From positions 1,489 through 65,488 of the forward strand of contig JAZQVI010000028.1 of assembly GCA_045631745.1 (NCBI GenBank): a stretch of 64,000 nucleotides of DNA. Reading direction: 5' to 3'. How positions within the stretch are numbered: the stretch's first letter is position 1; each line of letters opens with the position of its first letter. The DNA is from Eubacteriales bacterium (GTDB taxonomy: Bacteria; Bacillota; Clostridia; Oscillospirales; CAG-272). This document shows positions 1 through 64,000 of this stretch, in pieces. The notes beneath the pieces were generated by a model. The model saw nothing but the letters and a program-made list of their open reading frames with translations. It was not told where the DNA came from and searched no databases. A program made the position numbers and the translations under genes.

Positions 1-2767
1 AGGAAGCCGCCGTCCTCGGTGTGCTCGCCTGCCTCGGAGAAGCTCCAGCATCTGTCGCACTTGCAGCCGTCTGCAGGCTCTACCAGAACACCCACGCCCG
101 ATGCACCGTCGGTGAGTGCGTTTGCAGGTGCATCCGCATCACTCAGCTTCACGCCCGATACGATGAAGACCGTAGGCAGCTCTTTGCCGAACGCCTCGAG
201 AAGCGCCTTCTTGTCAGCATCCTTGGTATAGAGCGTAATCTTTGCCTCAAGAGACTTTCCAACCATCTTCTCGGCACGAGCAAGCTCCAGCGCCTTCATG
301 ACGTCGTCTCTCATCTCAAACAGGCAGTCCCAACGCTCGCGGATCTCTGCATAGATCAGAGCAGGATCAAACGCGGGCATATCGTTGAGATATACACTTT
401 CCTTAGTATCGCTCTCGGCATGCGGGATCGCCTGCCACATCTCCTCTGCGGTGAACGCGAGGACGGGCGCGAGCAAGCGGATCATGCCGGACAGAACGAA
501 GTACATCACGGTCTGCGCGCTGCGGCGAGCGATGCTGTCTGCGCGCTCGGTGTAAACGCGATCCTTGGTGATATCGATATAGAGCTTGGACAGCTCTGTC
601 GTGCAGAAGTTTCCGATCTCGTGGTAAACGATATGGAACTCATAATCGTTGTAAGCCTGGATCACGGTCTTGGTCAGATCGTTCATCTTGGAGATCATCC
701 ACAAATCGATCTCCTGAAGCTGATCAAACGATACCGCATCCTTGTTGGGATCAAAGTCACTCAGGTCGGCAATCAGGATACGAACGGTGTTTCTGATCTT
801 ACGGTACGCATCGGAAAGCTGACGGAAGATGGGATCGGACACGCGAACGTCCACGCGATAGTCGGAGGACGCCACCCAAAGACGAACCAGGTCAGCTCCG
901 TACTTGGGGATCACCTCGGAGGGGAGAATGCTGTTGCCGAGAGACTTGTGCATTGCCTTGCCCTCTCCATCTACAACCCAGCCGTGTGTCAGAACGGTCT
1001 TATAGGGCGCGATGGGCTCCTTGCCTGCTCCCACAGCGGTGAGCAGCGAGGACTGGAACCATCCTCTATACTGGTCAGCGCCCTCCAGATAGAGATCTGC
1101 CGGCCACTTGTAGTTGGGATTATCGTGGAGAACCGAGAAATGGGAAGAACCGGAATCAAACCAGCCGTCTAGAGTATCGGTCTCCTTGGAGAAGTGCTTG
1201 CCGCCGCAGTGGGGGCAAACAAACGTATCGGGAAGCAGCTCGGCAGCTTCCTTTTCGTACCAAACGTTGGAACCATATTCGCCGAACGCCTTGGAAACAA
1301 TCTCAATCGTCTCATCGGTGCATACGGGCTTCTTGCAATCGTCGCAGTAGAAGACGGGAATGGGAAGTCCCCAGTGACGCTGACGGGAGATACACCAGTC
1401 TGCTCGGTCCCTGACCATCTGCTTGATGCGCTCTCCACCCCACTCGGGCAGCCACTGTACGTTCTCGCAAGCCTTGACGGCATCTTCCTTAAATGCGTCC
1501 ACAGAACAGAACCACTGCGGCGTTGCGCGGAAGATGATGGGCTGCTTACATCTCCAGCAGTGCGGATACTCGTGCTCCAGCTCCTCGGATGCAAAGAGAG
1601 CACCGGTCTCCTTCATATCGGAGAGGATCGCCTCGTTGGACTCGTCATAACGAAGTCCTGCAAACTTCCCTGCCTCCTCGGTCTGATATCCTCTGTCGTC
1701 CACGGGAACGAGGGGAGGCAGTCCGTAGCGACGGCAGGTGATGTTGTCATCTGCACCGAAGCCGCCTGCGGTGTGCACGCATCCGGTACCGCTATCCATG
1801 GTAACATAATCCGCAACAACAACCAAGGAATCGCGATCCAGGAAGGGGTGCTGCGCGGTCATGTATTCAAAATCCTTGCCGCAGAAGGTTGCAACCGTCT
1901 CGTAGGTGGAAAATCCGCCTGCCAGCATCGTCTTGGCGCAGAGCGCCTCTGCAACGATATAGCACTCGCCGTTCTCTGCCTTGGCAAGCACGTAGGTCTC
2001 GGTAGGATTGAGGGCGATCGCCTGGTTTCCGGGGAGCGTCCATGTGGTGGTCGTCCAGATTACAAAGTAGGTCTTGGAGAGATCCACGAGAGAAGAAAGC
2101 TTTCCTGCGTCGTCCTTGACTTGGAACTTGACATAAATGGAAGTACAGGGATCGGTCTTATACTCGATCTCCGCCTCTGCCAGAGCCGTCTCGTCCACAG
2201 GGCACCAGTAAACCGGCTTGAGTCCCTTGTAGATATAGCCCTTCTTATACATCTCGCCAAACACCTGAACCTCACGAGCCTCGAACTCCTTGGACATGGT
2301 CAGGTAGGGATTCTCCCAATCTGCCGTAACACCAAGTCGCTGGAACTGCTCCATCTGGCGGTTTACGAAGTCCTGCGCGAAATCCTTGCAGGCATTTCTG
2401 AACTCGGGAATAGACATCTTCTTTCTGTCCAGCTTGCTCTGCTTGATGATGGCAGACTCGATGGGCATACCGTGGTTATCCCAACCGGGGGTAAAGGGAA
2501 CGTGATAACCCGTCATGAGCTTGGTCTTGTTGATAATATCCTTGAGGATCTTGTTCATCGCCGTGCCCATGTGAATGTTTCCGTTGGAAAAAGGAGGGCC
2601 GTCGTGCAGCATGAAAAGGGGCTTGCCCTCGCCCTTCTCCTGCATCATGCGATAGAGGTTGATCGAATCCCAATACTTGAGCATATCGGGCTCTCTCTGC
2701 GGCAGATTTGCGCGCATGGGGAACTCGGTATTGGGAAGGTTTAGTGTGCTTGTGTAATCCTTTGCCA
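1..2767 (-). CDS. ileS: isoleucine--tRNA ligase (N-terminal ~922 codons; C-terminus lies beyond the window start)
   Basis: Absent from the ORF track because it has no stop in the window. My minus-strand translation from the ATG at 2767 gives MAKDYTSTLNLPNTEFPMRANLPQREPDMLKYWD..PLFMLHDGPPFSNGNIHMGTAMNKILKDII..GWDNHGMPIE..KPVYWCPVDETALAEAEIEY. SD aggaga lies upstream and an Ile T-box leader precedes it. The plus-strand ORFs 21..1172 and 1194..2744 are antisense artefacts. Confidence 0.93.
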
Positions 2768-2799
2768 TGTCTTGTCTCCTATATCTCTTGAAGATTGTT

Positions 2800-3085
2800 C
2801 AGTTTTATTGACGAGAGCTCGCGAAAAAAGAAAAAGCCTCATAGCATACAGCCATGAGACGGACAGATCCGCGGTACCACTCACGTTTGCCGCAAAGCGG
2901 CACACTCTGCCGGCTTTTCGCCGACGTGGGCATTAACGCTGCCATACGGGCGTGCCTAAAGGAAGGATTCGTTCAGCGCGCCAACTCGGAAGGGATACCG
3001 CTTGATGGCGCTCCGTCATCGGCCTCTCACCTTCGCCGACTCTCTGTAAACATCCTGCCATCGGGCTCTTCGTCAACATCATTGT
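2800..3085 (-). promoter_or_regulatory. T-box riboswitch leader with Ile (AUC) specifier, controlling ileS
   Basis: Minus strand shows the stem I elements ACAGAGAGTCGGCGAAGGTGAGAGGCCGATG. A specifier-like GCGCC-ATC-A falls at plus 3004-3006. The conserved T-box GTGGTACCGCG is at plus 2870-2880. It is followed by a terminator hairpin GTCTCATGG..CTATGAGGC plus TTTTTCTTTTTT (plus ~2826-2862). Confidence 0.85.
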
Positions 3086-3089
3086 GCAT

Positions 3090-3118
3090 AGTTTACCACA
3101 CTTTTTTCGGTTTGTCAA
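3090..3118 (-). promoter_or_regulatory. sigma-A type promoter for the ileS leader
   Basis: Minus strand TTGACA (3118-3113), 17 nt spacer, TAAACT (3095-3090). Confidence 0.55.
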
Positions 3119-3323
3119 TATCTATTTCCTTTATTTATATATAATTTTGCTTTCTTTTTAGAACGAATTTAGTTCTTATTCTTAATTTTCGGCATAAAAT
3201 GGCATTTTCAGACACGCGGCATAGACTGTAAATAGGCGGCTGAATTGGCTTTTTCCATGAAAAAGCGCGGCACGCCAAAGCTATTATTTCTTTTTTCGGA
3301 AAGTAAAACAAGGAGACCACGAG

Positions 3324-3674
3324 ATGTACAATCCCAATCAATCCGCATCCTCAAGGCGCGCGGCAGAAGAGCTTTTGCGCCGAATGAATCAGTCGGCGCC
3401 CTTCGGCTGCGCGTGCGGAGAAATCCGACCGCGGCAGGAGCTGCCCCCCATGCAAAACGGTTGCGGCTGTAACTGCAACGATCACGCGCACAGCCAGGGC
3501 TGCGTACCGTCCGGCACCCCCGATATGCCCGCACTCGCGATGGTGTATTCCCCTCGTCAGTCGTGGACGTGTCTGATGGATACCCCCGAGATGGCACTGG
3601 CGCACGGAACGCTCTTTCACGAGCTTTTCAAGCCCTTTGAAGGAAACGGCGTCCGCCGCTCTCCAAAATGCTGA
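3324..3674 (+). CDS. cotJA: spore coat-associated protein CotJA
   Basis: C-terminal signature PALAMVYSPRQSW..ALAHGTLFHELFKPFEG matches the CotJA pattern (LAMAYVPWQ..GTIFPEL..PF). SD aaggag lies 8 nt upstream. It is the first gene of a cotJABC arrangement. Confidence 0.8.
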   Translation: MYNPNQSASSRRAAEELLRRMNQSAPFGCACGEIRPRQELPPMQNGCGCNCNDHAHSQGCVPSGTPDMPALAMVYSPRQSWTCLMDTPEMALAHGTLFHELFKPFEGNGVRRSPKC

Positions 3675-3689
3675 GGGAGGTAAAAGACG

Positions 3690-3959
3690 ATGGAACAGAC
3701 AACCTGCAAGAGCTGTGCTCTGATCATGAAAAAGCTGCGCGAGGTCGATTTCTGCCTGAACGAGACGGTGCTCTATCTTGACGCCTACCCCGACCATGCG
3801 CAGGCACTCGATTACTATCACAAATTGCTCTGCGAGCGCGCCTCTCTCATGGAGCAATACCAAAAGAACTGCGGTCCGCTCACCTTCTACGGCAACGAGA
3901 GCCACACCTCATGGGATTGGGTAAAGACCCCCTGGCCATGGGAAGCCGACGCTGACTGA
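3690..3959 (+). CDS. cotJB: spore coat protein CotJB
   Basis: 89 aa with LREVDFCLNETVLYLDAYPDH..AL..Y and a C-terminal W.W...PWPWE motif typical of CotJB. Confidence 0.85.
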   Translation: MEQTTCKSCALIMKKLREVDFCLNETVLYLDAYPDHAQALDYYHKLLCERASLMEQYQKNCGPLTFYGNESHTSWDWVKTPWPWEADAD

Positions 3960-3985
3960 CTACAACACGAAAGGACCGAATCATC

Positions 3986-4606
3986 ATGTGGACTTATGAA
4001 CGAAAGCTGCAATATCCCGTCAAGATCAAGAAGCCGAACGCCAAGGCGGCCCAGCTGATCATTTCTCAGCTCGGCGGCCCCGACGGCGAGCTCAACGCCT
4101 CCATGCGCTATCTTAACCAGCGCTACTCTATGCCCTACCGCGATGTGGTGGGCATTCTGACCGATGTTGGCACGGAGGAGCTCGCCCATCTCGAAATGGT
4201 GGCAACCATCCTCTATCAGCTCACCAAGGGGCTGAGCGAATGCGAGATCGAAAACAGTCCCTTTGCCCCCTATTTCATCGATCACACCACGGGGATTTAC
4301 CCCTGTGCATCGGCCGGCTTCCCCGACACCATGAGCGCGATTGCCGTCAAGGGAGACATCATCACCGACCTCAACGAGAATCTGGCGGCAGAGCAAAAGG
4401 CGAGAACCACCTATGACAACATTCTGCGCCTGGTGGACGATCCCGACGTCCGAGATCCCATCAAGTACCTGCGCGAGCGCGAGGTCGTGCATTATCAGAG
4501 ATTTGCCGACGCCCTCCGTCGAACCCAGGAGCATTTGGACAGCAAGAATTTCTACGCGTTCAATCCCTCCTTTGAAACGGGTACCGGAAAGACGAAAAAC
4601 TGCTGA
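3986..4606 (+). CDS. cotJC: spore coat protein CotJC (manganese catalase family)
   Basis: MWTYERKLQYPVKIKKPNAKAAQLIISQLGGPDGELNASMRYLNQRY..GTEELAHLEMVATI shows ferritin-like Mn-catalase motifs. The last ~33 codons are duplicated downstream of fic. Confidence 0.9.
   Translation: MWTYERKLQYPVKIKKPNAKAAQLIISQLGGPDGELNASMRYLNQRYSMPYRDVVGILTDVGTEELAHLEMVATILYQLTKGLSECEIENSPFAPYFIDHTTGIYPCASAGFPDTMSAIAVKGDIITDLNENLAAEQKARTTYDNILRLVDDPDVRDPIKYLREREVVHYQRFADALRRTQEHLDSKNFYAFNPSFETGTGKTKNC
4502..4584 (+). repeat. direct repeat copy A (cotJC 3' end); copy B is at 5524..5606
   Basis: 83 nt tttgCcgacgccctccgtcgaacccaggagcatttggacagcaagaatttctacgc.. recurs 1022 bp downstream with 4 mismatches. The copies diverge after gggtac. 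Confidence 0.9.
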
Positions 4607-4622
4607 AATATCAAACAAAAAA

Positions 4623-4660
4623 GGGCGGCTTGGATTTTTCGAGCCGCTCTCTTTACTTTT
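4623..4660 (+). terminator. putative intrinsic terminator after cotJC
   Basis: Hairpin gggcggct..agccgctc followed by tctctttactttt. Confidence 0.5.
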
Positions 4661-4742
4661 CTGCAGATTTGTGATACAATTCACATTCGATTGATATATC
4701 CGATAAAAATCACATATCATTCAAAGAAAAAACGTGATTCAC

Positions 4743-4771
4743 TTGCAATCAGCGGAGTTTTGTGATATAAT
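4743..4771 (+). promoter_or_regulatory. sigma-A promoter for fic
   Basis: TTGCAA (4743-4748), 17 nt spacer, TGaTATAAT extended -10 (TATAAT 4766-4771). Confidence 0.55.
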
Positions 4772-4798
4772 ATAGACAGCAAAAGAAAGGAGATCGAC

Positions 4799-5407
4799 AT
4801 GGTTCTCGATAATAAGCTTGGCATTACCAATTCCGCTGATCTTGCTCGCGAGGAGGAACGAATCAGCAAATTGAAGGCAGTCGAACTGTTTGAAACGAAT
4901 TATTTGGATACACTCAAAGCAGGAACATTCGACGCACTTTGCAAAATCCATGCCTTCCTTTTTTCAGAAATCTATCCGTTTGCGGGAAAGCTCCGAACGG
5001 TGAATATTTCAAAAAGCAATTTCCGATTTGCGCCACTCATGTATCTGGAGGCAGCACTGGCAAACATTGAAAAAATGCCTCAGCACACATTCGATGAGAT
5101 CGTTGAAAAATACGTAGAAATGAACATCGCCCACCCCTTCCGTGAAGGAAACGGCAGAAGCACGCGAATCTGGCTTGATCACATTCTGAAAACCGAATTG
5201 GGAATGGTGGTGGATTGGAGCCTTGTGGACAAGGAGGATTATCTCCTTGCAATGGAACGAAGCCCAATCAAGGATATTGAAATCAAGCACCTCCTAAAAA
5301 ATGCTTTAACCAACAAAACCGACGATCGCTTGGTGTTCATAAAAGGCATCGACCACAGTTATTACTACGAGGGATATTCGGTTTATAAGACCGAGGATTT
5401 GAAGTAA
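4799..5407 (+). CDS. fic: Fic family AMPylase, class III (C-terminal auto-inhibitory helix)
   Basis: Active-site HPFREGNGRSTR matches the Fic motif HxFx(D/E)GNGRxxR. The C-terminal SYYYEG matches the inhibitory (S/T)xxxE(G/N) motif. 202 aa with SD aaaggag. GC is visibly lower than the flanks. Confidence 0.9.
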   Translation: MVLDNKLGITNSADLAREEERISKLKAVELFETNYLDTLKAGTFDALCKIHAFLFSEIYPFAGKLRTVNISKSNFRFAPLMYLEAALANIEKMPQHTFDEIVEKYVEMNIAHPFREGNGRSTRIWLDHILKTELGMVVDWSLVDKEDYLLAMERSPIKDIEIKHLLKNALTNKTDDRLVFIKGIDHSYYYEGYSVYKTEDLK

Positions 5408-5523
5408 TCAAACAGCAAAAAAACAACGCTTTTGCCTTGTTTTAAGCGATTTTTAGAAACACTGCAAAATGCGAAAAGCCTTATGCCGCAAGGCAAAAAA
5501 CGGCATTTGTTTGAAACAGTCGG

Positions 5524-5622
5524 TTTGGCGACGCCCTCCGTCGAACCCAGGAGCATTTGGACAGCAAGAATTTCTACGCATTCAACCCCTCCTTTGAGAC
5601 GGGTACAAAGCACGGAAAGTAA
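5524..5622 (+). pseudogene. orphan duplicate of the cotJC 3' end (last ~32 codons, no start)
   Basis: In-frame reading gives ..DALRRTQEHLDSKNFYAFNPSFETGTKHGK*, versus cotJC ..DALRRTQEHLDSKNFYAFNPSFETGTGKTKNC*. A strong terminator follows. Confidence 0.75.
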
Positions 5623-5628
5623 AAAAGC

Positions 5629-5662
5629 AGGAGACGCAAGCCAACATGGCTTTGCGTCTCCT
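5629..5662. terminator. bidirectional intrinsic terminator
   Basis: Hairpin aggagacgcaagcc..ggctttgcgtctcct, with T-runs on both strands. It sits between the cotJC remnant (+) and the phosphoesterase gene (-). Confidence 0.7.
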
Positions 5663-5682
5663 GTTCGTTTGTATGACGTAAA

Positions 5683-6732
5683 TTAAATCAAACGGAACGT
5701 TCCGCTCGAGATCTGTGTATCTCTGCCGAACTTCTCGTCGGGGGCAATGTTTGCATACCAATCGGACCGATCTCCCTCGATGATGACCTCACCGTCGGTG
5801 CTGACCGTCACGATCGCCGACAGGGGCTTTGCAAAGTACCAGGTCTGCTTTGACATCCACAAGTCATTGAGTGCATAGTTGTAGGTGCAGACAGGATCGC
5901 CGTTTTCATTATATTCAGTGTAGGGGATGCTAAGTCCGTTATAATGCTCCAGGTCGGGAGTGTGTTGCCAATGACCGTTGCGGACGGTGTTGACGTCAAA
6001 ATGCACCACGCCATCGATCTCCTTCAGATGGTTGGTGTGAAGATGTCCGCTGGCAGAGAGCAGAACCGTTCCCTTTCGTTTCTCATTGGCACGGTCAAAG
6101 ATCGCCCGAACCTCTTTCCAATCGGGGGTAGATTCCCACTCGCCCGAAAAACCGGTGTGCGAAAAGATCAGACAGCGCAGATCCTTCTCTGCCGCATCCA
6201 TCAGGATTTTTTCGAGCCATTTGAGCTGAACTTCCCCTAAAGAATTGATCTTTTCATTCCCTGCAGGCGCGCCCCAGCTGGCGGTGCGGTTGTGCTCCAT
6301 CTCACCTGTAGTAGGATTCAGAGAATAGTTACTGTCCAAGCCGATCACGCGGAAGCCGCGCACATCAAAATAGAAATATCCAATGGTTCCGTCTCCGATC
6401 TTGCCGTCCGTCGTACCCCAAACAACCTCTCTGTTGCAGAGCATGGGCGTCACAACTTCCATGCTGTTCCCTGCAGATTCCAGCTCGTGGTTGCCGTAGA
6501 TACCATACACGGGGAGATCATAGCGATTTTTCAGATACGCCTTCATAAGCTCGGGAGATTTGCCGTAATCGTTGCAGAAATCCCCAACGTGCAGCGCAAA
6601 ATCCGCCTCGCTCTCATGTGCGCGATCCAGGATCGCGTTCATGTCCTCGATGGAGGTGATGTACATTCCCTTTTTGTAGTGAAGATCGGCAAACAGGGAG
6701 AATTTAATGGTGTTCTTTTTCTTGTCGCTCAT
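5683..6732 (-). CDS. metallophosphoesterase (calcineurin-like)
   Basis: FADLHYK.., HVGDFCND, GNHE, SHTG and GHLH motifs occur in the canonical order of calcineurin-like phosphoesterases. Confidence 0.85.
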   Translation of the reverse strand: MSDKKKNTIKFSLFADLHYKKGMYITSIEDMNAILDRAHESEADFALHVGDFCNDYGKSPELMKAYLKNRYDLPVYGIYGNHELESAGNSMEVVTPMLCNREVVWGTTDGKIGDGTIGYFYFDVRGFRVIGLDSNYSLNPTTGEMEHNRTASWGAPAGNEKINSLGEVQLKWLEKILMDAAEKDLRCLIFSHTGFSGEWESTPDWKEVRAIFDRANEKRKGTVLLSASGHLHTNHLKEIDGVVHFDVNTVRNGHWQHTPDLEHYNGLSIPYTEYNENGDPVCTYNYALNDLWMSKQTWYFAKPLSAIVTVSTDGEVIIEGDRSDWYANIAPDEKFGRDTQISSGTFRLI

Positions 6733-6775
6733 AATCAGATACCTCTTTTGGGATTGTGAATGTAATTTTAAACGT

Positions 6776-7666
6776 TTAGAATAGGTGGTCGGGATACATT
6801 CCCTTCTTGTGCAACGCCTGCAATGCCGCCTGTGTGAGCGCGATGTCCTCGCGGTAGGTCAAACCAAACCAGCAGTCGTTCGATTCCTTTGCTCGAACAG
6901 TAATGCGTCCGTCCGCGAGAAAATCGTTGACCATAATAGGAAGCAGGCACTCGGCCTTCGTCTCATTCGGCGGAAGGCTTTTGAGAAACGCCTCAAAGTA
7001 CGCCTCGATCGCAGGGATCGCATCGGGATGGAACCCCCAGACGTTCATGGAAACAGGAAGCATCGGCGAGAGCTCGCCTGCATCCGAGAGAACCGCACGA
7101 TCCGCTCCGAAATGAATGTTTTTCGTCTCACGCACAGCCTGCAGAACGCCGTCCTTGATCCTGCAAACACCTCGCGTCACGCCGCCGTTCTCGCTCATGG
7201 TATTTCCGAGAATATACGGCACCATCACGGCGTCCTCCGCGCACTCCAATTTTTCCAGCATGGATGAAAGAATTTTGTAGGCATCCTTGCCGTAATAATC
7301 GTCTGCATTGATGGTTGCAAAGGGAGTATCCAGGTATTCCTTGGCGCAAAGCAGGGCGTGCACCGTTCCGAAGGGCTTGGTGCGCTCCTTTGGAATGGCG
7401 TAAAAGCTTGGAATTGAGGAATAATCCTGAACCGCGTACTCCACGTGCACACGGCTTTCCAAACGCCGACCGATCCTGTCACGGACCGTCTCTACCATAT
7501 CCGGCTTGAGGATAAACACCACTCGGTCAAAGCCTGCCTCGATGGCGTCATAGATGGAATATTCCATCAGACACTCCCCGTGCGGCCCGACCTGTGAGAT
7601 CTGCTTGTCACCGCCAAAGCGGCTGCCAAGCCCCCCCGCCAAAATAACCAGCGTGTTATGTTTCAT
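6776..7666 (-). CDS. sugar-phosphate nucleotidyltransferase family protein
   Basis: N-terminal VILAGGLGSRFG matches the GxGxR nucleotidyltransferase loop. 296 aa. Confidence 0.78.
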   Translation of the reverse strand: MKHNTLVILAGGLGSRFGGDKQISQVGPHGECLMEYSIYDAIEAGFDRVVFILKPDMVETVRDRIGRRLESRVHVEYAVQDYSSIPSFYAIPKERTKPFGTVHALLCAKEYLDTPFATINADDYYGKDAYKILSSMLEKLECAEDAVMVPYILGNTMSENGGVTRGVCRIKDGVLQAVRETKNIHFGADRAVLSDAGELSPMLPVSMNVWGFHPDAIPAIEAYFEAFLKSLPPNETKAECLLPIMVNDFLADGRITVRAKESNDCWFGLTYREDIALTQAALQALHKKGMYPDHLF

Positions 7667-7721
7667 GTTATCTGCACAACGCGATCCGTCAGAATCGCAT
7701 TGACTCCTTTCTTTTTCGGAG

Positions 7722-8489
7722 TTAAATCACCCGAATCCGATTGCTGTCGGCCACCGTCACAGTCAGCGCGGGATCCAGCTCCAAAAGCATTTCTTGAAGC
7801 GTCTGACACACGGGATTTTCGGTATAAAAATGACCTGCCGCCACGAGGTTAATTCCGAGCTCCGGCGTATCGGTCAGGTGATGGTGCGCGATCTCTCCCG
7901 AAAGATAGGTGTCCGCACCGGCAAGTGCTGCTGCGGGAACCTCATCTGAGCCGCTGCCTCCGAGGAGCGCCACATGGTGCACGGGAAGTCCTGCGTCCGA
8001 GACGGTCACCAAAGGCGCGCCCGTTGCGCGCTTGACAAGAGAAGCAAACTCGTCCAGCGTCATCGGCTTTGCAAGCTCTCCCACTCTTCCAAGGCACTCG
8101 TCCCCTTCTCCGAAGGGAACTGTATTCTCAAGACCAAGCGCCGCCGCCAGGGTGTCGTTGACACCTCCGCAAACTGCATCCAATCTTGTATGAAAACTCA
8201 TCACAGAAATCCCCGATGTAAGCAGACGGATCACCTTTTTTGCTACGTGATTGGAGGGCTCGATGGCCTTGAGAGGACGAAAAACGAGGGGGTGGTGAGA
8301 AAGAATCAGGTCGTACCCCTCTGTCACCGCGCGCTCGGCAATCTCTGCCGTTACGTCCAAAGCTATCAGCACGCGGCGTACAGCCGCATCGGGATCGGGA
8401 CAGCACATCAGTCCGTCATTATCCCACTTGCAGGACAGCTCCCGCGGGATCCGCGCCTCCAGGGCAGCATACAGTTCTTTTACGGTCAT
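7722..8489 (-). CDS. Nif3-like dinuclear metal centre protein (YqfO family)
   Basis: KWDNDGL..LDVT..A...G.DLILSHHPL.F.. at the N-terminus and GHFYTE at the C-terminus. It overlaps trmK by 4 nt, as in the conserved trmK-nif3 pair. Confidence 0.88.
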   Translation of the reverse strand: MTVKELYAALEARIPRELSCKWDNDGLMCCPDPDAAVRRVLIALDVTAEIAERAVTEGYDLILSHHPLVFRPLKAIEPSNHVAKKVIRLLTSGISVMSFHTRLDAVCGGVNDTLAAALGLENTVPFGEGDECLGRVGELAKPMTLDEFASLVKRATGAPLVTVSDAGLPVHHVALLGGSGSDEVPAAALAGADTYLSGEIAHHHLTDTPELGINLVAAGHFYTENPVCQTLQEMLLELDPALTVTVADSNRIRVI

Positions 8490-9211
8490 TTCCTCTCCTC
8501 CCCCATCTCTTCAAGACGTGCCTCGATGGCTCTCACAAGCCTCATTTCAAGCGCCACGTCGGCATTTCCCTTGTTCTTCCCCGCAATCACGGCATTAAGC
8601 GTCTTGGCGCGCCCCTTCAGATATCCCTCTAAAAGCGGAGAATCGCTCGAAAGGATCTCCCTGCCGAAAAACAATTCCTCCTCGGTCAAGGTATACGTCT
8701 CGCCGTGAAATCGCGCGTAAATCGTTTGATAATATTGATCCTCCCACGTCAAGGTCTCTCCCTCGATAGAGAAGCCTTGCTCCGACAACCATCGCCGTAG
8801 GATCTCGGCATGGCTCATAGGCTGCAGGATCAATCCGATTCCACCGTCCTTCACCCAAGGTGCCTCGGACAGGATCTTTACGATCAGCTCTCCACCCATG
8901 CCAAAAATGAGGATGTCTGTGGGGTGAAATCGCTCGACGCCGTGCAAGCCGTCGGTCTGCAGGGTGTCAATGCGGTCGGCAAGCCCAGCCGCCTCGATAT
9001 TGCGTCTGGCAGACTCGATCGGGCCAAGATTGATATCACAGGCGACTGCCCTCTGACTCAACCCTTTTTTTATGATTTCGATGGGCAGGTATGCATGATC
9101 GGTTCCGATATCCGCCACGGTTCCGCCTGCCGTCAGATAGGCAAGGGCGCTGCTCAAGCGTGCGCCAAGCTTTTTTTCGGTTGCCAAGGGGAACACTCCT
9201 TCCATCGTCAT
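8486..9211 (-). CDS. trmK: tRNA (adenine22-N1)-methyltransferase TrmK
   Basis: VADIGTDHAYLPI.., AVACDIN.GP.. and ILIFGMGGELI motifs of the TrmK/YqfN family. Confidence 0.87.
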   Translation of the reverse strand: MTMEGVFPLATEKKLGARLSSALAYLTAGGTVADIGTDHAYLPIEIIKKGLSQRAVACDINLGPIESARRNIEAAGLADRIDTLQTDGLHGVERFHPTDILIFGMGGELIVKILSEAPWVKDGGIGLILQPMSHAEILRRWLSEQGFSIEGETLTWEDQYYQTIYARFHGETYTLTEEELFFGREILSSDSPLLEGYLKGRAKTLNAVIAGKNKGNADVALEMRLVRAIEARLEEMGEERK

Positions 9212-9220
9212 GTCATCATG

Positions 9221-9260
9221 TAAAAAAGAGGGCTGTCATGGAACCTCCCACGGACAGCCC
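9221..9260 (-). terminator. intrinsic terminator after the DUF1858 gene
   Basis: Hairpin gggctgtc..gacagccc, followed on the minus strand by tctttttta. Confidence 0.6.
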
Positions 9261-9273
9261 ATTCACAAGCGCA

Positions 9274-9480
9274 TTATTTGCTCTTGCTTGCAAGAAATTC
9301 GTTGATCTGCTTGATCAGCGCGTCAGCATCGGTTCCGTGAACGGCACAAGCGTCCTCAACCGACTCCCCTCTGGATGCAGGGCATCCCAGGCAATGCATT
9401 CCGATTGCAAAGAAGAATTGCGCGGTCTCGGGATCAAAATCAAGAATGTCTCCGATAATGGATTGCTTCGTAATCTGCAT
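9274..9480 (-). CDS. DUF1858 / hybrid-cluster-protein-associated redox disulfide domain protein
   Basis: 68 aa with MQITKQSIIGDIL..DPETAQFF...GMHCLGCPAS..ES.EDAC.VHG.D.., typical of this small family. Confidence 0.75.
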   Translation of the reverse strand: MQITKQSIIGDILDFDPETAQFFFAIGMHCLGCPASRGESVEDACAVHGTDADALIKQINEFLASKSK

Positions 9481-9630
9481 GATATTTCTCTCCTTTCATG
9501 CCACACGGGCAAGCTTTGAATCCACCCTTGGATTCCACTCCTATTATACCTCAAATGCCCCCGTCTGTCAATCACTCTCTGCTTTTTTTCAGAAAAAGTC
9601 TCCGCGCGCACGAAAAACCGCCGCCTTCCC

Positions 9631-9659
9631 TTGACAACCTGTCAAAAAACTGATATAAT
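9631..9659 (+). promoter_or_regulatory. sigma-A promoter for holB-yaaT
   Basis: TTGACA (9631-9636), 17 nt spacer, TGaTATAAT (TATAAT 9654-9659). Confidence 0.6.
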
Positions 9660-9696
9660 AATAAAGTATATGCAAATAAACCAGGAAGGACGTGAG

Positions 9697-10734
9697 ATGA
9701 TGGCTCGTGATTTTGACGATATTCTCGGCAACGAACGCTTACGTGAGCGTTTGGGGCGGGACATACGCGCCGACAAACTCTCTCACTCCTATATCCTGGA
9801 GGGAGCACCCGGTTTTGGAAAGCATCTGATGGCACTGGAGATCGCCGCCGCATTGGCGTGTGAGCATCGGGAATCGAGCGAGCACTCCATTCCCTGCCAT
9901 TCCTGTCCCTCTTGCAGAAAGATCCTGTCGGGCAACTCCCCCGATGTGATATATATCAATCGCGGAGAGTACGCCACCCTCGGTGTGGATGCAATCCGAG
10001 CCATGCACGCCGACGTGTACGTTGCGCCAAACGACTGCGAAAAGAAGGTTTACGTCATCGAGGAGGCGCATCTGATGACCACGCAAGCGCAAAACGCCTT
10101 GCTTCTGATCCTGGAGGAGCCTCCCGCCTACGTACAGTTTCTCCTGCTTTGCGACCGTGCAGAGGCACTCCTTGAAACAATTCGAAGCCGCGCACCGGTC
10201 CTCCGTCTGCAGCCCATTGATCGGCATGTACTCGACGAGCACCTCTCTCGGACGCTGACCGAGGCCAAAATGCTCAAAAGCCAGTCTCCCGACGAATTTG
10301 AGGAGCTTCTCATCGCAGCAGGTGGCAGTGTCGGAGTTGCAAAGAACCTGCTCGATGCCAATCGGCGAAAGCCCATCCTCGAGCGCCGCGCCGCAGCACG
10401 GGAGTTTCTGTCGCTTTGCGGAAACGGTCGCCAAAGCCTTGCCGCTCTGTCCTATCTCAGCGGGCTCGGCACCAAGCGAGACATGATCGTCAGACAGCTG
10501 GAGGAAAATATCATCTGTCTGCGAGATCTTTTGGTCTGCAAACAGACCGAGGAGGCTCCTCTTTGCTTTTTTGCAAAACGGGAGGAGGCGTGCGAGCTTT
10601 CCTACCGATTTTCCACGCCCGAGCTCTTTCGCATCTGCGAGGGACTGGAGAAGGCGATCAACGCTCTGCAGGCAAACGCCAACGTCCGTCTGACGCTGAC
10701 GCAACTTGCAATCGACATTGGAATGATGTCTTAA
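9697..10734 (+). CDS. holB: DNA polymerase III subunit delta'
   Basis: HSYILEGAPGFGK (P-loop-like), zinc module C..C.SCRKI, KVYVIEEAHLMT..AQNALL..LEEPP and ETIRSR. The start was moved to the ATG at 9697, behind SD ggaagga; the track ORF begins at 9631, inside the promoter. Confidence 0.88.
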   Translation: MMARDFDDILGNERLRERLGRDIRADKLSHSYILEGAPGFGKHLMALEIAAALACEHRESSEHSIPCHSCPSCRKILSGNSPDVIYINRGEYATLGVDAIRAMHADVYVAPNDCEKKVYVIEEAHLMTTQAQNALLLILEEPPAYVQFLLLCDRAEALLETIRSRAPVLRLQPIDRHVLDEHLSRTLTEAKMLKSQSPDEFEELLIAAGGSVGVAKNLLDANRRKPILERRAAAREFLSLCGNGRQSLAALSYLSGLGTKRDMIVRQLEENIICLRDLLVCKQTEEAPLCFFAKREEACELSYRFSTPELFRICEGLEKAINALQANANVRLTLTQLAIDIGMMS

Positions 10735-10758
10735 CCCATGAGAGAAAGGAATCGATAA

Positions 10759-12156
10759 ATGGACGAACAGAACAAGACCGCTCCCGCCCCCGAAGCAGGC
10801 GGCGCGAAGAAGTCAAATCATCATAGAAGACACCGCAGAGGCCACAAGCACGGCGCTCAAAAGCCTGCAAACGGTCAGCCCCAGCAGTCGAACCAGGCAG
10901 CGTCAAGCGAGGCGCAAAAGCCTGCCGCACCGGAACAAAAGGGACAGCAGGCGCAAAACGCCAGCCAGAATGCCGGCGGCGATCGTCAGAAGAAAAACAA
11001 TAAGAATCGAAACAACCGTCGTCATAACGGAGACAAAAAGAAGAATCCAAGCGGTGGCAATCCCTATGCCAAGCGCGGACCGGAGGATCTTTACGGACAC
11101 CCCACCGAGGACGACGTTCTGACCATGGAGGAGCTCCGCGCAAAAATCGTGCTCAATGCAACAAAGCCGACCGCTCCCGCGCCGACAAAGGAGGAAGAGA
11201 TTGTCTCTCCCATCCCCGAGGAGCTTTTGATCCCCATGGATGAGAATCCCCCTGAGGCAACCTCCGAAGAGGAGTGCTTGGAGGTGGTGGGAATCCGCTT
11301 CCGCACGTCGGGAAAGGTCTACTATTTTGACCCCAAGAAGAACAAGCTTGCAAAGGGGCAATTCGCCATCGTAGAAACGGCAAGAGGGCCCGAATTCGGT
11401 GAGGTAACCTTTGGCAACCGCATGGTGAAAAAATCCTCCACAGTCTCCCCGCTTCGCCCCGTTTTGCGCGCGGCAAGCGATGCAGACGTTCAGAAGAATC
11501 AAGAGAATATCAAAAAGGAAAAGGACGCCCTGGAGATCTGCCGCAAGAAGATCGAGGAGCACAAGCTGGAGATGAAGCTGATCGACGCGCAATACGCCTT
11601 CGATAATTCCAAGATTCTCTTCTACTTCACTTCGGAGGGACGTGTGGACTTCCGCGAGCTGGTAAAGGATCTGGCATCTGTTTTCCGCACCAGGATCGAG
11701 CTTCGTCAGATCGGTATCCGCGACGAGGCAAAGATGCTGGGAGGACTGGGCGCGTGCGGACGTCCGCTCTGCTGCTCCAGCTTCCTGTCCGACTTCGCAC
11801 AGGTATCCATTAAGATGGCAAAGGAGCAGGGACTCTCCCTCAACTCCTCCAAAATTTCGGGTGTTTGCGGCAGACTCATGTGCTGTCTGCGCTATGAATC
11901 CGAGGTCTATGCCGAGGAGATCCGCAGAACACCTCCCGTTGATTCTACCGTCAACACCCCGGATGGTGTAGGCACAGTGATCGGAACCAGCCCCCTCGCA
12001 GGCACGGTAAAGGTGCTTTTCAAGAATGCTCCCGACACGCCTCCCAAACAGTTCCACCGAGACGAGGTCACGGTTCTGAGCCGTGAAAAATCCCGTGCAA
12101 AAGGAGAGGATAAAAAAGCCTCTGAATCCAGCCCCGAATCCAATCAAAAGGGTTGA
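10759..12156 (+). CDS. yaaT: PSP1 domain protein / stage 0 sporulation protein YaaT (RicT) with a ~175-aa low-complexity N-terminal extension
   Basis: The core VVGIRFRTSGKVYYFDP..FAIVETARGPEFGEV..ILFYFTSEGRVDFRELVKDLA..FRTRIELRQIGIRDEAK.LGG.G.CGR.LCC..FL..F..VSIKMAKEQ.LSLN..KISG.CGRLMCCL.YE is canonical PSP1. It follows holB as in Bacillus. Confidence 0.88.
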   Translation: MDEQNKTAPAPEAGGAKKSNHHRRHRRGHKHGAQKPANGQPQQSNQAASSEAQKPAAPEQKGQQAQNASQNAGGDRQKKNNKNRNNRRHNGDKKKNPSGGNPYAKRGPEDLYGHPTEDDVLTMEELRAKIVLNATKPTAPAPTKEEEIVSPIPEELLIPMDENPPEATSEEECLEVVGIRFRTSGKVYYFDPKKNKLAKGQFAIVETARGPEFGEVTFGNRMVKKSSTVSPLRPVLRAASDADVQKNQENIKKEKDALEICRKKIEEHKLEMKLIDAQYAFDNSKILFYFTSEGRVDFRELVKDLASVFRTRIELRQIGIRDEAKMLGGLGACGRPLCCSSFLSDFAQVSIKMAKEQGLSLNSSKISGVCGRLMCCLRYESEVYAEEIRRTPPVDSTVNTPDGVGTVIGTSPLAGTVKVLFKNAPDTPPKQFHRDEVTVLSREKSRAKGEDKKASESSPESNQKG

Positions 12157-12232
12157 TCTCCCTGTGCGGGAAAAGGATTGTACCTTTTACAAAAAAAATT
12201 TTGAAAAAAATTAAGTTTTTTCAGAAAAATAG

Positions 12233-12260
12233 TTGAAAAATATAAAAAATGTGATACAAT
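12233..12260 (+). promoter_or_regulatory. sigma-A promoter for the ferredoxin gene
   Basis: TTGAAA (12233-12238), 16 nt spacer, TGaTACAAT (TACAAT 12255-12260). Confidence 0.6.
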
Positions 12261-12294
12261 AGAATCACCATACTATATCAAGGAGGTCTTTATC

Positions 12295-12465
12295 ATGGCT
12301 TACAAGATTACCGATGATTGTGTATCCTGCGGCGCTTGCGTTGAGGCTTGCCCCGTTGAAGCGATCGCTGAGGGTGACGGCAAGTACGAGATCGACGCTG
12401 ACAAGTGCCTCGGCTGTGGCGCTTGTGCTGACGCTTGTCCCGTTGGCGCTCCTCAGGAGGACTGA
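12295..12465 (+). CDS. 2x[4Fe-4S] clostridial-type ferredoxin (56 aa)
   Basis: Below the ORF-track size cut-off. My translation is MAYKITDDCVSCGACVEACPVEAIAEGDGKYEIDADKCLGCGACADACPVGAPQED, with two CxxCxxCxxxCP motifs. SD aaggagg lies upstream. Confidence 0.92.
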   Translation: MAYKITDDCVSCGACVEACPVEAIAEGDGKYEIDADKCLGCGACADACPVGAPQED

Positions 12466-12482
12466 TACATCACCACTGTTAG

Positions 12483-12516
12483 CGGAGCAGGCGCGTTTGC
12501 CGTCTGCTCCGTTTTC
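12483..12516 (+). terminator. intrinsic terminator after the ferredoxin gene
   Basis: Hairpin cggagcag..ctgctccg followed by tttt. Confidence 0.6.
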
Positions 12517-12545
12517 ACAAAAAATCCGTTTAGGAAACGACTGAT

Positions 12546-13379
12546 ATGAACATGGTACCGTGCACGCCCTCGCTGCTCGATGACGAGCGACTGGACGAGG
12601 TAAACGAGCATATCCGACTCATTCAAAAAAAACAGGGTTTAACCTTTGGCACAGACGCCTATCTGCTTGCCGCATTCGTGCGAAGCTCCCCTACGGCTCG
12701 CGCCGTTGATCTCGGGAGCGGAACGGGAATCATTCCCCTTCTCCTGTGCTCAAAAAACAAAGTGAAATCGGTCACGGCGGTGGAGCTTCAGGCTTCCTTC
12801 GCTGATTTGATCCAACGAAACGCACAGCTCAACGGGATGCAGGAGCGCATCTCGGTCTGCAACGCCGACGTACGAGGAATCAATTCCGCCACCGTTGGAG
12901 GCGAGGTTGATTTGGTATGCTCCAATCCCCCGTATCTCAAAGCCAACGCAGGGAAATCCAACCATGCAGAGGAAAAAGAGATCGCGCGGCACGAGGTGCA
13001 CGGCACAGTCTTTGATTTCTGCGCGGCAGCATCCCGTCTGCTCAAAACGAAGGGGCGCTTTGCCTGCGTGTTTCGCACCGAGCGACTTTCGGAGCTGTTT
13101 GCTGCGATGAAGGAAAACCGCCTGGAACCCAAAAGAATGGTGATGGTGCACGCCGATCCCGCAACCCCTCCGTGTATGGTTTTGGTGGAGGCGATGAAGG
13201 ATGCAGCCCCCTCGCTGATCGTGGAGCCGCCGCTCTTTCTGTATGAAACGCAGACGGTGAGCGGATCCTCACGAGAAATGACGGCACAGGCAAAAGAAAT
13301 CTATCGAACATGTTCCTTTCCAAAGCGAGGAAAGGCAGAAATAAAAATCCAAAAAGGAGAACATCATGAAGAAGCTTGA
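12546..13379 (+). CDS. SAM-dependent methyltransferase, tRNA1(Val) m6A37 TrmN6/YabB-like
   Basis: SAM motif VDLGSGTGIIPL and N6-adenine motif CSNPPY. Position is equivalent to Bacillus yabB, near yaaT. Confidence 0.82.
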   Translation: MNMVPCTPSLLDDERLDEVNEHIRLIQKKQGLTFGTDAYLLAAFVRSSPTARAVDLGSGTGIIPLLLCSKNKVKSVTAVELQASFADLIQRNAQLNGMQERISVCNADVRGINSATVGGEVDLVCSNPPYLKANAGKSNHAEEKEIARHEVHGTVFDFCAAASRLLKTKGRFACVFRTERLSELFAAMKENRLEPKRMVMVHADPATPPCMVLVEAMKDAAPSLIVEPPLFLYETQTVSGSSREMTAQAKEIYRTCSFPKRGKAEIKIQKGEHHEEA

Positions 13380-13659
13380 ACCCAAACAGATCGCTGCTCT
13401 TGCCGCTCTGACGGTAGGCGCGCTGGTAATTGGCAAGATCGCCAAGGATGTCAAGAAGATCTGCCAGATGGCAAATGAAAAAGAAGAAATCCTGCCCGAC
13501 GCAGACGAGGAGATTGCCCCCGCTCAGGCTGAGGTTATTGAGGCAGATGTGATTGAGGAAGCACCTGTTGCAGAGGAGATCCTTGAGGTCGCCGAGACCC
13601 CTGTTGCAGCCGAGACTGCAAACACGGAGACCGCAACGGTTGAAACCATCACCGAATAA
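13366..13659 (+). CDS. hypothetical membrane-anchored acidic protein
   Basis: Good SD (aaaggag, 6 nt spacing). One N-terminal hydrophobic helix (IAALAALTVGALVIG) is followed by an E/A/V-rich acidic tail. No recognisable family. Confidence 0.5.
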   Translation: MKKLEPKQIAALAALTVGALVIGKIAKDVKKICQMANEKEEILPDADEEIAPAQAEVIEADVIEEAPVAEEILEVAETPVAAETANTETATVETITE

Positions 13660-13746
13660 GGAGAACTCGGGAAGAAAGGACTGCGTGTAGACCCAAGGCC
13701 AATCCTTGGCGTTCCGTTTGCGCGGTCTTTTTTCTCTTTTCAACAT

Positions 13747-14547
13747 ATGGAACACATCAAACGAATTTTAAGTTATGCCCGCCGTGCGCTGGACGACTAC
13801 GAAATGCTCCGTCCGGGTGACCGCGTTGCCGTGGGCGTGTCTGCGGGAAAGGACTCGCTGGCGCTTCTTTGCGCTATGGCAGAGCTCCGCAGATTTTATC
13901 CCATTCCCTTTGAGCTCCACGCCGTCACCATTGACATGGGATTTGAGGGAGGAATGGACTTTGACCCCATCCGAGAGCTCTGCGAGGAGCTGGACGTTCC
14001 CTATACCGTCGTCCCCACCCAGATCTCAAAGATTATCTTTGACATTCGCAAGGAATCTTCTCCTTGCTCGCTCTGCGCAAAAATGAGACGTGGAGCGCTT
14101 CACAACGCAGCCAAGGATCTCGGCTGCAACGTGGTGGCACTGGGGCACCATTTTGACGATGCGATCGAAACCTTCATGCTCAACCTCTTTTTTGAGGGAC
14201 GCATCGGTTGTTTCTCCCCCGTGTCCTATTTGTCCCGCACCGATCTGCGCTTGATCCGCCCCTTGATCTACCTTCCCGAAAAGGATGTGCGTTATTTTGC
14301 GAGCAAGGTAAATCTGCCCGTCATCAAATCTCCATGCCCTGCCGACGGAAACACCCAGCGCGAGGAGATGAAGCAGCTCCTTGCAAAGCTCGACCGCGAA
14401 AACCGCGGACTGCGTTACCGCATCTTCGGCGCCATGCAGCGCGGGGAAATCGACGGCTTTAAGCCTGTGAAGAAAATGCAGGGAATTTCCGCATACGCGC
14501 AGGACGAGGAGTCCCAAAATACATCTGAAAACGGTGAAACAGAATGA
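13747..14547 (+). CDS. TtcA-family PP-loop ATPase (tRNA 2-thiocytidine biosynthesis-like)
   Basis: PP-loop VGVSAGKDS, CSLCAKMRRG, LGHHFDD and SPCP motifs. Confidence 0.84.
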   Translation: MEHIKRILSYARRALDDYEMLRPGDRVAVGVSAGKDSLALLCAMAELRRFYPIPFELHAVTIDMGFEGGMDFDPIRELCEELDVPYTVVPTQISKIIFDIRKESSPCSLCAKMRRGALHNAAKDLGCNVVALGHHFDDAIETFMLNLFFEGRIGCFSPVSYLSRTDLRLIRPLIYLPEKDVRYFASKVNLPVIKSPCPADGNTQREEMKQLLAKLDRENRGLRYRIFGAMQRGEIDGFKPVKKMQGISAYAQDEESQNTSENGETE

Positions 14548-16556
14548 ATGCCATCAATCAATCGGACAACTTATTCTTACCGATCAACCGACAAGACATG
14601 GAAGCGCGAGGCTGGGACCGCCCCGACTTCGTTTACGTCACGGGTGATGCCTACGTGGATCATCCCTCTTTTGGCGTGTCCATCATCTCAAGAGTTTTGG
14701 AGCACGCGGGCTACCGCGTTGCCATTCTCTCTCAGCCCGATTACCGCTCCTGCGACGCCTTTCGCGAGTTTGGACGGCCGAGGCTGGGATTTCTCGTCAC
14801 GTCGGGAAACATCGACAGCATGGTGGCGCATTATACCGCCGCCAAGAAAAAACGATCCTTTGACTATTATTCGCCGGGAGGAAGGATGGGAAACCGTCCC
14901 GACCGCGCGGCGATCGTGTATACCAACCGCATCCGCGAGGCATACGGTGACGTGCCGGTAATCCTCGGAGGACTGGAGGCATCGCTGCGCCGCTTCGCGC
15001 ATTACGATTACTGGGATGACAAGGTGCGCCGTTCCGTTTTGGTGGACAGCCGTGCCGATCTGTTGACCTACGGCATGGGAGAGAACATTCTCCTTCGTAT
15101 CGCCGAGCTCTTGGATCGCGGTGTGCCGATCAAAAAGATCCGCGACGTGCGTGGCACCGTTTACCTCTGCGATCCCGCGGACAAGATCCACTACGACGTG
15201 GCGGCTACCTTTGACTACAACGAACTCAAAACCGACAAACGCAAATACGCAGAGGCATTTGGGATCCAATACAAAAATCAGGACGCGCTCAACGGCCGTG
15301 CCATCTGCGAGCGGTATGACAACAAGCTCCTGGTGCAAAATCCCCCCATGCCACCGCTGGAACGTGAGGAACTCGACAAAGTATATGCACTCCCCTACCA
15401 GCGCGCTTATCACCCATCCTATGAGCCGATGGGCGGCGTGCCCGGTATCGAGGAGGTGCAATTCTCGGTTACCCACAACCGCGGATGCTTTGGCGGCTGC
15501 AACTTCTGCGCCCTGGCCTTCCATCAAGGTCGGACGGTGCGCTCAAGAAGCATTCAAAGTGTGGTGGAGGAAGCGCGCAAGATCACGCAGCTTCCCGGCT
15601 TTAAGGGCTATATTCACGACGTAGGGGGCCCCACTGCCAATTTCCGCTATCCCGCCTGCGACAAACAGCTGAAGGACGGGGTATGCGCAAACCGCAAGTG
15701 CCTTGCTCCCACCCCTTGCAAAAACCTCAAGGTCGATCACCGCGAGTATCAGCGGCTGATTGAAGAAATTGAAGCTCTCCCAAAGGTCAAAAAGGTGTTT
15801 ATCCGAAGCGGAATCCGCTTTGATTATCTACTGCTCGATCAGAACGAGGACTTTTTCAAAAAGCTGGTACGGGACAACGTTAGCGGTCAGCTCAAGGTAG
15901 CCCCCGAGCATTGCTCGGACGGGGTGCTTTCCTGCATGGGCAAGCCCTCCTTTGACGTCTACAGTCGCTTCCGCCGCCGCTTCTTTGAGATCACCAAGGA
16001 GATGGGCAAGGAGCAATATCTCGTTCCCTATCTCATGTCCAGCCATCCGGGCTCTACATTGGATGATGCCATTGAGCTGGCGCTCTGTCTGAAAGAAAAC
16101 GGATACGCCCCCGAGCAGGTGCAGGACTACTACCCCACCCCCGGAACGGCATCCACAGTGATGTATTACACCGGCATCAATCCCCTCAACATGAAGCCCG
16201 TTTACGTGGCGACCGATTATCATGAGAAGCAGCTGCAACGCGCACTGCTGCAGTACAACCGTCCGCAGAACGCAGATCTCGTGCGCGAGGCGCTCAAAAA
16301 AGCAGGACGTGAGGATCTGATCGGATACGGCAAGGAATGTCTGATCCGTCCCGATCCCCGACACGCGCAGGACACAAAAGCGAAGGACGGCGCAAAGCGC
16401 CGCGGAAACGCGCCGCAGGGCAGACCCTCCGCAACAAAATCCAAATCGAGTGGAAAGGGCAAGCCGGGCAACCGTGCAGCAAGCGCAAAGCCGCAAAAGA
16501 AATCGGCGCCCTCACAAAAAAAGAACGCGCGGCAGGATTCCCGTCGCAAGCATTAA
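14544..16556 (+). CDS. YgiQ family radical SAM protein (UPF0313) with a basic C-terminal tail
   Basis: N-terminal FLP....M..RGWD..DFV.VTGDAYVDHPSFG, radical SAM cluster CFGGCNFC, ATGA overlap with the upstream gene, and a K/R/S/A/P-rich last ~70 aa. Confidence 0.9.
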   Translation: MNAINQSDNLFLPINRQDMEARGWDRPDFVYVTGDAYVDHPSFGVSIISRVLEHAGYRVAILSQPDYRSCDAFREFGRPRLGFLVTSGNIDSMVAHYTAAKKKRSFDYYSPGGRMGNRPDRAAIVYTNRIREAYGDVPVILGGLEASLRRFAHYDYWDDKVRRSVLVDSRADLLTYGMGENILLRIAELLDRGVPIKKIRDVRGTVYLCDPADKIHYDVAATFDYNELKTDKRKYAEAFGIQYKNQDALNGRAICERYDNKLLVQNPPMPPLEREELDKVYALPYQRAYHPSYEPMGGVPGIEEVQFSVTHNRGCFGGCNFCALAFHQGRTVRSRSIQSVVEEARKITQLPGFKGYIHDVGGPTANFRYPACDKQLKDGVCANRKCLAPTPCKNLKVDHREYQRLIEEIEALPKVKKVFIRSGIRFDYLLLDQNEDFFKKLVRDNVSGQLKVAPEHCSDGVLSCMGKPSFDVYSRFRRRFFEITKEMGKEQYLVPYLMSSHPGSTLDDAIELALCLKENGYAPEQVQDYYPTPGTASTVMYYTGINPLNMKPVYVATDYHEKQLQRALLQYNRPQNADLVREALKKAGREDLIGYGKECLIRPDPRHAQDTKAKDGAKRRGNAPQGRPSATKSKSSGKGKPGNRAASAKPQKKSAPSQKKNARQDSRRKH

Positions 16557-16558
16557 AG

Positions 16559-16599
16559 AACAGAACGGCACAAGCCAGGCTTGTGCCGTTCTGTTTTAT
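16559..16599. terminator. bidirectional intrinsic terminator
   Basis: Long hairpin aacagaacggcacaag..cttgtgccgttctgtt plus ttttatt, between convergent genes. Confidence 0.65.
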
Positions 16600-18314
16600 T
16601 CCAGTCCTCGGAACTGCAGGCGGTAAAGCTCTGCGTAGGTTCCGTTTTGTTCCAAAAGCTCCTCGTGCGTTCCCTGCTCGGTGATCTCACCGCCCGCAAT
16701 GACTGCGATCTCGTCGGCGTTCTTGATGGTGGAAAGCCGATGCGCCACCACGATGGTGGTTCTACCCTGGCAGAGCTCGTCCAGCGCCTGCTGAATGAGG
16801 ATCTCGGTGGTATTGTCGAGTGCACTCGTCGCCTCGTCCAGAATCAGAATGGGGGGATTCTTGAGGAATACTCTTGCGATACTCAGCCTCTGCTTCTGTC
16901 CGCCCGAGAGCTTGACGCCTCTCTCACCGATCTGCGTGTCATATCCCTTCTCCAGAGTCATCACATAATCGTGAATGTTGGCGCGCTTTGCCGCCTCAAT
17001 CACTTCCTCCTCGGTCGCATCGGGCTTGCCGTAGAGAATGTTGTCCCGAATGCTCGCGTTAAAGAGGTAGACATCCTGCTGAACGATGCCGATGTTGCGC
17101 CGCACCGATTCCGCTGTGAGGTTGCGAATATCCTTGCCGTCGATGAGAATTGATCCCGACGTCAGGGAATAAAAGCGAGGAATCAAATGACAAACGGTGG
17201 TCTTGCCTCCGCCGGAAGGCCCAACCAGTGCAAAGGTCTTGCCCTTCTCAATCGAAAGGCTGACACCGCGCAAAACGTCATGCTGACCGTCATAAGCGCA
17301 CACCACGTCGCGCAGCTCGATCTTGCCCTCGGCAACGCCGAGATCGACCGCTCCCTCTGCATCTGCTTCGGGAACCGCATCCATGATCTCCAAAAAACGC
17401 TCAAAGCCCGTCACACCGTTCTGATACTGCTCCATAAAATTGATGAGCGTAGTCACCGGGGTGATGAACAGTCCAACCGAAACCACAAAGGCAGAATAAT
17501 CCCCCAAAAGGATCTTGCCATTGTAGAGAAAGAGTCCGCCCGCGATCAGCACCACCACGTTGAATACGTCGGTGATAAAGGACGTTCCCGAATGGAACTT
17601 TCCCATCGCGCGGAAGGCTTCCCCTCTCGACTGCACAAATTCTCGGTTTCCGACCTCAAACTTTTCCTGCTCTCGATCGGCATTGTTAAACGCCTTGGTC
17701 ACACGAATGCCCGAGATACTGCTCTCGACTGAAGAATTGATGAGCGCAACCGCCTCTCGGCTCTTTTGGAAGGCACGCTTCATCCTCTTACGAAGGGAAA
17801 AAGAAATCACCAGCAAAAAGGGCACACAACAGAAAATGATCAGGGTGAGCCAGATGTTGATGCTGGCAAGATACGTAAAGGATACCACTACCGAAAGGGT
17901 GGAAATGATAAGATTCTCGGGACCATGATGCGCCAGCTCGCTGACCTCAAAGAGGTCGTTGGTCATGCGCGTCATCACCTTTCCCGTCTCGTGGTTGTCA
18001 AAGAAGGAGAACGGCAGCTTTTCGAGGTGCGCGAACAGCTCGGAGCGCATCTGCGCCTGCATCCGCACGCCCATGACGTGTCCCTTATATTGAATGAAAT
18101 AATTGAGCATCATTCGGACAAAATACAGCCCCAAAAGAAGAAGCCCGAATCCCACCACCGCACGATACTCGCGGTTGGGGATCAGATCGTTGAGCATTCT
18201 TCTGGTCACAATGGGATAAACCACACCAACGAGCGACACGAGCAAAGACGCCAGCATATCCAGGATAAAGATCTTTTTATGCGGCTTGTAGTATGACAAA
18301 AATCGCTTAAGCAT
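16596..18314 (-). CDS. ABC transporter ATP-binding/permease fusion (MsbA/multidrug exporter type)
   Basis: N-terminal six-helix TMD. NBD carries Walker A GPSGGGKTT, signature LSGGQKQR and Walker B ILILDEATSALD. Confidence 0.9.
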   Translation of the reverse strand: MLKRFLSYYKPHKKIFILDMLASLLVSLVGVVYPIVTRRMLNDLIPNREYRAVVGFGLLLLGLYFVRMMLNYFIQYKGHVMGVRMQAQMRSELFAHLEKLPFSFFDNHETGKVMTRMTNDLFEVSELAHHGPENLIISTLSVVVSFTYLASINIWLTLIIFCCVPFLLVISFSLRKRMKRAFQKSREAVALINSSVESSISGIRVTKAFNNADREQEKFEVGNREFVQSRGEAFRAMGKFHSGTSFITDVFNVVVLIAGGLFLYNGKILLGDYSAFVVSVGLFITPVTTLINFMEQYQNGVTGFERFLEIMDAVPEADAEGAVDLGVAEGKIELRDVVCAYDGQHDVLRGVSLSIEKGKTFALVGPSGGGKTTVCHLIPRFYSLTSGSILIDGKDIRNLTAESVRRNIGIVQQDVYLFNASIRDNILYGKPDATEEEVIEAAKRANIHDYVMTLEKGYDTQIGERGVKLSGGQKQRLSIARVFLKNPPILILDEATSALDNTTEILIQQALDELCQGRTTIVVAHRLSTIKNADEIAVIAGGEITEQGTHEELLEQNGTYAELYRLQFRGLE

Positions 18315-18329
18315 CTGACATCTCCTCCG

Positions 18330-19667
18330 TTATTTTACAACTCTGATCCGCTTGATTCCGTAATAAGAAAAGGCGCGGATCGCATCCCTATCCAACCGCT
18401 CTCCGCATACCGCGATGGGCACGGCAGGGGGACATCCTACCGATGCCGAGGCAAGAATTCTTCCCTCGCACCGCTCGATCTCCAAAAGCTCGGAGGGGGC
18501 AAGCAAGGCATCCCTTGGAGACATAACGCGCTCACAGGGCTTGACCTGCGGAGGTGCATCGGCGATGACTGCTCGTCTTGGGATCGCTTGCATCGCATTC
18601 CACAGACGAGCAACACCTGCGTTCCCTACGTCGGGGGTCAGCATCAGCACCACGAAATCGGGATCGGCAAACTCGCACTCAATGCCGCTCTTACGCAAAA
18701 GCGCCGCGTAGTCAGCGCCGAGATATCCGTATTCCTTACTTCTGATGGTTAATTTCATAGGCTCGTTTCCGACGAACACGTAGCCCAACTTCTCTACCTC
18801 TGCGCGCAGATGCGCGACCTGCTCTGCAAACGCCGCTAAATCCTTTGGATATGTGCCCGAGAGGATCGCATTTGCGCCGTCCAACGACTGCAGGATGAGA
18901 TAGGATGGGCTGGTGGAGCCAAACACCGCCATGGAGTCCTTTGCACGCTCCGCAAAGCAGGCGGGTGCGCTCGGTGCAACGTGCAGATAGGCGCCCCCCG
19001 TCAAAACGGGCAGGGTCTTGTGCGCCGAGGAGCAGCACAGATCGGCACCGTGATCGGTAGGATAGCGCGAGGTCTCCAAAAAGCGCAGATAGGCGCCGTG
19101 CGCGCAATCTGCCGCAAGGAGCACCCCGTGGCGGTGGCATACCGCTGAAATTGCCGCCCAATCGATGTCATTTCCAAGATAATCGGGGGCGGTCAGATAC
19201 ACCGCCACCGGAGGCTCTTTCATGGACAAAAGTCTTTCCTCCAGCCTATCGGCGCGGATATCACAGGTGAGGTAGGAATCCCCCTCCCCATAGATCCATT
19301 CCACATCCAGATCCAGGAGAGATACTCCCGAAAGAAAGGTCTTATGAGCGTTTCTTCCCGCAAGGATCAAGGGCTCGCGTCCCATCTCCTTTGCGTATTG
19401 GCGCAACAGAAGGAGCATGGCGCGAATGCAGAGAGAGGATCCCTCCGTTGAATAAAAGGTTTCGCAGCCAAAGAGTGCGGATGCGTTTTTCTCGCTCTCG
19501 TGAATGATCCCATCGGCGTCAAAGAGGCTATCCGCCCCCGTCACCTCGGTCAGATCAAAGGGCTCGCACCCTTGTCTTTCCGCTCCCTTGTGTCCCGGCA
19601 TATGCAATCGGAGCACGTCCGAGTCGGCATAGCGTCTGACAAAATCACAGATGGGAGTTTTCATCAT
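18330..19667 (-). CDS. PLP-dependent Orn/Lys/Arg decarboxylase family protein (YaaO-like)
   Basis: LHMPGHKG.., STEGSS.. and SAHKTLP (PLP lysine) motifs. The start was set to the ATG at 19667, which overlaps the scfB stop (ATGA); the track start at 19712 lies inside scfB. Confidence 0.84.
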   Translation of the reverse strand: MMKTPICDFVRRYADSDVLRLHMPGHKGAERQGCEPFDLTEVTGADSLFDADGIIHESEKNASALFGCETFYSTEGSSLCIRAMLLLLRQYAKEMGREPLILAGRNAHKTFLSGVSLLDLDVEWIYGEGDSYLTCDIRADRLEERLLSMKEPPVAVYLTAPDYLGNDIDWAAISAVCHRHGVLLAADCAHGAYLRFLETSRYPTDHGADLCCSSAHKTLPVLTGGAYLHVAPSAPACFAERAKDSMAVFGSTSPSYLILQSLDGANAILSGTYPKDLAAFAEQVAHLRAEVEKLGYVFVGNEPMKLTIRSKEYGYLGADYAALLRKSGIECEFADPDFVVLMLTPDVGNAGVARLWNAMQAIPRRAVIADAPPQVKPCERVMSPRDALLAPSELLEIERCEGRILASASVGCPPAVPIAVCGERLDRDAIRAFSYYGIKRIRVVK

Positions 19668-21049
19668 TTCTTTCCCGAAAGCTGACGGGCAACCGCCACC
19701 ATGATGGCGCACTCCATGCGCTTGCGGAACAATTCACAGCCATAGCGATAAACACCTGTGACCGATCCCGTGGAGTGATATGCGTTTGCGGCGCATCCGC
19801 CCGAGCAGTAGAGCTTCGCCCAGCAATCACGGCACTCGGGGCGCGCGTAAACGTTGCAAGCAGCAAACTCACACTGCTTTTCCTTGTTGGTCACACCCGT
19901 CCAGATATCTCCCAAACGGAAGGCTTCCTCCCCCACGAACTGGTGGCAGGGATAGAGATCTCCCCAGGGAGTAACCGCCATATATTCGGTTCCCGAGCCG
20001 CATCCCGAGATGCGCTTGTAGATGCAAGGACCTCCCGTGAGGTCAATCATATAGTGATAGAAGGTAAAGGGCCTTCCCTCGCGGTCTCTCTCCAGCATCA
20101 GCTCCGCCAGCTTCTCGTACTGATCGAGCACGATGGGAAGATCCTCCTGCGTCAGCTCCGAAGGATCTCCCTCAGCGCAAACCACAGGCTCCATGCTCAG
20201 CTCGGTAAATCCCAGGTCGAGCATCTGACGGATGTCCTCGAGAAAATCGGGGTTCGCGTGGGTGAAGGTGCCTCTCATGTAATAATTCTTGCCCCCTCTT
20301 GCCTCCACGAGCTTCTGGAACTTGGGAACGATGCGCTCCCAGCTTCCCTTGCCCGCATAGTCCACACGGAAGCGGTCGTGAATCTCTTGGCGACCGTCCA
20401 GACTGAGCACCACGTTGCTCATCTCGCGGTTGGCAAAATCAATCACGTCATCGTCAATGAGCAGACCGTTGGTGGTAAGAGTGAAGCGGAAATTCTTCCC
20501 CTTCTCCTTCTCCACGCTTCTGGCATACGCCACCAGCTGCTTAACCACGTCAAAGTTCATCAAGGGCTCACCGCCAAAGAAGTCTACCTCAAGGTTGCGG
20601 CGGCTGCCCGAGTTTTCGATCAAAAAATCCAGAGCGCGCTTGCCCACCTCAAAGCTCATCACCGCACGGTCACCGTGATATTTGCCTTGGCTGGCAAAGC
20701 AATAGGAACAGTTGAGATTGCAGGTGTGTGCGATATGCAGGCAGAGTGCCTTCACCACGCCCGAAGTCTTTTCCTTGAGCTTGCCCGCCATAGGCTCGAA
20801 GGTGTCGGGCGCCCACAGCTTACCCGCCTCACGCAAAGAAAGGATCTGATCGTAGCATTCCGCCACCTCTTCCTCGGTCACCTCGGGCAGATGGGCGTAC
20901 TTATTGTACACGTCGGCGATTACCGTCTCGCGATCGGCACGCTCAAACATCTCAATAATGTCATACGCGACCGCATCTACCGAATGAACCGATCCCGAGC
21001 AGCTGTCAAGAACAATGTTATATCCGCCCAATTTGTACTGATGTATCAT
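19664..21049 (-). CDS. scfB: SCIFF peptide maturase ScfB (radical SAM/SPASM thioether-forming enzyme)
   Basis: MIHQYKLGGYNIVLD.., radical SAM CNLNCSYC, and C-terminal SPASM cysteines (GCGSG..C..C..CWAKLYCSGGC). It lies directly downstream of a SCIFF precursor. The start was set to the ATG at 21049, behind SD aaaggaga. Confidence 0.92.
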   Translation of the reverse strand: MIHQYKLGGYNIVLDSCSGSVHSVDAVAYDIIEMFERADRETVIADVYNKYAHLPEVTEEEVAECYDQILSLREAGKLWAPDTFEPMAGKLKEKTSGVVKALCLHIAHTCNLNCSYCFASQGKYHGDRAVMSFEVGKRALDFLIENSGSRRNLEVDFFGGEPLMNFDVVKQLVAYARSVEKEKGKNFRFTLTTNGLLIDDDVIDFANREMSNVVLSLDGRQEIHDRFRVDYAGKGSWERIVPKFQKLVEARGGKNYYMRGTFTHANPDFLEDIRQMLDLGFTELSMEPVVCAEGDPSELTQEDLPIVLDQYEKLAELMLERDREGRPFTFYHYMIDLTGGPCIYKRISGCGSGTEYMAVTPWGDLYPCHQFVGEEAFRLGDIWTGVTNKEKQCEFAACNVYARPECRDCWAKLYCSGGCAANAYHSTGSVTGVYRYGCELFRKRMECAIMVAVARQLSGKK

Positions 21050-21148
21050 AATAAAAACCTTGTCTCCTTTGAAAATGATCCGTAACACATGGAAAAGGGG
21101 AAACCTCAAAAGAAGTTTCCCCCTCCACCACAAGCAATCCGCGTTTGA

Positions 21149-21289
21149 TTACTTGTTTTCGCACTCCTGGTTTGCGATACCGCAGCTGGTCTTGCAAGCA
21201 GACTGGCAGGAAGTCTGGCACTCGCCGCATCCGCCGTTCTTTGCGCTGTCGCACAGGTTACGAGTCTCAATGGTTTCAATATGCTTCAT
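21149..21289 (-). CDS. scfA: SCIFF (six-cysteines-in-forty-five) radical-SAM-modified RiPP precursor
   Basis: Under 60 aa, so absent from the track. My translation is MKHIETIETRNLCDSAKNGGCGECQTSCQSACKTSCGIANQECENK (46 aa), containing the GGCGECQTSCQSACKTSC core. SD ggagga lies upstream. Confidence 0.92.
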   Translation of the reverse strand: MKHIETIETRNLCDSAKNGGCGECQTSCQSACKTSCGIANQECENK

Positions 21290-21320
21290 TGTGATGTCCT
21301 CCGTAAAACTAAGATACTAT

Positions 21321-21349
21321 ATTATAGCACGCCGACCGAAACTTGTCAA
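21321..21349 (-). promoter_or_regulatory. consensus sigma-A promoter for scfA-scfB
   Basis: Minus strand TTGACA (21349-21344), 17 nt spacer, TATAAT (21326-21321). Confidence 0.65.
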
Positions 21350-21411
21350 TAACTTTATCACTTTTTATCGGATTTTCGTTTGACAAGCCCTGACGGCGCC
21401 GATAATCGAAT

Positions 21412-21603
21412 TCAATAGCGCTTGGAATAGCCGTCCTCTCCCTCGTTCGGGATCTCGGGCAAGGGTGCTGTCGTGGTTTCGGGCTCGGACGTGTCAGCGT
21501 CGGGGATGTTCCCCATATCCGGCTCCTCCCCACCGCCCCCATACACGCAGGAAGACAGGGTGAGAATTAGCGCCATTACAAGCATCAAAAACAGTCTTTT
21601 CAT
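21412..21603 (-). CDS. small hypothetical lipoprotein
   Basis: Signal peptide MKRLFLMLVMALILTLSSC with lipobox LSSC, followed by an acidic, proline-rich mature part. Confidence 0.55.
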   Translation of the reverse strand: MKRLFLMLVMALILTLSSCVYGGGGEEPDMGNIPDADTSEPETTTAPLPEIPNEGEDGYSKRY

Positions 21604-21752
21604 CCTTCTTCCCCCTTCCTTTGTCTTTACTTTATTGTATCATCTTTTCCTTTCGTTGTCAAGCCAAAGTCCAAAGATCGGCAGCTTTCAAAATTTTTTT
21701 CGCACTCTCCCTTTTGCCAAGGTGAAATGTTGCACAAAACTATAAGATTTGC

Positions 21753-21781
21753 TTGACAATAAGAAAAATTTCCAGTATAAT
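21753..21781 (+). promoter_or_regulatory. consensus sigma-A promoter for the MBL hydrolase-GH30 unit
   Basis: TTGACA (21753-21758), 17 nt spacer, TATAAT (21776-21781). Confidence 0.65.
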
Positions 21782-21861
21782 GTACATGAATGGGCACCCC
21801 CGAGGTGTGGGGCGCCAAACGGTCCTTGAACCGCAAAAATGCACACGAAAGGAGCTCCGCC

Positions 21862-22635
21862 ATGAAACCATGGGAGCATTATATCAAGCCGCACCACATC
21901 TACGGTAACCTTTATTTTGTCGGCTCGCGGCACGGCTCCACGCATCTGATCAACAGCGAGGACGGGCTGATCCTGATTGACTCGGGATACCCTCAAACGC
22001 TCTATCTTTTGCTGGAAAACATTCGCGCGCTGGGCTTTGACCCCGCCAATATCCGTCACATCCTGCACTCTCACGGCCACTACGACCATCTGGGCGCAAC
22101 GAGAGCCCTGATTGAGCTTTATCATCCCAAGACCTATCTTGGAGAAAAAGACGTGGACTATGCAACGGGCAAGCGTGACCTGACCTGGGCACGTGAATTG
22201 GGCTTCTACTATGACGAGCAGTTCACTCCCGACGTCCTGGTTCGCGACGGAGACAAGCTGACCATCGGCGGCATTGAGTTTTCCTTTTTGGAGTGTCCCG
22301 GACACACCGAGGGCGCGATGTCCATCTTCTTCTCCATTGACGGAGACATGGGCATGAAACGCTGTGCGATGTTCGGCGGCGCGGGATTCAATTCCCTCAA
22401 CATTCCCTTCCTGGATCGCTACGGACTCCCCCACTCCCTGCGCGACGATTTCGTAAGATCGCTCAAGAGAGCCGACGAGGAGCACGTGGATATTCACCTC
22501 GGAAACCACATCAACTGCAACCGCATGGAGGAAAAGCTGGCAAAGCAGGCGACAGAGGGGGGCAATCCCTTCGTCGATCCCGAATGCTGGCACCGCTTTT
22601 TGCGCGAGACACTCGCAAACTTCCTCAAAACCTGA
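21862..22635 (+). CDS. MBL-fold metallo-hydrolase (cytoplasmic)
   Basis: HSHGHYDH (HxHxDH) and CPGHTEG motifs, no signal peptide. The start was set to the ATG at 21862, behind SD aaaggag. Confidence 0.85.
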   Translation: MKPWEHYIKPHHIYGNLYFVGSRHGSTHLINSEDGLILIDSGYPQTLYLLLENIRALGFDPANIRHILHSHGHYDHLGATRALIELYHPKTYLGEKDVDYATGKRDLTWARELGFYYDEQFTPDVLVRDGDKLTIGGIEFSFLECPGHTEGAMSIFFSIDGDMGMKRCAMFGGAGFNSLNIPFLDRYGLPHSLRDDFVRSLKRADEEHVDIHLGNHINCNRMEEKLAKQATEGGNPFVDPECWHRFLRETLANFLKT

Positions 22636-22671
22636 CCCGATACTACCGCAACCGAAAGGAATAACGATACT

Positions 22672-24039
22672 ATGAAAATGATCAAATCCATGCCCCTGCA
22701 GGGCACCTACTTCCAGGAGCACACCCTTGAGCGCGGCAACGCCCCCGAGAGCACAGAGCTCTGCGTGGTAAACGTCTTTGACGAATTTGAATACCAGGAC
22801 GTCATCGGCTTTGGCGGCGCATTTACTGAGGCAGCTGCCTACAACTATTCCCTGCTCACCGATGCGCAGAAGAAGCAGTTCATGGAGGCTTACTTCGACC
22901 GCGAGAAGGGCATCGCCTACAACTTCGGCAGATGCCACATCGGCTCCTGTGACTTCTCTCTGAACATCTACTCCAATGTAGTAGAAGGAGACGATAATCT
23001 TGAAAACTTCTCCATTGAGCGCGACCGCAAATACATCATTCCCTTTATCAAGGACGCTCTCAAATACACCGGAGAGGATTTGATGCTCTTTGCATCTCCC
23101 TGGAGCCCTCCCGCCTTTATGAAGACCAACAACAACGAGGTTCTCGGCGGCTCTCTCAAGAAAGAGTATCGTCGTCTTTGGGCAAGATGCTACGCCAAGT
23201 TCATCAAGGCGTACGCCGCTGAGGGAATCAAGATCTCTGCGATCACGGTTCAGAACGAGCCCATCGCAATCCAGACTTGGGAAAGCTGCTACTACTCCGC
23301 AGAGGATGAGCGCGACTTCATCGAACAGGCTCTCGCGCCCGTGCTGGACGAGGAGGGACTCGGCGACATCAAGCTCCTGATCTGGGACCACAACAAGGAA
23401 AGAACCTACGACAGAGCAAAGCAGACCTTTACCTCTGAATCGGTTGAAAAGCGCGTTTGGGGTATTGCGCACCACTGGTACTCGGGCGACCACTTTGACA
23501 CCATGCGCCTGGTTCACGAGAAGTTCAACAAGCCCATGATCAGCTCCGAGATCTGCGGCGTGATGGGACCGATGGAAAGTGCAACCGACCTTGCAGAGAA
23601 ATACGCAAGAGAGATCTGCGGCGACTTTGCAAACTTCACGGGTGGCTTCTGCGACTGGAATCTGCTCCTGGACGAAAACGGAGGTCCCTACCACAACAGA
23701 ACTGCCAACGAGCCTGCAGAGGGCCCCAGCTACGAGGATAAGTCCATCGGCTGCTTTGCCCCCATCATCTACGACAAGAACAAGGGCGAATTGATCTTCA
23801 CTCCCATCTACTACTACGTCGGCCACTTCTCCAAGTTTGTCAAGCGCGGCGCCAAGAGAATCGCAACCTCCAAGTACTGCGAGGAGCTTCAGGTTTGCGG
23901 ATTCAAGAACCCCTGCGGCGAGCTGGTGCTGTTTGTTGCCAACATTGGAAACGAGAATCTCCCTGTGATCGTCCGACACAACGGCATTTGCACCAAGACC
24001 ACCATGGAGGCGCATACAGCTGCAACCTTTATTCTTTAA
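22672..24039 (+). CDS. glycoside hydrolase family 30 (glucosylceramidase-like), no signal peptide
   Basis: GFGGAFTEAAA.., ASPWSPPAFMK.., ITVQNEP (acid/base Glu region) and WDHNK motifs. The 775-aa minus-strand ORF 21688..24015 is its antisense artefact. Confidence 0.86.
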   Translation: MKMIKSMPLQGTYFQEHTLERGNAPESTELCVVNVFDEFEYQDVIGFGGAFTEAAAYNYSLLTDAQKKQFMEAYFDREKGIAYNFGRCHIGSCDFSLNIYSNVVEGDDNLENFSIERDRKYIIPFIKDALKYTGEDLMLFASPWSPPAFMKTNNNEVLGGSLKKEYRRLWARCYAKFIKAYAAEGIKISAITVQNEPIAIQTWESCYYSAEDERDFIEQALAPVLDEEGLGDIKLLIWDHNKERTYDRAKQTFTSESVEKRVWGIAHHWYSGDHFDTMRLVHEKFNKPMISSEICGVMGPMESATDLAEKYAREICGDFANFTGGFCDWNLLLDENGGPYHNRTANEPAEGPSYEDKSIGCFAPIIYDKNKGELIFTPIYYYVGHFSKFVKRGAKRIATSKYCEELQVCGFKNPCGELVLFVANIGNENLPVIVRHNGICTKTTMEAHTAATFIL

Positions 24040-24058
24040 ATTCCATACAATTCATAAA

Positions 24059-24092
24059 ACGAGCCGTCCACATGGATGGCTCGTTTTGTCTT
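24059..24092 (+). terminator. intrinsic terminator after GH30
   Basis: Hairpin acgagccgtcca..tggatggctcgt followed by ttttgtcttt. Confidence 0.65.
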
Positions 24093-24190
24093 TCTCACTC
24101 CATCGGAGCAGCCTGTCAGTCAGATGCCCAAAAAGTTTCAAAAAGTCCCACAAAAGAGAGCTGAATTGTTTCAAAATCATCATTTATCTA

Positions 24191-24219
24191 TTGACAAACA
24201 TATGGGAATCTGTTAAAAT
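24191..24219 (+). promoter_or_regulatory. sigma-A promoter for the oxidoreductase-isomerase-aldolase-dehydrogenase unit
   Basis: TTGACA (24191-24196), 17 nt spacer, TAAAAT (24214-24219). Confidence 0.6.
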
Positions 24220-24298
24220 GTAGATGTATAAGTATATAATTCTGTTGCCGTTCGGCACCGACTTTCTCGGGCTCGGAGGCAACAAAGGAGGGTATATC

Positions 24299-25342
24299 GT
24301 GAAAAAAGTACGTTTTGGAATCATTGGCGCAGGCGGAATCGCTGACAGACGCACTATGCCCGGTATGGTTTTGGCAAAGAATGCCGAAATCGTTGCGGTC
24401 ATGGAGATCAATGCAGAACTGTCCGAGCAGCTGCGTCAGAAGTACAACGCAAAATACGCTTGCACCAGCGCTGAGGAGCTTGTCAGCCTCCCCGACGTTG
24501 ACGCAGTCTATATTGCGTCCCCCGTGGTTTTCCACGCAAGCCAGGCAAAGATGGCTGCCGACCACGGCAAGCACATTCTCCTCGAGAAGCCCATCGCAAT
24601 GAACGCGGCTGAGGCAGAGGAGGTTCTGACCTACTGTGCCGACAAGGGCGTGATGGTTGCCGCAGGCTTCATGATGCGCTTTGGTGCACACGTTCAGAAC
24701 ATGAAGAAGGCGGTTGAGGAGGGTAAGATCGGACAGGTCGTTAACGGCTACTCCCAGTTCACCCTTTGGCTTCCCCCTGCAGCAGGCAACTGGCGTTTGG
24801 ACAAGAAGCACTCGGGCGGCGGTCCTCTGATGGACATGGGAGTGCACTGCATCGACCTCATGGAGTACATCACCGGCAAGCGTGTCAACGAGGCGGTTGC
24901 ATTCAATGACACCGCTGTGTTTGACTACACCGTTGAGGACTCCTCTACCGTTCTGCTCAAGCTGGACGGCAACATTCAGTGCGTGGTTCAGACCAACTTC
25001 AACATCCCCGACGAGGTCGCTCGTTGGCGTCTGGAGTTCTTCGGAACACGCGGAAGACTGATGGGTGACACCATCATCGGCCAGAACGACGGCGGAAAGC
25101 TCAGCGGCGTATTCCTGGAATCGGTCAGCGAGTACAACGCGACCCAGGACCACGCGGACGAGCAGGGCACCGAGCTGGAAGGCGACTTTGGCAACCTCTA
25201 CACCCGTGAGGTGGAAAGCTTCAGCGACTCCATTCTCAACGGCACACCTCTTGAGGTTCCCGCTTGGGACGCGCTCCACGTTCAGAAGGTCGTGGAAGCA
25301 GCATACCGCTCCTCCGAGGAGCACATCGCGGTCAAGATCTGA
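24299..25342 (+). CDS. Gfo/Idh/MocA family NAD(P)-dependent oxidoreductase
   Basis: VRFGIIGAGGIA Rossmann loop and EKP motif (LLEKPIA). GTG start at 24299, behind SD aaaggaggg. Confidence 0.86.
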   Translation: MKKVRFGIIGAGGIADRRTMPGMVLAKNAEIVAVMEINAELSEQLRQKYNAKYACTSAEELVSLPDVDAVYIASPVVFHASQAKMAADHGKHILLEKPIAMNAAEAEEVLTYCADKGVMVAAGFMMRFGAHVQNMKKAVEEGKIGQVVNGYSQFTLWLPPAAGNWRLDKKHSGGGPLMDMGVHCIDLMEYITGKRVNEAVAFNDTAVFDYTVEDSSTVLLKLDGNIQCVVQTNFNIPDEVARWRLEFFGTRGRLMGDTIIGQNDGGKLSGVFLESVSEYNATQDHADEQGTELEGDFGNLYTREVESFSDSILNGTPLEVPAWDALHVQKVVEAAYRSSEEHIAVKI

Positions 25343-25443
25343 TCGCCCACAATACATTTGAAACATTCTCATCCATACGATGAGGCGTTTATATATCAGC
25401 AAACTGATGAAAAAAATATTTTACTTTTAAGGAGTATAAAAAC

Positions 25444-26475
25444 ATGAGCAGATTTAAGTTTTCGGTAGGCCCTTGGAACGTTCACGAGGGAGCAGACGCT
25501 TACGGTCCCGCAACCAGAGACAGCATTTCCTTTGAGGAAAAGATCAAGACCTTCAAGGAAATGGGCTTTGATGCAATCCAGTTCCACGATGACGATGCAG
25601 TTCCGAACATGAACAACATGACCGAGGAAGAGATCATCGCTGAGGCTAAGAAGGTTCGCGCACTGCTCGACAAGTACGATCTGAAGGCAGAGTTCGTAGC
25701 TCCCCGTCTGTGGATGGATCCCCACACGACCGACGGTGGATTCACCTCCAACAGCAAGGAGGACCGCGACTTCGCTATGTGGAGAGCATTCCGCTCCATC
25801 GATATCGCAAACGCTCTGGGATGTGACAAGGTTGTTCTTTGGCTCGCTCGTGAGGGTACCATCTGCTTTGAGAGCAAGAGCCCCGTTGAGTCCACCAAGA
25901 AGCTGATCGACGCCCTCAACCAGATGCTGTCTTATGACAAGAACATCAAGATCATGATCGAGACCAAGCCCAACGAGCCTGTTGACCGCAGCGCATGCCC
26001 CACCATGGGTCACGCTATGGCAGTTTCCGCGGCTACCATCGATCCTTCCCGTGTAGGCGGACTGCTTGAGTCTGCACACGCTATGCTCGCAGGCCTTGAC
26101 CCCGCAAACGAGATCGGCTTTGCTCTCGCAATGGGCAAGCTCTGGGGCGTTCACCTCAACGACCAGAACGGCATGAAGTTCGACCAGGACAAGAGCTTTG
26201 GTGTTGAGAACCTCCGTACCGCATTCAACCAGATCAAGGTTCTCATGGAGAACAACTTCGGCGCAAACGGCGAGTACATCGGTCTGGACGTTAAGGCTAT
26301 GCGTACCGAGCGTCAGGAAGGCAGCTACCGTCACCTTGAGAACAGCCTGAAGATCGCAAAGATGCTGGAGAAGAAGGCTGAGAAGTTTGACTACGACTTC
26401 CAGAAGAAGTGCATTGAGGAGCGCGACTACGAGGCTCTCGAGATGTACGTAATGGAACTCCTCATGAACGGCTGA
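25444..26475 (+). CDS. xylose isomerase-family TIM-barrel sugar isomerase
   Basis: XI-type motifs FHDDD, IETKPNEP and HLNDQNGMKFDQDKSFG. At 343 aa it is shorter than classical XylA, so the substrate is unassigned. Confidence 0.8.
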   Translation: MSRFKFSVGPWNVHEGADAYGPATRDSISFEEKIKTFKEMGFDAIQFHDDDAVPNMNNMTEEEIIAEAKKVRALLDKYDLKAEFVAPRLWMDPHTTDGGFTSNSKEDRDFAMWRAFRSIDIANALGCDKVVLWLAREGTICFESKSPVESTKKLIDALNQMLSYDKNIKIMIETKPNEPVDRSACPTMGHAMAVSAATIDPSRVGGLLESAHAMLAGLDPANEIGFALAMGKLWGVHLNDQNGMKFDQDKSFGVENLRTAFNQIKVLMENNFGANGEYIGLDVKAMRTERQEGSYRHLENSLKIAKMLEKKAEKFDYDFQKKCIEERDYEALEMYVMELLMNG

Positions 26476-26493
26476 TAAACGGAGGCAAAACTC

Positions 26494-27258
26494 GTGGACA
26501 GATACGTTGCACTGAAAGAAAAATTCAAAAACCGCGATAAAATCATTGGCACGACGATGTCCATGCTCAACAATACCCTGATCCTGGAGAAAATGAACAT
26601 TCCGGATCTCGACTTCGTGTTGTTTGACGCAGAGCACGGTGTGTTTGATGCGCAGAACGTCATTCCCTGCCTGCAGATCTGCAGACTGATGGGCCTTCCT
26701 TCGTTCGTTCGCGCGCAGGACAGCGAGTACTTCCTGGCTGCAAAGCTCATCGACATGGGCGCTGACGGAATTATGATTCCCCGTACCGAGACCCTGGAGC
26801 AGCTCCGCGTTGCCGTTGATTCCCTGCTCTTCCCCCCTGTGGGAAGAAAGGGTATGGGCGGTCACGGACAGTTCCGCCCCGGCGAGAAGTTTGCAGATTT
26901 TGCAAAGACCCGCTTCCTCCTTCCTCAGATCGAGTCTCCTCGCGGCATCGAGAATCTTCCCGCTATGCTTGAGGAGTACGGAGAGTACATCGACGCCATC
27001 ATCATTGGCCCGTACGATATGTCCTCCATGGTTGGCACTCCCCAGAACATCACCAGCCCCATCATGATGGAGTCTATTCAGAAAGTGTTCGATATTGCCA
27101 ACAGCTATGGCAAGTCTGTCGGAATCTTCTGCGACAACGAGGAAAAGGCAAAGATGTTCCGCGACATGGGCGCAAACGTGCTTTGGACCGCTACGGACAA
27201 GGATTTCCTGCTCCGCGGCTACAATGAGATCATGAGCGCTGTTGCTGCTCTGAAGTGA
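26494..27258 (+). CDS. HpcH/HpaI family class II aldolase
   Basis: DFVLFDAEHG.., VRAQD.., PQIESP.G and IGPYDMS motifs typical of 2-keto-3-deoxy-acid aldolases. GTG start with SD ggagg. Confidence 0.83.
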   Translation: MDRYVALKEKFKNRDKIIGTTMSMLNNTLILEKMNIPDLDFVLFDAEHGVFDAQNVIPCLQICRLMGLPSFVRAQDSEYFLAAKLIDMGADGIMIPRTETLEQLRVAVDSLLFPPVGRKGMGGHGQFRPGEKFADFAKTRFLLPQIESPRGIENLPAMLEEYGEYIDAIIIGPYDMSSMVGTPQNITSPIMMESIQKVFDIANSYGKSVGIFCDNEEKAKMFRDMGANVLWTATDKDFLLRGYNEIMSAVAALK

Positions 27259-27269
27259 GGTATAAACCT

Positions 27270-28232
27270 ATGAAAATTGTTGTATTGGATCACCCGCGTG
27301 AAAACCCGGGCGAGATCGATTGGAGCAGACTGAGCGAGCTTGGAGAGGCTACGGTTCATTCCCGTACCCCCATTGACAAGCTGGCTGAAACCATCGGCGA
27401 CGCCGAGATCGTTCTGCTCAACAAGAGCCCTCTGACCCGTGAGGTCATCGAGGCTTGCCCCAACCTGCGCTTCATCTCTGTAATCGCAACCGGTTACAAC
27501 ACGGTGGACGTGCAGGCTGCAAAGGAAAGAGGCATTCCCGTTGCAAACGTTCCCTCCTACGGAACCGAGGCGATCGGTCAGCACGCAGTTGCGCTGCTGC
27601 TGGAGATCACCGACCGCGTGGGCTACCACGACGGCGAGGTTCGCAAGGGCAGACGCGAGTCTGAGGGTGACTGGTGCTTCTGGGATTACCCCTCCATCGA
27701 GCTGGAGAACAAGACGATGGGTATCGTAGGACTTGGACGCATCGGTAAGACCGTTGCCAGAGCCGGCTTGGCATTTGGCATGAAGGTCATCGCCGTTGAC
27801 GCCTTCCAGAGCGAGGAAATGATCGCTGCAGGCGTTGAGTACGTGGATCTTGACACGCTGCTCGCACAGTCTGATGTCATCTCCCTGCACTGCCCTCTCT
27901 TTGAAGAGACCAGACACATGATCAACCGCGAGGCGATCGCGAAGATGAAGGACGGAGCAATCCTCATCAACAACAGCCGTGGTGCTTTGGTTGACGAGCA
28001 GGCTCTTGCAGATGCGCTGAAGAGCGGCAAGCTCTATGCTGCAGGACTGGACGCGCTGGAGGTTGAACCCCCCAAGCCCGACTGTCCTCTGCTCACAGCT
28101 CCCAACTGCTACATCACGCCTCACATCAGCTGGGCGGCTCTGGACTGCCGCCGCCGTTTGATCAACTACTCGATTGACAACGTCGAGGCTTGGCTGAACG
28201 GTGCCCCCACCAATATCGTAAACGGTATTTGA
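27270..28232 (+). CDS. D-isomer-specific 2-hydroxyacid dehydrogenase
   Basis: NAD loop GIVGLGRIGKTVA, NNSRGALVDE, and catalytic TPHISW near the C-terminus. Start chosen at MKIVVL (27270). Confidence 0.88.
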   Translation: MKIVVLDHPRENPGEIDWSRLSELGEATVHSRTPIDKLAETIGDAEIVLLNKSPLTREVIEACPNLRFISVIATGYNTVDVQAAKERGIPVANVPSYGTEAIGQHAVALLLEITDRVGYHDGEVRKGRRESEGDWCFWDYPSIELENKTMGIVGLGRIGKTVARAGLAFGMKVIAVDAFQSEEMIAAGVEYVDLDTLLAQSDVISLHCPLFEETRHMINREAIAKMKDGAILINNSRGALVDEQALADALKSGKLYAAGLDALEVEPPKPDCPLLTAPNCYITPHISWAALDCRRRLINYSIDNVEAWLNGAPTNIVNGI

Positions 28233-28242
28233 TAAAAAACAT

Positions 28243-30255
28243 TCAGGCAGGTCGGATTTTCCGACCTGCCTTTTTTGTATTACCAAAACTGGCCCCGATG
28301 AAAATCGGGGCGGGTTTTGGTTTTATTGGTTGGTGTTTGCCTTTTCCTTCTTGTCTTCCGACAACGCCTTCTTCGTAGTAGATTCTCTGAATCTCTCCGT
28401 CAACAACGGCAAAGCCAACGCTCTCGTTTCCTGCAAAATAGCAGTTTTCTCTCGCAACACGTTCCACCAGCTTGTTATATCTGTCTTTATAAGATCCTTG
28501 GCCGGGAAGCGTGGAGCTGGACTGCATGATTTCAGTTGCCTGCGTCACGAACGCATATGTGGGTTGGATCTCCTCAAAGATCGCAAATATGTCGTAGATC
28601 AAGTGATGCGCGGGCATTATGATATCACTCTTGAGCGTTAACTCGGTGTATACTTTTCTCAATCTCGTTTGGGTCGGCTGACACGCGTCGCCCAGGATGA
28701 TCATAGACATCTGTCCGTTATCAAAACGGACCACCGTACTGGTATCGTTGGAGTCACCGCTACTGAAGCGACTTGTGGTGGAAGTCAAAAGCTCCTCATG
28801 CGTGTAAAGCACTTCAAGACTCACGTCAGCAATCTGAATCTTCTGACCTGCGTGCGCCTTGATCTCCTTGCAGTTCGGGTACTTGGTCTTGATGAGATTG
28901 CTCCAATCATCTAAAAGTTTGTACGACCAGGAGGTCACTTCTGTGGAGAAGGGATAGGAGGAGCCACCGCAATTTTCGATCGGAATATTGGCAAGCACTC
29001 GCTCCAACTCGTAGTTCTCGTTGTATTTCTTGAGGAACTCGAAGAATCCCATGACGTGGTCAGCATGATAGTGCGTCAGATACCAGCAAGAAACTCTTAC
29101 CTTTTCTCCGTCGGGAGTTCCGGTGATTTGATGCAGGAAGGCATCAAATGCTTCCATGACCTCATCACCGTACATCTGCGTGCCGCCGTCTCCTTCATAA
29201 GCACCGCCATCAATGATGATCACGCTGTTGTCAGCGCACTTGATGATACTGAGCGCTCCGCAATTAGGATGCCCGTTATTCTTACCATCGGTCATGGGAA
29301 GACCGTAGAGATAATACTCACTGCGCTCGCCAGCCGCGGGGGTGTAGGAATAACCAAACTCATCAACGGAGATGCCCTTGGGGTCAGAGATGATCTGTAC
29401 CTCACTGGCTGCAGGCTTGAAGGAAACGTGAACTCTCCGCTCTGCATTCTTGTAGGTCAGGAAGAGGTTTTCAACCGTAAGATTTTCGTATTCCTTCTCA
29501 AATCCGAAGCTCTCCAGCTTTGCAAGATACGCCTCAAACTCTTCCATGTTGGTCTTGTTGACGCGTTGGAGGCTAACGTCGGATTTGTTCCGATTTGCGG
29601 AAGAGAGATCGGTGATGGTGGTACCGCAAGGATAATAGTTCGGGACCAAGGTGTTGACCCCTGGGGAATACGCAGGAACACCGCTCAGCTTCCAATCCAC
29701 TCTGGTGAAGCCCTTGAGAATCTTCTTTTCAGCGAGCTCTGCAGACACGATCAACTTCTCTGCAGCGTCGCCCGAAAGATAATTCTCGATAAAGTATTTC
29801 ACAGCAGTCTCCAGCTGATAGTCATCCGAGCCGTTGATCACAATCTTGTTCCCAACAACCGCAACGGTATAGTAGGAATCGCTTCCCACAGTCACGCCCT
29901 CGGGAGTTGCGCTCTCGGGGCGGTTGGTGGCTCCAAGGAGCACCTCGAACACAGTTGCATCTGCTGAACTCTTGTCATCCCCCAAGAAGTTGGGGTTGAG
30001 GCCCGTCTTTGCCTTGAAGGCAGTGCGGAGCTTGTTTCGAAGCTCTGTCACAGCGGGTCCTGCCTCAGCGGGGTAAACGAATGCACACTGATACTTTCCG
30101 CCCTCGAAAATGACAAAATCGGTTTTTTCAAGGTCATTCCCATCATCCTTCTCTTCTTTGAATATGGAATCCAAGAGATTACAGGACGAGCAAGCCCCGA
30201 TCATGAGGCTCACCAGCAGGATCGCCGCGATCATTCTTAAAAGTTTTCTTTTCAT
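28243..30255 (-). CDS. MBL-domain lipoprotein, tandem paralog 1 (intact lipoprotein signal, C-terminal read-through tail)
   Basis: Signal/lipobox MKRKLLRMIAAILLVSLMIGAC. The N-domain pattern (FVYPAEAGPAVTELRNKL..FEVLLGATNRPES..YYTVAVVGNKIVINGSDDYQL..AVKYFIENYL) resembles GH-accessory/DUF4838-type N-domains. MBL motifs: IIIDGG, THYHADH (29056-29073), KAHAG, ILGDA, MPAHH. SD aaaggaa lies upstream. Confidence 0.85.
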   Translation of the reverse strand: MKRKLLRMIAAILLVSLMIGACSSCNLLDSIFKEEKDDGNDLEKTDFVIFEGGKYQCAFVYPAEAGPAVTELRNKLRTAFKAKTGLNPNFLGDDKSSADATVFEVLLGATNRPESATPEGVTVGSDSYYTVAVVGNKIVINGSDDYQLETAVKYFIENYLSGDAAEKLIVSAELAEKKILKGFTRVDWKLSGVPAYSPGVNTLVPNYYPCGTTITDLSSANRNKSDVSLQRVNKTNMEEFEAYLAKLESFGFEKEYENLTVENLFLTYKNAERRVHVSFKPAASEVQIISDPKGISVDEFGYSYTPAAGERSEYYLYGLPMTDGKNNGHPNCGALSIIKCADNSVIIIDGGAYEGDGGTQMYGDEVMEAFDAFLHQITGTPDGEKVRVSCWYLTHYHADHVMGFFEFLKKYNENYELERVLANIPIENCGGSSYPFSTEVTSWSYKLLDDWSNLIKTKYPNCKEIKAHAGQKIQIADVSLEVLYTHEELLTSTTSRFSSGDSNDTSTVVRFDNGQMSMIILGDACQPTQTRLRKVYTELTLKSDIIMPAHHLIYDIFAIFEEIQPTYAFVTQATEIMQSSSTLPGQGSYKDRYNKLVERVARENCYFAGNESVGFAVVDGEIQRIYYEEGVVGRQEGKGKHQPIKPKPAPIFIGASFGNTKKAGRKIRPA
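28246..28277. terminator. bidirectional intrinsic terminator
   Basis: Hairpin ggcaggtcgg-attttc-cgacctgcc followed by ttttttg on plus, and a T-run after a short spacer on minus. It is embedded in the last codons of the minus-strand gene 28243..30255. Confidence 0.7.
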
Positions 30256-30288
30256 AACATGATTCCTTTCTGTTCAGAGGTACTCATT

Positions 30289-32067
30289 TCAACCTTGTCC
30301 GACCTGACGTCCGACAACGCCTTCAACGTAGTAGCATTTCTGAATCTGTCCGTCAATCACTGCAAGCCCGACACTCTCGTTTCCTGCAAAGTAGCAGTGG
30401 TCCCTTGCAACGAGGTTCACCAGCTTGTCAAATCTATCTTTGTAAGATCCTTGACCCTCGAGTCTGTCGCTCAACTGCGTGCACTCATAGGACTGCGTCA
30501 CGAGTGCAAACGTGGGCCGGATCTCCTTGTAGATTGCAAATACGTCGTAGATCAAGTGATGCGCAGGCATCACGATATCGCTCTTGAGCGTTAGCTCCGT
30601 ATAGTTTCTTCTCAGTTTCGATTCGGTTCTCTGTCCTGCGTCCCCCAGAATGATCATCGACATCTGTCCGTTGTCAAAACGGATCGCCGTACTGGTATCA
30701 TTGGAATCGCCGGAGTTGAACCATCCTATGGGGCTTAAAAGATCCTCGTGCGTGTAGAGCACATCGAGCGTCACGTCAGCGATCTGAATCCTCTGACCTA
30801 CGTGCACCTTCAACTCCTTGCAGTTCGGGTATCTGGTCTTGATGAGATTGCTCCATCCGTCAAGCAGCTTGAACCCCCAGTTGGTCATTGCCAAGGAAAA
30901 AGGATAGGCGGAGCCGCCACAATTCTGGATCGGAATGTTGGCAACCACTCTCTCCAGCTCGTAGCTCTCGTTGTATCGCTTGAGGAACTCGAGAAAGCCC
31001 ATGACATGGTCCGCGTGATAGTGCGTCAGATACCAGCAGGAAACTCTTACCTTGTCTCCGTCTGCCGTTTTGGTGATCTGATGCAGGAAGGCATCAAACG
31101 CCCCCATGACCTCCTCACCGTACATCTGCGTACCGCCGTCCCCCTCGTAAGCACCGCCATCAATGACGATCACGCTATTGTCGGCGCACTTGATGACACC
31201 AAGCGTTCCGGCATTGGGGTGATTGTTGCCCTTGGCATCGCTCATGGGGAGACCGTAAAGGTAATACTCACTGCGCTCGCCTGCCGCGGGGGTGTAGGAA
31301 TAGCCAAACTCCTCCACGGAAATTCCCATCGGGTCAGAGATGACCTGCACCTCCATCGCGCGGGGCTTGAAGGAAACGTGAACTCTCTGATCTGCATTTC
31401 GGTAGGTCAGGAAGCGATTCTCGGCCGTGAGGTTTTCGTATTCCTTCTCAAATCCGAATCTCTCCAGCTTTTCAAGATAGGCCGCGAACTCCGCCTCGGT
31501 GGTCCTGTCGATCCGCTGAAGGGTAACGTCAGACTTGTTGCGGTTTGCGGTAGAGAGCCCGGTGATAGGAGTTCCGCAACTGTATGCGTTGGGAATCAGC
31601 TTGTTGCCACCCGTCGGATATGCTGGGATCCCCTCGAGTCTCCAATACTCTCTGGTAAAACCCTTGAGAATCTTCTGCTCGAAGAGGTTCTCCGGCACGG
31701 TCAGCACCTCTGTGACGTCACCCGAAAGATAGTTCTCAATGAAGGATCTCACTGCAACGCCGAGCTGATAGATGTCCGAACCGTTGATCACGATCTTGCG
31801 ACCGACCACGGCAACTGTGTAATAGGAATCGGATTCCTCTATCACCCTCTCGGGAGCTGCGCTCTCGGGGCGATTGGTCTTTCCCAGAAGCACCTCAAAG
31901 ACTTCCGCATCGGCGTCGATCTTGTCCTCCCCCAAAAAGGAAGGCATGACGCCCGTTTTCCTTCCAAAGGCGTCGCGAAGTTCATTTCTGAGTTTTGACA
32001 CCGCGGATTCTGCCAAAACGGGGTGAACGAACCCACAATGATACTTGCCGTTCTCAAAAATTACCAT
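30289..32067 (-). CDS. MBL-domain protein, tandem paralog 2 (signal peptide deleted)
   Basis: About 80% aa identity to paralog 1 by eye over the MBL domain, with THYHADH, KVHVG, ILGDA and PAHH all intact. The ORF starts at MVIFENGKY, which aligns to residue ~47 of paralogs 1 and 4. Only 35 nt separate it from the upstream stop. Confidence 0.7.
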   Translation of the reverse strand: MVIFENGKYHCGFVHPVLAESAVSKLRNELRDAFGRKTGVMPSFLGEDKIDADAEVFEVLLGKTNRPESAAPERVIEESDSYYTVAVVGRKIVINGSDIYQLGVAVRSFIENYLSGDVTEVLTVPENLFEQKILKGFTREYWRLEGIPAYPTGGNKLIPNAYSCGTPITGLSTANRNKSDVTLQRIDRTTEAEFAAYLEKLERFGFEKEYENLTAENRFLTYRNADQRVHVSFKPRAMEVQVISDPMGISVEEFGYSYTPAAGERSEYYLYGLPMSDAKGNNHPNAGTLGVIKCADNSVIVIDGGAYEGDGGTQMYGEEVMGAFDAFLHQITKTADGDKVRVSCWYLTHYHADHVMGFLEFLKRYNESYELERVVANIPIQNCGGSAYPFSLAMTNWGFKLLDGWSNLIKTRYPNCKELKVHVGQRIQIADVTLDVLYTHEDLLSPIGWFNSGDSNDTSTAIRFDNGQMSMIILGDAGQRTESKLRRNYTELTLKSDIVMPAHHLIYDVFAIYKEIRPTFALVTQSYECTQLSDRLEGQGSYKDRFDKLVNLVARDHCYFAGNESVGLAVIDGQIQKCYYVEGVVGRQVGQG

Positions 32068-32102
32068 GTCAGATCCCTTCTCTTCTTTGTTTTTGTTATA
32101 TT

Positions 32103-34037
32103 TCAGCCTTGTCCGACCTGCCGTCCGACAACGCCTTCAACGTGGTAGCATTCCTGAATCTTCCCGTCGATCACTGCAAGACCGACGGTCTCGTTTCCTG
32201 CAAAGTAGCAGTTGTCGCCGACAAAGGAAACCAACTTGTCAAATCTCTCTTTATAAGAGCCTTGCCCCTCAATTCTTGAATTTGCCTGCGAGCACTCATA
32301 GGACTGCGACACAAGTGCAAACGTGGGGCGGATCTCCTTGTAGATTTCAAACACGTCGTAGACCAGGTGATGCGCCGGCATCACGACATCGCTCTTGAGG
32401 GTTGCCTCGGTAAAGATCCTTCTGAGTCTCGATTCGGTTCTCTGCCCGCCGTCCCCCAAGACCATCATAGACATCTGACCGTTGTCCACACGGATCACCG
32501 TGCTGGTATCATTGGAGTCAGCGCTGTTGAAGTAGCCTATGGGAGTCAAAAGATCCTCGTGCGTGTAGAGCACCTCAAGGCTCACGTCAGCGATTCGGAT
32601 CTTCTGACCTGCGTGCACCTTGATCTCCTTGCAGTTGGGGTATCTGGTCTTGAGGAGTTCACTCCACGCCTCGATCATATTGTACACCCAGTTGGTCATT
32701 TCCAAGGAGAACTGATTGGTAATTCCGCCACAGTCCTGAATCGGAATGTTGGCAATAATTCTCTCCAGCTCGTAGTTTTCATTGTATTTCTTGAAGAACT
32801 CAAGAAGTCCTCTGGTATGGTCGCTGTGATAGTGCGTGACATACCAGCCCGAAACTCTTACCTTCTCTCCTTCGGCAGTTCCGGTGATCTGATGCAAGAA
32901 GGCGTCAAACGCCCCCATGACCTCCTCACCGTACATCTGCGTGCCGCCGTTCCCCTCGTACTCGCCGCCGTCAATGATAATCACACTGTTGTCGGCACAC
33001 TTGATCAGCGCGAGCGTTCCGCAGTTGGGGTGACCATTTGCCTTGCAATCGGTCATGGGAATGCCGTAAAGGTAATATTCACTGCGCTCACCTGCCGCAG
33101 GGGTGTAGGAATAGCCAAACGCCTCAATAGCCATTCCCTTCGGGTCAGAGATGACCTGTGCCTCGCCAATGGCGGGCTTGAAGGATACGTGAACTCTCAT
33201 TCCATCCTTTTTGTAGGTCAGGAAGAGGTTCTCCGACGTAAGATTTTCGTATTCCTTCTCAAATCCAAAACGCTCCAGCTTCGTAAGATACGCCGCGAAC
33301 TCCGCCTCGGTGCTTCGGTCGATGCGCTGAAGGCTGACATCGGATTTGTTCCGTTTTTTGACAATGCGATTGGAAATGGTGCTGCCGCACTCATATTCAT
33401 TCGGCACCAGCTTGTTGCTCCCCACAGGATATGCGGGAACGCCGCCAAGTCTCCAGTACTCCCTGGTAAAATCCTTGAGGATCTTCTGCTCACATAGGTC
33501 TGCAGGCACCGTCAGCTCTTCCACAACATCGCCCGAAAGGTAGTTCTCAATGAAGGATCTCGCAGCAACGCCAAGCTGATAGTTGTCGGAGCCGTTGATC
33601 ACGATCTTATTTCCGATCACGGCAACCGTGTAATAGGAATCGGTTTCCTCAACCACGCCTGCCGGTGTCGCGCTCTCGAGGCGGTTGGTCTTGCCAAGCA
33701 ACACCTCAAGCACCTCCGCGTTTGCACAACTCTTATCTTCTCCCAAAAAGGAAGGAATGACACCCGTTTTTTTCTCAAAAGCACTGCGAAGCTCATTTCG
33801 GATCAGCGATACCGCGCCTTCTACCAAAACGGGGTAAACAAACTTAAAATTATACTTGCCGTTTTCGAAAATTACAATATCAGTTTTCATGTTTTTTCCG
33901 TTCTTCTTGTCCTTTCCGCGTATAGAATCTACAAGAAAACAAGGCGGGGAGGCTCCGATCATGGAGCTTCCCCGCCGGACTGCCGCTATAATTCTTAAAA
34001 CGTTTTTTGCAGCACAACACCTACGACAATCGATCAT
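32103..34037 (-). CDS. MBL-domain protein, tandem paralog 3 (decayed signal peptide and start region)
   Basis: Body is intact (THYHSDH, KVHAG, VLGDG, PAHH). The N-terminus is ..IIAAVRRGSSMIGASPPC.. where paralogs 1 and 4 have a hydrophobic core plus GAC lipobox. The ancestral ATG and SD are mutated and there is no SD before 34037. An alternative internal ATG exists at 33890 (MKTDIVIFENG). Confidence 0.62.
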   Translation of the reverse strand: MIDCRRCCAAKNVLRIIAAVRRGSSMIGASPPCFLVDSIRGKDKKNGKNMKTDIVIFENGKYNFKFVYPVLVEGAVSLIRNELRSAFEKKTGVIPSFLGEDKSCANAEVLEVLLGKTNRLESATPAGVVEETDSYYTVAVIGNKIVINGSDNYQLGVAARSFIENYLSGDVVEELTVPADLCEQKILKDFTREYWRLGGVPAYPVGSNKLVPNEYECGSTISNRIVKKRNKSDVSLQRIDRSTEAEFAAYLTKLERFGFEKEYENLTSENLFLTYKKDGMRVHVSFKPAIGEAQVISDPKGMAIEAFGYSYTPAAGERSEYYLYGIPMTDCKANGHPNCGTLALIKCADNSVIIIDGGEYEGNGGTQMYGEEVMGAFDAFLHQITGTAEGEKVRVSGWYVTHYHSDHTRGLLEFFKKYNENYELERIIANIPIQDCGGITNQFSLEMTNWVYNMIEAWSELLKTRYPNCKEIKVHAGQKIRIADVSLEVLYTHEDLLTPIGYFNSADSNDTSTVIRVDNGQMSMMVLGDGGQRTESRLRRIFTEATLKSDVVMPAHHLVYDVFEIYKEIRPTFALVSQSYECSQANSRIEGQGSYKERFDKLVSFVGDNCYFAGNETVGLAVIDGKIQECYHVEGVVGRQVGQG

Positions 34038-34063
34038 GTTTCAGGATCGTTGTTTTGTAAGCG

Positions 34064-35971
34064 TCATCCGTTTTGTCTGTACTCTCTTTGGATGTCGTGG
34101 CGGATTACCTGAATCTGTCCGTCAACCACAGCGAGACCTACCGTCTCATTTCCTGCAAAGTAGCAGTTGGCCTCATCAACAAAGGAGATCAACTTGTTGT
34201 ATCTCTCGATATAAGATCCTTCTTCACCGACCTTGGACTTGGACTGCGAGCACTCATAGGACTGAGGCACAAGCGCAATCGTGGGCTGGATTGCATCATA
34301 AACCTTGAACACGTTGTTGATCAAGTGATGCGCTGGCTGAACGATGTCACTCTTGAGAGACAACTCGGTATAGATTTTTCGCAATTTCGCTTCGGTTGTA
34401 CGACCGGCGTCACCCAAGCTGAACATGGACATCTGTCCGTTATCAAAACGGGTTACGATACTGGTATCGTTGGAGTCGTTGCTGCTGAAGCGATTTATGG
34501 AATTAAGGAGATCCTCGTGCGTGAAAAGAATATCCAGGCTTACGTCAGCGATCTGAATCTTCTGACCGGAGTGCACCTTCAACTCCTTGCAGCTGGGGAA
34601 CTTGGTCTTAATAAGATTGCTCCATCCATCAAGAATTCTGTACGACCAGCCGGTCATTTCAGCGGAAAAGGAAGTAGACGAACCGCCACAATTCTCAATC
34701 GGAATATTTGCAATCACTCTTTCAAGCTCATAGTTCTCACAATAGCGCTTGAAGAACTCAAGAAGTCCTCTGGTGTGGTCGCTGTGATAGTGCGAGAGAT
34801 ACCAAGCAGAAACTCTTACCTTATCTCCGCTTGCGGTTCCGGTGATCTGATGCAGGAACGCATCAAAATCTCCCATTACCTTATCACCGTACATCTGCGT
34901 GCCGCCCTCACCCTCGTACTCACCGCCATCGATGATAATGACGCTGTTGTCAGCGCACTTGATGACAGAGAGCGTTCCGCAGTTGGGGGCATTGTTGCCG
35001 TTGCAATCGGTCATGGGAAGACCGTAGAGATAATACTCGCTGCGCTCTCCCGCCTTAGGAGTATAGGAATAACCAAACGCTTCAACAGAGGTACCATTCG
35101 GGTCGGAAATAACCTGAACCTCCGAGATCGCAGGCTTGAAGGAGACATGAACTCTCTGATCCTCGGATGTGTAGGTCAAAAAGAGATTCTCAGCCGTGAG
35201 ATTTTCGTATTCCTTCTGAAATCCGAAGCTCTCCAGCTTTGCAAGATACGCCTCGAACTCTGCCATGGTGGTCTTTTCAATACGCTGAAGCGTAACATCA
35301 GACTTATTGCGGTTTGCGTCAGAGAGATTCGTAATGGTGGTACCGCTGTTATAGGCATTTGCAATCAGAGTGTTGACACCTGCCGCGTATGCGGGAATAC
35401 CATTCAGCTTCCAGGACGCTCTGGTGAAGTCCTTGAGGATCTTCTGCTCGGAAAGATCCGCGGATACTGCCAGCTTCTCTGCAACGTCGCCCGACAAATA
35501 CGTCTCAATGAAGTACTCGACCGCAACGCCCAGCTGATAGCTGTCGGATCCGTTAATCACGATCTTGTTTCCAACAACGGCAACGGTATAGTAGGAATCG
35601 CTTCCCTCCGTCACGCCCTGGGGAGCCATGCTCTCGGGGCGGTTGGTGTTTCCCAAAAGCAGCTCAAACACTTCCGCGTTTGCGTCGCTCTTTCCATCAT
35701 CCTTGAAGGAGGGATTGATCCCCGTCTTCGCCTTAAAGGCGGTGCGAAGCTCATTTCTGAGCTCCGCCACCGAGGAATCAGCCGAAGCGGGGTAAACAAA
35801 CTCACAATTATACTTGCCGTTTTCGAAAATCACCATGTCGGAAACAACACTGCCGGGATCGCCCTGGTCCTCTTTGAAGATCGAATCGAGGAGACCACAG
35901 GACGAGCAAGCGCCCATCATGCACCCCATCAACAGAACTGTCGCTATGACTCTTAAAAAGGTTCTCTTCAT
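34064..35971 (-). CDS. MBL-domain lipoprotein, tandem paralog 4 (intact lipoprotein signal)
   Basis: MKRTFLRVIATVLLMGCMMGAC lipobox and SD aaaggaa. SHYHSDH, KVHSG, SLGDA and PAHH are present. The C-terminus diverges (..QVIRHDIQREYRQNG). Confidence 0.85.
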   Translation of the reverse strand: MKRTFLRVIATVLLMGCMMGACSSCGLLDSIFKEDQGDPGSVVSDMVIFENGKYNCEFVYPASADSSVAELRNELRTAFKAKTGINPSFKDDGKSDANAEVFELLLGNTNRPESMAPQGVTEGSDSYYTVAVVGNKIVINGSDSYQLGVAVEYFIETYLSGDVAEKLAVSADLSEQKILKDFTRASWKLNGIPAYAAGVNTLIANAYNSGTTITNLSDANRNKSDVTLQRIEKTTMAEFEAYLAKLESFGFQKEYENLTAENLFLTYTSEDQRVHVSFKPAISEVQVISDPNGTSVEAFGYSYTPKAGERSEYYLYGLPMTDCNGNNAPNCGTLSVIKCADNSVIIIDGGEYEGEGGTQMYGDKVMGDFDAFLHQITGTASGDKVRVSAWYLSHYHSDHTRGLLEFFKRYCENYELERVIANIPIENCGGSSTSFSAEMTGWSYRILDGWSNLIKTKFPSCKELKVHSGQKIQIADVSLDILFTHEDLLNSINRFSSNDSNDTSIVTRFDNGQMSMFSLGDAGRTTEAKLRKIYTELSLKSDIVQPAHHLINNVFKVYDAIQPTIALVPQSYECSQSKSKVGEEGSYIERYNKLISFVDEANCYFAGNETVGLAVVDGQIQVIRHDIQREYRQNG

Positions 35972-35997
35972 AGCATGATTCCTTTCTTCACAGGGGA

Positions 35998-37506
35998 TTA
36001 GTCGATTTCGTAGTTTTGCAGGAATTCGTCGATCTTGATATCCAGAGAATCAGCCAGCGTGGTAACGGTGGAGATTACTTCAAACTTGTTGTTCACGATT
36101 TGACGAATGTCGGTATTCTTCTCATTGATCCAAGTGTAAAGACCTGCAGTCTCCAGGCAGATGGACTTTGCAACGATGTCAAAGATCTTTGCCTCGGTCT
36201 CGTTCTGTGCATAGTTGGTCTTCATGGTGTTCTCATAGTATGCGGGGTAGATGTAGTTGTAGGAGAGCGCCATGTACAGCTCATAGAAGTACGCAGCGTT
36301 CTCGGGATTTGCAGTCTGTGCAGGAATACCGGAAACGTTGGAGTTCCAGGTGGGAAGGAAGGACTTGTACTCGCCACCTGCCGTCTCCATGGGAACGGGC
36401 AACAGGCACTCCTCAACACCAAGCAGCTGTCTTGCAGCTCCGTATGCACCAATCATACCGATCTGGAAGAGCGCCTGGCCACGGTTGAACTCTGCAGCGC
36501 TTCCATTCTCTGCAGGAATGTGAACGTACTTGGAACTGGTCTTGTCGCGAATTGCAGCCAGACGAGCCTGGTTCTCAGCGGAGTTAACGGTTACGTAGGG
36601 GAGGTCCTGACTGTTCTTTCCAATGGTGGTTCCGCCCAATGCATAGAAAAGGTTCTCACAACCGTACTCGGAAATTACAAGGGTGTACTTGTCATTCTCG
36701 TTGTTGTAAACGGTACCGGTTGCAAAATCTCCATCGTAGGTGAACAGCTTTTCAAACGTCCACTCCTTGTTGAGTGCGAGGTTGTACAGCTCCTGCTTCA
36801 GGTCCGTACCGTGCTGATCGGTCAGTGCGGTGTTGTTTACACAAGTAACCTGCGTACCCTTGATGTTACCGGTGGTGTAGTAGCCTGCGGTTGCCAACTG
36901 CTTGCCTCCAACGGAGAGCTGCTGGTTGAGGGTAGAGGTATAGTAGGTCTGGTCGTGGTGAATGAGGTTATCGTACTCGTTCAGATCCATGAGGACCTTC
37001 TCCTGAGCCAGCTTACCAAGGGTGGATCCACCGAACATGAGCAGATCATAGTCCTTGAGCATACCGCCCGAATGCAGGTCGATGAACTTTGCACTCTCAC
37101 TCTCTGTACCATCAAAGGTGTTGGGGTTCGTGCCGTATCCATTGTAAATGAGACGCGCGCCGGTCAGAGCCTCAAATTTCTGGTCGCGCTTGTAGCTTGC
37201 CTCTGCAACCTTGCTGGTTGCGATCTCATCGGTCTTGGGGGCGATGGGCTTGGGAACCCATGTGCTGGCAGATTTTCCGCCCAAGGAATAGCCAACAGTG
37301 AATTGCTCACCGTCGAAGGTCTTGTCCTCCAGGCCGGTCATGTTGTAGACCTCGTCTCTTACCTGAGCGGTGCCATTGCCGTCACCGGAACCGGAATCAT
37401 CTGCGGAGGGGTCGTTCTTCTTCCCAAACAAATCACAGGATGCGATCATCGGAAGCATCACCATGATTGCCAGGATCAGACACAGAAGTTTGCTTGTGGT
37501 TTTCAT
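35998..37506 (-). CDS. extracellular solute-binding-protein-like lipoprotein (orphan; no permease or ATPase genes nearby)
   Basis: Signal/lipobox MKTTSKLLCLILAIMVMLPMIASC, a D/S/G linker, and a ~500 aa size and composition typical of family-1 (LipO-like) SBPs. Strong SD aaaggagaa. The family assignment is by eye only. Confidence 0.6.
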   Translation of the reverse strand: MKTTSKLLCLILAIMVMLPMIASCDLFGKKNDPSADDSGSGDGNGTAQVRDEVYNMTGLEDKTFDGEQFTVGYSLGGKSASTWVPKPIAPKTDEIATSKVAEASYKRDQKFEALTGARLIYNGYGTNPNTFDGTESESAKFIDLHSGGMLKDYDLLMFGGSTLGKLAQEKVLMDLNEYDNLIHHDQTYYTSTLNQQLSVGGKQLATAGYYTTGNIKGTQVTCVNNTALTDQHGTDLKQELYNLALNKEWTFEKLFTYDGDFATGTVYNNENDKYTLVISEYGCENLFYALGGTTIGKNSQDLPYVTVNSAENQARLAAIRDKTSSKYVHIPAENGSAAEFNRGQALFQIGMIGAYGAARQLLGVEECLLPVPMETAGGEYKSFLPTWNSNVSGIPAQTANPENAAYFYELYMALSYNYIYPAYYENTMKTNYAQNETEAKIFDIVAKSICLETAGLYTWINEKNTDIRQIVNNKFEVISTVTTLADSLDIKIDEFLQNYEID

Positions 37507-37550
37507 GTTTTTTCTCCTTTTTTGTTTTTTTATTTAATGATACGATCGTA

Positions 37551-37850
37551 TCATTTTTCAGAGGTATCGCCCCAAGAGCCCTTGATGAAATCGTCATCAG
37601 ACATCTCACTCTTGTACTCTACTTCGGGAACCGGGGGTTCTGCGGGCTTTGTGGTTGCTGACGTGCCCTTGCCGTCATCCTCGTCGGAGACTTTGTCATC
37701 GCTGTTCTCGACGGGATCCGTGTCGTCGCTCTTATCTACCCAGGGAGCCTTCTCATCCAGCCAGGTCTTAAGCCCACAGGATGTAGTGAGCACGATCATC
37801 GCAAGACTGAGCACCAGCAAAAGAATTGCGCGTACGTTCATGTGTTTCAT
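37551..37850 (-). CDS. small acidic lipoprotein, unknown function
   Basis: MKHMNVRAILLLVLSLAMIVLTTSC followed by a D/E-rich mature part. The start was set to the ATG at 37850, behind SD aaaggag; the track start at 37886 overlaps the upstream gene. Confidence 0.6.
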   Translation of the reverse strand: MKHMNVRAILLLVLSLAMIVLTTSCGLKTWLDEKAPWVDKSDDTDPVENSDDKVSDEDDGKGTSATTKPAEPPVPEVEYKSEMSDDDFIKGSWGDTSEK

Positions 37851-37863
37851 ATCCATTCTCCTT

Positions 37864-40800
37864 TCACGCCAAGGGCTCGAGCGCACGATTGATCACACCG
37901 TTCTTGAAGGATACCGTCACCGCCTCTCCGCAAATGCGAAGTCCAAGCTTGCCGATCATCTTGAAGCTCTTGACCTCAAAATCGATCTGACCGATGTTGG
38001 TTGGAACGCCATCCAAAACTGCGCCGAAGATGTAGAATGCGCCAAGATCGGTTGCCAAGCAGTTGGTCATGGTTCCGTTTTCGGTTGCATTGATCGAGTC
38101 ATAAACGGTCGTTCCGCTCAAGCGGTAGAACATCTCAACGATCTTGCCGTCCGCATCCTTGTATCGCGCCGTAATCTCAAATCCTACACCGACACAGCTC
38201 GTATTGTAAACACCGCCGATAAAGCGGATGCTTTGCGTGCCGTCCTTCGCCTCGCTATACTGGATATCCACCACGTCGGAGCTATTCAGCGCCTTCTCGT
38301 AAAGCACGAAGGTCATGGGCTCGGTGATCACCAGAGCGGGATCGCCTTCCCAGGGAGGAAGCACAACCATTCCGGTTGCCTTATCCAGCCAAAGGGCATC
38401 CATTTTGGCACCTGCCTCGGGGAAGCTTTGGATCGAAACGCTGCCGTCTTCGCCAAGGAGCTCCTTTCTCAAAAGGCCGCCATTTTCATTTTCGAAGGTT
38501 ACGTACTGGAGCTGAGGCATCACGTCGGTATTCGATACCACACCCTCGTAGATGGAGATATCCTTAACATCCAGGATCTCGGTTCCATTGGCAGGCTTAG
38601 CCAACGTGCCGTAACTGGAAAATCCAACACAGAATGCAAGGGTCTTGGTGTCAAAATCAGAAAGTTTAACCCCCGCATTGGTGTTTTTCACGTTCTCGAG
38701 GTTCCAGGACATTGGCACCACCTCGTCACCGACCTTCAGGGAAATGACTCCCTTGTTGATGATCAGAACGTAACGAACGTATCCGTCCTCGTCGCATCCG
38801 TTCTTCCAAGGGTTACCCATCTTAAGACCGGTTCCGAACTCGCTGCTGCCGTCCGTTCTCATATAAATGTCCATGCCTGTGTAGAAGTTCTTGACGCCTC
38901 CGTCCATGTGGACTCGAACACCCGCAGTCTTGTTCGGGCTCTTAAGGTCATTGGTAAATCCTGCGTACATACCGGTATTACCGTTCATCTTGACATAATA
39001 CTCAACGGTATAAACGCTGTCGGTGGTCAAGGGCAGGTCGGTCAGGACACCGTAGCCGCCCCAGCCTTTGCTCGCGCCATTCTTGTCGACAACGTATGTA
39101 CTCAAGTTACTCTTGGTCACTCCGTAGGAATAGTTCTGCGTCGCATTCACGCCCTCGCGCTGATACGTGACGGCATCCTTATCCAAGCCCGAAAGCTGGA
39201 GCAAGAGAGGCCCGTTCTTGTCGAACGTCTGGCGCACAGTCAGCGCCGCGGACTCGGTAAAGGTCGTGGGAACCTGAATCTCCTCGCCGGTCGCCTTGTT
39301 GCGCCAACCCTGAAGGTTGACCATGCCAAGATCCGGGAAAGCAGTCAGCGTATAGCCGCTCTTGGGGATCTCATAGGTCGCCATCACCTTGCCTGAGCCA
39401 TTCTCAAAGGTCAGGAACTCCTGGTGCACAACCAGGATTGTCGTCTCGGTAAAGGTTGTGGATGCCAAAACATCCTCGCCGGTTCCCTTGTTGGTCCAAC
39501 CCCAAACGTTGGTAAAACCAAGATCCGGGAAGGTACCAAACGTCAGACCGTCGTCCTTGGGAATCTCATAAGTCTCCAAGACCTTGCCTTCTGCGTCCTC
39601 AAAAATCACGAACTCTTGGTGCGCAACCAGTGTCGTGGACTCGGTAAAGGTCACAGGAGTCTGAACCTTCTTGCCGGTCTCCTTGTCAGACCAATCCCAT
39701 ACATTGATCAAACCAACGTCGTGGAAGGTCTCCAGCGGCAAGCCGTCCACGGAGGGAATCTCATAGGTTGCCATGACCTTGCCGGTGCCATCCTCGTATG
39801 TCAAGAACTCCTGGTGTGCAACCAGCGTCGTTGACTCGGTAAAGGTCAAGGGGAACTCAACCTTCTCGCCGGTCTCCTTGTTATACCAGTGCCATACGTT
39901 GGTAATATCAAGCTCGGGGATCTCTTCAAGCGTCAGACCGCCCTCGAGAATCTCACGGTAGCCCAGTTCCTTGCCCGCTTCGTCCTCAAAGATCACGTAT
40001 TCTCTATATGTAGGAACTTCGGGAACCTCGGGCGCCTCATCGGGGTTGATAACGCCGGAATAGATGGAGATGTTCTTAACCTCAACAACCACATCGTCCT
40101 TTACAGGCTTGGTATAGCTGCTGCCTGCTCCCTTTTCACAATAACCCATCTGGAGGCAAAGCGTTTTTACAGTCCAATCATTTACCTTCGGGAACTGCTT
40201 GAGACCCGATCCGTTGGTATCCAGGTTCTCCGAACCTCGTGTAAGGTCATATCTTACACCGATATCCACGCCGTCAATGGAAAGCCCCATATACCGACCA
40301 TCAAAGGTCAGAACAAACCGAACAAATCCGTCCTCATCAGCCCTATCCGTCCAAACGTTGCCGTCCAACGCAACAGGTTCTCCGTTGTTCACTCCCTCTT
40401 TGTAATATCCGTTTACAAACCACTTGCTCTTCGTGCTAACCTTATTTCCAGCAGCATAAACGAGCACATCGGGGCCGTAATTGGGATAATTCAGGTTCTG
40501 GCAGAATCCCGCATAAAAGCTCATGGCATTGTTGGGATTCATCTTTGCGTAAAACTCGATGGTATAAGCCGTATCGCAGCCAAGTGGAAGGCCGGTGTTA
40601 AGCCCAATACCACCCAACACATCGCTGGAGCTACACACGATTTGCGTCGTGTCTTCGCCGCCCAACTTCACCTTGTTTCCGGAAGTTTGCGCCAGTATGG
40701 TTCCGTAAGGATTGTAGGTAACCGAATCCTTTGACAAGGAATCCATCTGCAAGAGCAGCGTCCCGTCATTGTATGGCGGAGGCACCGCAAACACCGACAT

Positions 40801-40887
40801 CGGAAGCGCCGTTGTCAGAATCAGCACGGCAAGAACAACCGCAATTAGCTTTGAAAGGGATGTTCGCTTCAAAAGGTTCTTCTTCAT
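37864..40887 (-). CDS. large secreted multidomain protein: two lectin/LamG-like jelly-roll modules, 4+1 Listeria/Bacteroides-type repeats, unknown C-terminal domain
   Basis: Type I signal MKKNLLKRTSLSKLIAVVLAVLILTTALPMSVFA. Two homologous ~240-aa modules (DGTLLLQMDSLSKDSVTY..YTIEFYAKMN..DEDGFVRFVLTFDG..VEVKNISIYSG versus NGPLLLQLSGLDKDAVTY..YTVEYYVKMN..DEDGYVRYVLIINK..LDVKDISIYEG). Four tandem 64-65-aa repeats (F.xFEDxxGKV..YEIP....L..FPDLG..NVWGW..K.TGE.V..P.TFTESTTLVAHQE). SD aaaggagga; start set to the ATG at 40887. Confidence 0.85.
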   Translation of the reverse strand: MKKNLLKRTSLSKLIAVVLAVLILTTALPMSVFAVPPPYNDGTLLLQMDSLSKDSVTYNPYGTILAQTSGNKVKLGGEDTTQIVCSSSDVLGGIGLNTGLPLGCDTAYTIEFYAKMNPNNAMSFYAGFCQNLNYPNYGPDVLVYAAGNKVSTKSKWFVNGYYKEGVNNGEPVALDGNVWTDRADEDGFVRFVLTFDGRYMGLSIDGVDIGVRYDLTRGSENLDTNGSGLKQFPKVNDWTVKTLCLQMGYCEKGAGSSYTKPVKDDVVVEVKNISIYSGVINPDEAPEVPEVPTYREYVIFEDEAGKELGYREILEGGLTLEEIPELDITNVWHWYNKETGEKVEFPLTFTESTTLVAHQEFLTYEDGTGKVMATYEIPSVDGLPLETFHDVGLINVWDWSDKETGKKVQTPVTFTESTTLVAHQEFVIFEDAEGKVLETYEIPKDDGLTFGTFPDLGFTNVWGWTNKGTGEDVLASTTFTETTILVVHQEFLTFENGSGKVMATYEIPKSGYTLTAFPDLGMVNLQGWRNKATGEEIQVPTTFTESAALTVRQTFDKNGPLLLQLSGLDKDAVTYQREGVNATQNYSYGVTKSNLSTYVVDKNGASKGWGGYGVLTDLPLTTDSVYTVEYYVKMNGNTGMYAGFTNDLKSPNKTAGVRVHMDGGVKNFYTGMDIYMRTDGSSEFGTGLKMGNPWKNGCDEDGYVRYVLIINKGVISLKVGDEVVPMSWNLENVKNTNAGVKLSDFDTKTLAFCVGFSSYGTLAKPANGTEILDVKDISIYEGVVSNTDVMPQLQYVTFENENGGLLRKELLGEDGSVSIQSFPEAGAKMDALWLDKATGMVVLPPWEGDPALVITEPMTFVLYEKALNSSDVVDIQYSEAKDGTQSIRFIGGVYNTSCVGVGFEITARYKDADGKIVEMFYRLSGTTVYDSINATENGTMTNCLATDLGAFYIFGAVLDGVPTNIGQIDFEVKSFKMIGKLGLRICGEAVTVSFKNGVINRALEPLA
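39226..39999 (-). repeat. four tandem ~195-bp coding repeats (Listeria/Bacteroides Flg_new-like modules) inside the large secreted protein gene
   Basis: Protein residues 309-566 of the track ORF divide into units of 64, 65, 65 and 64 aa, each ending in TFTES..L.V.Q. Confidence 0.8.
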
Positions 40888-40982
40888 TCTGTTTCCTCCT
40901 TTGTTGAAACTGCACAATTTCAATCCGTCGCGATATGCAAAAAGACGATACTTCGACGAAAGAAAAGTTGGTGTACGAGGCT

Positions 40983-41011
40983 ATTGTATCATATAGCAAA
41001 AATGACTTCAA
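40983..41011 (-). promoter_or_regulatory. sigma-A promoter for the 7-gene exported-protein operon
   Basis: Minus strand TTGAAG (41011-41006), 17 nt spacer, TGaTACAAT (TACAAT 40988-40983). Confidence 0.55.
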
Positions 41012-41139
41012 GCACTGTTCTTCTCTAATTATGATACTTTTGTCTTTTTTTGCGAGAATAAAGTAAAAATTTGCACGCTTTACTCTTGGAAAAGGATAAA
41101 ATTGAAATTTTCCTCACAGCACCCCCTCTTCGACAAGGA

Positions 41140-41190
41140 AAAAAGCACCAAAAAAGGGTGTCTCGAATGCGTTTTTCATTCGAGACACCC
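41140..41190 (-). terminator. intrinsic terminator after the GT8-PlsC-membrane protein operon
   Basis: 14-bp hairpin gggtgtctcgaatg..cattcgagacaccc, followed on the minus strand by ttttttggtgctttttt. Confidence 0.75.
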
Positions 41191-41204
41191 CTTTGGGGTG
41201 AGGG

Positions 41205-41780
41205 TCAGAGGGGCGGTCTTGCCCCTTCCCTTCTTTTCAGCCGCTCCAGCGCCGCCTGCAGCATAGGGGTATTATAGCGAAGCGCCAACGTCGGCAGGAT
41301 ATTTAAAAACAAATTGACAATAGCAACGGGAAGCGCAACCGTGAAGGCACAAACGTTCGGGATTGTGAGCATGGCCAAAAATCCGATGGGATAGGAGAGC
41401 CTGTGCGTGAGAACCCCCTTGTTACATTCTATAATGAAACGTTCGATATACGCGGGGTTGTCCGGCTCGCGCAGAACCTTCTTACTGAATCCCCCAAGAC
41501 CGCCAAGCTCCCAGACCCTATCCTTCCAACGTCTTACCTTTATTTTTTTATAGAGCTGTCGCTCCCACTCACTCACGCGATAGAGAGGATTCTCCACGCC
41601 AAACCATTTGTTTGGCATTTTGTTGATGGCAATCGCCCAAAAGCCGTCCAGTGCAAACTGGAGCGCGGTACACCAAACCACGGCGGCGATCACGTAATAC
41701 CACGGGGCGATTCCGACGGCAATATTAACGGCAGAGATCAACGCCATCGCGCCTCCGATGATGGATAGATAAAGTCTCAT
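41205..41780 (-). CDS. integral membrane protein, possibly glycosyl-4,4'-diaponeurosporenoate acyltransferase (CrtO)-like
   Basis: Four predicted TM segments and a central W..R.WK basic loop. ATGA overlap with the upstream acyltransferase gene. The family call is tentative. Confidence 0.5.
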   Translation of the reverse strand: MRLYLSIIGGAMALISAVNIAVGIAPWYYVIAAVVWCTALQFALDGFWAIAINKMPNKWFGVENPLYRVSEWERQLYKKIKVRRWKDRVWELGGLGGFSKKVLREPDNPAYIERFIIECNKGVLTHRLSYPIGFLAMLTIPNVCAFTVALPVAIVNLFLNILPTLALRYNTPMLQAALERLKRREGARPPL

Positions 41781-42607
41781 CTCTCACCGTACACAAGGGG
41801 CTTTTGATAAAACTCCTCGTAGACTCCTACCCACGCCTCGTAGTTTTCCCGTTTCATCTTCTCCCTCGCCTCTGCCGCCGAAAGGCTCGCGTCGGGATAG
41901 ATGGCAGGCAGGATATGAATGATGTATTCCTGCACGAAAAAGCCCTCTCCGTCCGACACGTCACTGTCCTCCATGGTGATAAAGATGGGCACGACGGGAG
42001 TCCTATTCCGCACCGCCAGCGAGAACGCGCCGTCCTGCATGGGCTTTGGCTTGCGATAGTTCCACCACATACTCTGCTCGGGATAGATCAAGATGGTCTC
42101 CCCTCTCTCCAAAAGCGTGCTCACCGCGCGCAGAAATTTCTTCATAGTCGCGGTCTGACTTGACAGAGGGAGCGTGTTGCAATGCCGCATGAAAAGACCG
42201 AAAGGCTTAGGGGGATTGGTGTAGTTCCCTTCCCGAATGACCTTGTACAGCATTTTCCCGTCCATATGATCGCGCAATGCGACCCAGACTGCATAATTGT
42301 CGCAAACACTGAAATGGTTACAGGTAACAAATCTTCCTCCCTTGACGGCGGTGAAATTCTCGATCCCGCGGATCTCCTTGATCATCAACTGACGGTTTGC
42401 AATCATGTTGTCAAAGAAGCGCGCACCGGCGATATTGGCAATCTTATTCATGATTTTGCTCGACAGCTTTTCGTTCAGATAGTCCACCTTGTCAGGCATG
42501 AGAGGATAGGTCTCGGGGTCGTCCTCAACATCCAGGTGCCACAGCTCTTTTTTTTCAAGCTCCTCGATTCGTGCGAGCAGCTCTGATTTATGCGATGATC
42601 GCTCCAT
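41777..42607 (-). CDS. lysophospholipid (1-acyl-sn-glycerol-3-phosphate) acyltransferase family protein
   Basis: PlsC-type motif CNHFSVCD (NHxxxxD) and IYPEQS (like FPEGT). Confidence 0.78.
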   Translation of the reverse strand: MERSSHKSELLARIEELEKKELWHLDVEDDPETYPLMPDKVDYLNEKLSSKIMNKIANIAGARFFDNMIANRQLMIKEIRGIENFTAVKGGRFVTCNHFSVCDNYAVWVALRDHMDGKMLYKVIREGNYTNPPKPFGLFMRHCNTLPLSSQTATMKKFLRAVSTLLERGETILIYPEQSMWWNYRKPKPMQDGAFSLAVRNRTPVVPIFITMEDSDVSDGEGFFVQEYIIHILPAIYPDASLSAAEAREKMKRENYEAWVGVYEEFYQKPLVYGER

Positions 42608-43538
42608 ACGTTCCCTCCTGTGAAAGTTTTTTTACAAACGTGTTTCCGGAATCCACGATCCGCATCGCATGATCCAGAATTTCTTTCGCCGACGCTTCCT
42701 TCTTGGCACGGTCTGCGTCACTGAAATTTTGCCTTCTGTGGCAAATTTCCTCATAGAACGGAGAACACTTGGCATACTGCCAAAAATACTCGCCGTACAT
42801 CACGTCATCATACTGCCAGGGCTTTTTGTAGAGCGCGTAATGCAGGATCCTCTCCCGCCCCTCGCATGGCAAGGGCATCGGCTCCTTGTTCCAACCGTTC
42901 GGAAGGACATGGATTCTGCCCGCGCACAGATAATTCAGATATGCCTGATCGGGATCAAGTAGGTCAAAATCATGCTCGGTAATAAGCCGAATGAATTGAT
43001 CCTCGATCCCCGCCCTTCTGTATTCCGCGAGGTTCATCAAAAGCACACCTGCATTCACATATGTATCGGGGTCAACGCCAAGCGCCTTTTCAGCGTACAG
43101 TCTGAATTCCCTCGTATTCTGCACGAACGCCTCAGGTGCCGCACCCAAAATGTGATTTCCCAGTTCGGTTTGATACAGCTCGGAGATATCCCCAAGCACC
43201 ACGAGATCACAGTCCAGATACACCGCCTTATCGTACTGTGGAAAGAGCGATGCGATAAACATTCTGTAATAGGTAACAATGGAAAAATGGTACACGTCCT
43301 TGAGGCGCGATTTGATCGACGCGAGTTGCTCGGAAATATTCACAAACTCAATCCGCACGCCCGATCGCTCGTTCTGCTTCACCGTCTCTGCACTTTTCTC
43401 GGAAACGCCCGTGTTCATAACAATGATCCTGTAGTCGTAATCCCTTGATGCATTCTCGATTAAAGAACGCAGTGCCACGTCAAGATAGGGGATGTAGTTG
43501 TCGTCGGTGGAAAAGAAAATCGGGATCTCCTTTTTCAT
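42588..43538 (-). CDS. glycosyltransferase family 8
   Basis: IFFSTDDNY.PYL.V.. and YLDCDLVV (DxD), with NAGVLLMNL. The start was set to the ATG at 43538, behind SD aaaaggag. It overlaps the downstream gene by 20 nt. Confidence 0.84.
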   Translation of the reverse strand: MKKEIPIFFSTDDNYIPYLDVALRSLIENASRDYDYRIIVMNTGVSEKSAETVKQNERSGVRIEFVNISEQLASIKSRLKDVYHFSIVTYYRMFIASLFPQYDKAVYLDCDLVVLGDISELYQTELGNHILGAAPEAFVQNTREFRLYAEKALGVDPDTYVNAGVLLMNLAEYRRAGIEDQFIRLITEHDFDLLDPDQAYLNYLCAGRIHVLPNGWNKEPMPLPCEGRERILHYALYKKPWQYDDVMYGEYFWQYAKCSPFYEEICHRRQNFSDADRAKKEASAKEILDHAMRIVDSGNTFVKKLSQEGTYGAIIA

Positions 43539-43575
43539 ACGTATTACTCCTTTTTGGTTCTGTCCTTTGAGCTCC

Positions 43576-43604
43576 ATTATATGTTTGAGATCAAGGAAAG
43601 TCAA
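43576..43604 (-). promoter_or_regulatory. sigma-A promoter for the GT8 operon
   Basis: Minus strand TTGACT (43604-43599), 17 nt spacer, TATAAT (43581-43576). Confidence 0.6.
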
Positions 43605-43689
43605 CCGACCGCTTGGAGAGAGGGGTCTACACCTTTTAATCGCATCGGTAGAGTGACCTCTCCACTGCTCTACCGACAGTAGAATCAAT

Positions 43690-43730
43690 AAAAAACGCCC
43701 CGTTTCTTGCAAAACGGGACGTTTTTTTTG
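43690..43730. terminator. bidirectional intrinsic terminator after the XRE regulator gene
   Basis: Hairpin acgccccgttt..aaacgggacgt flanked by an A-run and a T-run. Confidence 0.65.
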
Positions 43731-43734
43731 CTTT

Positions 43735-44337
43735 TTATTGGTTTTTCGGTTTGTTGATAAACGACCACAGTACGATCACGATCTGACCTGCAACCCCCAG
43801 CAAATAGATGAGAGCAACATTGACACCGCAGTACAAAAAAGTGATCTGAATCGCCGACAGCACCGACCACATCAAAAGGGATATAATCAGATAATTATGC
43901 CTGGGATTAAACCAGATCGAATTGAAAACCAGCCGCACGATCAACACAACTGGCAAGGCGTAAATAAAGTACAGCCATTGAAAAGACATCTTACCAAGGA
44001 TCAGTGTGGTGATGATAAAGGCGATGATGGCAACAATCCAGCCTACGCTTTCCGAGACGTAGGAGATGGCACGTCGGTTGTATTTTCCCCCCTGCGTCTT
44101 GGGCTCGGATACAGTCTGCTCGATACGCTCTGCTCTCACCAGATCATCCAGCGTCACGCCGAACAGATCCGCAAGTTCAATCAGCACCGAGATGTCGGGC
44201 GCAGATTCCCCCCTCTCCCATTTGGAGATCGCCTTGTCCGAATAATTCAGTTTTTCAGCAAGCTCGAGCTGCGTCATATTGTTTTTCAGACGAAGTTCGG
44301 TGATATTCCTGGCAAGATTGCCTCTTACGTCTTTCAT
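43735..44337 (-). CDS. XRE-family HTH regulator with C-terminal multi-pass membrane domain
   Basis: HTH LRLKNNMTQLELAEKLNYSDKAISKWERGESAPD, followed by ~4 hydrophobic helices. The start was set to the ATG at 44337, behind SD aggag. Confidence 0.82.
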   Translation of the reverse strand: MKDVRGNLARNITELRLKNNMTQLELAEKLNYSDKAISKWERGESAPDISVLIELADLFGVTLDDLVRAERIEQTVSEPKTQGGKYNRRAISYVSESVGWIVAIIAFIITTLILGKMSFQWLYFIYALPVVLIVRLVFNSIWFNPRHNYLIISLLMWSVLSAIQITFLYCGVNVALIYLLGVAGQIVIVLWSFINKPKNQ

Positions 44338-44388
44338 GGTATGTTCTCCTGTCGCATAGGATATCCTCTGCAAATTGCTTTGTGTAAC

Positions 44389-44417
44389 AGTATATCATAA
44401 ATCGATTAAAATGTCAA
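44389..44417 (-). promoter_or_regulatory. sigma-A promoter for the XRE regulator gene
   Basis: Minus strand TTGACA (44417-44412), 17 nt spacer, TATACT (44394-44389). Confidence 0.6.
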
Positions 44418-44461
44418 CACATGCTTTGGAATATGCCAAAACGCTACGGGTTGCAGAGCCC

Positions 44462-44780
44462 CATCGGAGAGTCTGAACTCAAACGCGCGGTGACGTGCGA
44501 TGCGGCACGTTCGTTTGGTGCTGTCGCGCGTTCTTGGCAAATTGCAAGCAATTTGCGGAGCTCTGACTCACATAAGTGAGCGACAAAAAAGAGCAGGCAT
44601 TGCGTTGCGATGCCTCTCATCGGAGAGTCTGAACTCAAACGCGCGGCAAAATACGGTGCGCCGCCCTCGTTTGGCTCGTCCGCGCGTTCTTGGCAAATTG
44701 CAAGCAATTTGCGGAGCTCTGACTCACATAAGTGAGCGACAAAAAAGAGCAGGCATCGCGTTGCGATGCCTGTTCTTTTT
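44462..44780 (-). repeat. tandem repeat (two units; copy-to-copy offset 156 bp; unit 1 44462-44617 = 156 bp, unit 2 44618-44780 = 163 bp) downstream of tRNA-Lys; each unit = terminator hairpin + conserved segment + divergent 34-nt core + pseudo tRNA-Lys 3' end
   Basis: The units are identical except for one base in the hairpin loop and the 34-nt cores (44491-44524 versus 44647-44680, ~60% identity). The cores are bracketed by the inverted repeat aacgcgcg/cgcgcgtt. Each unit ends (minus strand) in gagttcAgactctccgatg, versus gagttcgactctccgatg in the tRNA. Confidence 0.85.
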
Positions 44781-44856
44781 TGGTGACCCATCGGAGAGTC
44801 GAACTCCGGACACCATGATTAAAAGTCATGTGCTCTGCCATCTGAGCTAATGGGTC
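44781..44856 (-). tRNA. tRNA-Lys (anticodon UUU), CCA encoded
   Basis: Minus strand GACCCAT-TA-GCTC-AGATGGCA-GAGC-A-CATGA-CTTTTAA-TCATG-GTGTC-CGGAG-TTCGACT-CTCCG-ATGGGTC-A-CCA folds as a canonical 76-nt cloverleaf. Confidence 0.93.
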
Positions 44857-44874
44857 TTTTTTGGCTACCTAAAA

Positions 44875-44903
44875 ATTATACCATAAACCCGTCAGTTTGT
44901 CAA
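44875..44903 (-). promoter_or_regulatory. consensus sigma-A promoter for tRNA-Lys
   Basis: Minus strand TTGACA (44903-44898), 17 nt spacer, TATAAT (44880-44875). Confidence 0.65.
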
Positions 44904-44965
44904 GATTTATAAAAAAGATTAAACATACAAATTCAGTCTGTGTTTGAAAGCCGTTTTTGTGCAAA

Positions 44966-45502
44966 TTACACCTGTTTTTGCTTGATCTTTACCAACTCAT
45001 GTCTGGTGTAGCTTGCCATCATAGAAATGTTCTCGGGCAGCACAGACGGAAGCGTGGGGGTATATTCTCCATCGCTGATCTCGCTCTCGCGAATCTGCGT
45101 TCTCACCCATCTGAGAAACATTTTTTCAGCAACGCTTGCGCGCTCCAGCTTGAGCAGTCCGCCAAAGTTAAGCGCGGCAAAGGCACTGTCGAGGAGTAAC
45201 TTATCAAAGATATTTTGAACGTATCGCTCAAATTCATGTCCAAATCCGCAGCACAAAAAGAGTGCATGAGGCATCTCGCATAGCGCTGCCCCGTGCTCCT
45301 GCAGATAGGTGCGCAAGCTTTGTCTTGCCCGTCCGAATCTGACCGACGATCCAAGGATCACCACGTCATATTCACAGGGGCTGGGGCGCTGAATATCCAG
45401 ATCCGCCACGGTCACGTCCTGCCCCTTGAGCTCCTCGCAGAGCATCTCGGCGCACGCTTTTGCCGTTCCTGTTTTGGACGCATACCCAATCAGGATCCTC
45501 AT
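44966..45502 (-). CDS. flavodoxin-domain protein (HemG/long-chain flavodoxin-like)
   Basis: N-terminal ILIGYASKTGTA (FMN phosphate loop) and YDVVILGSS. Confidence 0.75.
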   Translation of the reverse strand: MRILIGYASKTGTAKACAEMLCEELKGQDVTVADLDIQRPSPCEYDVVILGSSVRFGRARQSLRTYLQEHGAALCEMPHALFLCCGFGHEFERYVQNIFDKLLLDSAFAALNFGGLLKLERASVAEKMFLRWVRTQIRESEISDGEYTPTLPSVLPENISMMASYTRHELVKIKQKQV

Positions 45503-45520
45503 CTCATCTCACCCCTTTTT

Positions 45521-45553
45521 GAAAAAAATACCCGACGGGCAATGCCGTCGGGT
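45521..45553 (-). terminator. intrinsic terminator after rpsU
   Basis: Hairpin acccgacgg..ccgtcgggt, followed on the minus strand by attttttt. Confidence 0.7.
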
Positions 45554-45571
45554 GTTTCTCGCCTGTACAAA

Positions 45572-45748
45572 TTACTTGTACTTGCGCTTTCTGGCTGCTT
45601 CGGACTTCTTCTTGCGCTTTACACTCGGCTTTTCGTAGTGTTCTCTCTTACGAAGCTCGGTGAGGACGCCGGAACGAGCCGTTGCACGCTTAAAGCGACG
45701 AAGTGCGCTGTCAAGAGACTCGCCTTCTTTCACTCTGATTTCTGCCAT
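45572..45748 (-). CDS. rpsU: 30S ribosomal protein S21
   Basis: Under 60 aa, so absent from the track. My translation is [60 protein letters not shown] ggagggaggga lies upstream. Confidence 0.93.
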
Positions 45749-45810
45749 TGATATCCCTCCCTCCGCCGATAAAAAGAGATAATTTCTCTCAAAAAAAACT
45801 ATCTTTTAAG

Positions 45811-45839
45811 ATTATACACGATTTCCCTTGATCTGTCAA
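45811..45839 (-). promoter_or_regulatory. consensus sigma-A promoter for rpsU
   Basis: Minus strand TTGACA (45839-45834), 17 nt spacer, TATAAT (45816-45811). Confidence 0.65.
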
Positions 45840-45901
45840 GTGTTTTTTCTCTTTTTTTCAAAATTTATGAGAAAATATTGCCACTGCCAAAATTCTGCGA
45901 T

Positions 45902-46618
45902 TTACACACCAAACGCCTCCACGAGCAATCCGAAGATCACGCGGTATCCCTCGTCGTTCGGGTGCAATCCGTCGCACAGAAGCGCATCTACGGTACGACC
46001 GTTTTCCCTACAGTACTGCAAGAACAGGTCATACAGGCTCAAAACGACGGCATCCCGCTCCCTTGCAAGCATCTTATATCCGTTGTTGATGTCATCCATG
46101 TGCAAAATACGCCAGTAATCGGCGCCGTCCTGTTCGTCCTTTTGGGACGCGGGAATGTTGGCAACAAAGACGGTAGGGATTCCCGTACCGTGAAACATTT
46201 CGTACATCCGTCTGAGCTTATCGTGAAAGTCTGCCAAATATTCCTCCCGCAGGGGCTTCTTCTCGACCTCCGAAAAATATTTGTGACGGTTATTGGTGCC
46301 GATGGTACAGATGATGAGATCATCGTCCTCCTCAACCAGCTCGGAGAAATGCTCCATCACGAACTCCACTCTCGTACCCGTGCAGGCCTTGTTGACGACG
46401 CGGGCGCCGTATTTCTCCTTCATGTAGTCGCGGAAGAGGGTCGCCCAGCAGTAGCTGTCGGGGCTTTCCGCCCAGCCCTCCACGATCTTCGGTCCGTTCT
46501 GAATCCAGCCGCTTCCACCCACGCCGTGCGTAATGGAATCTCCGATCAGCTTTATTTTGGGATTCTTTTTCTCGTTTAATACGCGGGCAAACATCTCTTT
46601 TATATTGTTAGATTGCAT
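45902..46618 (-). CDS. SGNH/GDSL hydrolase family protein
   Basis: Block I LIGDSITHG, block III GTNN, block V DGLHPN. The start was set to the ATG at 46618, behind SD acggagg. Confidence 0.82.
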   Translation of the reverse strand: MQSNNIKEMFARVLNEKKNPKIKLIGDSITHGVGGSGWIQNGPKIVEGWAESPDSYCWATLFRDYMKEKYGARVVNKACTGTRVEFVMEHFSELVEEDDDLIICTIGTNNRHKYFSEVEKKPLREEYLADFHDKLRRMYEMFHGTGIPTVFVANIPASQKDEQDGADYWRILHMDDINNGYKMLARERDAVVLSLYDLFLQYCRENGRTVDALLCDGLHPNDEGYRVIFGLLVEAFGV

Positions 46619-46637
46619 GATAAACCTCCGTTTTGGG

Positions 46638-47672
46638 TTATGATTGATGATCTGCGTTCTCAAGCTCCGAGAGGATACGGCTAAGGTCGTCAAGCGACTC
46701 TGCCGTCATAATCCGGCCTCTGGCAGCCGCCGCCCCCCTCACGCCGTGCACGTACCACGACATATGCTTTCGCATCTCGGCGATACCCACGCGCTCTCCC
46801 TTTTGTCTGACGATTTCCTCTGCATGCTCCATTGCCACCGAAAGTCTCTCGCGAACGGTGGGAGCGTGATAGATCTCTCCCTCCATCGCCGCGCGGATTT
46901 CCTCAAAGATCCAAGGATTTCCCTGCGCGCCTCTTGCCACCATCACGCCGTCGCATCCCGTCTCCTGCATCATGCGAAGCGCATCCTCCGCAGCAAAAAT
47001 ATCGCCGTTTCCGATGACGGGAACGCGCACCGCCTCCTTGACCTGTCGAATGATGCCCCAATCGGCTGCAGGAGCATACATCTGCTGTCTCGTTCTGCCG
47101 TGAACACAGATCGCCGCAGCACCCGCCTGCTCCAGCCTTTTTGCAAGCTCCACCGCATTGATGTGCTCGGCATCCCAGCCTGCACGAATCTTGACCGTGA
47201 TGGGAAGCTTGACCGCCCTTGCCATCTCGCGCACAATCGCCTCGGCACGCTCGGGATCCTTCATCAGAGCACTCCCCTCGCCGTTGGAGACGATCTTCGC
47301 CATGGGACACCCCATATTGACGTCAATGGCAACGGGAGGAATTTCTCCGCACGCGCCTCGGTATTCGCCGCTCTCCAGCATCCGAGCCGCCCTTGCCATA
47401 AAGTCGGGCTCGGCACCGAACAACTGCACCGCCATGGGATATTCCTCCTTCATGACCGCCGCCAAGGGAGCTGTCCGTACGCTTGTCTCGGTCACAGGCT
47501 TGCGGCTGTTCTGCTCATAGCAGAGCGCCTTTGCAGACACCATCTCGCTCACGGTGTACTCGGCACCGAAGCGACGCGCCATCCGACGGAAGGTGCGGTC
47601 GCTCACCCCTGCCAGCGGGGCAAGACAAAGTCCGTGAGGGATCTCAGCATCTCCGATTATAAGCTTTGCCAT
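46638..47672 (-). CDS. dus: tRNA-dihydrouridine synthase
   Basis: LAPLAGVSD..FR, DVNMGCP, VKIR.GWD, HGRT and IGNGDI motifs. Confidence 0.9.
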   Translation of the reverse strand: MAKLIIGDAEIPHGLCLAPLAGVSDRTFRRMARRFGAEYTVSEMVSAKALCYEQNSRKPVTETSVRTAPLAAVMKEEYPMAVQLFGAEPDFMARAARMLESGEYRGACGEIPPVAIDVNMGCPMAKIVSNGEGSALMKDPERAEAIVREMARAVKLPITVKIRAGWDAEHINAVELAKRLEQAGAAAICVHGRTRQQMYAPAADWGIIRQVKEAVRVPVIGNGDIFAAEDALRMMQETGCDGVMVARGAQGNPWIFEEIRAAMEGEIYHAPTVRERLSVAMEHAEEIVRQKGERVGIAEMRKHMSWYVHGVRGAAAARGRIMTAESLDDLSRILSELENADHQS

Positions 47673-47881
47673 GGGGAATCTCCTTTCTGTCTTTATTCCA
47701 AAAATCGTTCGTCACGCGCAGACATTTTCCGCCTGCGCTCCGTATGGTTCTCTATTCTTCGTCCATCTGATTAAAAATCCTTGTCAACGAGGGTCGAATC
47801 CGCCCTCTTGATTTTCGTTGACAATCCGATACCCATCTGCCATAATAAAATCAGAAGCCAAAGAGAAAGGACGTATAATCC

Positions 47882-48622
47882 GTGAAAACGCAGAACCAAA
47901 TCCTTCTGATCGCCATGGCGGTCGTCTTTGCCATCGCGCTGACGCTTACCATCGCCATCATTTGCATCTCCTCGATCCGGGATCAAACCGAGGAACCGGT
48001 CTATCCCCCCGAATGGAGCCAACCCTTCCTCTCAAACGAGCCAGATCTCTCGTCTTTACCACCCCCAGCCGAGGACGATCCTATTGTAACGACCCAAGAC
48101 CCCGGCAACGGGCTTGCATTTGAAAGCAATCGCAACGGCACCTGCACCCTGGTGGGAATCGGCTCCTGCATCGAGCAATTCATCATCATTCCGAAATATT
48201 CTCCCACGGGAGAGCTCGTGATCTCCATCGCATCGCGCGCCCTCATGGGCTGCGAGAGTGTGACCGCCATTCAGATTCCCGAGAGCGTAACCTCCATCGG
48301 GCCTTTGGCATTTGCAGACTGCAAAAATCTCGTCTACATCTCTGTAAGCAGATACAACCTTGGCTATTGCGACGTGGACGGCGTGCTCTACACCGCCGAC
48401 GGAGAGCGACTTCTCCACTACCCCGCCATGCACGCGGGGAGCAGCCTCTATCTTTCCCGTTCGGTCACCGAAATTGCAGACATGGCGTTTTATCGCTGCG
48501 CCTATCTCTCCTCTATTCGCTACGAGGGAACGGCAGAGGAATGGCACATGATCGACATCGGTTCAAAAAACTACAGTCTGACCGCCGCGTCGGTCGTCTT
48601 TTCGGCCCGCGTCGGGGCATAG
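47882..48622 (+). CDS. membrane-anchored BspA-type leucine-rich-repeat protein
   Basis: One N-terminal TM helix, then repeats of the IPESVTSIG..AF..C..L..I type. GTG start. Confidence 0.7.
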   Translation: MKTQNQILLIAMAVVFAIALTLTIAIICISSIRDQTEEPVYPPEWSQPFLSNEPDLSSLPPPAEDDPIVTTQDPGNGLAFESNRNGTCTLVGIGSCIEQFIIIPKYSPTGELVISIASRALMGCESVTAIQIPESVTSIGPLAFADCKNLVYISVSRYNLGYCDVDGVLYTADGERLLHYPAMHAGSSLYLSRSVTEIADMAFYRCAYLSSIRYEGTAEEWHMIDIGSKNYSLTAASVVFSARVGA

Positions 48623-48625
48623 ATT

Positions 48626-49336
48626 TCACGCCAAGCGATCAATATACGCCATCAGATCATTAAATCCGCCATGCGGATAATCCTCGATACAATCCCCCGC
48701 CTTGGCAATAAGGCAATCGGTCAGAAGAAAAACCTTCATGCCAACCGATGCGGCAGGCATATCGTCCGAAATATCGTTTCCAACCATGAGACATTCCTCG
48801 GGGGCATAGCCGACGGCGTCGGCAACGTCGCGATAGTACCCCGCGCTAGGCTTGCAGAATCGGGAGTTCTCAAAGGTTGTGATGTGCGTAAATTCACTCG
48901 CGTCCAGCCCCGCCCAACGGACACGGCTGTGCGTTGCCACCGCCGGGAATGCAGGCTGGGTGGCAAGTGCCACGGTATACCCGAGGCGCTTCAGCTCCCG
49001 CACCGTCTCCGCCGCCTGCGGATTATATCCGCAAACGCTCTGCACGTTTGCAAATTCCTTGGCGTAAAAATCATCGAATGAGGGGATCGCTTCCTCAACG
49101 CGTGCTCCATAGATCTCGCGCATGACCCCCCAGAAGCGATCCTCGTTTTTCATGCTGCCGTCATTTTGGATCATCGCGCCCGTCCCCCTCATGATGGAGG
49201 AGAAAAGCTCCTGCGCGTCAAACCCCAGGGGCGCAACCTTTTTGGCAAATCCCCCGAAATAAGCCTTTAAAAATACGTTTTGATCCATGGGAAGCAGCGT
49301 TCCGTCCAGATCAAACAAAACACAACGAATCGACAT
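48626..49336 (-). CDS. HAD-superfamily hydrolase
   Basis: MSIRCVLFDLDGTLL (DxDGT motif I) and GNDISDD (motif IV). SD aaaaggaga. The track ORF 48626..50815 fuses this gene to an antisense read-through of the GH3 gene. Confidence 0.85.
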   Translation of the reverse strand: MSIRCVLFDLDGTLLPMDQNVFLKAYFGGFAKKVAPLGFDAQELFSSIMRGTGAMIQNDGSMKNEDRFWGVMREIYGARVEEAIPSFDDFYAKEFANVQSVCGYNPQAAETVRELKRLGYTVALATQPAFPAVATHSRVRWAGLDASEFTHITTFENSRFCKPSAGYYRDVADAVGYAPEECLMVGNDISDDMPAASVGMKVFLLTDCLIAKAGDCIEDYPHGGFNDLMAYIDRLA

Positions 49337-49537
49337 ACGGTCTCCTTTTTCAGTCCTGCCTGCAGACAAAACCGCGAAATACCCTATCATTATACCATTC
49401 CGACGCCACCTTGTCAAGCATTTGCGCTCGACTGTGCGCGTCGGCTCTTTTTTTGGACAAAGCACTTGCAAAACGCGCATGGATATGCTATACTTAATTT
49501 GATAGAATCCCAAATATGAATCATCAGAGGTACCCCT

Positions 49538-51664
49538 ATGTACAAGCATTTTGACGCACAGATCGACGCCATTCTTGCAAAAATGTCGCTGGACGATAAG
49601 ATCGGTCAGCTCAATCAGATCTGCTATTCCGCTCGCCCCGAGCGCGTGGAAGGCATCAAGGACATGATTCGCCAAGGGCGGGTCGGTTCTCTCATTCTTG
49701 CCGAGTCCTCTACCGCGGGAAACGACACCAATTCGGTCATTGACCGCGCAATGCTGGACGAGTATCAGCGAATCGCTTTGACCGAAAGTCCGACGGGGAT
49801 TCCCCTCATCTTCGGACGTGACGTGATCTACGGTCACCACACGGTCTATCCCATTCCTCTCGCACAGTCCTGCTCCTTCAATCCCGATCTGATCGAGAAA
49901 TGCTGCGCCGAGATCGCCCTGGAGGCGACCGCAGAAGGAATCCATTGGACCTTTTCTCCCATGCTCGACCTCTGCCGAGATCCCCGCTGGGGAAGAATCA
50001 TTGAGAGCGCGGGTGAGGATCCCTACGTTGCCTCCCGCATCGCTTCCGCCGTGGTCAAGGGCTTCCAGGGTGACCTCGGAGCGGGCAAGCTGGTTGCCTG
50101 TGCCAAGCACTTTATCGGCTACGGTGCGGCGGAGGGCGGCAGAGATTACCACCACACCGAAATCTCGGACTACAGTCTCTACAATTATTATCTCCCCGCC
50201 TTCCGCTCGGCGGTAGATGCGGGAGTTGGAACGGTCATGTCCTCCTTCAACGACATCAATGGCGAGAACGTAGGATCGAGCGAGTTCTACATGAAGGACA
50301 TTTTGCGCGATCACCTCGGCTTTGAGGGATTTGTGGTGTCCGACTGGGGAGGAGTCAAGCTTCTCCGCGGTCAAGGAACGGCGGCAAACGACGCCGAATG
50401 TGCCGAGCAATGTATCAAGGCAGGCACCGACATGGATATGGTGGAAAGCGCCTACATCAACAGTCTGCACGATCTGGTCGAGTCGGGACGCGTATCCGAG
50501 GAGACCATCGATCGCGCGGTGAGAAGGATCCTGCGTATCAAGTTGGCAAAGGGGCTCTTTGAAAATCCCTATTCCACTCCCCTGCCCTATGAGCGCGCCG
50601 ATCATGTTCGCAGCGCACGCAGCCTGGCAGGCGAGAGCATGGTGCTCCTCAAAAACGACAACCACACCCTTCCCCTCTTCAAAAACGAGAAGGTGATCCT
50701 GGTTGGCCCCATGACAAACGAACGCAGAAGCCTTTTGGGAAGCTGGACGCTGGACGGACTCATTTCCGAGACCCCTACCCTGCGTGAGGCGTTCTGCCGT
50801 GCGATCGGGGATCAAAACGTGTTAGACTCCCTGAACGGAGACGCCGACACGATTGTTTTGGCACTGGGCGAGAGCAATCAGATGAACGGAGAGGCGCGTT
50901 GCCTTGCCGACATTTCCCTCTCGCAGGAACAGAAAACGCTCATCCGTGAGGCAAAGGCGACGGGAAAGCGCGTGGTTGGCGTGATGTGCTACGGCCGTCC
51001 CATGGCACTGGAGGATATTGCAAGCGAATTTGATGCGATTCTCTATGCATGGCACGCGGGCTCGGAGACCGCCAACGCAGTGTGCGACATCCTCTTTGGA
51101 GACGTCTCCCCCTCGGGCAGACTTTCGGTATCCTTCCCCAAAAAGACGGGACACATTCCTACCTATTACAATGCACTGCGCCCGGGAAAACGCGTCACCG
51201 CCTATTACAACGACATTTGGGAGGGGGCACGCACGGCTTGCTACATCGACGGCGTGGCAGAACCGATGTATCCCTTCGGCTTTGGACTGTCGTATTCGGA
51301 GTTCTCCTATGGAGAGATTTCGGTTGATAAGACCGAGCTTTCTCTCGAGGCGTTGGAAGCGGGTGAGACCTTCAAGGTGAGCATCCCTGTGACGAACGTG
51401 GGAAAGAAAGATGCCAAGGAAACGGTTCAGCTCTACGTTGCCGACAGGATCGCATCCATGATGCGCCCCCGTCTGGAGCTTAAGGGCTACGACAAGAGAG
51501 AGATCGGTGCGGGCAAGTGTGCAACGGTCACCTTTGAGATCGGCAAAAACGAGCTTGGATTCTATCTCAAGAACGGAACATTCACCCTGGAGAAAGGCGA
51601 GTTTGAGATTCTCGTGGGAGAAAATTGCTTGACGAACCGGAAAATAATCGTGTCCGTCGTCTGA
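49538..51664 (+). CDS. glycoside hydrolase family 3 beta-glucosidase (BglX-like), no signal peptide
   Basis: KIGQL.Q.., GRDVIYGH.., KHF.GYG, nucleophile region GFVVSDWGG, and a C-terminal Fn3-like domain. Confidence 0.9.
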   Translation: MYKHFDAQIDAILAKMSLDDKIGQLNQICYSARPERVEGIKDMIRQGRVGSLILAESSTAGNDTNSVIDRAMLDEYQRIALTESPTGIPLIFGRDVIYGHHTVYPIPLAQSCSFNPDLIEKCCAEIALEATAEGIHWTFSPMLDLCRDPRWGRIIESAGEDPYVASRIASAVVKGFQGDLGAGKLVACAKHFIGYGAAEGGRDYHHTEISDYSLYNYYLPAFRSAVDAGVGTVMSSFNDINGENVGSSEFYMKDILRDHLGFEGFVVSDWGGVKLLRGQGTAANDAECAEQCIKAGTDMDMVESAYINSLHDLVESGRVSEETIDRAVRRILRIKLAKGLFENPYSTPLPYERADHVRSARSLAGESMVLLKNDNHTLPLFKNEKVILVGPMTNERRSLLGSWTLDGLISETPTLREAFCRAIGDQNVLDSLNGDADTIVLALGESNQMNGEARCLADISLSQEQKTLIREAKATGKRVVGVMCYGRPMALEDIASEFDAILYAWHAGSETANAVCDILFGDVSPSGRLSVSFPKKTGHIPTYYNALRPGKRVTAYYNDIWEGARTACYIDGVAEPMYPFGFGLSYSEFSYGEISVDKTELSLEALEAGETFKVSIPVTNVGKKDAKETVQLYVADRIASMMRPRLELKGYDKREIGAGKCATVTFEIGKNELGFYLKNGTFTLEKGEFEILVGENCLTNRKIIVSVV

Positions 51665-51677
51665 CGGCACAAGAAAA

Positions 51678-51716
51678 GAGGTCTGACCGATCGGTCAGAC
51701 CTCTTCGTTGTTTTTT
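51678..51716. terminator. bidirectional intrinsic terminator
   Basis: 13-bp perfect hairpin gaggtctgaccga/tcggtcagacctc followed by ttcgttgtttttt. Confidence 0.75.
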
Positions 51717-51871
51717 CCCTCGCACAGCACGCGTCTTGCCACGATGGTATTGAGGGTGTCACTGAGCTGAACGAGGATGCTTGCAAGCAGGGTGATCTCA
51801 CCCTCGTCAAGATTGCGAGCGATGGCGTTGGCAAGCGCCGTGACCGAGCCCGTCAACTCTAAGGAATTCAT
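51695..51871 (-). CDS. small conserved-looking hypothetical protein (58 aa)
   Basis: Below the track cut-off. MNSLELTGSVTALANAIARNLDEGEITLLASILVQLSDTLNTIVARRVLCEGKNNEEV. It starts 6 nt after the cupin stop, and its own stop lies inside the terminator stem. The pattern resembles small Clostridial proteins of the ..LA.AIA..L...E...LA..F.QLGD.L.TI type (from memory, unverified). Confidence 0.45.
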   Translation of the reverse strand: MNSLELTGSVTALANAIARNLDEGEITLLASILVQLSDTLNTIVARRVLCEGKNNEEV

Positions 51872-51877
51872 ATGCGG

Positions 51878-52318
51878 TCAATGCCCCTCGTGCGCGGCCT
51901 CCTCCCTTGTCTTGTGCACCGTTCCGGCAGGATGCTGCGGTGGCGCGTAGAGGGAGTAGAGCTTGAGAGGACGGCTCCCCATATTGACAATGTTGTGCCA
52001 CGTCCCTGCGGGAATGAGAATGGCATCGTTTTCGTCCACACACGCGGTCTCACAAAGATCGCATCGGCTACTGCCCGTGCAAACCTTTCCAAATCCGCTC
52101 TCCACGCGGATGAACTGATCGACGTGCGAGTGCATCTCTGTGCCGATCTCCCCGCCGACGGGAATCGACATCAGCGTGAGCTGCAAATGGCACCCCGTCC
52201 AAAGCGTGGTGCGAAAATTTTGATTCATGGCGGCGGCGTGGTTGATATTCACCACAAAGGGCTGGGGCCCGTAATCACGAATCTCGGGATGCTCTCCGCC
52301 GCTATTGCAATTTCGCAT
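51878..52318 (-). CDS. cupin domain protein
   Basis: Cupin motifs GGEIGTEMHSHVDQF and PAGTWHN. The start probably is the second ATG (52318), because SD ggagg abuts the first one (52324). Confidence 0.8.
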   Translation of the reverse strand: MRNCNSGGEHPEIRDYGPQPFVVNINHAAAMNQNFRTTLWTGCHLQLTLMSIPVGGEIGTEMHSHVDQFIRVESGFGKVCTGSSRCDLCETACVDENDAILIPAGTWHNIVNMGSRPLKLYSLYAPPQHPAGTVHKTREEAAHEGH

Positions 52319-52362
52319 AGTCATACCTCCAAAATGTTTTTTGGTATCAGTCTATGCGCCCG

Positions 52363-53040
52363 TCACGCGTTTGGATAAAGTGCCAATTTCTCCTCCCCGG
52401 GGCGGTAAATTCCGAGAAGAATCTCCCGCGCGTCCTTGTACCCCTCTGCGCGGATCTGCTTTTCCAGCCAGCTCCCGTCTCTGCCCACGCGACGGAGATT
52501 CTCCCCCATCACGCGCCCGTCCAGAATGACCTCCACACCAATATGCGTCGCCTTTGCGGGAATTCCGAGATCCCCGGGAGTCGCGGGACGATTGGCGGCT
52601 TTTGGCAGAATGGAGAGCTTTCCGTTGTGCTCAAAAATAGCGGTCGCAATCTCTTCCAAATCAAAATATCCCTGCTCGCGGCAGAGCAACATGAATTCCG
52701 AAAGATCAAGCTTCGCCTTTTTGAGATTTTCCCGATAAAGCTTGCCATCCGTAAAGAGGATCGTGGGCGTGCCATTGATATATTTGCGGGTTCGCGGAAG
52801 CTTGTGTGCAAGCAAATTGAGCAGAACCGACGCCGCCCCGTAGATACCGAGCGCGATGAGCGGTCGCTCGGGGCTTTCCAGCTCGGTCGCCAGCTCCGCA
52901 CCGATCGAGCCGATGGTAATGCCACTGACGTAGTCGAAAAAATCGAGCTGCGCGACCTGCTTGTGCCCCATGATCTTGGTGATGACGAAAAGCGCCGCCA
53001 CCGACAGCAGCGCGGTAAGAATGCCCCGAATAATTTCCAT
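52363..53040 (-). CDS. DUF421 (YetF-like) membrane protein
   Basis: ITKIMGHKQVAQLDFFDYV..ITIGS, then a C-terminal soluble half. This layout is typical of the spore-associated YetF/YdfS/YrbG family. Confidence 0.8.
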   Translation of the reverse strand: MEIIRGILTALLSVAALFVITKIMGHKQVAQLDFFDYVSGITIGSIGAELATELESPERPLIALGIYGAASVLLNLLAHKLPRTRKYINGTPTILFTDGKLYRENLKKAKLDLSEFMLLCREQGYFDLEEIATAIFEHNGKLSILPKAANRPATPGDLGIPAKATHIGVEVILDGRVMGENLRRVGRDGSWLEKQIRAEGYKDAREILLGIYRPGEEKLALYPNA

Positions 53041-53147
53041 ATGCCCCTCCCTTTTCTTTTTAGTGTGTGACCGCCCATGTTAAAATATGCGTATAAACGT
53101 GATGAAAGAAACAAATACTTTTTCTATCAAGCTCGGGAGGATAGAAG

Positions 53148-54443
53148 ATGGAATCCATTTGGAAGGACGACGCGTCGCGTCCGCAATTTGAGGCGCTTGA
53201 CGGAGATAAAAGCACCGACGTGCTGATTATTGGGGGCGGAATCGCAGGAATCCTTTGTGCCTACAGGCTCAAAAATGCGGGGGTGGATTGTATGCTCGCG
53301 GAGGCAGACAGGATATGCGACGGCATCACGAAAAACACCACGGCAAAGATCACCCTCTCGCACGGTCTGATCTATGACAAGCTGATCCGCCGCTTTGGTG
53401 AGGAGCGTGCGAGGCTCTATCTGCAGGTGCAAGAGAGGGCAATCACGGAATACGCCCGCCTCTCAAAAAAGATTGACTGCGACTTTGAGCAAAAGGATTC
53501 CTACGTCTACTCCTTAGACGATCCGAGAAGGATTCAGAAGGAGGTCTCGGCCATCAACCGACTGGGTGGTGAGGCGACCTTCTCGACGGCGCCCGCGCTG
53601 CCCTTCCCTGTCGCGGGCGCAGTTTGCGTCAAGGATCAGGCACAGTTCCACCCTCTGAAATTTTTATATACGATCGCCCGTGATCTCCCCATTTTTGAGG
53701 ACACCAAGGTAGTAGAGCTGATGCCGTATCAGGCAAAAACCAATCACGGCGTGATTTCCTTCAAAAAGCTGATCGTTGCCACGCATTTTCCCATTCTCAA
53801 CAAGCACGGGCTGTATCCCTTGAAGCTCTACCAGCACCGCTCCTACGTTATAACCCTTGAGGGAGCGCAAAATCCACACGGCATGTACGTGGACGAGCGC
53901 GACACAGGACTTTCCTTTCGCACGTATGGCGATCTTTTGCTCCTGGGCGGCGGCTCTCACCGCACGGGAAAGAGGGGGGGAGGCTGGCAAGAGCTGCAGG
54001 ATTTTTCAGAGCATCACTACAAAAGCGCCAAGATCGTACGCCGCTTTGCAACGCAGGATTGCATGACGCTGGACGGCGTGCCTTACGTCGGACAGTATGC
54101 AAGAAACACCCCCGACGTATTTGTGGCAACAGGCTTCAATAAATGGGGCATGACCAACGCCATGGTCGCCGCCGAGATCCTCTGCGACCTCGTCCAAGGG
54201 AACAGGAATTCCGCCGCCGAGGTCTTCTCCCCTGCACGCTCCATGCTCCGCCCCCAGCTTGCCGTCAACACCTGCGAGTCCCTCATCGGACTTCTCACCC
54301 CCACCGTCCCCCGATGCCCTCACCTCGGCTGCGCGCTCAAATACAACCGCGCCGAGCATTCCTGGGATTGCCCCTGCCACGGCTCGCGCTTTACCGAGAA
54401 CGGAGAACGGATCGACAATCCTGCCACCGATGATAAAAAATAA
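53148..54443 (+). CDS. FAD-dependent oxidoreductase fused to a C-terminal Rieske [2Fe-2S] domain (YhfW-like)
   Basis: DVLIIGGGIAG dinucleotide loop. Rieske CPHLGC..(17)..CPCHGSRF. Confidence 0.86.
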   Translation: MESIWKDDASRPQFEALDGDKSTDVLIIGGGIAGILCAYRLKNAGVDCMLAEADRICDGITKNTTAKITLSHGLIYDKLIRRFGEERARLYLQVQERAITEYARLSKKIDCDFEQKDSYVYSLDDPRRIQKEVSAINRLGGEATFSTAPALPFPVAGAVCVKDQAQFHPLKFLYTIARDLPIFEDTKVVELMPYQAKTNHGVISFKKLIVATHFPILNKHGLYPLKLYQHRSYVITLEGAQNPHGMYVDERDTGLSFRTYGDLLLLGGGSHRTGKRGGGWQELQDFSEHHYKSAKIVRRFATQDCMTLDGVPYVGQYARNTPDVFVATGFNKWGMTNAMVAAEILCDLVQGNRNSAAEVFSPARSMLRPQLAVNTCESLIGLLTPTVPRCPHLGCALKYNRAEHSWDCPCHGSRFTENGERIDNPATDDKK

Positions 54444-54445
54444 GA

Positions 54446-54478
54446 GATCCCCCTTTCGGCGATGCCGAAAGGGGGATC
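54446..54478. terminator. bidirectional intrinsic terminator
   Basis: 15-bp hairpin gatccccctttcggc-gat-gccgaaagggggatc between convergent genes. The T-run is stronger on the minus strand. Confidence 0.7.
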
Positions 54479-54484
54479 CTATCT

Positions 54485-55375
54485 TTAATGATGGTGGTGA
54501 TGGTGTCCCGAGGAATGCGACGCTTCCACGTGACAATGCTCCTCGTGGCAGTGCTCGCCCTCGCGCTCCAGCTCCAGCGTCGCGTGTCCAATGCCGTGCT
54601 CGCGCAGCTCCTCGCGGATCTTGTGCTTGATCCCGTGCGCCTCCTCGTTAGTCACAATATGCATCGTAGCATAATTGCTCTGCCCGTCCAGGCTCCACAC
54701 ATGAACGTGATGCACCCCAAGCACACCCGGGATCTCACAAATGTGCTCCTCCAGCTCGTGAATCTCGATCCCGTGAGGTGTTTTTTCCAGGAAAAGCTCC
54801 AGCACCTCCTTCATGTTTTTCAGAGCATTAACGAGAATAAACGCAGCCACGCCCACCGACATGATGGGGTCGATGATAGCAAAATCAGTGAATTTCATGA
54901 CGATCGCGCCGACAAGCACCACGATCCAGCCAAGCACGTCCTCCAGCATATGGAGATTGACCGCCTTTTGATTGAGCGATCCCCCTTCACGCGTAAAGAG
55001 GGCGGCGGCGAGGTTGACACAGACGCCTATGACCGCAAACACAATCATACCGTTATAGTTGATCTCGGTAGGACTGACGATACGTGCGATGGCATTGTAG
55101 ATAACCATAACCGAGCCAAAAAGCAGAATCAGGGTGGTGATGACGCTCCCGATAACCGAATATCTCGCATAACCGTAGGTGTAATTCTCATCGGGCTGCT
55201 TCTTGCTCTTCTTTTCCAGGAAGAAGGCGACGCCAATACTTGCCGCATCCCCAATGTCATGAATTGCGTCCGACACGATCGCGACGCTCCCCGTAAACAC
55301 ACCCCCGATAAATTCAAAAACAGAAAACGATAAGTTGAGAAGAAAGGCGATCAGAATGTTCTTTTCCGTCTTCAT
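54485..55375 (-). CDS. cation diffusion facilitator (CzcD/ZitB-type) with His-rich C-terminal tail
   Basis: SVAIVSDAIHDIGD (TM2 HDxxD site), HMLEDVLGW (TM5), tail HCHEEHCHVEASHSSGHHHHHH. The start was set to the ATG at 55375, behind SD gggaggg. Confidence 0.88.
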   Translation of the reverse strand: MKTEKNILIAFLLNLSFSVFEFIGGVFTGSVAIVSDAIHDIGDAASIGVAFFLEKKSKKQPDENYTYGYARYSVIGSVITTLILLFGSVMVIYNAIARIVSPTEINYNGMIVFAVIGVCVNLAAALFTREGGSLNQKAVNLHMLEDVLGWIVVLVGAIVMKFTDFAIIDPIMSVGVAAFILVNALKNMKEVLELFLEKTPHGIEIHELEEHICEIPGVLGVHHVHVWSLDGQSNYATMHIVTNEEAHGIKHKIREELREHGIGHATLELEREGEHCHEEHCHVEASHSSGHHHHHH

Positions 55376-55467
55376 TATACCCTCCCGCGCGCTTGGATTG
55401 ATGGAATTATTGTAGCATAAGCAATCGGAATTGTCAAGACGAAGGAAAACAAATAAAGCCGAAAAGA

Positions 55468-55496
55468 TTGAAAAGTGAATCAAAATATGTTATAAT
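55468..55496 (+). promoter_or_regulatory. sigma-A promoter for the ECF sigma operon
   Basis: TTGAAA (55468-55473), 17 nt spacer, TATAAT (55491-55496). Confidence 0.6.
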
Positions 55497-55621
55497 ACAT
55501 CATTGGAAAGAAGAATTTTTACACGCCCGCCAAAAAAATCCGTTCGGTCTGTAAGATATGGAGTCTGCTTTGCGACTATATAAGTGAAAGGCCTTTGACA
55601 ACCGTGTAAGGAGGTGTCTGC

Positions 55622-56173
55622 ATGGAAGATGAGAGAATCGTTGCACTGTATTGGGAACGCAACGAAAGCGCAATTCGAGAAACCGAGAAAAAATACGGAA
55701 AATACTGCTATGCCATCGCATACAATATTCTTCATTCGCACGAGGATTCGGATGAATGTGTAAACGATACCTGGAACGGCACGTGGAACGCAATTCCTCC
55801 CGAAAAGCCAACCGTGCTGAAGTGCTTTCTCGCTCGCATAACGCGAAACATCGCCATCGACCGATATCGGTATGACGGTGCACAAAAGCGAAGCGCAGAG
55901 GTAGAAAGCGCGATGGATGAATATTGGGAGTGTATTCCAAACAAAGAGGCCTCAATCGAGGACGAATACATCCTAAAGCAGGCAATCAACGGATTTCTTG
56001 AAAGTCTGGACAAACGCACCCGCGTTATCTTTATGCGCAGGTATTGGTATTCGATGAGCGTTAAGGATATCGCCGACAGAATGCGTCTTTCGGAGGCTCA
56101 TGTCAGTGTCATCCTACACAGAACCAGAAGCAAATTTAAGGATTATCTTACGAAGGAGGGGATATTTGTATGA
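55622..56173 (+). CDS. ECF-type sigma-70 family RNA polymerase sigma factor
   Basis: Region 2 (..Y..IAYNIL.S.EDSDECVNDTW) and region 4 HTH (MSVKDIADRMRLSEAHVSVILHRTRSKFKDYL). SD aaggagg. Confidence 0.85.
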   Translation: MEDERIVALYWERNESAIRETEKKYGKYCYAIAYNILHSHEDSDECVNDTWNGTWNAIPPEKPTVLKCFLARITRNIAIDRYRYDGAQKRSAEVESAMDEYWECIPNKEASIEDEYILKQAINGFLESLDKRTRVIFMRRYWYSMSVKDIADRMRLSEAHVSVILHRTRSKFKDYLTKEGIFV

Positions 56174-58092
56174 AGAAAAAGAATTGGTATCGCGGCCTTG
56201 GCCTTGCCGATGACAAATACATTTCCGAGGCGCATCCCGATCATGAAATTACGCCAAAATGGAACAAGGTGGTTATTTCTCTTGTTGCCGCCTGCGCGTG
56301 CTTTGCGCTTGTTCTATGTAACCTGTGGCTCTTTATTCCCTTTGACACCACCCTGCCCGACGTATCGCAATATGCCGACAGTGCGTACTATGGACTGATC
56401 CAAAAATTGAACGTCCTCACGTTTGATCCGCCAAGATACAAGAACAACGCGGAAAAGCTGTGGGCAAATCTAAAAAAATTTGGCCCAACTAAATCCGATA
56501 ACGCCGACATCGCTGAGAACGGCGCTCTGTTGGGTGGAGCCAACGGAGCGGACAATTACCGGGAAATCACCGACAATCAGGTAGCGGGGATTATAGAAGC
56601 CGACCGCATCAAGCGCAGCGACACGCATATTTATTATCTCGACAACGAGGTGCTTCGCATCTACGCTATTGAACAGGAAAACACCGCGGAGATCGGCAGC
56701 TATACCCTCTACGGCGGCAGCAAGAACCATTACCTGGATCAATGGGAATTCTACCTTTCAAGCGACTGCAAAACCGTAACGGTTATAACACAGTATTATG
56801 AAAATGCCAAAGGCAATTCGAGGCGCTACGTGAATGTGATTTCGCTTGACGTCAGCGATCCTGCCAACATTGTAAAGAAGGATGAATTCAACGTCACGGG
56901 CAGTTATACGTCCTCCCGCCTGACGAACGGAAGCATCCTGCTCCTGACCGAGTTCGCGGTTTACAAGCATACGCTTGACTTTGACGACGAGAGCACCTTC
57001 CTTCCCCAGATCGACGAGGGAAACGGCGCGTACAGCATTCCCGCCGACGGCATCGTCTCTCCCGACACGCTCAGCTCCTCACGGTATACCGTTGTCATGA
57101 AGCTCGATGCGAACACCCTCGATCTCAAGGGCACCGCCGCGTATCTCTCTTATTCGGAGGACGTATACGTTTCTGAGAATCATGTGTTCCTGACACACGT
57201 TTTCGCAGAGAAAACGAAAAATAAAGATGGAACGATCACAAGAAATTCCATGACCGAGATTTCCTGCCTGACCTACGGCGGCGATCGCTTTGAGCGAAAC
57301 GGAAATGTGACGGTCAGAGGCTACGTCAAGGATCAGTGGAGCATGGACGAGTACGAAGGCATTCTTCGCGTTTTCACGACCACCAACGCCACAACGATTC
57401 GGGAGCGGTATGACGGAAACGGATCCGTATCCTCCACCATCCTTCAAACCGCTACAGGCAACTCCAATGCGAGCCTGTATTGCATCGATCTCGCAAGCTT
57501 TGAGATCGTTGCCTCGGTGATGGATTTTGCACCTCCGGGCGAGGAAATTCAGTCGGTGAGATTCGATCGGGAAACCGCATACGTTTGCACCTCGATTGAG
57601 CTTTCCGATCCCGTATTCTTCTTTGATCTGTCCGATCTTAACAACATCACCTACAAGGACACCGGCACAATCGAGGGCTTCTCAACCTCTCTGATAAACC
57701 TTGGAAACGGATATCTCCTTGGCATCGGCAGAGGGAACGGCTGGAGCGACTTTAAGATTGAGGTATATGAGGAGACCGAGAACAGCGTCCGTTCGGTATG
57801 CTCGTATGAGCTCAAAAACACGCGTTATTCTACCGTATATAAGTCCTATTATGTGGACCGTGAAAATCAACTCGTCGGACTTGGCATCATTGATAACAAT
57901 TCCTACAAAACCGACAAGAATTCGGATGAAGCAAACCGATATATCCTTCTGCATTTTGACGGCTACGAGCTTGTAGAGCTTGTGAACGTTCCGCTTGCAG
58001 GAGACCCCGTCAACCAGCGCGGTGTTTATATCGACGGCTATCTGTATCTGTTTGGTCACAACGAATTTAAGGTAGAAAAGATATTTGACTGA
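56170..58092 (+). CDS. membrane-anchored beta-propeller domain protein (Beta_propel family), in the anti-sigma position
   Basis: 4-nt overlap with the sigma gene. Short cytoplasmic N-terminus plus one TM helix (VVISLVAACACFALVLCNLWLF). Extracytoplasmic part has QWSMDEYEGILRVFTTT, VRFDRETAYVCTSIELSDPVFFFDLSDLNNI and GFSTSLINLGNGYLLGIG, which match the Beta_propel pattern. Confidence 0.78.
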   Translation: MKKKNWYRGLGLADDKYISEAHPDHEITPKWNKVVISLVAACACFALVLCNLWLFIPFDTTLPDVSQYADSAYYGLIQKLNVLTFDPPRYKNNAEKLWANLKKFGPTKSDNADIAENGALLGGANGADNYREITDNQVAGIIEADRIKRSDTHIYYLDNEVLRIYAIEQENTAEIGSYTLYGGSKNHYLDQWEFYLSSDCKTVTVITQYYENAKGNSRRYVNVISLDVSDPANIVKKDEFNVTGSYTSSRLTNGSILLLTEFAVYKHTLDFDDESTFLPQIDEGNGAYSIPADGIVSPDTLSSSRYTVVMKLDANTLDLKGTAAYLSYSEDVYVSENHVFLTHVFAEKTKNKDGTITRNSMTEISCLTYGGDRFERNGNVTVRGYVKDQWSMDEYEGILRVFTTTNATTIRERYDGNGSVSSTILQTATGNSNASLYCIDLASFEIVASVMDFAPPGEEIQSVRFDRETAYVCTSIELSDPVFFFDLSDLNNITYKDTGTIEGFSTSLINLGNGYLLGIGRGNGWSDFKIEVYEETENSVRSVCSYELKNTRYSTVYKSYYVDRENQLVGLGIIDNNSYKTDKNSDEANRYILLHFDGYELVELVNVPLAGDPVNQRGVYIDGYLYLFGHNEFKVEKIFD

Positions 58093-58102
58093 TGGAGAAC
58101 AC

Positions 58103-58133
58103 AAAAAGGAGAGCAGATGCTCTCCTTTTTGTG
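58103..58133 (+). terminator. intrinsic terminator after the beta-propeller gene
   Basis: Hairpin ggagagc-agat-gctctcc followed by tttttgtgtt. Confidence 0.7.
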
Positions 58134-58342
58134 TTGCTCCGATTTTGGGAGCAGATCTACACCGACGGCAAGCAAAGTCCTCGAAACATTTACGCCAAGC
58201 GAGAGGAATGCGAGGAAAAGCTCGTCGAAATGATCGAACGAGCGAAAGCAGAAATTGCGGAAGAGAAAGCAAAACAAAACGAGGGCACCGATTAAGGTGC
58301 CCTCAAATTTTGGTCTGCAGTAAACAAAGAAAACACGCTGAT

Positions 58343-59815
58343 TTATACTACACAAGGGATATCAATGCTGGAGAAGATAGCTCTTGCTTCAGGATATAAC
58401 GCCCACCGGAATGCAGGATGAACTTCCCAATCGTAACCAAACTCGGCATATTCAGTAGAAAGATAATTGTTGTCCTCAAAGTATTTTCGGTCAATATATC
58501 CGTCTCCCGAATCCTTTCTTGCTACTATGAAATTGATTTTATACATAAAAGCAAGCAATTCCTTAGCAGTTGCTGTATGACCATCAGCAAAAACAAAATC
58601 ACCACCCTGCATAATACCGGAGATTTTACTTAGAATTTGACTTTCTGTGTATTTATGGGAGCCAGTTAGTTTCTTTTGCTCGTGATTTGGCTTCATTCCA
58701 AGCAAAAGACGTCTAATAGATGGCAACTCATATCTATGCTCGTTGATGGTATCTTGTAATCTATTTTGTGAATACTGGGAAAAAACAGACTCCCAATCTG
58801 ATGTAGTTATTTTCTCTTCACGGTTACTACGCGCCTCTCGTGCCGCTTGTATACATAAATTAATTAAATCCCTGGGTCTCCTTCTTGTAAGTGACAAGAG
58901 AATATAGTGAATTGGTCGATTGTTCCACTTGCCATCTCCCATGAAGTGACTATCCATAATTGGATACAATAATTTTGCAATTTCAAATTGTGGTTTTTTT
59001 AGCAAATTCCTTTCTGAGACAGAGTATCCCAGATAACTTTGTATGCGCTTTGCTAAAAAAACCAACAACTCATGTTCAGTCCAGGATAGCCAAATTACAT
59101 TTCCCTCAATTTTGTCCGTTGATTCATCGGCAGTACGTACCAAGAAATAAACGTCACTACGCAAACTAATTCGGAATTGCAAACCAGAAGATTCATTCGA
59201 GAGATCGCGAACAGCATTTAAAAGCGCAGCAATTCTCTTGACGTTATTTGCTGTGCCCTCCCATGCTCTGTCTAAATCGTCAATGTATACAACCAATTTA
59301 CGATTGGCAAGATATTTTTTGCAAATAATTTGTCTTGTTTTTTCAATATCAACTTTATCGTTTATCCCTCTAATTATTGTTGTGATTTTATCTATTAATT
59401 TTACACCTTTTCCAAGAATCTCATTTGCGAGGCGAGAATCGGTGTCGATTTGAAACTCTCTCATCACTAATTCTGTGATGAGAGAATTAAGCCCATTTTT
59501 CCACTTTTCTATGAGATTTAGAGGGTTTTCATTCTCACTTACTTCACACAAATCTGAAATATCATTTGGTCGAATCCACAATGATAGTATATTTTGTTCT
59601 AAATTCTCTTCATACGACATTCTAAACAACGCGGATTTACCAACACCTTTATGAGCGACTAAAATTCTTAATGGTCGATCATTGTGGATTTGGTCATATA
59701 TGGCGCTTTTGAAAAAACTGCTTTTAAAGCGTCCAATTTCCTCGTCCTCTGCAGCAAGTTCTCCAAATAGTCCTGTAATTTGTTCTTCTGAAAAAGTTAT
59801 ACGATTCTGCACCAA
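58343..59815 (-). CDS. standalone P-loop NTPase (AAA+/ORC-like lid), on an AT-rich islet
   Basis: Walker A LVAHKGVGKSALF, Walker B KLVVYIDDLDRAW, lid-like RRRPRDLINLC, unknown ~150-aa C-terminal domain. TTG/GTG start behind gagagga. Much more AT-rich than its neighbours by eye. Confidence 0.8.
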   Translation of the reverse strand: MVQNRITFSEEQITGLFGELAAEDEEIGRFKSSFFKSAIYDQIHNDRPLRILVAHKGVGKSALFRMSYEENLEQNILSLWIRPNDISDLCEVSENENPLNLIEKWKNGLNSLITELVMREFQIDTDSRLANEILGKGVKLIDKITTIIRGINDKVDIEKTRQIICKKYLANRKLVVYIDDLDRAWEGTANNVKRIAALLNAVRDLSNESSGLQFRISLRSDVYFLVRTADESTDKIEGNVIWLSWTEHELLVFLAKRIQSYLGYSVSERNLLKKPQFEIAKLLYPIMDSHFMGDGKWNNRPIHYILLSLTRRRPRDLINLCIQAAREARSNREEKITTSDWESVFSQYSQNRLQDTINEHRYELPSIRRLLLGMKPNHEQKKLTGSHKYTESQILSKISGIMQGGDFVFADGHTATAKELLAFMYKINFIVARKDSGDGYIDRKYFEDNNYLSTEYAEFGYDWEVHPAFRWALYPEARAIFSSIDIPCVV

Positions 59816-59936
59816 TTATCATCCTCTCGTGTTTGTGCTTCTTAATACTTCATTTTCCGCAAATATATCTTCAAGTAAGAAGAATACATATTATCCAACC
59901 CCATTGCAATCGTGCGATAGGGTTGGAACATTGTTT

Positions 59937-60012
59937 TGGTCGGAATGACAGGATTTGAACCTGCGACATCCTGGTCCCAAACCAGGCGCGCTACCATCTG
60001 CGCTACATCCCG
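59937..60012 (-). tRNA. tRNA-Pro (anticodon UGG), CCA encoded
   Basis: Minus strand CGGGATG-TA-GCGC-AGATGGTA-GCGC-G-CCTGG-TTTGGGA-CCAGG-ATGTC-GCAGG-TTCAAAT-CCTGT-CATTCCG-A-CCA. Confidence 0.92.
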
Positions 60013-60110
60013 ATGATGAAATTATCTTTGGAGTTCAAATCCCGGAAGGATTCGGTCTCGCTGCGGCTCGGTTACCTCGCGGCTCTCGAGCTGCCTTTTG
60101 ATTCCTAACC

Positions 60111-60139
60111 ATTATAACAGATTCCCACCGAAAAGTCAA
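60111..60139 (-). promoter_or_regulatory. candidate sigma-A promoter upstream of tRNA-Pro (implies a ~90-nt 5' leader)
   Basis: Minus strand TTGACT (60139-60134), 17 nt spacer, TATAAT (60116-60111). I found no better promoter closer to the tRNA. Confidence 0.45.
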
Positions 60140-60191
60140 CTCCTTTCCCTTGAAAATCTGAAAAATTCGCCAACATTCTATTCCGCTCCTA

Positions 60192-60220
60192 TTGACATTT
60201 TTTTCATTCGATGATACAAT
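60192..60220 (+). promoter_or_regulatory. sigma-A promoter for glnA
   Basis: TTGACA (60192-60197), 17 nt spacer, TGaTACAAT (TACAAT 60215-60220). Confidence 0.65.
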
Positions 60221-60277
60221 AAAAGATGAAGTTTGACGTTCTTTCAAACATTTGTGTAAAATTAAAGGAGTATTGTT

Positions 60278-61702
60278 ATGGCAAACAGCATCAAGGACAT
60301 TCTCTCTCTGATCCGCGAGAAGGGAATCAAAATGGTTGACTTTAAGATGGTTGACATCAACGGCCAGTACCGTCATGTGACCATTCCTGCTGAAAATTTT
60401 TCTGAAGATACCATGAAGAGCGGAATCGGCTTTGACGCCTCCAACTATGGCTACGCTGTGGTGGAAAAAAGCGACATGGTCTTCATTCCCGATCCCGACA
60501 CGGCTGTGATCGATCCCTTCTGCGAGATCCCTACCCTCTCCATGACGGGTAACGCCATGATCATTGACACCCCCGAGAATCGTCCCCTGCCCCAGTATCC
60601 CAGAAACATTGTACTTGCCGCTGAGCAGTACATGAAGGATCTCGGAATCGCGGACACCATGCTCATTCTCCCTGAGTTCGAGTTCTATCTGTTCGACCAG
60701 GTTGGCTGGGAAGTCAGCGGCAAGAACATCGGTGTAAACGTGGATGCCAAGCAGTCCTACTGGAACAGTGCAACCGAGGGCCTTGGCGTGGTGGTGCCCA
60801 AGCAGAAGAACTACCACATCGCAAAGCCCTTTGACATCTCCTACGAGTGCCGCAGTGAAATGTGTCTGCACATGAAGGACGCCGGTATCGAGATCAACTA
60901 CCATCACCCCGAGGTTGCGGCTTCCGGCCAGTTTGAGATCGAGCCTCAGCTTGGTGTGATGTCCAAGATGGCTGATGCAACCATGATGATCAAATATATC
61001 ATCCACAACACCGCGCTCAAGTACGGCAAGACCGCAACCTTTATGCCCAAGCCCATTTACGGCGAGGCCGGAAGCGGTATGCACGTGCATATGCTTCTGC
61101 TCAAGGACGGCGAGCCTGTCTTCTCCGACGACAACGGCTACGCGCACCTGAGCGAGACCGCACACTACTTCATGGGCGGACTTCTGAAGCACATCGCATC
61201 TCTTTGCGCGCTGACCAACCCCAGCACCAACTCCTTCAAGCGTCTGGTGCCCGGATTTGAGGCTCCTGTAACCGTTGGTTACGCGACCTCCAATCGTAGT
61301 GCGGTCATTCGTATCCCCGCATACGCAAAGACCCCGAACAAGCGCCGCTTTGAGCTCCGCAATCCCGACGCGACCTGCAACCCCTATTTCTGCTATGCGG
61401 CAATTCTGATGGCAGGTCTGGACGGCGTGAAAAACAAAATCGATCCTCACGCGAACGGCTGGGGCCCCTACGATGTCAACCTCTATCACTTGAGTGACGA
61501 GGAGAAGGCAAAGCTTCACCACCTGCCCACCTCTCTGGACGAGGCGCTGAATGCACTCGAGGCAGACCACGACTATCTGACTGCCGGCGGCGTATTCCCC
61601 GAGGAGTTACTCAAGAACTTCATCGCAACCAAGCGCGCAGAGTGCAGCGAGCTCTCCAAGATTCCCCACCCCGCTGAATTCGATAAGTATTACAATCTTT
61701 AA
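60278..61702 (+). CDS. glnA: glutamine synthetase, type I
   Basis: 474 aa with V.F.MVDI.G..RHV, PEFEFYLF, NYHHPEVA.GQFEI, KP..GEAGSGMHVH and NSFKRLVPGFEAP motifs. SD aaaggag. Confidence 0.93.
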   Translation: MANSIKDILSLIREKGIKMVDFKMVDINGQYRHVTIPAENFSEDTMKSGIGFDASNYGYAVVEKSDMVFIPDPDTAVIDPFCEIPTLSMTGNAMIIDTPENRPLPQYPRNIVLAAEQYMKDLGIADTMLILPEFEFYLFDQVGWEVSGKNIGVNVDAKQSYWNSATEGLGVVVPKQKNYHIAKPFDISYECRSEMCLHMKDAGIEINYHHPEVAASGQFEIEPQLGVMSKMADATMMIKYIIHNTALKYGKTATFMPKPIYGEAGSGMHVHMLLLKDGEPVFSDDNGYAHLSETAHYFMGGLLKHIASLCALTNPSTNSFKRLVPGFEAPVTVGYATSNRSAVIRIPAYAKTPNKRRFELRNPDATCNPYFCYAAILMAGLDGVKNKIDPHANGWGPYDVNLYHLSDEEKAKLHHLPTSLDEALNALEADHDYLTAGGVFPEELLKNFIATKRAECSELSKIPHPAEFDKYYNL

Positions 61703-61708
61703 TAGAAA

Positions 61709-61750
61709 AGGCAGGCTGACGCTTTGGCGTCAGCCTGCCTCTTTTTATTT
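61709..61750. terminator. bidirectional intrinsic terminator
   Basis: 14-bp hairpin aggcaggctgacgc-tttg-gcgtcagcctgcct followed by ctttttattt. Confidence 0.75.
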
Positions 61751-62272
61751 CACCTCGCCCACCAGCTCCGAAAGAGCCTTGCGCTTTTTCTCGCGCAGTG
61801 TTTTGTCAGCAGCATAACCGATCGTAATAACCAGTCTGACGGGAGCGCTAAGTCCGCAGATTTCGCGGATCTTTCCGTCATCCAACCAACCGAGGATACA
61901 GCTCCCCAGCCCCTGCGCCGTTGCCTCGGCGGTGATATACGCCGCGAGGATGCCGATGTCCATGGATCGGTAGTCATTTTTCTTGACCTTGGCGCCGAAT
62001 GCTGCCGTTTTGACATAGGGCTCCTCTGACAGCACCAAAAGAACAGGCGCGTCTGCCGCAAAGCGGTTGATGCCCATACCCATGCAGGCAGCGCCCACCT
62101 TTTTCGCCGCCTCATCTCGACAAACCGTGATATGATAGGGCTGACCGTTGCAGGCGGAGGGAGAAAGCCTTGCCGTCTCCAGGATGGCGTTCAACTTTTC
62201 CGTCTCAACCTCGCGTGCATTGTCATACGCTCTGCAGGACTGGCGTTTTTTTGCAATCTCTGTAAAATTCAT
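61745..62272 (-). CDS. nitroreductase family protein
   Basis: RQSCRAY.., SPSA.N.QP.. and a C-terminal ..G.G.C..G motif. 175 aa. SD aaggaga. Confidence 0.82.
   Translation of the reverse strand: MNFTEIAKKRQSCRAYDNAREVETEKLNAILETARLSPSACNGQPYHITVCRDEAAKKVGAACMGMGINRFAADAPVLLVLSEEPYVKTAAFGAKVKKNDYRSMDIGILAAYITAEATAQGLGSCILGWLDDGKIREICGLSAPVRLVITIGYAADKTLREKKRKALSELVGEVK

Positions 62273-64000: not shown

Follow-up and report, generated by a model that had tools for sequence, protein, structure and literature searches.

The window, which is the whole 64-kb stretch of DNA analysed, carries an inserted segment (hereafter the islet) beside a tRNA-Pro gene. The features placed at this locus were as follows.

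58108..58130, plus strand: intrinsic terminator of the beta-propeller gene, read from the sequence as a stem (ggagagc/gctctcc) plus a T-run
58129-58142, no strand assigned: left copy, TTGTGTTGCTCCGA, of an imperfect direct repeat of 14 nt; its sequence is a degenerate version of the tRNA-Pro 3' end with a further 6 nt
58143-59930: the islet, ~1.8 kb, between the beta-propeller gene terminator and tRNA-Pro
58143..58184, no strand assigned: far end of the inserted DNA, without homology to the related locus L081 or to the islet-free relative
58185..58295, plus strand: putative gene remnant of a larger ancestral element, with the frame ...NIYAKREECEEKLVEMIERAKAEIAEEKAK followed by a stop; fragment conserved in L081
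58281..58304, no strand assigned: G+C-rich hairpin with T-runs on both strands
58343..59815, minus strand: gene for a Sll1717-family P-loop ATPase (AAA+, ORC/Cdc6-like) of 490 aa, with a TTG/GTG start preceded by GAGAGGA
59894..59927, minus strand: stable hairpin just downstream of the tRNA
59931-59944, no strand assigned: right copy of the 14-nt direct repeat, TTGTTTTGGTCGGA, spanning the CCA end of the tRNA
59937-60012, minus strand: tRNA-Pro, anticodon UGG (tgg), the insertion target, with its CCA end facing the ATPase gene
60111..60139, minus strand: promoter-like site upstream of the tRNA, TTGACT-17-TATAAT with a TG extension, placed by consensus match only

Base composition sets the islet apart from its surroundings. 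Its GC content is 0.38, and that of the ORF 0.37, against a window mean of 0.52, with an sd of 0.036 among stretches of equal size; both the lowest GC content and the largest tetranucleotide (k-mer) deviation of the whole window fall within it. The sole long ORF of the islet (58343-59815, minus strand, 490 aa) is intact. An AT-rich islet with one gene next to the 3' end of tRNA-Pro, as described in the initial annotation, was therefore borne out, and the k-mer analysis suggested there as a check gave the islet as the largest outlier. No integrase or excisionase gene was found within 58143-59930 in the ORF list or by Pfam search, and the tRNA was the only match in an Rfam search.

For definition of the border repeat, the window was compared with the islet-free relative L192. 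The beta-propeller terminator is host DNA and forms the last stretch common to the window and this relative. The repeat copy at 58129-58142 has the appearance of an attR-like border. The left and right copies match at 11 of 14 bases, which makes for an imperfect and short repeat, and L192 has a single copy of it, TTGTATTGGTCGGA. An equally good repeat was encountered near a random position in 12 of 20,000 trials (chance rate 6e-4). Because the true repeat lies at 58129-58142, the left border of the islet is at 58143, ~150 bp to the left of the start first proposed (58296). An 8-nt att duplication, ttttggtc, had also been put forward from its occurrence at 58308 and 59934. The string is present at both sites, yet it was rejected as a chance match: a shared 8-mer arises in 11% of shuffles of the border region, and the left copy lies inside the islet, in DNA homologous to the L081 element, where the string is not conserved.

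Signals for transcription were assigned from the sequence. The hairpin at 58281..58304 is predicted to be a bidirectional terminator that ends the ATPase transcript. No promoter for the ATPase gene itself was found in the sequence, and transcripts from the promoter-like site at 60111..60139 may read through into it. The hairpin at 59894..59927 differs from its L081 counterpart on both stem arms with pairing preserved, as judged by eye.

The empty site was reached via homologues of the beta-propeller gene, and L192/L193 was the only islet-free close lineage recovered in this way. These loci share 94.4% nucleotide identity with the left flank of the islet (window 54435-58142), the islet is absent, and the beta-propeller terminator runs straight into the tRNA-Pro 3' end. 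The tRNA-Pro of L192/L193 is broken in the anticodon loop and then followed by unrelated DNA, which suggests that the contig is rearranged or chimeric at the tRNA. The block is also absent after the beta-propeller gene in L194, a more distant relative. A scan by way of glnA covered 80 Oscillospirales MAG loci (87-93% amino acid identity), none of which had tRNA-Pro or the beta-propeller gene beside glnA; exact look-ups of the window ATPase, beta-propeller and glnA proteins returned no record. The comparison of tRNA-Pro loci among relatives that had been recommended at the outset thus yielded a close relative without the islet, a presence/absence polymorphism seen in one lineage. Together with the flanking repeats and the atypical composition, the empty site upholds the earlier proposal of a horizontally acquired insertion at the tRNA-Pro 3' end.

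The tRNA-Pro, hairpin, ATPase, terminator and fragment block are shared with L081 at 83% nucleotide identity over window 58185-60013. Beyond the shared block, L081 carries ParB-like, HTH_17/excisionase-like and DUF6809 genes. In L081 the fragment corresponding to 58185..58295 has stops upstream in its own frame and is overlapped by the ParB-like gene in a different frame; among the fetched loci, a counterpart of the fragment was found in L081 only, and a protein database search with it returned only itself. Its identification as the N terminus of an integrase was considered and rejected, with no support from Pfam, NCBIfam or PHROG. The segment 58143-59930 may be read as what is left of an integrative element that entered at the 3' end of the host tRNA-Pro(UGG), has since decayed and no longer encodes an integrase; its one surviving cargo gene would then be that of a Sll1717-family ATPase, an ORC/Cdc6-like AAA+ protein that stands alone.

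Profile comparison placed the 490-aa protein clearly in NCBIfam NF047389 ("P-loop ATPase, Sll1717 family"), which it matched at 233.3 bits against a curated cutoff of 75 (E 5.9e-69) and over its full length (residues 17-473 on model positions 1-454 of 454). The homologue P0041 bears the same name at NCBI. The gene had initially been held to be unassignable by name; a family name can be given, although no named defence system matches. At 50% identity the family forms 1,050 clusters or more, spread over Firmicutes, Proteobacteria and Cyanobacteria and over plasmids, prophages and viral contigs. A literature search for the Sll1717 family found no paper. The following parts of the protein were located, the first three by motif and alignment.

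59633..59653, minus strand: Walker A, HKGVGKS, residues 55-61
59270..59293, minus strand: Walker B, VVYIDDLD, residues 175-182
58853..58882, minus strand: sensor-2/lid motif, RRPRDLINLC, residues 312-321, similar to the arginine motif of the ORC/Cdc6 lid
58346..58810, minus strand: C-terminal region, residues 336-490, a helical region, then a putative winged helix, then FGYxWEVHPAFRWALYPE

The three motifs named in the initial annotation are all present, and their key residues (K60, D179/D180 and R313/R315) are invariant in an alignment of 45 homologues. With a dN/dS of 0.07 between the window ATPase and its L081 homologue, the gene is under strong purifying selection.

For assignment of the fold, an AF2 model of the ATPase (pLDDT 79.9) was searched with Foldseek. 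The best PDB matches were archaeal Cdc6/Orc1 proteins (1fnn_A, E 1.5e-6; 1w5t and 2qby, E about 1e-5), followed by TnsC, MuB, RdrA and BrxC; TM-scores to the Orc1/Cdc6 structures were 0.34-0.47 at 10-13% sequence identity. The modelled fold class is a stand-alone ATPase with an ORC/Cdc6-like AAA+ core plus lid, in agreement with the ORC/Cdc6-like lid and P-loop ATPase first read from the motifs. A search of a viral fold library returned generic AAA+ matches only, and a profile search of the sequences of solved structures with the ATPase returned nothing. The label STAND, also applied at first, did not hold. Pfam scores were below threshold for nSTAND3 (12.7 against 27.2 bits), AAA_16 (17.9 against 32.6 bits), ORC-CDC6-like (PF24389; 17.6 bits against a gathering threshold of 27, residues 26-67 only) and KAP_NTPase (PF07693; 14.6 bits against a cutoff of 20, residues 150-192 only), and there was no Pfam match to a C-terminal repeat sensor (TPR, LRR or WD40) or an N-terminal effector domain. 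Only about 45 residues precede Walker A. Neither transmembrane helices (maximum 19-residue Kyte-Doolittle hydropathy 0.99) nor a recognisable nuclease, TIR, protease or membrane domain was found in the protein.

The C-terminal region may contain a winged helix, with which its order of secondary-structure elements fits. A low-confidence model of this domain alone (AlphaFold, pLDDT 58.8) gave no significant match in a fold search (best E 1.8), with several winged-helix proteins among the weak matches. The motif FGYxWEVHPAFRWALYPE (residues 459-476) is invariant among the aligned homologues. Relatives add an N-terminal cold-shock or Schlafen/AlbA_2 module, and fusions to the cold-shock domain are common.

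Mobility and an association with defence islands mark the Sll1717 family. A relative is carried by 130 plasmids, 110 of them conjugative or mobilizable, and some homologues are part of elements that also encode a relaxase, ParB and serine recombinases. A family member is found at the end of the Pf prophage PfAC09, adjoining the excisionase; in the literature, PfAC09 returned one incidental mention. In 44 of 48 loci the ATPase gene has a higher AT content than the flanking DNA, and tRNA genes lie directly upstream of it in L081, L093, L106 and L132.

As for defence genes, homologues were found as immediate neighbours of Gabija (L087), Lamassu (L091) and CRISPR-Cas I-C (L092), and DISARM, Druantia and Hma genes also adjoin relatives. 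A neighbour set was assembled from the 244 non-redundant genes lying no more than two genes from homologues at about 110 loci. PADLOC models were matched (E<1e-10) by roughly at least 25 of the 244, a rough count with no matched background; these include GajA/B, DruE, LmuB, Cas3, HmaA/B, DrmA/D, BrxH, PD-T4-1, AriA, RT_UG17 and methyltransferases. No partner gene is conserved across the family, 453 neighbours falling into 384 clusters. An upstream gene of 145 aa or of LytTR type was considered as a conserved partner and rejected, being lineage-specific and present at some loci only.

From this genomic company, the Sll1717 ATPase is a credible candidate for one-gene defence, and we judge it somewhat probable that the window ATPase protects by itself against phages or other invading DNA. 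The defence role proposed in the initial annotation held in so far as the context (defence neighbours, mobile elements) and a remote similarity to the anti-phage protein DS-41 favour it; no named defence system is matched. With the window ATPase as query, PADLOC-DB 2.0 gave noise only (PDC-M28C, E 0.0013; QatB, E 0.034; each confined to the Walker B region), and the PADLOC check that had been suggested thus left the protein unrecognised by any model.

A mechanism can be outlined by analogy. The ATPase would act as an ATP-driven switch, like its structural neighbours ORC/Cdc6, MuB/TnsC and BrxC, and the winged-helix-like C-terminal region may provide for nucleic acid binding. Oligomerisation on foreign DNA or replication intermediates would then stop the invader from being replicated or transcribed, and ATP binding and hydrolysis would gate the assembly. 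Since no nuclease, TIR, protease or membrane domain is recognisable, any killing would have to come from ATP consumption, steric blockade or the invariant C-terminal motif. This scheme of a DNA-loaded ATP switch is speculative because there is no visible effector domain, and it is offered tentatively, as a possibility of rather low probability. Its extension to the family as a whole is less likely again: the Sll1717 proteins would constitute a widespread, unrecognised single-protein immune system, an ORC/Cdc6-like switch without an enzymatic effector that uses ATP to load onto replication intermediates or the DNA of the invader and acts as a "decoy initiator" or blocks replication, to which the cold-shock and Schlafen fusions would add recognition or cleavage of single-stranded nucleic acid.

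Alternatively, the ATPase could serve the mobile element itself, as an ORC/Cdc6-, MuB/TnsC- or IstB-like loader or target selector in replication, transposition or integration, and be a stranded leftover at the present locus. The best fold matches are indeed replication initiators (Cdc6/Orc1) and transposition ATPases (TnsC, MuB), some homologues reside within elements that encode relaxase, ParB and serine recombinases, and relatives on enterobacterial plasmids adjoin a small serine recombinase, one being annotated "transposase". A recombinase or transposase is, however, never a conserved neighbour; many homologues reside on chromosomes, where Gabija, Lamassu or CRISPR genes flank them and no mobility gene is adjacent; the Pf phage carries its own replication initiator, and its ATPase copy sits at the accessory end; and the gene in the window outlived all mobility genes and is still under strong purifying selection. 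We regard service to the element as unlikely.

More doubtful still is a physiological, non-immune role, with the protein sensing nucleic acid as a regulatory or stress ATPase of the cell. The family takes its name from a chromosomal gene of the cyanobacterium Synechocystis, and Sll1717 was reportedly linked to the plastoquinone redox state in a 2006 J Bacteriol paper; the frequent cold-shock-domain fusions among relatives would also suit such a role. Against it stand the lack of the gene at the corresponding position in a relative of 94% identity, the patchy distribution and residence on mobile elements, the strong AT shift of the gene relative to its hosts, and neighbourhoods that are variable and rich in defence genes.

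The least probable alternative concerns the islet itself, which would be native and either lost from L192/L193 by deletion between the 14-nt repeats or missing there through an assembly artefact at the tRNA: the single islet-free lineage and its truncated tRNA-Pro on a perhaps chimeric contig speak for this, but we consider it very unlikely given the deviant GC content and k-mer usage of the islet, the same block in a different genome context in L081, the lack of the block in L194 as well, and the fact that a chimeric join inside the tRNA would still leave the junction of terminator and tRNA 3' end intact.

We have high confidence in the insertion at tRNA-Pro and in the assignment of family and fold. 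As a whole, the best explanation of the locus is that of a decayed tRNA-Pro element whose surviving Sll1717-family ATPase would be a one-gene defence, an account we find slightly favoured on balance.

For the genome itself this is an ordinary find, another small tRNA-linked accessory islet. If the defence role is true, a function would be gained for a family of more than 1,000 clusters whose present labels do not go beyond "P-loop ATPase, Sll1717 family" or "hypothetical" and which PADLOC misses. A bare ORC/Cdc6-like ATPase that defends without an obvious effector domain would also pose a clear mechanistic question. The locus offers a test case, with a single gene of 1.5 kb, an islet-free relative, the cold-shock and Schlafen fusions and the copy in a Pf prophage.

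Compared with known systems, the islet resembles tRNA-linked islands in its position at a tRNA 3' end, its tRNA-derived repeat, atypical composition, presence/absence polymorphism and defence-type cargo; it differs in having no integrase or excisionase, in its size of only 1.8 kb and in the imperfection of its repeat (11/14). The protein shares an AAA+ core, lid and C-terminal domain, with an arginine-rich lid motif, with Orc1/Cdc6, MuB, TnsC, BrxC (BREX) and RdrA (RADAR). In contrast to this group, it has a helical insert of ~75 residues between Walker A and Walker B, and its gene is accompanied neither by a replication origin nor by BREX or RADAR partner genes.

Protection against phage has been shown for single-gene P-loop NTPases of the KAP type from gut Clostridia (PMC13552941). 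Like the window ATPase, the KAP defence proteins (PifA of the F plasmid, EF_KAP and the gut-metagenome KAP) are single-gene P-loop NTPases, and by description they share with it a C-terminal region without assigned function and, in gut Firmicutes, a location on mobile DNA where serine recombinases are often close by. The UniRef label of homologue P0041 is "KAP NTPase domain-containing". The window ATPase differs from them in its sub-threshold score for KAP_NTPase and its lack of transmembrane helices.

A further parallel is DS-41 (AAA2, WP_033812887.1), a one-gene anti-phage ATPase validated in E. coli (DefensePredictor, PMC13092281), which is likewise encoded by one gene and is a P-loop ATPase of ~500 aa. 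The NCBIfam model DS41_1 (NF053860, an equivalog) matched the window ATPase at E 4.5e-10 in three partial stretches, with 39.1 bits, far under the equivalog cutoff of 370 bits. Against DS-41 itself (399/502 residues), BLASTP gave a best E of 0.014 over 26 residues and the family HMM an E of 1.5e-4, with an hhalign probability of 7%. The central and C-terminal regions do not align, whereas four motifs are collinear in the two proteins: an N-terminal F..AE.E, Walker A (GxGKSA), Walker B (hhhhD(D/K)LD) and PR(D/E)LIxLC. DS-41 would on these comparisons be at most a remote relative of the window ATPase, and a separate system.

The AT-rich islet lies between the terminator of a beta-propeller gene and the 3′ end of tRNA-Pro(UGG) and carries a single ATPase gene. 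The site is laid out as follows (window positions):

56170–58092, + strand: beta-propeller gene, 640 aa (Pfam Beta_propel, E 5e-67)
58108–58130: terminator hairpin of the beta-propeller gene
58185–58295, + strand: fragment within ORF 58092–58295, frame ending in ...NIYAKREECEEKLVEMIERAKAEIAEEKAK and a stop; conserved (66% aa identity) in L081, the locus of the closest ATPase homologue
58343–59815, − strand: ATPase ORF, 490 aa, the only long ORF of the AT-rich stretch; Walker A HKGVGKS at residues 55–61, Walker B VVYIDDLD at 175–182, RRPRDLINLC motif at 312–321
59937–60012, − strand: tRNA-Pro(UGG)
60278–61702, + strand: glnA, beyond tRNA-Pro(UGG)

The GC fraction is 0.369 for the ATPase ORF and 0.38 for 58136–59936, compared with a window mean of 0.52 (sd 0.036 among same-size windows), and the stretch is both the GC minimum and, as a check on k-mer atypicality, the strongest tetranucleotide outlier across the whole 64 kb. 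On these GC, tetranucleotide, and ORF data, the AT-rich one-gene segment was correctly described in the initial annotation, and the three protein motifs reported there are all present.

Comparison of the tRNA-Pro locus in relatives revealed sites from which the islet is missing. The closest database relative of the beta-propeller protein (P0272, 93% aa identity) is encoded on contigs L192/L193, which match window positions 54435–58142 at 94.4% nucleotide identity and have the same gene order (cation-efflux, sigma-factor, beta-propeller). There, the beta-propeller terminator abuts the tRNA-Pro 3′ end directly, without the islet; the L192 junction reads ...CTCCCTTTTTGTATTGGTCGGAATATCAGGATTTGAAC..., and the left and right window junctions read ...CTCTCCTTTTTGTGTTGCTCCGATTTTGGGAGC... 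and ...GGAACATTGTTTTGGTCGGAATGACAGGATTTGAAC..., respectively. A 14-nt stretch, TTGTATTGGTCGGA, occurs once in L192 and twice in the window (58129–58142 and 59931–59944; 11 of 14 bases identical). An equally good match to the tRNA-end 14-mer is found at only 4 places in the window, and matches of that quality lay near a random position in 12 of 20,000 trials. Because this stretch is single in the relative and double in the window, the islet is an insertion of about 1.8 kb (58143–59944 or, equivalently, 58129–59930), placed exactly at the tRNA-Pro 3′ end with an imperfect, att-like repeat on either side. L194, a more distant relative (79% aa identity), is likewise without the islet. Loss from the relative, rather than gain in the window genome, is very improbable. 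On L192/L193 the tRNA breaks off in the anticodon loop and unrelated DNA follows; this contig must therefore have been rearranged itself or contain a chimeric join, which leaves the terminator-to-tRNA-end junction unaffected. Integration at the tRNA 3′ end, as first proposed, was thus borne out by the empty site and the 14-nt repeat, but the 8-nt att pair offered as its border was not: ttttggtc is present at 58308 and 59934 but is uninformative, as 11% of border-region shuffles share an 8-mer. The left copy was also discarded as an att site on its own position, within DNA whose counterpart in L081 does not preserve the string.

The closest homologue of the ATPase (P0001, 90% aa identity) is found in a different genomic setting, on L081. 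A block of this locus matches window positions 58185–60013 at 83% nt identity and holds, in the order and at the spacing seen in the window, tRNA-Pro(UGG), the same hairpin, the ATPase gene, the same terminator, and the short conserved fragment. Beyond the block, L081 continues with a ParB-like ORF, an HTH_17/AlpA-type excisionase-like gene, and a DUF6809 gene. In the window, only 42 nt (58143–58184) separate the fragment from the left repeat, and no integrase or excisionase remains in the islet, which appears to be the remnant of a larger element that has lost everything past the fragment. The fragment has no family match, and a protein database search returned only the fragment itself; its L081 counterpart has upstream stops in its own frame, with the ParB-like ORF overlapping in a different frame. 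It is a gene remnant common to both loci.

The unrelated contigs L081 and L192 each have one half of a host-type tRNA-Pro(UGG), the two halves being complementary and both broken in the anticodon loop. In L081 (9024–9061 and 9805–9880) the 5′ half is followed by foreign DNA with its own complete, different tRNA-Pro(UGG) and the ATPase gene; in L192/L193 the 3′ half (L192 4190–4235, comparable with the window tRNA) gives way to unrelated DNA. The motif TGACCACAG(A/T)TTTGACCA(C/T)TTAC is present in each of the two foreign segments, ∼130–190 nt from the break. This looks like an element family inserting into the tRNA-Pro anticodon loop and supplying a spare tRNA; the halves may also be assembly chimeras at the tRNA. 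A 28-nt direct repeat in L081 (9264–9291 and 9794–9821) consists of 16 nt of upstream sequence joined to the initial 12 nt of the tRNA-Pro that the element brings. A zinc-ribbon membrane ORF of 100 aa lies between its two copies, suggesting that another small insertion took place at the 5′ end of this tRNA. At two other homologue loci, L093 (1983–2050) and L106 (7216–7285), the upstream tRNAs (Leu-CAA and Pro-GGG) are followed by a nearly identical hairpin with a T-run (AATCCGAAC...GGGTTCGGATT), which is either a terminator type that the hosts share or a piece of an end common to the elements.

For the ATPase gene, which starts with TTG or GTG, no good sigma-70 site was found between the tRNA and the start codon (59816–59936, − strand). 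Upstream of tRNA-Pro there is a near-consensus promoter of the extended −10 type (60111–60139, − strand), and the hairpin after this tRNA lacks a U-run. Because of the empty gap and this hairpin, the gene may be expressed by read-through from the predicted tRNA promoter.

The protein was assigned to NCBIfam NF047389, "P-loop ATPase, Sll1717 family" (233 bits versus a cutoff of 75), with residues 17–473 aligned to model positions 1–454 of 454. Every Pfam match was below threshold, including AAA_22, AAA_16, ORC-CDC6-like (17.6 versus 27 bits), KAP_NTPase (14.6 versus 20), and nSTAND3 (12.7 versus 27); PADLOC returned only noise for it, and PHROG 22717, with no assigned function, matched at 1.5e-28. 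An AlphaFold2 model built from 45 homologues (pLDDT 79.9) gave archaeal Cdc6/Orc1 structures 1fnn, 1w5t, and 2qby as best PDB matches (E 1e-6 to 1e-5; TM-scores 0.34–0.47), followed by eukaryotic ORC/Cdc6, FtsH, TnsC, MuB, the RADAR ATPase RdrA, and BREX BrxC. The ORC/Cdc6-like lid that had been read from the sequence is upheld at fold level; the STAND label is unsupported, because no STAND model passes threshold and sensor repeats are absent. The C-terminal 150 residues have a helix–strand pattern that fits a winged helix, then an invariant FGYxWEVHPAFRWALYPE; modeled alone, this domain gave low confidence and no significant structural neighbor. Transmembrane segments were not found, nor was any nuclease, TIR, protease, deaminase, or pore-forming module detectable. 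Given the end-to-end family match, the invariance of all catalytic residues among homologues, and a dN/dS of 0.07 (dS 0.75) against L081, the gene is functional rather than decaying. We conclude that it encodes an Sll1717-family protein with an ORC/Cdc6-like AAA+ fold and is intact and under selection.

Searched exhaustively with HMMER, 1.84 billion representatives clustered at 50% identity yielded a family of moderate size (1,050 clusters at E ≤ 1e-3; 137 at E ≤ 1e-30). The majority are stand-alone proteins of 480–500 aa. A variant with an N-terminal cold-shock domain (559 aa; P0053–P0120) is very common in gut Clostridia, and a few members (P0123 and P0145; 674 and 687 aa) have a Schlafen/AlbA_2 domain at the N-terminus; such naturally occurring fusions hint at nucleic-acid recognition and could guide mechanistic work. 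Relatives of 669 aa with a C-terminal extension (family HMM E 2.6e-42) occur on enterobacterial conjugative plasmids, immediately downstream of a small serine recombinase on Klebsiella IncF plasmid NZ_CP141858.1 (L102 5401–7977) and on about 110 others; a position beside such a recombinase is what PMC13552941 takes as a marker of defense genes. PfAC09 ORF1 of a Pseudomonas filamentous Pf prophage (OR818369.1; L100 5950–7452), annotated "DNA-binding protein", clearly belongs to the family (family HMM E 4.5e-120); it lies at the accessory end beside the excisionase and may serve the prophage as an exclusion gene.

Close homologues lie directly downstream of Gabija GajA/GajB (L087) or a Lamassu operon with CTD7 effector, MC3, and LmuB (L091), and directly upstream of a complete type I-C CRISPR-Cas operon (L092). 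Others lie within elements with relaxase, ParB, and large serine recombinases (L082/L083, L088, and L093) or adjoin IS66 (L094–L099). A role of the ATPase in element maintenance or as a transposition helper is unlikely. The two nearest genes on each side were collected from all fetched family loci (context loci and 88 metagenome/viral loci), leaving 244 proteins after redundancy removal. Strong PADLOC matches included type I and II methyltransferases, GajA/GajB (second locus), DruE, LmuB, Cas3, HmaA/HmaB, DISARM DrmA/DrmD, BrxHI/II, PD-T4-1, AriA, RT_UG17, RmrA/T, and several PDC candidates; at least about 25 of the 244 are defense-related, a rough count without matched background. No conserved partner gene emerged (453 neighbors in 384 clusters). 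At 44 of the 48 loci with sufficient flanking sequence, the GC fraction of the gene is below that of its surroundings (mean difference 0.10). Within the closest clade, 4 further loci have a co-oriented tRNA gene directly upstream of the ATPase gene, three different tRNAs being involved (Pro-UGG, Pro-GGG, and Leu-CAA), and conservation between tRNA-linked loci is limited to the coding region. Variable, defense-rich neighbors, the missing partner, the AT shift, the upstream tRNAs, and coding-only conservation together form the signature of a self-sufficient, horizontally mobile accessory gene of defense-island type; that the ATPase is a cellular regulator is quite improbable. The family is mobile and, by the same rough count without matched background, enriched next to defense genes.

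The islet is thus a real insertion at tRNA-Pro with corrected borders, and its ATPase, of a named family and an already familiar kind, is a credible but unproven candidate for single-gene defense. In the weakest step of this interpretation, an ATP-gated nucleic-acid-binding switch is favored, because of analogy to the structural neighbors and the nucleic-acid-binding modules fused in relatives; the switch would act by assembling on and blocking invader DNA or replication intermediates. Alternatively, the invariant C-terminal motif or ATP depletion may be responsible.

Among validated systems, the NCBIfam DS41_1 model gave a weak but significant match (E 4.5e-10; 39 bits versus a cutoff of 370). 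DS-41 ("AAA2", WP_033812887.1, 502 aa) is a single-gene ATPase, predicted by DefensePredictor and shown by the authors to shield E. coli from several BASEL phages (PMC13092281). Landmark order is the same over 399 of its 502 residues: an N-terminal motif (NPFEHYTAENE in DS-41 versus LFGELAAEDE here), Walker A (GAGKSA versus GVGKSA), Walker B (VLIDKLDE versus VYIDDLDR), and lid (SPRELIKLC versus RPRDLINLC). Because direct comparisons were all at the edge of detection (BLASTP E 0.014; 71-sequence family HMM E 1.5e-4; hhalign 7% probability), DS-41 is at most a remote relative and a functional analogy, not the same system. Canonical KAP NTPases differ from the ATPase in its absence of transmembrane segments, although one homologue is called KAP-domain-containing in UniRef; a 2026 study showed Walker B-dependent phage resistance for one-gene P-loop NTPases of KAP type whose C-terminal regions have no known function (PMC13552941).
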